A stretch of 64,000 bases of DNA from Octopus sinensis (taxonomy: Eukaryota), in contig NC_043009.1 of the NCBI RefSeq assembly GCF_006345805.1, forward strand, positions 58,714,001 to 58,778,000, given 5' to 3'. Shown here one piece after another: positions 1-64,000 of this stretch. The position numbers and the translations under genes are program-made. Within the stretch, counting starts at the first letter, position 1. Every line of letters begins with the position of its first letter. Under the pieces are notes generated by a model. The model ran no database searches, was not told the origin of the DNA, and saw nothing but the letters and a program-made list of their open reading frames with translations.

Positions 1-24419: not shown

Positions 24420-25140
24420 GCCCTGACTACAGGGAATCTTTAAAGAATCGTGAAATATCAAATTGAAGCATGTCACAATAGTTTACTTCACAAAATGACA
24501 CCAAACAGACAGTTAAGTCAGCCATTATCATATCATGGAATATCTTGCTGAAAAAGAAACTCACAGTCGTTACGTAATCTACAAATACAATGCTATCTAA
24601 AAATATCTAATGATAAAACGTACCTAGAGCAATAAAAGCAGACGAATGCGTGATGTGGCGTTGCAACAATTCGTTCGTGATTCTTCATTATTTTTACATA
24701 AGCACAGTACAGTCATTTTTTACCGCATACATTATGTACATAATATTGCGTAATATGTGATGTCAATCTCCAATCGTCAGACTTACCAAATAAATAAGGA
24801 GCAATGGTATGTTAATAAATGGAGATATTACCAACAAATGAAACTTCTAATCAAAGTTACTAATGCTTAACAAAATGTCATTTGGGTGAGGCTGCAATAC
24901 TTCAATCGACGAGAATGGATAGGGGAATGAAGTTGAAAATTAAATGACAGTTAGAAGCAATCATATGCCATTAAACTTCCCATCTTTGTTCATAAAGCGT
25001 AGTAGAGTGAGAACGTGCTTTTATTCCAGCAGATAATAGGCACAAAGCATGACATTTGCTTCCATCAAAAGATGTCCAAAGATGGCACTCGACATGGTTA
25101 TGTATGTATGCATATATGGATATCCGTATACATACATGAC

Positions 25141-25340
25141 GGAGGCGTGTCGCTTAGTGGATAGGATGTTGAACTCGAGATCGGGGCTTCGATTACTGGA
25201 CCAGGTGATGTGTTGTGTTCTTGAGCAAAACCCTTCATTTTATGTTGCTCCAGACCAATAGACTAGCAAAAATGTGTAACCCTACGCCATGGAAACCGGG
25301 AAACCTATGTGTCTTACGTGTCAATATAACCCGAGAAGGA
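25141..25340 (+). mobile_element. Degenerate SINE family A-related copy
   Basis: GGAGGCGTGTCGCTTAGTGGATAGG...TGTGTTCTTGAGCAAAAC. Confidence 0.6.
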
Positions 25341-25747
25341 ACATAACGTTACTCTTTACTGTACATGCATGCATACATACACAGAAACGTATATGAGTGT
25401 GCGTGTGTGATAGGTATAATACAATTCTGAAGACGAAGAATGAATTTATACAAACTTCCATGATTATTTAATAATAAAGATGTACTAAAATAGTTCTTCC
25501 CTTTCTTCTATTTATGTTATTCTTCGTAAATTTCACACATTGTCTTCAAAGCTTTGTACCTGAAGACTCGGCAGGGGACTATTTCATTAAAGCCGAAAAA
25601 ACTTCACAAGCACTTACTCAGACCTTTCATCAGGAGAGACTGAAATAAATAGAGAAATGTAAGCATATGCATGCATATCTAAATACGCCTACCTATCTAA
25701 AAATGTGTCATTGTAAGAGTGTGTACATCAGCGTATGTACACAAAAT

Positions 25748-26133
25748 GGAAGGAAGCACTCCGTCGGTTGCGACGACGAGGGTTCCGGTTGATCCGATCA
25801 ACGGAACAGCCTGCTCGTGAAATTAACGTGTAAGTGGCTGAGCACTCCGCAGACACGTGTACCCTTAACGTAGTTCTCGGGGATATTCAGCGTGACACAG
25901 AGAGTGACAAGGCCGGCCCTTTGAAATACAGGTACAACAGAAACAGGAAGTAAGAGTGAGAGAAAGTTGTGGTGAAAGAGTACAGCAGGGATCACCACCA
26001 TCCCTGCCGGAGCCTCGTGGAGCTTTAGGCGTTTTCGCTTAATAAACACTCACAACGCCCGGTCTGGGAATCGAAACCGCGATCCTATGACCGCCAGTCC
26101 GCTGCCCTAACCTCTGGGCCATTGCGCCTCCAC
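25748..26133 (-). mobile_element. SINE family C, full length, 13-bp TSD
   Basis: ATGTACACAAAAT at 25735-25747 and 26134-26146; matches 12596-12978. Confidence 0.9.
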
Positions 26134-26430
26134 ATGTACACAAAATAATGGAATGCTGGCCATGTGCATATCAACAGACGTTCTGTCTTGCATTATTCCT
26201 AATTTCTCTGTTGGAATTTATAACAATCGGTCAACACTGAAAGAAGAAAAGGCGATGCGGTCTTCAGACACATATAACATTAGGGCGTAAGATGCTGGGC
26301 CAAATAACTTGCTACACACTGAAATGTCATCTAAGGAATCTGCTATTTCACTGCCGGTAAAAGTCATACTTTCAGCAATCCATCCAACCCCCCAATCCAT
26401 CCATCCATCCATCAACCCATCCATCCGTCC

Positions 26431-26826
26431 GTCATTTCACTGTGGCCATGCAGAAGCACCACATTTAGCCGAGCAAATTTACACCCAGGACTTATTCTTT
26501 GGAAGGCTAGTACTTATTCTATCGCTCTCTTTTGCCGAACCGCTAAGTTACAGGGACGTAAACACAGCATCATCGGTTGTTATGCGATGGTGGTTGGGGG
26601 GACAGACACACAAACATGTACACACACATACATATATGTATATCTATGATATCTATGCATATATACGACGGGCTTATCTCAGTTTCTGTCTACCAAATCC
26701 ACTCACAAGGCTTTGAACGGCGCGAGGCTATAGTAGAAGACTTGCCGAAGGTGCCACGCAGTGGGACTGAACCCGGAGTCATGTGGTTGGTAAGCAAGCT
26801 ACATACCACACAGCCACACCTGCACC
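26431..26826 (-). mobile_element. SINE family D
   Basis: Reverse complement of the D head, body and tail. Confidence 0.8.
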
Positions 26827-26847
26827 TATAGCTACTTACCACACAAC

Positions 26848-26912
<65 letters not shown>

Positions 26913-27058
26913 CAAATATATGTGTAAAAAGGTTGAATGTACATTCGTTCTTTTAATTTGGAGGTTTCCAGAAAGTTTTCTAATCTTGATTCTTCATATT
27001 TTGCTGGTAGTTTACAGGCGTAATTTTGCGAATATAAAAATAAAACTATTATAAGAAG

Positions 27059-27242
27059 TGTGGTGAATTTATAGAAAGAAATCCCATGAAACCGATAAAT
27101 TTAGTTTAAAAATGGAGAAGGCATGTTGCTAAAATATATAAGAGAATTTTAAATTTCTCTTATATATTTTAACAACATGCCTTCCCCATTTTAAAACTAA
27201 ATTGATCGGTTTTATGGGATTTCTTTCCATAAAATCACCACA
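27059..27242. mobile_element. Palindromic MITE-like element, also at 27748-27931 and 28437-28620
   Basis: About 90-bp imperfect arms TGTGGTGA...TCACCACA around a central AGAGAATTT/AAATTTCTCT. Confidence 0.7.
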
Positions 27243-27244
27243 CA

Positions 27245-27292
<48 letters not shown>

Positions 27293-27306
27293 TATATATC
27301 TATCTA

Positions 27307-27340
<34 letters not shown>

Positions 27341-27345
<5 letters not shown>

Positions 27346-27502
27346 ATCAAAACGGGTTGATTGAAACTCCTTGGTAAAGTGAGTTTCAAGCGTGTTGCTA
27401 GTCTTCGGCCATAGGAATTTGAATTAGAGATCGATTGCATTTTAGCATCATGCTCGGGACTCAGAACACGAAGGTGGTTGAAGAAAACCGTTTTGATCCA
27501 TA
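27341..27502. mobile_element. MITE-like element with 15-bp TIRs, repeated in each 689-bp unit
   Basis: TATGGATCAAAACGG ... CCGTTTTGATCCATA. Confidence 0.6.
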
Positions 27503-27933
27503 CATGTAGCTCGCAATAAATCTCTATATATATACATATATATATATATGTATATATATATATATGTGTGTGTGTGGTGTGTGTGTGTGTGTGTGTGTAT
27601 ACAAATATATGTGTAAAAAGGTTGAATGTACATTCGTTCTTTTAATTTGGAGGTTTCCAGAAAGTTTTCTAATCTTGATTCTTCATATTTTGCTGGTAGT
27701 TTACAGGCGTAATTTTGCGAATATAAAAATAAAACTATTATAAGAAGTGTGGTGAATTTATAGAAAGAAATCCCATGAAACCGATAAATTTAGTTTAAAA
27801 ATGGAGAAGGCATGTTGCTAAAATATATAAGAGAATTTTAAATTTCTCTTATATATTTTAACAACATGCCTTCCCCATTTTAAAACTAAATTGATCGGTT
27901 TTATGGGATTTCTTTCCATAAAATCACCACACA

Positions 27934-27981
<48 letters not shown>

Positions 27982-27995
27982 TATATATCTATCTA

Positions 27996-28034
<39 letters not shown>

Positions 28035-28689
28035 ATCAAAACGGGTTGATTGAAACTCCTTGGTAAAGTGAGTTTCAAGCGTGTTGCTAGTCTTCGGCCA
28101 TAGGAATTTGAATTAGAGATCGATTGCATTTTAGCATCATGCTCGGGACTCAGAACACGAAGGTGGTTGAAGAAAACCGTTTTGATCCATACATGTAGCT
28201 CGCAATAAATCTCTATATATATACATATATATATATATGTATATATATATATATGTGTGTGTGTGGTGTGTGTGTGTGTGTGTGTGTATACAAATATATG
28301 TGTAAAAAGGTTGAATGTACATTCGTTCTTTTAATTTGGAGGTTTCCAGAAAGTTTTCTAATCTTGATTCTTCATATTTTGCTGGTAGTTTACAGGCGTA
28401 ATTTTGCGAATATAAAAATAAAACTATTATAAGAAGTGTGGTGAATTTATAGAAAGAAATCCCATGAAACCGATAAATTTAGTTTAAAAATGGAGAAGGC
28501 ATGTTGCTAAAATATATAAGAGAATTTTAAATTTCTCTTATATATTTTAACAACATGCCTTCCCCATTTTAAAACTAAATTGATCGGTTTTATGGGATTT
28601 CTTTCCATAAAATCACCACACAGCATATATATATATATATTATATATATATATTATATATATATATATACATATATATATCTATCTATC

Positions 28690-28723
<34 letters not shown>

Positions 28724-28929
28724 GGATCAAAACGGGTTGATTGAAACTCCTTGGTAAAGTGAGTTTCAAGCGTGTGCTAGTCTTCGGCCATAGGAATTTG
28801 AATTAGAGATCGATTGCATTTTAGCATCATGCTCGGGACTCAGAACACGAAGGTGGTTGAAGAAAACCGTTTTGATCCATACATGTAGCTCGCAATAAAT
28901 CTCTATATATATACATATATATATATATG

Positions 28930-28976
<47 letters not shown>

Positions 28977-28979
<3 letters not shown>

Positions 28980-29087
28980 CTTTTACTTGTTTCAGTCATT
29001 TGACTGTGGCCATGCTGGAGAACCGCCTTTAGTCGAGAAACCATGTCTTGGTAAGCAAGCTACTTACCAGACAGCCACTCCTGCGCC
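28977..29087 (-). mobile_element. Internally deleted SINE family D (head fused to tail)
   Basis: Tail CTTTTACTTGTTTCAGTC is followed almost directly by head GCTACTTACCAGACAGCCACTCCTGC. Confidence 0.7.
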
Positions 29088-29199
29088 TATATATATATAC
29101 ACAGATTCAGATGAATATGGTGCTTAAGTTGAGGCACCAGAATTTAGTACGGCATTATCCCCTACAATTTCAAAGTAAGGTGATTAAAATCAAAATAAG

Positions 29200-29483
29200 C
29201 AACAACGATATCCAGAAGTAATGCAGTGGGATCGTTTCATGCAGGTCGATTTAATTGAACAATACAATCATTACATCAATTTAAAATACAGAGCAATCTT
29301 CAGCTACAAAAAGACATAACATTTAATTACTAAAATGTCCATCTGTTATAACTTAATTAAACTCTATGTCTTTGTGCAGCTGCAGATTGCTCTGCATGTT
29401 AAATTGATGTAATTATTGCATTGTCCAATTAAATGGAGTTGCATGAAACGATCGTACTGCATTACCTCTGGATATCGTTGTTG
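29200..29483. mobile_element. MITE with about 119-bp inverted arms
   Basis: 29200-29318 pairs with 29365-29483; a second partial copy of the arm lies at 41460-41540. Confidence 0.8.
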
Positions 29484-29554
29484 TTTGCAGGAGTGGCTGT
29501 GTGGTAAGTAGCTTCTTAGCAGACAGACGTGTTGTTTTTTGCTCCGGCAAACGT

Positions 29555-29948
29555 CACGTGTTAACGGGAATTTTTGAACTTTCGACTCAACTAAAGGTAG
29601 GAATTTTGTATTTTTGCGGGCGAAGTGAAGTTTTATTGCTTGCATGAATGTTTTTTAGCATTAAATATTTTTTAGCAAGTAATAAGGCTCCACTTTGCTC
29701 CAGATATAATTTTTCTGCCTGTGTCGAGTGAAAAGAAAATTGTATTGATGTCGCGTTGTTTCAACGTGAAATATTGAACTTTCGTCTCGACTACGGGTAG
29801 GCGTTTTGTATTTTTGTGAGTTTAGTGAAGTTTTATTACTTGCATGAATGTTTTTTTAGCATTTAATATTTTTTTAGCAATAATGAGGCTCCACTTTGCT
29901 CCGGATATAATTTTTCTGCCTGTGTCGAGTAAAAAGAAATTGTATTTT
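29555..29948 (+). repeat. Two tandem 200-bp monomers in the 5' region of the ORF1-only element
   Basis: GAACTTTCG at 29576 and 29776; shared GGCTCCACTTTGCTCC..GATATAATTTTTCTGCCTGTGTCGAGT. Confidence 0.9.
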
Positions 29949-30263
29949 TGAAGCGGCATAGTCCGTCTGAAAAAATTATTGTTGAAATTGTCGTTGTGTT
30001 GTCCACGGATTACCAAGGATTATTTACCAAGGGTTTTACCAAGTGCATTTGGCCTGGATTACAATTTTTGGCCGAAGAAGTGGAAAAAAAAAAAATTAAT
30101 TCCTTTGTCTGAATTGAACTCTCTTTCTCTGTCTATTATTTATTTGTAAAAACTTTTTTGAACTGCCATTTTTAATTTTATTTCTTCCCTTCTGTTGCAT
30201 TTTTTCATTCTCCTTTCTGTGGCTAATTTTAGTTTATCATTTTGAACTGTTGTATTTTATGTT

Positions 30264-31478
30264 ATGGCAAAGGCAAAGAATTTCACTGTGTGGGAATTAA
30301 CACCTCCCAAAAAATATTTGCACGAACTCGAGGAAAAGACCGTGGTGTTGAGGACATATTCAAAGTCACTCGACAGCATAATGGTTTTTCCGAGAGACAC
30401 CATTGTGAACGAGCTGGCAGACTATATGCCAGCCGTTAAACATATTCAACGGGGAGTCAAATACGCAACGGTATGGTTGCTATTTGACTCCGCTAAAGCA
30501 GCTTGCAAATTTGCAAGCCAGTCCATTGAGGGCGATGAGATTCTGTTTCTCCCCAGTTACAAGGGGGAAAAATTGTTACGTTTATGGGTCTGTGGCCTGC
30601 CGCCCGGCTTTGAGCCCGAGTGGCTAGAATACTCTATCCGCCGGGGTCTGGGTGACAGGAACGCAAAGATCCTCAACGTCAAAATGCAGCCTGCGGATAA
30701 CTGGGAAGGGTCAAAGGCCACTTTGACTCTGTGGACCCAGTCGGCCAAGAGTCTGGTTTTGCCAGACTTCTTGAAGATGGCCGGATCCAAGTATCCGGTG
30801 ATGCTTGAGGGACGCGCCCCCACGTGTCACCTTTGTTCGGAGACCGGCCACATCAAGAAGAGATGCCCCAGGGACCAGAGTAGGATCCTGGAGCGGCTGA
30901 TATCAGAGCCTCTCCCTGCCCCACCAGTGGAGGGAGAGAAACAAAGTGAGGAGGGCGAAAAATCCTCCTCCAAAAAAAAGAGAAAGGTGGGGAGCAATGG
31001 CGACCCACCAAAGGACCCGAAAGCTCCGGGAGAGGAGAACCCGGTGCGCACAGCTCCGGAACCTCAGCCTCCCGTGGCCCAGGGCCAGAAGAAAAGAAAA
31101 AAAAAGAGAAACGGAGCCCCGCCGGCGGATTGCTACACGCAGACGGCGGTTCCCGAGTATCTCCGGTCCTCTCAGGCGGGTGTGCCGCCTGAGGGACTAT
31201 TTGTAGAAGATTTTGTGCTCCTCTTTTTCAAGGGAAAAAAGGTGGAAGACGCCGTCAGAAAAGTGAGAAAGAGAGGCCATTGGGAGGTAATCCGGTCTTG
31301 TGTGGAAAACCCCGAGTGGCCTTCGCAGTTAGCTGCGGGGGTCGTGGGAAGGGTTGATCTACACGGGATCGTGAGTTCCTACCTGGCGGACTCTTTCCAG
31401 ACCATACCACTGGACTCCGGCCTGACCAGCGAGTATTGCCTCAATGAGGCAAGAGCAATGGTCGGCCGGGTCACTTAG
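30264..31478 (+). CDS. 404-aa gag/ORF1-like nucleic-acid-binding protein with a CCHC zinc knuckle
   Basis: Uninterrupted, GC-rich, non-repetitive ORF; CHLCSETGHIKKRC (CX2CX4HX4C) at 30825-30866; K/P/E-rich linker with KKKRK and KKRKKKR basic clusters. Confidence 0.85.
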   Translation: MAKAKNFTVWELTPPKKYLHELEEKTVVLRTYSKSLDSIMVFPRDTIVNELADYMPAVKHIQRGVKYATVWLLFDSAKAACKFASQSIEGDEILFLPSYKGEKLLRLWVCGLPPGFEPEWLEYSIRRGLGDRNAKILNVKMQPADNWEGSKATLTLWTQSAKSLVLPDFLKMAGSKYPVMLEGRAPTCHLCSETGHIKKRCPRDQSRILERLISEPLPAPPVEGEKQSEEGEKSSSKKKRKVGSNGDPPKDPKAPGEENPVRTAPEPQPPVAQGQKKRKKKRNGAPPADCYTQTAVPEYLRSSQAGVPPEGLFVEDFVLLFFKGKKVEDAVRKVRKRGHWEVIRSCVENPEWPSQLAAGVVGRVDLHGIVSSYLADSFQTIPLDSGLTSEYCLNEARAMVGRVT

Positions 31479-31912
31479 GCGATGTAACATCCTTGTAACA
31501 TATGGAAGAGGAGGTTCATTGCCTCCTCTAAAATATGTAATGTGAACATTTTGTAATTTTTCGAAATTTTTTGAATTTTTTGAAATTTTTGAACTCTGTA
31601 AAATTATTGAAAAAAGAACATTGTTTTAGAGAAGTAAAAGTCGACGGGCGCTTTCTGACTTCTCCCATCACCATCTTCATCCACCGCCACCATCATCCAT
31701 TAATGTCTGTGTCCAGCCCGGAGCTACTGCTACCTCTGTGTGATGCCCTAGTGGCAAATTATTGAAATAAAGTAGCTTGCTAACCAACCGCATGATTCTG
31801 GGTTCAGTCCCACTGCGTGGCATATTGGGCAAGTGTCTTCTGCTATAGCCCCGGGCCGACCAATACCTTGTGAGTGGATTTGGCAGACGGAAACTGAAAG
31901 AAGCCTGTTGTA

Positions 31913-31972
<60 letters not shown>

Positions 31973-32187
31973 TGTATGTTGTATGTCTGTGTTTGTCCCC
32001 CCAACATCGCTTGACAACCGATGCTGGTGTGTTTATGTCCCCGTCACTTCGGCAAAAGAGACCGATAGAATAAGTACTGGGCTTACAAAAAGAATAAGTC
32101 ACGGGGCTGAGTTGCTCGACTAAAGGCGGTGCTCCACCATGGCCGCAGTCAATGACTGAAACAAGTAAAAGAGTAAAAGAGTAAAAG

Positions 32188-32219
<32 letters not shown>

Positions 32220-32540
32220 TTGTATATGTATGTATATATATATATATATATATGTATGTTTGTATATATATATATATATATATATATAGGTAATGTACAC
32301 ATTCCATTATTCTGTTATTTGTTTCAGTCAAATGACAGTGGCTTTAGTCGAACAAATTAACCCCCCAAGACTTACTCGTTGTAAGCCCAGTACTTGCTCA
32401 ACCGAAAGCCTAGCTTATGGGGCGTAAACTCTCCAACATCGGTTGTCAAGCGATGGTGGGGGTCAAACAGGGACAAACAAATCCATACATGTATACATAC
32501 ATACGTACGTAAGTTTGTATGTATATATATATATACTCTC

Positions 32541-32959
32541 TCTTTTTACTCTTTTTACTCTTTTTACTTGTTTCAGTCATTTGACTGCGGCCATGCTGGA
32601 GCACCGCCTTTAGTCGAGCAACTCGACCCCGGGACTTATTCTTTGTAAGCCCAGTACTTATTCTATCGGTCTCTTTTGCCAAACCGCTAAGTGACGGGGA
32701 CGTAAACACACCAGCATCGGTTGTCAAGCAATGCTAGGGGAACAAACACAGACACACAAACATATTCACACACACATATATATATATACATATATACGAC
32801 AGGCTTCTTTCAGTTTCCGTCTACCAAATCCACTCACAAGGCATTGGTCGGCCCGGGGCTATAGCAGAAGACACTTGCCCAAGATGCCACGCAGTGGGAC
32901 TGAACCCGGAACCATGTGGTTGGTTGGCAAGCTACTTACCAAACAGCCACTCCTGCGCC
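32541..32959 (-). mobile_element. SINE family D, full length; partial D copies adjacent at 32330-32470 and 32985-33140
   Basis: Reverse complement of the D consensus with internal (TA)n. Confidence 0.85.
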
Positions 32960-33354
32960 TATATATATATATATATTTATGTATATACGATGGGCTTCTT
33001 TCAGTTTCCGTCTACTAAATCCACTCACAAGGCTTTGGTCGGCCAGAGGCTATAGTAGAAAGTAATTGCCCAAGATGTCACGCAGGAGGACTGAACCTAG
33101 AACTATGTGGTTTGGAATAAAGCTTCTTACCACACTGTCACGGATCTTTTATATTATTAACTTTTATTTGTTCCAGTCAGACTGTGGCCATGCTGCCGCA
33201 CCGTCTCGATAAATTTTTGGGAACGAATGAGCCCCAGTTCGTACGTTTTGAGCCTTGTACTTTTTCTATCATTTTCGATTGCCATGCGAACACGGAACCG
33301 TGTGGTCGCAAGGCAAACGTTTTACCACGCAACCACGTCTGCGCTTATGATTAA

Positions 33355-33385
<31 letters not shown>

Positions 33386-33387
33386 TT

Positions 33388-33421
<34 letters not shown>

Positions 33422-33917
33422 CATGCATATATATATAAACCAACTGTTAACCTAATTCACACGTAAAAGTAGACAAACATGGTTTAAAAAGGGACATTGG
33501 AATATTGATGTGTATGCGTATGCGTGTATGTATGCGCCCATGTGTTCGTGTGTGTGTGTGTGTGAGTGTGTGTGCGCGTAACTTTCTCTTGGGAGCCGTG
33601 GATTTTCGGTAAACATCGCACATTCTTCATAGACGGTGAAGGGAGTGGGATTGTACAGCAATTTTTATGTCTAAGACTGTTCTGTTATGTGGACACAGTA
33701 TTTCAACACGAATGAATTTATATCTGGAGTTATATTTAGATAAAATTGCTCACACCCACACACACACGCACACTGTCACTCACTCACAGACACATTTATA
33801 GAATATTATGTAATTTTCTTCTAGCTTTGGCTGTAGTGTTAGTATTCTGTTCTCACCACCTGTAAATGCTATGTTGTTTTTCTTAAAACTCCACCAAAAC
33901 ATCAACCAAAAATTAAT

Positions 33918-34125
33918 ATATACATACGTGCATCGGTACGTGTCTGTTTATTAATGTCCATGTCAGCTTATGTATATGTACACGTGAGCCACTGTGCGTA
34001 TATATGCGGATGTGTATACATACGTGCATCGGTACGTGTCTGTTTATTAATGTACATGTCAGCTTATGTATATGTACATGTGAGCCACTGTGCGCATGTG
34101 CGTATATATGCGGATGTGTATTTAT
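33918..34125. repeat. Two tandem copies of about 100 bp
   Basis: ATACATACGTGCATCGGTACGTGTCTG occurs twice. Confidence 0.85.
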
Positions 34126-34656
34126 ATATGCGTACACGCACAAGCTTACGCATATGAATATCTGAATATATAAATATGGATGAATAAAGAGAAAATGGCA
34201 GAGTAAATGATAAATATAGAGAAATTTAGACAAAAAGAGACAACATCTGCTCCACGTGTGTTTTTTGATATATTTTTTTTGTGTGTATGTGTGTGTGTGC
34301 ATGTTTGTGTGTGTGTGCGTGTGTGTGCTTGAATGTGTGTGTATATGCGGGTTTGTGTGAATCTGTGTATGTTTAGGTGTAGATTTATACGTGTTTATGT
34401 ATCTATGCATGTCTGTATACGTAGTTGAATGATTACATATGTGTTCGCTTATACACACCCCCACACGCATATATATATATATATGTTTGCGTACATTTGT
34501 GTATGTATGTGGCATGCCCGCGTGCGTGTGTGTATGTCACAGTGTGTGCGTGTGCGTGTTTATATTATAAAGTCGTTCATAGAATTTCCAAGCCGCATGG
34601 ATATAATGTTTGACTTGACGTGAAGTATACTACAAAGAGTTTAATTTTTACTATAA

Positions 34657-49289: not shown

Positions 49290-49815
49290 TAAGGCGGTGA
49301 ACTGGCAAAAACGTTAGTACGCCGGGCGAATTGTTTAGCGGTATTTCGTCTGCCGTTACGTTCTGAGTTCAAATTCCGCACTGGGGTCGATATAATCGAC
49401 TTGATCCGTTTGTCTGTCCTTGTTTGTTCCCTCTGTGTGTAGACCCTTGTGGGTAGTAAAGAAATAGGTATTTCGTCTACCGTTACGTTCTGAGTTCAAA
49501 TTCCTCCGAGATAGACTTTGCCTTTCATCCTTTCAGGGTCGACTAAATACGTACAAGTTACGCACTGGGGTTGATATAATCGACTTAATCCGTCTGTCTG
49601 TCCTTGTTTGACCCCTCTGTGTGTAGCTCCTTGTGGATAGTAAAGAAATAGGTATTTCGTCTAACGTTACGTTCTCAGTTCAAATTCCACCGAGATCGAC
49701 TTTGGTTTTCATCCTTTTGGTGTCGATAAATTAAGTACCAGTTGCGTACAGAGGTCGGTCTAATCGAATGGACCACTTTCCCGAAAATTTCGGGTTTGTG
49801 CCTAGAGTAGAAAAA
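49290..49815 (+). mobile_element. SINE family B trimer
   Basis: GGTATTTCGTC at 49340, 49467 and 49651. Confidence 0.85.
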
Positions 49816-50599
49816 AAGAGAATGGAATAGATTGAAAACAGATTTTCACTGATAATTATTATTATCTATTTTATAAAACGTGTGGAGACACATGGCTTAG
49901 TGGTTAGAGCAGCGGGTTCGAATCTCAGACCGGGTGATGTGTGCTTTCATGAGCGAAACACATAAGCTACACCCGACATTTGTGCTGTGTAAGTAGTCGA
50001 GTCGAGTAGCTTTTGCAGCCTCAGGACCTTGATTAAAAGCAAAAAGAAGGAGGTTTCGAAAATGTTCGGTTTACTGAAACGAACATTCCCTTTTAATGAC
50101 CTTAAAAAGAAACGAAAATTGACAAAAATTAAATAGAAACATGAAAAAAACAAAATATATTATAAAAGGATTTAAAAATGGAATTCTCGAAAAAAATAGA
50201 TTCCAAAATTTTAAAATACAGCAAATTGCAAAATTAAAAAAAACACGTCAGGAACATAGATGCTAACCCAATACATTGCATTCAATTTTTAAAAAAATGG
50301 GAAATTCGGACAGAACTTATGGGATGACCTGATAAAAACCAGAATACAAAATACATAAATATCTTAGGCATAACAAATGAGAAAAGATGAGATATTAACG
50401 TGTTATAAACTTGAAACCTACTAGAATAAATTTGCTATGTGTATGAATGTATGTATAATATAGTAAAACAGTTTTTGAGCTAAAGATTAATAATATTTGG
50501 TATACGATAAAAATTGCAGATGTTTCTCTTAAAACATTCACACAAGCAAATTCAGAATTCGCATTCCAATATCCGCTCAGAGGGAGCTCTGATCGCCAT

Positions 50600-50798
50600 G
50601 GGGCTGACTGTAGGCTGGTAGTGGTAGACAGTCATCCCCATGGCGCTTTGAATGAAAGGAAAGTACTATTTTTGCCGGCTGAGTGGTCTGCAACAACATG
50701 AAATAGAATATCTTGCTCAAGGACACAACGCGTCACTTGTAATCGAACTCGCGACCTCATGATCGTGACCCAACTATCCTAACCACTGAGCCACGTGG
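50600..50798 (-). mobile_element. Degenerate SINE with A-type head
   Basis: Minus strand GTGGCTCAGTGGTTAGG...GAGTTCGATTAC..GCGTTGTGTCCTTGAGCAAG. Confidence 0.6.
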
Positions 50799-50811
50799 CA
50801 AAATATTATTT

Positions 50812-51235
50812 TTTATTCTAGGCACAAGGCCCGAAATTATGTGGGAGGGGGCCAGTCGATTAGATCGACCACAGTACGCAACTGGTGCTTAATTTATCTG
50901 TTTCTTTATTGCCCACAAGGGGCTAAACATAGAGGGGACAAACAAGGACAGACAAACGGATTAAGTCGATTACATCGACCCCAGTGCGTAACTGGTACTT
51001 AATTTATCGACCCCGAAAGGATGAAAGGTAAAGTCGACCTCGGAGGAATTTGAACTCAGATCGAAAAGACAGATAAAAATATTTATTTTTTTCTTGCCTA
51101 CATGGGGCTAAATATACAGGGGACAAACAAGGACAGACAATTAAGTCGATTACATCGACCCCGTGCAAAACTCGTATTTATTTAATCGATCCCGAAAGGA
51201 TAAAAGGCAAATTCGGCCTGGGCGAAATTTCACGT
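50812..51235 (-). mobile_element. SINE family B multimer fragments
   Basis: Repeated GGGGACAAACAAGGACAGAC and CCCGAAAGGAT modules. Confidence 0.8.
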
Positions 51236-51676
51236 GGAGGAAATATAGCTAATACAATGAACAGGTCAATCTACTAAGCAGAAGAGTCCTTATCGTAGCT
51301 TGAATCATACTTATTAGTGATCTTTCAAAGCATATAGTTCTATGTAACTTTAATTTAGCTTTTGCACAGAAGCACATTTACACGATTCCTGTATGTAGGC
51401 GTCTATACACAGCGCTATGTTTATTTAAAAGACTGAAGAAAATTTGATTTCTGAAAACCGTATTTATATTAACACATTTCAGCATATTTATTTTTCTGTG
51501 TAAACATCCTCTTCGTATTAGAATAGAATGTTAAGCAAGATACTTATAACTATAGTGCTATAATACTCGAAACGTTCTCTTTCTAGACAATAATCTACCT
51601 TCTTTACAAGCATACACACGTTCACATAGAAAATATGTACATATATATATATTGTGTGAGTATATGTTCGTTTCTG

Positions 51677-51743
<67 letters not shown>

Positions 51744-51816
51744 CAAAATGTGACCTCGTGTGTACCGTTGGCGAATTTTTTCCTCTATCTTCCCTTCTCT
51801 GGATCTTTCCTTCTCC

Positions 51817-51852
51817 TGTTTCCGACGAAGAGATCCGCTCGAAACGTTTAAC
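51817..51852 (+). ncRNA. Degenerate minimal hammerhead-like motif
   Basis: TGTTT-CCGACGA-A-GAGA-TCC-GCTC-GAAAC-GTT; same extra-A and GAAACGTT layout as the family E motif, with a U4-to-C change. Confidence 0.35.
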
Positions 51853-51946
51853 CCTCCTTCTTTCCTTCTTTCCTGAGCGTCCAATAATACTATATTTGTT
51901 CCACGTCCTCGCGTTGTTGTGTTTTTTTGTGCTTTCTTGTTTGGAT

Positions 51947-51991
<45 letters not shown>

Positions 51992-52039
51992 ATACATATA
52001 TATATACATATACATATTATAATATATATATAGATATAT

Positions 52040-52137
<98 letters not shown>

Positions 52138-52144
52138 TACAGAT

Positions 52145-52335
52145 ACGAATGGGTGCTGGAAAGTTCTGGCTTTGCGTAGGAGAAAATACAAGGTCAGTTA
52201 ATTATCATTTTATTCAATATATTCAATTCTCACATAACACTTGTATTGCAGCGGCCCTTCAGTTTTTCTAAACTCTGTAAAAGAACTCGGTATATTGGGC
52301 CTCCAGCCAGGCCTTTCGGGATATATCGAAGACCT
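52145..52335 (-). mobile_element. Mariner 3' end with TIR
   Basis: TACGAATGGGTGCTGGAAAGTTC end; internal sequence is the reverse complement of the 13690-13866 family. Confidence 0.65.
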
Positions 52336-52338
52336 GCG

Positions 52339-52390
<52 letters not shown>

Positions 52391-53437
52391 TATATATATA
52401 TATATATATATATTAAGTGAGTGGATAAACGGAAGGATAAAGGCACTCATCAGATTTAGTAGATGTTACATATATTATCCCAAACTGTTAGATTTGGCTC
52501 AATGCGACTTTAAGTTTCGCGGGCTTCTGACAGAAATCTATCTCATTCAGGTTTATACTACAGAATGTCTCTGCTTCTTTCTCTGTGTGTGTGTGTGTAT
52601 ACATACTTATAGTAGGAGAGGTCGGGAAGTTGAAAGGAGAGAGCGAAGTGTAGCGTCAGAATGAAACAGGGGATGTTAACCTAAGAGACGTTAGTATAGG
52701 TTAAGGCACTTGTGAACATGACAGGATAAATGATCAAGGAGGAGAAAATGACAATTGAGAAATGAGCAACGACCGGTTGAGAAACGAAAAACAAAAGATG
52801 AAGAATTAAAATAAATAAATAGATAAATAAATAAATAAAGGGAAAAAATAAAAAGCTGAGGCAGAGTGAAAGAGTGAGATTTTAATAGTTTACATGATTA
52901 CACGAACAGTGAGGGGACACTTGGAAATCTGCGTTTTAAATTCCAGAAAATTCCATGACAGAGTTAACAAACCTTACGCATATAAAGGACAGTTCAACAA
53001 ACCACCTACCGCAAAAGATCGCTCCGACAACAAGATTGGTAGGTTGAGAATACACCAGCGCATTACATTAAATATTAACTATGTTTCGACTAATTTGCTA
53101 CATTTCATTTGATTTGTGAATCTATGTGATATTCTGTTCATACTCAACTTGGAAACATTTTAATTCGACTTCAATTCAGTAAACGAATAAACACTCAAGT
53201 AGCGACACTTGATGTGACATAGATGCAGAAACATATCTGCAGACAATGGTAAGAACGCTTTCTGTTTATTTAATATAGCCAACTTCATTTCAGCTGTATA
53301 TTAACATTCACGGTGTTCTAGTAAAAACTAATTAATATTACTCCACAAGAGAAAGAAAATCGGTAAATAACCACGCTATTCTTAAACAAGAGACGAAAAG
53401 AATAAAAGGAAATGACATAGCGATTGACAGCAGTCTG

Positions 53438-53470
<33 letters not shown>

Positions 53471-54369
53471 GTGTGTGTGTTGTGTGTGTGTGTGTTGTGT
53501 GTGTGTGTTGTGTGGTGTGTGTGTGTGTGTCTGTGTGTGTGTGTGTGTGTGTGAATGAGTGGTTGTGTATATAAGACTAATGATTATTATGGTAGGAAAA
53601 GAAAAAAAATTTTATTTTCTCACACTAGAATTATAAAGAAAAGAACTTGAGAATGAACTTAGAATCATTAAGATAATTTATTTACATTTATTTCTGCGAT
53701 TTCAAATTTTAATCATTTTGGAAAATAATGATATGGAGATATCTGGAGCTGCGCCGAAGTTGTTCTCGATTCTGACAGGAGTTTCAGCTTTGTTACTATC
53801 ATGTGGAGAGATTAAGATTCAAATTGACATAAGTTATGATACCTCTCGATTAGTTGGAGACAGGCAATCGATTAGGCATAGACAGAATTTGCCTAAGTGT
53901 CCATGTATTTCGAGTGTTAAGGCCATGTTGTATAAATAACAATCGCGTGTCGATGTAAAAGATCACGCAACAGTATACACGATAAATATGCAGAGAGTGA
54001 AGGATTTGTAAAGCCTGAGAATGCATCACGTAATCGTATATAAAAACCGGTTACCTAATTAGATAGATATAACGGAGAAGTTTGCTTGCTTGCATGCTAG
54101 CGATAGTACGTCAAGTACTTATTTCCAAGTGGTTGCCTACAATGTGCATCCGTGTATGTTGGTAGAGATATGTGGATACATATGTGTGTGTCTATTTATA
54201 TATGTATATAAGGAGCAAATATTCAGGAGTGAATATATTTATAGAGATATTATATTGCGATGTGTTCGTCCCAGTACTGTTGATTCTGTTGTTATCTTCC
54301 TTGTTATCTTTCGGTGAACGAGGATTTCAACTCCTATCTCTAGTAGGCAGACGCATTCGTGTGCCCTAT

Positions 54370-54420
<51 letters not shown>

Positions 54421-54488
54421 TATATTATATATATATAATAAATATATGAAAGAATGGAGTTGAACGACGAATTAACAAAATTCCTTTA

Positions 54489-54571
54489 TTTTCGACATAT
54501 GTTTCGAAGGCTGCATATTCCTAATTGCGAAGGAATAAGGAGTATATTATGCCGCTTTCTCACCAGGAAAA
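54489..54571 (-). ncRNA. Type-I hammerhead ribozyme motif with one core substitution
   Basis: TTTTC-CTGGTGA-GAAAGCGGCATA...TATGCAGCCTTC-GAAAC-ATAT-GTC-GAAAA: 5-bp stem I, 10 of 12 bp in stem II, palindromic loop III, GUC site. Confidence 0.65.
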
Positions 54572-55344
54572 GCAAGGAACTTATGTCAACATCAAGTTGC
54601 ACAAAAAACTTTTAGATACATACAAATTCCACAAATTTCCACACGAAAGCACGTAACTTCAAACGTGTCTTCTCTGATGTGAATTTGCTACCCAGGTATC
54701 GGTTAATCGAATTATCCATAACAAGATAATTCATTAAACTACTCAAATATATATATATATATATATATTATTATGTATGTGTGTATATGTATGCATATAT
54801 GTATTCTTATGTAAGTATGCGTGTGTATATTTATATATATGTGTGTGTGTGTTTATCAATTTTTTTTTAAGTTGGCCTCAAGCGGATAATCCAGTTAACA
54901 CCTCTACCTCCATTATAGTAAGTTTTAATTGTAATCCAGTATATTCTAAACATTTCGCTGCATCAAGTCTTCTGTTTGAGGAAACTCGCTAGTTTTCTTA
55001 TTACGCTGTGTCTTGTCTAACGAATATATAGCACATACACCTCATATTTAAAACATTCTGGAGATCGGGTTCGATTATAAATTAATAACCAAGCATGGCA
55101 ATTAATGTGGTGGAGAAGGTCACTTTGCAGTCAAGTTGATTCTGGTTCAGTCCCGCTGAGCGGCACTGCGGTTAAGTACCTTTTACTATACATCCGGACC
55201 AACCAGTGCCTTGTGAATGAATTTGGTAGATAGAAACTAACAGAAGCCCGTTATTTATATGCATATGTGCGCGTTTGTGTTTTAGACCCTTCCTCTTCTT
55301 TTCAGTTTCTGTTGACTTTTTAAAGTCCTCATACAATCTTTTCT

Positions 55345-56030
55345 ACTCTAGGCACAAGGTCCAAAATATTGGGGTAGGAGGAAGTCGATTAGATCGCCCC
55401 CAGTACGCAACTGGTACTTATTTTATCGACACCGAAAGGTGTAGCTTAGATGTTTCGCTCATGAAAACACACATCGCCCGGTTTGAGATTCGAACACGCT
55501 GCTCTAACCACTAAACCATGTGTCTCCACATGTTTTATAAAATAGATAATGATAATTATCAGTGAAAATCTATGGTCAGTCTATTCGATTCGATTATCTT
55601 TTTTTCTACTCTAGGCACAAGCCCGGAAATTTCGGGGGATGGGTTTGTTCAATTAGACCGACCCCAGTGCGTAACTGGTACTTAATTTAACGACACCAGA
55701 AGGATGAAAGGCAAAGTCGACCTCGGCGGAATTTGAATCCAGAACGTAAGGAAAGACGAAATACTGCTAAGAAATTCACCAGGCATGCTAACGTTTCTTA
55801 TATCTTTACTACCGACAAGGGGCTAAACATAGAGGAGACAGACAAGGACAAACAAACGGATTAAGTCAATTACATCGACCCCAGTGCGTAACTGGTACTT
55901 AATTTATCGACCCAGAAAGGATGAAGAACAAAGTCGACCTCGACGGAATTTGAACTCAGAACGTAAGGACAGACGAAATACCGCTAAGCATTTCGCCCAA
56001 TGTGCTAACCTTTCTGCCAGCTCACCGCCT
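55345..56030 (-). mobile_element. Cluster of SINE family B modules with a short C-like head (55440-55530)
   Basis: Three B cores plus GTGGAGACACATGGTTTAGTGGTTAGAGCAG on the minus strand. Confidence 0.8.
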
Positions 56031-56575
56031 TAAAGCCCTCATAGATTAACGGGTCGGAAAAAGGGACCAATAGAATGAGAACATGTTATAGAAGAACATA
56101 TACAGTGCTTGATTTGTTCGACTACACACTGCAAGGCGGTGCCCAAGTTTGGCAAGATTCCAGTGACTGAGACAAGTAAAAGATAAAATGATAAAAGATA
56201 AAAGATGTCTACATGAGTTCCTTTTCTATTGTCGCAAATCTTGAGTTTCTCCTTTCCCCTCGTCCCAACCCCAATCTCGGACACCCCGAAAAGGGTCATC
56301 AGGGTTGCCCTCTCTTCTCTGACTAAGCCATAAAAAAAGTTTCGTGAGACAGATTTTAATTATAAAGTAATATGTTTTTCATGCATTATCTCTGCTAGTT
56401 TTAATCGAAAGTTTTAATGTAATAAATTCGAAGGTGATCGTACTAAACAGAACACTAGAGTGGGAAAGAAGAAAAAAAAAGTTAATGACGTTTAGAATGC
56501 GCTGCAGGAAATTAGACAGTGAAGATGAAAACAAGATTACTACAATTACTGTTATGCGAAATTAGCATTATATAG

Positions 56576-56611
<36 letters not shown>

Positions 56612-56638
56612 ATATTAATATATATTATATATCTATAC

Positions 56639-56679
<41 letters not shown>

Positions 56680-57409
56680 ATATATGTACATATATATTCA
56701 CAAATACATGAAGAGAAACACTTATATTGTAACTAAATTTAAACATATTTGTACAGTATGTACAGACGCACATGCACACGCACAGACTATCATGTACATA
56801 CATATACACACATACACATATATATATATATACACATATATGGATATATATATATATATGTGTGTGTGTGTGTATATATACATATACATACATGCAGACA
56901 CACAAGCACACATATATATATGAATGTATGTATTCACCACTGACATTAGTTAATACCAAACTAAACGTACCAATTAATTAAATACTTGACTGATACTAAT
57001 TTTATCGAATCTCGACGGCATGAAACGGGAGGTCTACCTCGACGAGATTTGAACACAGATATATGAGTAGACTGACGTTAAGAATCCAACAGGCATTTTT
57101 CTCCAGCAATCTGGATACTGTGTTATTTAACACCTCTGCTTATGCTTCCATGCTAACAACTCCCTAACGCATCCATTTTAGGGAGGTACTGGCGATCGCA
57201 AATTCGCAGGACTGAGAAGTGGGGTGCGTTATTCTCAAAGAAAACGGTTCGTTTCATGTTGCTCAAAGGTATTCAGCTATAAATTTGTATGTCGTCCCGT
57301 TCAGGTAGAATATTGTGACTTCCGTCGTCACTTATACGCTCCCAAAAAACGAATATCCTTCTATGAGAGTACTAAGACTACAGACGGTAATATCCAGGGG
57401 TTGATCATG

Positions 57410-57447
57410 ATGTCGACGACGACGACGAAGCTGATGATGATGATGAC

Positions 57448-57490
<43 letters not shown>

Positions 57491-57491
57491 G

Positions 57492-57527
<36 letters not shown>

Positions 57528-57531
57528 CGAC

Positions 57532-57570
<39 letters not shown>

Positions 57571-57730
57571 GTTGATGATGATGATGATGATGATAATGAT
57601 GATGGTGATTATGATGATGATAATGTTGATGATGATTATGATGATGATGATGATGATGATGATTATGATGATGATGATGATGAGGATGATGATGGTGGGG
57701 GCGGTGATGGTGGTGCTGCTGCTGATGATA
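57410..57730. repeat. (GAT)n microsatellite
   Basis: Directly visible; source of the poly-M ORF. Confidence 0.95.
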
Positions 57731-58844
57731 TTGTTAACTTGCCTCTTCCTGTTTATCTTTTAATCAATTTGGAAAGATGAAGGGAAAGATGATTCTCTTC
57801 CAGATTTGAACTGATGTTATTGGGATGCAGCGTGTTACTTTGTCCTATGATCTACCTATCTTGTCATGCAACCCTTCTCGCATTGATTAAACCTAATATA
57901 AACACAATATTAGGGGGAAGTATTTGATAAGATTGATCCTGTGGAATTGATTTTTATCGATTAAGGTTAGACGGTCGACCTATACTGAAACAGAACATGC
58001 AACCATGTAACAGAATAATTCAATACTTCGATGCGCATGTCGGCAAGTATTTATCTTATGTACGAAACTGCATATATTTGGAGAGAGATAAAAGTCGATA
58101 ATACTAAAGCCAGGACACGGGAGATCGATATTTAATTCGTCCTTACTCAGCCGGAAGGATGATCTCAAAATTGATAGGGCCAACAAAAAGTTGAACTTAG
58201 TACATTAGGTTACGTGAGAAACCGCAATGAGATGCAGTACACTTTTTTTGAAAGGGATAGGTCGTCCCCAGGGAGCTCAATGTATTGGCCACAAAATGCA
58301 AGGAAACCAAAAATTTGACAATGTTGGAATGTGGAGTAAAAAGTGACAGACAGATAACATACAGAGCAATGTTGTAACTATCAGATATAGGGAACAATCC
58401 AGAAACTTGTGTATAAAAGGAATCTAATAAGATATTCGGTAATCAGAAAAATATCACATAGATCACAAACACTGTCATAAATACATAAGAACAAATGAAG
58501 AAAAAGACAGAACTTGTTCCTACCGACGCATATTTAGACGGATGTAATAGAGACAGCATGGCAATATATGAACATGAACGGATAAAATGAGGGAACACAC
58601 TAGTTTCAATATTTGTGTTTGAAGTTCGTCAGTGAGTGACCATGTACCAAATTTATGTATTCACTAAACTATTGGTTATCAACAGTTTTTAACAGCAGGA
58701 TTAGGTAAATAGGCTCTCTCTCTCTCACACACACACACACAAATACACACACACATATATATATAAATATGTATACATTTATTTACATACATATTAATAT
58801 ACATATACATATATTTACACATACACATACATACATATATATAG

Positions 58845-59090
<246 letters not shown>

Positions 59091-60012
59091 ACGTACATAC
59101 ATACATGCATACATACATAAATACATACATACATAGATACATATATACATACATGCATACATACATAAATACATAGGTATTTGTAAAGGTCTATTTGGAT
59201 GGCAAGGGAAGAAGAAATTAAGTAATGTTTCTACTACAAAAGGCAATGCACTCATAATCGAGTGCTCGAGACTTCACTTTTGACACTTCAACGCATCTGT
59301 GAGGGGATACACAACCATACAGCGATGAGTGAATTACATCCTATATCAGAAACAGCTGTAAGGAACTGAAGTTCACTACTGAAGTTCATTTCTTGCTCGC
59401 TTGTCCACTACATAATATCTTATTGTGCTCTGTACTCGTCTAACGGATATATAACACATATTCTCCATATTTTACACATTATTGACAGCGCGTTCGATTA
59501 TCAATTAATATTGTGTTGACATTGTTTTCATTGTTTTCACTACTGAATATATATGTTGATTTTTCTTTTATGATAGTATATGTATAGACACATAGAAACA
59601 AATGCCTTATCTGGTGCGTAAAATATCTCCATGTCCAAGTGTAGATAAGCCATTAAGCTATTAATATCTTCTGTATTAATATTTAAGATAAGCCATTAAA
59701 GAATAAAATGTTTTTCAAGATAGAAATTCTCTTGAGTGTTGGGGAAGAGAATCAGGGTACACGGCTTCAGACAAATACCAGTGTAGAACAGTGTGTAAAA
59801 TCAATTTTAGTTAGGTTTCAGTCTACGGAGGAAAAGTTGTTTACATTTACAAGGAAAAGTGTAACAAAAACGTTAGTATATATATCTACATCATATTTCT
59901 TAAAGATTTTTTGATAACTGTTGACTTGTGAATAAAATTGATAACTAAATACATAGATACATTCACACACACACTTATGTATATGTATATGTATGTATAT
60001 GTATATGTATAG

Positions 60013-60107
<95 letters not shown>

Positions 60108-60319
60108 GCATATGTATATAATTACTTTAACATCTAAATATAACTACATAGGTAGACCACACATACACACACCAGAGACATATAAATTAAAATAACATTA
60201 AAAGCAAATTAAGGAAAAAACTTATTACGTTGGGAAGAGGAAATTTGAATATATTATGCATATTATTTTAAGTTTTCTTATGTCCCTTGACTCAGAGTGA
60301 AGTGAATATGCATGTATGC

Positions 60320-60362
<43 letters not shown>

Positions 60363-60439
60363 CATACACAAATTAGGGTATAAATACCACTTGCTAAAAT
60401 CAAAGCGATAGCTCCTAAAACCATCATAAAAATTACGAT

Positions 60440-61600
60440 AAAGATACACATGAACAATCCAATGAACGTTTCAGAAATGATTTCGCAGTGGAAACCTCAG
60501 CCATGAAAATCGTGAACGTAGTGGAGAAATATCTGCCATCGACGACGGTCAATTAAAGATAATCATTAAGAAAGATCCACGTAAAACCTCTCGAGAACTA
60601 GCAAAAGAACTTCAAGTTAGCCAGAAAACTGCCTGTAACCATTTGCAGGCGATCGGAAAATCAGAATAACTCGACAAATGGGTGCCACACGATTGGAATA
60701 AAAATCAGAAAATGCGCAGATATGAAATTTGCTCCTAGCCTTCTCTCGGTAACCAGACCGATCCATTTCTCGACCGTATTGTAACTTGAGATGAAAAGTG
60801 GGTTCTGTACAATAGTAACAAAAAACGTTCTTCGCAGTGGTTGGGCCAAAATAAAGCTCCAAAAACCTTCCCAAAAACCGATCTCTTCAAAAAGAAGGTT
60901 ATGGTGAGTGTCTGTTGCTGTACTGCTGGACTCATCCACTTCTTAAAACCCGGCAAAAACCATTTCTGTCTCTATGACATTATTGCCCACACAGAGGGGA
61001 CAAACATGGACAGACAAAATAATTAAGTCAATTACATAGACCCCAGCGTATAACTGGTATTTATTTAATCGACCCCGAAAGAATGAAAGGCAAAGTCGAC
61101 CTCGACGGAATTTGAAATCTGAACGTAACGGAAGACGAAATACCTATTTCTTTACTACCCACAAGGGGCTAAACATAGAGAGGACAAACACAGACAGAAA
61201 AACGGATTAAGTCGATTATATCGACGCCAGTGCATAACTGGTACTTAATTTATCGAACCCGAAAGGATGAAAGGCAAAGTCGACCTCGGCGGAATTTGAA
61301 ATAACAACGAAACGACAGACGAAATACCTCTATGCATTTTGCCCGGCGTGCTAACGTTTCTGCCAGCTCACCGCCTTCTGGCAAAAACCATTCCAGCAGA
61401 AAAATATTGCCATGGACTTGCCAAAATAAACGAAATACTGCTACTCCTTCTTCGGAAACTAGTGAACAGAAGAGGGGAAATTTTTTTTCACGACAAGGCT
61501 CGACCACACGTTTCATTAATGACGGTCCAGAAGTTGAGGAAACTTTGCTAAGAATTTCTTTCACACCCAGTTTATTCCCCAGACATTCTTCTACTGACTA
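60440..61600 (+). pseudogene. Mariner transposase remnant interrupted by a SINE B dimer
   Basis: DPRKTSRELAKELQVS...LDKWVPHD...FLDRIVT*DEKWVLY...KKVMVSV...FFHDKARPHVS...YSPD: WVPHEL, DEKW, HDNARPH and YSPDL motifs in order. Confidence 0.9.
60965..61379 (-). mobile_element. SINE family B dimer, 13-bp TSD
   Basis: GGCAAAAACCATT at 60952-60964 and 61380-61392. Confidence 0.9.
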
Positions 61601-61611
61601 CTACTTGACAA

Positions 61612-61772
61612 TCGATGTTGGTGTGTTTACGTCTTTGTAACTTAGCAATTCGGCAGAAAAACCGATCGAATAAGTACCCGGCTAACAAAGAATAGGACCA
61701 GAGTTCGATTTCTCCGACTAAAAAAGGCGGTGCTTCAGCTAGGCCCTAGTCAAATGACTGAAACAAGTGAAA
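61612..61772 (+). mobile_element. SINE family D 3' half
   Basis: TGACAATCGATGTTGGTGTGTTTACGTC...AAATGACTGAAACAAG. Confidence 0.75.
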
Positions 61773-61868
61773 GAATGAAATAATAGTATACACATACACA
61801 CACACACAACAACACACATACATACATATATATATATATATTATATATATATATATATTATATATATA

Positions 61869-61911
<43 letters not shown>

Positions 61912-61923
61912 ATATACATAGTG

Positions 61924-62166
61924 CAGGCGCATGGCTCAGTGGTTAGAGCGTCGAGCTTACGATAGTGAGGTTGTGAGATCGAATCTCGGACCGGGATGCG
62001 TGTTGTGTTCTTGAGCAAGACACTTTATTTCACGTTGCTCCAGTTCAATCACCTGTAGAAATAAGTTGCCACGTCGCTGGTGCCAAGCTGTATCGGCCTT
62101 TACCTTTCCCTTGGATAACATCAGTGGTGTGGAGAAGGGAGGCCGGGAAGTATGGGCGACTACTGG
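61924..62166 (+). mobile_element. tRNA-head SINE (A-type head, different body)
   Basis: CAGGCGCATGGCTCAGTGGTTAGAGCG...TGTGTTCTTGAGCAAGACACTTTATTTCACGTTGCTCCAG. Confidence 0.75.
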
Positions 62167-62177
62167 ATGGATGGATG

Positions 62178-62211
<34 letters not shown>

Positions 62212-62675
62212 AGATAGATAGATAGATAGATAGATAATCAGACGGATATGGAAAGAGGAACTGAAATAGAAAATATGCTGTTAGGTGTCAAATGTTAATG
62301 ATTCTTTCTACACGAAGACACCAATTAGATGCCTTAGCGTCTGATATTTAGACTACAGGTGATAAGAGGTCAATATCTAGTCGAATATTCACAAATGGTT
62401 ATTCAATAAACAGCAGGTCGAGGCATTCCCCTGCCTGCAAGTGTGCCTGGAAGATGGATATATGCTGAGTGTATACATGATGCGTGTGTGTGTGTGTTAT
62501 GACTGCAAATCAGGTTAAGCCAATTTTCAGTAAAGCTTCATATTTTGCAGAGTTGTGATATATCTGTTCCACAGTGATTTATAGACAAGGAATATTAACT
62601 GACACGCTAACGCGTGTGGACGTATATACTGGACGCATATATCTACATATGAAAATATATATATATATGCATGCA

Positions 62676-62706
<31 letters not shown>

Positions 62707-62965
62707 GTATGTATGTATGTATGTATATATATGTGTATGTATGTATATTTATGTATATATAAGTATACAACCATATATATGTATGTATCAAACCAACATA
62801 TATAGGTATACAAATATATAAAATAACGTGAACACGTATTCATAAATACGTATATATTCGTTCTTGTATATATATGTGTACATGTATGTATATATCTATA
62901 TGTGTGTATATATTTTATATATATGTGCATGTATAAATATACATATATATCTATCTATATGTATG

Positions 62966-63026
<61 letters not shown>

Positions 63027-63222
63027 TATTCGAGACAAAACCCTATTTTTGCAAAACAAACAAGGAAAGACTTAATCAATACATAAAATTTTAATAAATA
63101 GTCAAAAAAAACCGCCACTACAATCGTTCTTGTCTTGATCAACAATCTTCAGGTGGAATTCCAATAATTCAGTGTCAAATTATAAATTTGGATTTATTCC
63201 CTAATATTTATTATTATATAAT

Positions 63223-63258
<36 letters not shown>

Positions 63259-63260
63259 AT

Positions 63261-63311
<51 letters not shown>

Positions 63312-63850
63312 ACACACATAGGATATATAGAAAGATAGAGAAAATAAGTGAAAGAGAAAGACAGAGAAATGTACCTGTGTGCGAGCATGTTGATATGTAT
63401 GTGTTTAGATCTGCATTTTAACTGCTCTTCATGCCGCATCCTCTTATGCCCCATTGCGGTTCGACAGTTAGGAATCGATATAATATGCAGCAGACTAAAG
63501 TTAGCACAGGTCGATGGAATCGATACATAGCGTTGCAGTTGGTATAACAACAAAGCGACAGTTCAAACCTGCGACCAATAAAAATATAAATCTATATAAA
63601 AGTGTGTGTTACCTTTATGCATCGATACACACATATATAGTTATATGTATGTGCGTGTATGCGTCTGTGTGTGTGTATGTGTGTGTGTGTGTGTGTGTGG
63701 TGTGTGTGTGTATGTATGTATACGTATATTCTTTTAGTCTTTTACTGGTTTCAGTCAGAGGTTGCGGCCGCGCTGGAATACGACATGTCAGTCATTTTGG
63801 GTCTATTTTCCGTACTTATATCACTATGTATCCATCCATGCGTCCATCTG

Positions 63851-63902
<52 letters not shown>

Positions 63903-64000
63903 CATCTATCATCTATCTATCTATCTATCAATTTATATACAAATATTTGTATATATTATTATGTATTTGTATATATATATATATATCTATATATATATAT

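What the first reader, a model, noticed from the sequence alone, without database searches (positions are those of the whole stretch)
29515..31769. ORF1-only retroposon (HAL1-like) with an intact zinc-knuckle gene and a clean TSD
Seen: a 2255-bp insert bounded by a perfect 9-bp duplication (AAGTAGCTT) that splits a SINE, proving it moved as one unit. It has about 750 bp of 5' region, one intact 404-codon ORF with a CCHC knuckle, about 290 bp of 3' UTR ending at AATAAA, and no RT, endonuclease, LTR or TIR. Established: L1/Tx1-clade ORF1 proteins have RRM-like plus CCHC domains, and HAL1 (half-L1) elements are non-autonomous retroposons that keep only ORF1. Inference: a young non-autonomous family that encodes its own RNA chaperone and borrows RT in trans. 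It is the only intact complex ORF in 64 kb, so it is either very recent or under selection. I know of no description of such a family in cephalopods but could not search.
Basis: partly seen in the sequence, partly recalled or inferred. Interest (0 to 1): 0.88.

Follow-up and report, generated by a model that had tools for sequence, protein, structure and literature searches.

The report
ORF1-only LINE derivative in an octopus SINE
This is a 2.25-kb octopus jumping gene that kept the RNA-binding gene and both ends of an L1/Tx1-type LINE but has no reverse transcriptase, so it probably moves by borrowing the enzyme of a complete relative; it resembles mammalian "half-L1" elements and may aim at one fixed spot in a common octopus SINE.

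Summary
A 2255-bp insert (29515-31769) lies between two perfect copies of AAGTAGCTT, and the joined flanks rebuild an octopus SINE. The insert has a 749-bp 5' UTR with two ~200-bp monomers, one intact 404-codon ORF and a 291-bp 3' UTR. It has no RT, endonuclease, LTR or TIR.

The ORF is a type I LINE ORF1 protein: two RRM folds (AlphaFold pLDDT >90; Foldseek hits to tandem-RRM proteins) followed by a CCHC knuckle. Its distant relatives (~17-27% identity) come almost only from octopods. Several are ORF1 of two-ORF LINEs whose ORF2 has APE, RT and zf-RVT domains and best matches human L1 ORF2p. The 3' UTR and 3' terminal motif are shared with those LINEs.

So the element is an ORF2-less L1/Tx1 derivative that works like HAL1. 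Family status is not shown: only one close relative was found, a decayed O. sinensis copy (59% aa identity, dN/dS 0.26). The TSD does not exclude loss of ORF2 after insertion. A separate ORF1-only family does exist in O. vulgaris, with two colinear copies.

The O. sinensis copy follows the same SINE head, with its junction 1-4 nt from the window's. That suggests Tx1-style target specificity. Interest is moderate.

The parts
29487..29514 (+). 5' head (28 nt) of the SINE copy that the insertion split
   Evidence: Aligns to the heads of other SINE copies in the window.
29506..29514 (+). Target-site duplication, left copy (AAGTAGCTT)
   Evidence: The 9-mer is part of the SINE consensus.
29515..31769 (+). 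The inserted element (2255 bp): 5' UTR, ORF1, 3' UTR, with no ORF2
29515..30263 (+). 5' UTR (749 bp), partly homologous to the 5' region of the O. sinensis copy L001; shares short motifs with the 5' ends of the two-ORF LINEs L002 and L004
   Evidence: Alignment A2. Motifs TTTCAACGTG and GACGTGT…CTCCGG seen by eye.
29563..29946 (+). Two tandem ~200-bp monomers (87% identical), a candidate internal promoter region
   Evidence: The promoter role is inference, by analogy with L1 monomers.
30264..31478 (+). Intact ORF of 404 codons plus stop: a type I ORF1 protein
30339..30560 (+). RRM-like fold 1 (aa 26-99; order strand-helix-strand-strand-helix-strand)
   Evidence: AlphaFold2 pLDDT >90; Foldseek hits to tandem-RRM proteins at E about 1e-5.
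30567..30806 (+). RRM-like fold 2 (aa 102-181)
30822..30869 (+). CCHC zinc knuckle (aa 187-202)
   Evidence: Pfam zf-CCHC E 0.011, below the curated cutoff. The family profile matches nucleocapsid and ZCCHC8 knuckles in the PDB.
30906..31118 (+). Pro/Lys/Glu-rich linker (about aa 215-285), predicted disordered
   Evidence: Low pLDDT.
31119..31475 (+). C-terminal 119 aa with no detectable homologue apart from a frameshifted stretch of the O. sinensis copy
31479..31769 (+). 3' UTR (291 bp), with no poly(A) tail
31549..31612 (+). Array of 9-10-nt repeats (TTTTGAAAT) in the 3' UTR; its first 48 nt (31549-31596) are 85% identical to the 3' UTR of the two-ORF LINE in L004
   Evidence: E 1.6e-8, matching both tandem LINE copies at the same relative position.
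31733..31769 (+). Conserved 3' terminal motif CCTCTGTGTG..GCCCTaGTGGC.AAT…AA, shared with L002, L003 and L004
   Evidence: Alignment A5.
31770..31778 (+). Target-site duplication, right copy
31779..32180 (+). Remainder of the split SINE (body, TA microsatellite, tail)

Best explanation
The insert is a non-autonomous derivative of an L1/Tx1-type non-LTR retrotransposon of octopods. It keeps the LINE's 5' UTR (with two ~200-bp monomers), its ORF1 and its 3' UTR, and has lost ORF2 completely.

Proposed mechanism. Shown: the anatomy, the homology and the target duplication. Inferred: everything else below.
1. The element is transcribed from its own 5' UTR.
2. Its ORF1 protein (two RRMs plus a CCHC knuckle) coats the RNA in cis.
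3. An endonuclease/reverse transcriptase (ORF2p) supplied in trans by a complete L1/Tx1 LINE recognises the shared 3' end (…GCCCTnGTGGC.AATAA…).
4. ORF2p nicks the target and copies the RNA by target-primed reverse transcription. This gave a 9-bp duplication and no poly(A) tail.

The target is the tRNA-like head of the abundant octopus SINE. The only close relative sits at the same SINE position, so the lineage is probably target-specific, as many Tx1-clade elements are. In function it is an analogue of mammalian HAL1 and Drosophila HeT-A, both of which are ORF1-only elements.
For: Insertion:
- A perfect 9-bp TSD and a gap-free rebuilt SINE.

The ORF is a LINE ORF1:
- An exhaustive HMMER search gave 73 relatives matching aa ~10-280. 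All of the 15 that carry a source name are octopod.
- The fold is two RRMs plus a knuckle, which is the definition of type I ORF1p (PMC5203782).

The relatives are ORF1 of real LINEs:
- L002 and L004 carry a downstream ORF2 with Exo_endo_phos, RVT_1 and zf-RVT domains. Its best PDB match is human L1 ORF2p (E 2e-71).
- L005 shows an ORF2 start just after ORF1.
- The window ORF aligns to the intact L004 ORF1 at 24% identity over 176 aa (E 6e-19).

Shared UTRs:
- 48 nt of the 3' UTR are 85% identical to the L004 LINE 3' UTR.
- The terminal motif is conserved in four elements.
- The 5' monomer is homologous in L001.

ORF2 is absent:
- No tblastn or tblastx signal and no ORF2-start vestige.
- The 3' UTR (291 nt) is at least as long as the complete 3' UTRs of the two-ORF relatives (~230-255 nt). 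The missing piece therefore matches ORF2 closely.

The ORF1-only design does propagate in Octopus:
- L003 and L006 lie on two O. vulgaris chromosomes with unrelated flanks. They are colinear ORF1-only units with no ORF2 nearby. L003 has a probable ~19-bp TSD.

Selection and source of enzyme:
- dN/dS is 0.26 against the O. sinensis copy.
- Possible trans enzyme sources exist: 13 recently active L1-Tx1 families in O. vulgaris (PMC13282606), and an intact ORF1+ORF2 LINE in L004.

Target:
- L001 has the same SINE head (24/24 nt identical) in the same orientation. Its junction lies 1-4 nt from the window's, and its upstream flank is unrelated.
Against: - No second copy with the same ORF1-to-3'UTR junction was found. 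Family status and mobilisation as an ORF1-only RNA are therefore unproven for this lineage.
- The one close relative (L001) is frameshifted and truncated after the equivalent of aa ~327. It cannot show whether it ever had ORF2, and it has no 3' junction.
- No progenitor two-ORF LINE with a similar ORF1 (above 30% identity) was found.
- The C-terminal 119 aa match nothing, including the conserved C-terminal motif of related ORF1 proteins.
- The 3' end shows no significant predicted RNA structure (z = -0.7).
- The window holds no RT source.
- Target specificity rests on two copies only.
Confidence: 0.62

Rival explanations
1. One-off deletion. A full-length two-ORF L1/Tx1 LINE inserted into the SINE and made the 9-bp TSD. 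A later genomic deletion removed ORF2. On this view the element never moved as a 2.25-kb unit and founds no family.
For: - A TSD only marks the original insertion event.
- No other copy with this architecture was found.
- Several relatives are ordinary two-ORF LINEs.
Against: - The missing segment matches ORF2 closely. ORF1 is intact to its stop, the 3' UTR is full length, and no ORF2 remnant remains. A random deletion would rarely do this.
- ORF1 is still open (P about 1e-8 by chance).
- ORF1-only units demonstrably propagate in Octopus (L003/L006).
Confidence: 0.22
2. Domesticated gene. The ORF is a host gene derived from a LINE ORF1 (as L1TD1 is in mammals) and is kept by selection for a cellular role. 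It is not a mobile element.
For: - The ORF is intact.
- dN/dS is 0.26.
- G+C and CpG are high relative to the surroundings.
- The O. sinensis homologue is annotated as a gene, with a spliced model overlapping it.
Against: - The ORF sits inside a SINE with a perfect TSD and still carries LINE 5' and 3' UTRs.
- The O. sinensis homologue is at a locus with unrelated flanks. It has lost the first knuckle cysteine (Cys to Phe), is frameshifted and is truncated.
- dS of about 1.15 far exceeds the orthologous divergence expected between Octopus species (about 0.1-0.24, from the rates and dates in PMC13282606).
- dN/dS below 1 is also expected along active transposon lineages.
Confidence: 0.08
3. Processed retrocopy of a spliced host mRNA, the refuting scenario the first reader named.
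For: A single intronless ORF with a TSD.
Against: - No poly(A) tail.
- The UTRs are homologous to LINE UTRs.
- The protein family is ORF1 of LINEs.
Confidence: 0.02

Closest known systems
HAL1 (half-L1) of mammals (Smit 1999; Bao & Jurka 2010, as cited in PMC5753468)
   Same: A LINE derivative that keeps ORF1 and the UTRs, lacks ORF2, and depends on the parent clade's ORF2p. HAL1 arose several times independently. Here, too, at least two unrelated ORF1-only lineages appear (the window lineage and L003/L006).
   Different: - HAL1 derives from mammalian L1, which has a type II ORF1p (coiled coil, RRM, CTD; Transposase_22), and has poly(A) tails. This protein is type I (two RRMs plus CCHC), has an orphan C-terminus, and the element has no poly(A) tail.
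- HAL1 families are multi-copy. This lineage is known from one intact and one decayed copy.
- The host is a cephalopod.
Tx1-clade target-specific LINEs (Tx1 in Tx1D, Keno in U2 snRNA genes, Kibi/Koshi in microsatellites, crocodilian Tx1-Mar in Mariner-N4; PMC4494074)
   Same: - L1-superclade relatives with RRM/CCHC ORF1 proteins.
- Insertion into other repeats. Relative L002 is flanked on both sides by (ATT)n, and L004 forms head-to-tail arrays.
- The window element and L001 share one SINE position.
   Different: - Those elements are autonomous (ORF1 + ORF2). This one has no ORF2, so clade placement by RT phylogeny is impossible.
- I found no described Tx1 target in the tRNA-like head of a SINE.
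Drosophila HeT-A-type telomeric elements (ORF1/Gag-only; PMC13534243)
   Same: An ORF1-only non-LTR element that needs RT in trans and is target-restricted.
   Different: HeT-A belongs to the Jockey clade, has a different Gag architecture, targets chromosome ends, and has a host-beneficial role.
L1TD1 and similar domesticated ORF1-derived genes (PMC4161310)
   Same: An ORF1-derived protein-coding sequence without ORF2, under purifying selection.
   Different: L1TD1 is a syntenic host gene without transposon ends. This ORF has LINE UTRs, a TSD and a non-syntenic, decayed relative.

Membership tests
L1/Tx1-superclade non-LTR retrotransposon (as a derivative) | ORF1 protein of type I: at least one RRM plus a CCHC knuckle | tested here: met
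   AlphaFold2 model with two RRM folds (pLDDT >90) and Foldseek hits to tandem-RRM proteins. C-x2-C-x4-H-x4-C knuckle. Definition from PMC5203782.
L1/Tx1-superclade non-LTR retrotransposon (as a derivative) | ORF2 with APE endonuclease and reverse transcriptase | tested here: not met
   Absent from the element and from the whole window. Present next to homologous ORF1s in L002 and L004, with an ORF2 start in L005. The element is therefore a derivative, not an autonomous member.
L1/Tx1-superclade non-LTR retrotransposon (as a derivative) | Insertion with a target-site duplication and no LTRs or TIRs | tested here: met
   9-bp TSD with a rebuilt SINE. No terminal repeats.
L1/Tx1-superclade non-LTR retrotransposon (as a derivative) | 3' end shared with autonomous elements of the clade | tested here: met
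   85% identity over 48 nt to the L004 LINE 3' UTR (E 1.6e-8). Conserved terminal motif in L002, L003 and L004.
L1/Tx1-superclade non-LTR retrotransposon (as a derivative) | Placement within the Tx1 clade, rather than L1 proper, by RT phylogeny | not testable with these tools
   The element has no RT. For the relatives no reference RT set was available. Their ORF2 best matches L1 ORF2p in the PDB, and L1-Tx1 is the only L1-like group listed for O. vulgaris (PMC13282606).
HAL1 (half-L1) | Keeps ORF1 and the UTRs and lacks ORF2 | tested here: met
HAL1 (half-L1) | ORF1p of the mammalian L1 type (Transposase_22: coiled coil, RRM, CTD) | tested here: not met
   Pfam finds only a weak zf-CCHC hit and no Transposase_22. 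The fold is RRM-RRM-knuckle.
HAL1 (half-L1) | A multi-copy family amplified as ORF1-only units (same internal junction, different TSDs) | tested here: inconclusive
   Only one close relative among 5.8e9 and 1.84e9 proteins, and none in metagenome contigs. No octopus genome could be searched by DNA. A different octopus lineage (L003/L006) does meet this feature.
Target-specific Tx1-type element | Independent copies inserted at the same target sequence | tested here: inconclusive
   Two of two copies follow the same SINE head, with junctions 1-4 nt apart, the same orientation and unrelated outer flanks. n = 2, and L001 lacks its 3' junction.
Domesticated ORF1-derived host gene (L1TD1-like) | A conserved syntenic locus without transposon ends | tested here: not met
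   LINE UTRs and a TSD are present. The only homologue has unrelated flanks and is decayed, and dS is about 1.15. Full synteny across genomes could not be tested.

The most novel reading that the evidence does not exclude
An old, very low-copy lineage of ORF1-only retroposons has persisted in octopods under purifying selection. The two copies are dS ~1.15 apart, with dN/dS 0.26. The lineage carries its own C-terminal domain. It inserts at one fixed nucleotide position in the tRNA-like head of the dominant octopus SINE. It would be a parasite of a parasite, combining HAL1-like dependence on a foreign ORF2p with Tx1-like site specificity.
Probability: 0.25. Interest if true: 0.7.

Novelty: new variant of a known kind. 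Interest (0 to 1): 0.5.

Why it matters
ORF1-only LINE derivatives bear on an open question: what ORF1 proteins contribute, given that ORF2p alone can mobilise SINEs. HAL1 and HeT-A are the standard examples.

An independent origin of this design in Tx1-like LINEs of a mollusc, seen here in at least two unrelated lineages, would show that it is a recurrent evolutionary outcome and not peculiar to mammals or flies.

An intact copy with a defined 3' recognition motif, plus intact candidate partner LINEs, gives a system in which cis and trans preference could be tested. If the shared SINE position holds up, it adds a new target class (a SINE head) to Tx1-type site specificity. It would also matter for reading octopus repeat landscapes, where SINEs and LINEs each make up more than 10% of the genome.

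Tried and rejected
- ORF2 remnant in the element. tblastn of ORF2 pieces from L002 against the window, tblastx of 31050-31769 against L001-L004, and local alignment of 31381-31560 to the first 150 nt of ORF2 from L002 and L004 (all 74 nt available from L005) gave nothing above shuffles. My impression of a 'CLN…' ORF2 start at the ORF's C-terminus was chance.\n- C-terminal 119 aa compared with the conserved C-terminal motif (Y..LK..FP.DVG) of related ORF1 proteins. hhalign probability 0.2%.\n- Sequence search of the family profile against the PDB. Only the zinc knuckle matched; the RRMs needed the fold comparison.\n- Conserved RNA structure at the 3' end. Folding 31680-31769 gave z = -0.7. A 3-bp stem with two compensatory changes among four sequences is only a lead.\n- Orthology of the window locus and L001. 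Rejected because the flanks are unrelated and dS is about 1.15, while the SINE head is 24/24 identical.\n- More copies. A scan of metagenome contigs found none. An exact-protein look-up of the window ORF found nothing on record. The P0003 locus is not on record.\n- tRNA detection in SINE heads with ARAGORN found none.\n- Two BLAST runs were swamped by TA-microsatellite hits. I used only the non-repeat rows and repeated the run with masking.\n- The species of the window was not determined. Its SINE copies are up to 92.5% identical to O. vulgaris copies.
Full report
**1.

The 9-mer AAGTAGCTT lies at 29506-29514 and 31770-31778, with exactly 2255 bp (29515-31769) between the copies. The bases just outside the two copies differ, so the duplication is 9 bp.

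The 9-mer belongs to the host repeat. It recurs in three other copies of the same SINE in the window. The 28-nt left flank joined to the right flank aligns without a gap to other copies, for example 94.9% over 175 nt to 32956-32782. The SINE is abundant, with about a dozen copies in the 64 kb.

The insert contains:
- a 749-bp 5' region with 1.9 tandem copies of a 200-bp unit at 87% identity;
- one ORF, 30264-31478, of 404 codons, with C188-x2-C191-x4-H196-x4-C201;
- a 291-bp 3' region that ends …TTGAAATA directly against the TSD, with no poly(A) tail.

There are no terminal direct or inverted repeats, and no reverse transcriptase or endonuclease homology anywhere in the window. At this composition a 404-codon open frame has a chance probability near 1e-8. 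All other long ORFs in the window are microsatellite, low-complexity, SINE-derived or an untested LINE-like fragment. The ORF is 54% G+C in a 36% window, with CpG observed/expected of 0.73.

**2. What the protein is**

Pfam sees only a sub-threshold zinc knuckle. The word-indexed search of 5.8 billion proteins found one relative, P0001. It is an 'uncharacterized protein' of Octopus sinensis, 281 aa, 59% identical over aa 1-278.

An exhaustive HMMER search of 1.84 billion cluster representatives with the two-sequence profile found 73 proteins at E <= 1e-3. All but P0001 are distant, about 17-27% identical in the family alignment. They match aa ~10-280, which covers the N-terminal domain, the knuckle and part of the linker. 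All of the 15 that carry a source name are octopod: O. bimaculoides, O. vulgaris, O. sinensis and Argonauta hians.

With 45 of these sequences as an alignment, AlphaFold2 models aa 10-220 at pLDDT above 90. The model shows two consecutive strand-helix-strand-strand-helix-strand domains followed by the knuckle. The rest of the protein is modelled at low confidence. Foldseek against the PDB returns tandem-RRM proteins (SFPQ/NONO, hnRNP A1 UP1, IMP3 RRM12) at E about 1e-5.

RRM plus CCHC is the definition of type I ORF1p, the kind found in plant L1 and in Tx1-type elements (PMC5203782).

**3. The relatives are ORF1 of real LINEs**

- L002 (O. sinensis): the related ORF (P0008) is followed by a frameshifted ORF2 with an Exo_endo_phos domain, RT motifs and zf-RVT.
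- L004 (O. vulgaris): P0007 lies in a head-to-tail array of LINEs. One array member has an intact 503-aa ORF1 and an intact 1132-aa ORF2 with Exo_endo_phos, RVT_1 and zf-RVT. Its best PDB match is human LINE-1 ORF2p (E 2e-71).
- L005, a 1.9-kb Logan contig: ORF1 is followed by an ORF2 start.

The window ORF aligns to the intact L004 ORF1 at 24% identity over 176 aa (E 6e-19). L1-Tx1 is the only L1-like group in the recent O. vulgaris repeat annotation, with 13 families and 421 recently active insertions (PMC13282606). I therefore place these LINEs in the L1/Tx1 superclade. Placement in Tx1 proper is inference.

**4. The untranslated regions are LINE UTRs**

The window's 3' UTR (31549-31596) is 85% identical to the 3' UTR of both tandem LINE copies in L004, at the same relative position (E 1.6e-8).

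The last ~37 nt (CCTCTGTGTG..GCCCTaGTGGC.AAT…AA) are conserved in L002, L003 and L004. Each element ends a few bases after an AATAA, with no poly(A) tail.

The 5' monomer is recognisably homologous in the O. sinensis copy L001. Short motifs (TTTCAACGTG; GACGTGT…CTCCGG) recur at the 5' ends of L002 and L004 (seen by eye).

The element is therefore an L1/Tx1-type LINE without ORF2. It is not a processed host mRNA.

**5. Was it ORF1-only when it moved?**

The TSD proves one insertion event, not the length of what was inserted.

Three things favour mobilisation as a short unit:
- No trace of ORF2 remains.
- ORF1 is open to its stop, and the 3' UTR (291 nt) is at least as long as the complete 3' UTRs of the two-ORF relatives (about 230-255 nt). 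The missing piece thus matches ORF2 closely, which a random genomic deletion would rarely achieve.
- The design propagates in Octopus. L003 (P0009) and L006 (P0013) lie on two O. vulgaris chromosomes with unrelated flanks. They are colinear from a short 5' UTR through ORF1 and about 0.5-0.9 kb of 3' UTR to the shared 3' end. They are 65% identical in the ORF and about 80% near the 3' end. Neither has ORF2 on the element's strand downstream, and L006 has none within 6 kb on either strand. L003 has a probable ~19-bp TSD directly after the conserved 3' motif.

That pair is an ORF1-only family, but a different one, about 21% identical in protein to the window ORF.

For the window's own lineage I could not find a second copy with the same junction, and I could not search octopus genomes by DNA. 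I put mobilisation as an ORF1-only RNA at roughly 0.6 and deletion after insertion at roughly 0.2.

**6. The one close relative**

L001 (O. sinensis) shares the 5' monomer and the ORF (71.6% nt identity). It is decayed in three ways:
- The first knuckle cysteine is Phe.
- The frame shifts in the lysine/A-rich run after aa 278.
- Homology continues in another frame to the equivalent of aa ~327 (score 53 against shuffles of 24.8 ± 3.9, 0 of 500 shuffles reaching it) and then stops.

Nei-Gojobori estimates over 278 codons give dN 0.30, dS 1.15 and dN/dS 0.26. The protein was therefore under purifying selection along the path joining the two copies. That is expected for an active transposon lineage and does not by itself indicate a host gene.

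A dS of 1.15 is far above the neutral divergence expected between Octopus species. That is about 0.1-0.24, from the rate and dates in PMC13282606 (my arithmetic). The two loci are therefore not orthologues.

The C-terminal 119 aa have no other homologue and do not match the conserved C-terminal motif of related ORF1 proteins. Their codon-position G+C pattern resembles that of the rest of the ORF.

**7. A shared target**

In L001 the element is preceded by a genuine SINE 5' end (…ATAGGCTGAGGCATGGCTGTGTGGTAAGTAGCTTG|CTTCC…). This matches the window's SINE head at 24 of 24 nt, in the same orientation. The junction lies 1-4 nt from the window's (…GTAAGTAGCTT|CTTAGC…), and the DNA upstream of the SINE is unrelated.

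With dS of about 1.15 between the elements, a neutral flank inherited from one ancestral insertion could not stay 24/24 identical. These are therefore separate SINE copies hit at the same place. Alternatively, the head was carried along from a master copy that itself sat at that place.

For random insertion I estimate the chance of such a coincidence at about 1e-3. That takes the SINE fraction as ~5-10%, halved for orientation, times about 9/450 positions. It is a post hoc estimate.

Many Tx1-clade elements are target-specific, including for other transposons (PMC4494074). Among the relatives, L002 is flanked on both sides by (ATT)n and L004 forms head-to-tail arrays. Target specificity is thus plausible, but it rests on n = 2 and one missing 3' junction.

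**8. Mechanism**

Shown:
- the anatomy;
- ORF1 identity and fold;
- homology of the UTRs to autonomous LINEs;
- absence of ORF2;
- a 9-bp TSD within a SINE.

Inferred:
- transcription from the monomeric 5' UTR;
- cis binding of the RNA by the RRM-RRM-knuckle protein;
- recognition of the conserved 3' end by ORF2p from a complete L1/Tx1 LINE acting in trans;
- target-primed reverse transcription starting at a bottom-strand nick opposite GGT|AAG.

Age: a perfect 9/9 TSD is a weak bound. An intact 1.2-kb ORF under neutrality would argue for only a few million years (my estimate), unless selection maintains it.

**9. Comparison and novelty**

The element works like HAL1 (ORF1-only, dependent on the parent's ORF2p, recurrent origins; PMC5753468) and like HeT-A-type elements (PMC13534243). 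It is a member of neither. Its ORF1p is type I, not Transposase_22, there is no poly(A) tail, and multi-copy status is unproven.

My full-text searches found no description of ORF1-only LINE derivatives in cephalopods. This does not exclude entries in repeat libraries.

I rate it a new variant of a known kind, of moderate interest. The more striking reading is an old, selected, SINE-site-specific ORF1-only lineage. It is not excluded, and I give it about 0.25.

Noticed in passing
L003:9925-11651 and L006:~5950-7770 (O. vulgaris OX597833.1 and OX597815.1): Two colinear ORF1-only units (P0009 379 aa; P0013 257 aa, truncated), with no ORF2 nearby and unrelated flanks. L003 has a probable ~19-bp TSD (TGCTGGGTTCG.CTA.CTCT). 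Together they form an ORF1-only family distinct from the window's lineage.
   Followed up: partly
L004:4623-9456, with repeats to ~19200 (O. vulgaris OX597840.1): A head-to-tail array (period ~5.3 kb) of L1/Tx1-like LINEs. One member has an intact 503-aa ORF1 and an intact 1132-aa ORF2 (APE + RT + zf-RVT), so it is possibly active and a candidate source of enzyme in trans.
   Followed up: partly
L002:9728-9778 and 15347-15380 (O. sinensis CM016872.1): A ~5.6-kb two-ORF LINE flanked on both sides by an (ATT)n microsatellite. This suggests microsatellite-targeted insertion like the fish Tx1 elements Kibi and Koshi.
   Followed up: no
L004:~11425-11440; L005:1846-1856; L003:11152-11160; L006 (alignment A6 columns ~1343-1351): A perfect 5' splice-donor consensus (AAG|GTAAGT) lies immediately before the ORF2 ATG in the two-ORF LINEs. 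It is retained after the ORF1 stop in the ORF1-only copies. Whether splicing plays a part in losing ORF2 is unknown.
   Followed up: no
window:29515-29528: The first 14 nt of the element (CTTAGCAGACAGAC) match the reverse complement of the SINE head at 12 of 14 positions (16 of 19 with the palindromic AGCT of the TSD). They may be snap-back or extra nucleotides from the 5' junction. The O. sinensis copy does not show this.
   Followed up: partly
window:29197-29486: A 290-bp palindrome (133-nt arms, 86% complementary, 24-nt spacer) ends exactly where the split SINE begins. It may be a foldback or MITE-like element.
   Followed up: no
window:28976-29084 (- strand): A reverse-oriented SINE copy whose head (positions 1-37) is joined directly to the last ~65 nt of the tail. 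This internal deletion starts a few bases from the position where the ORF1-only element inserted in the neighbouring copy. Its head forms a 28-nt inverted repeat with 29487-29514.
   Followed up: no
window:31744-31754 and the homologous positions in L002, L003, L004 (alignment A5): A 3-bp stem with a 5-nt loop (GCC-CTAGT-GGC) in the conserved 3' motif shows two compensatory pair changes among four elements (C-G in L004 at pair 1, G-C in L003 at pair 2). This is too few sequences to count as evidence.
   Followed up: no
window:15696-16559: A satellite of 183-bp units, 4.7 copies, 95% identical. It is read through by a 237-aa ORF that is probably spurious.
   Followed up: no
window:8214-8546: A 110-aa ORF that resembles the C-terminal tail of a LINE ORF2 (…RGRTLSYSDVISRDTG…DREVWR…). 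It is presumably a fragment of an unrelated LINE. It was not tested.
   Followed up: no
L001:3129-20846: The O. sinensis annotation has a second, spliced gene model (280-aa product) spanning the decayed ORF1 copy. This hints that the locus is transcribed.
   Followed up: no
L001:2-640: The C-terminal end of another L1/Tx1-like ORF2 (43% identical to that of L002), with a 3' end …CATAATAAAGAAAT about 9 kb upstream of the decayed ORF1-only copy.
   Followed up: no
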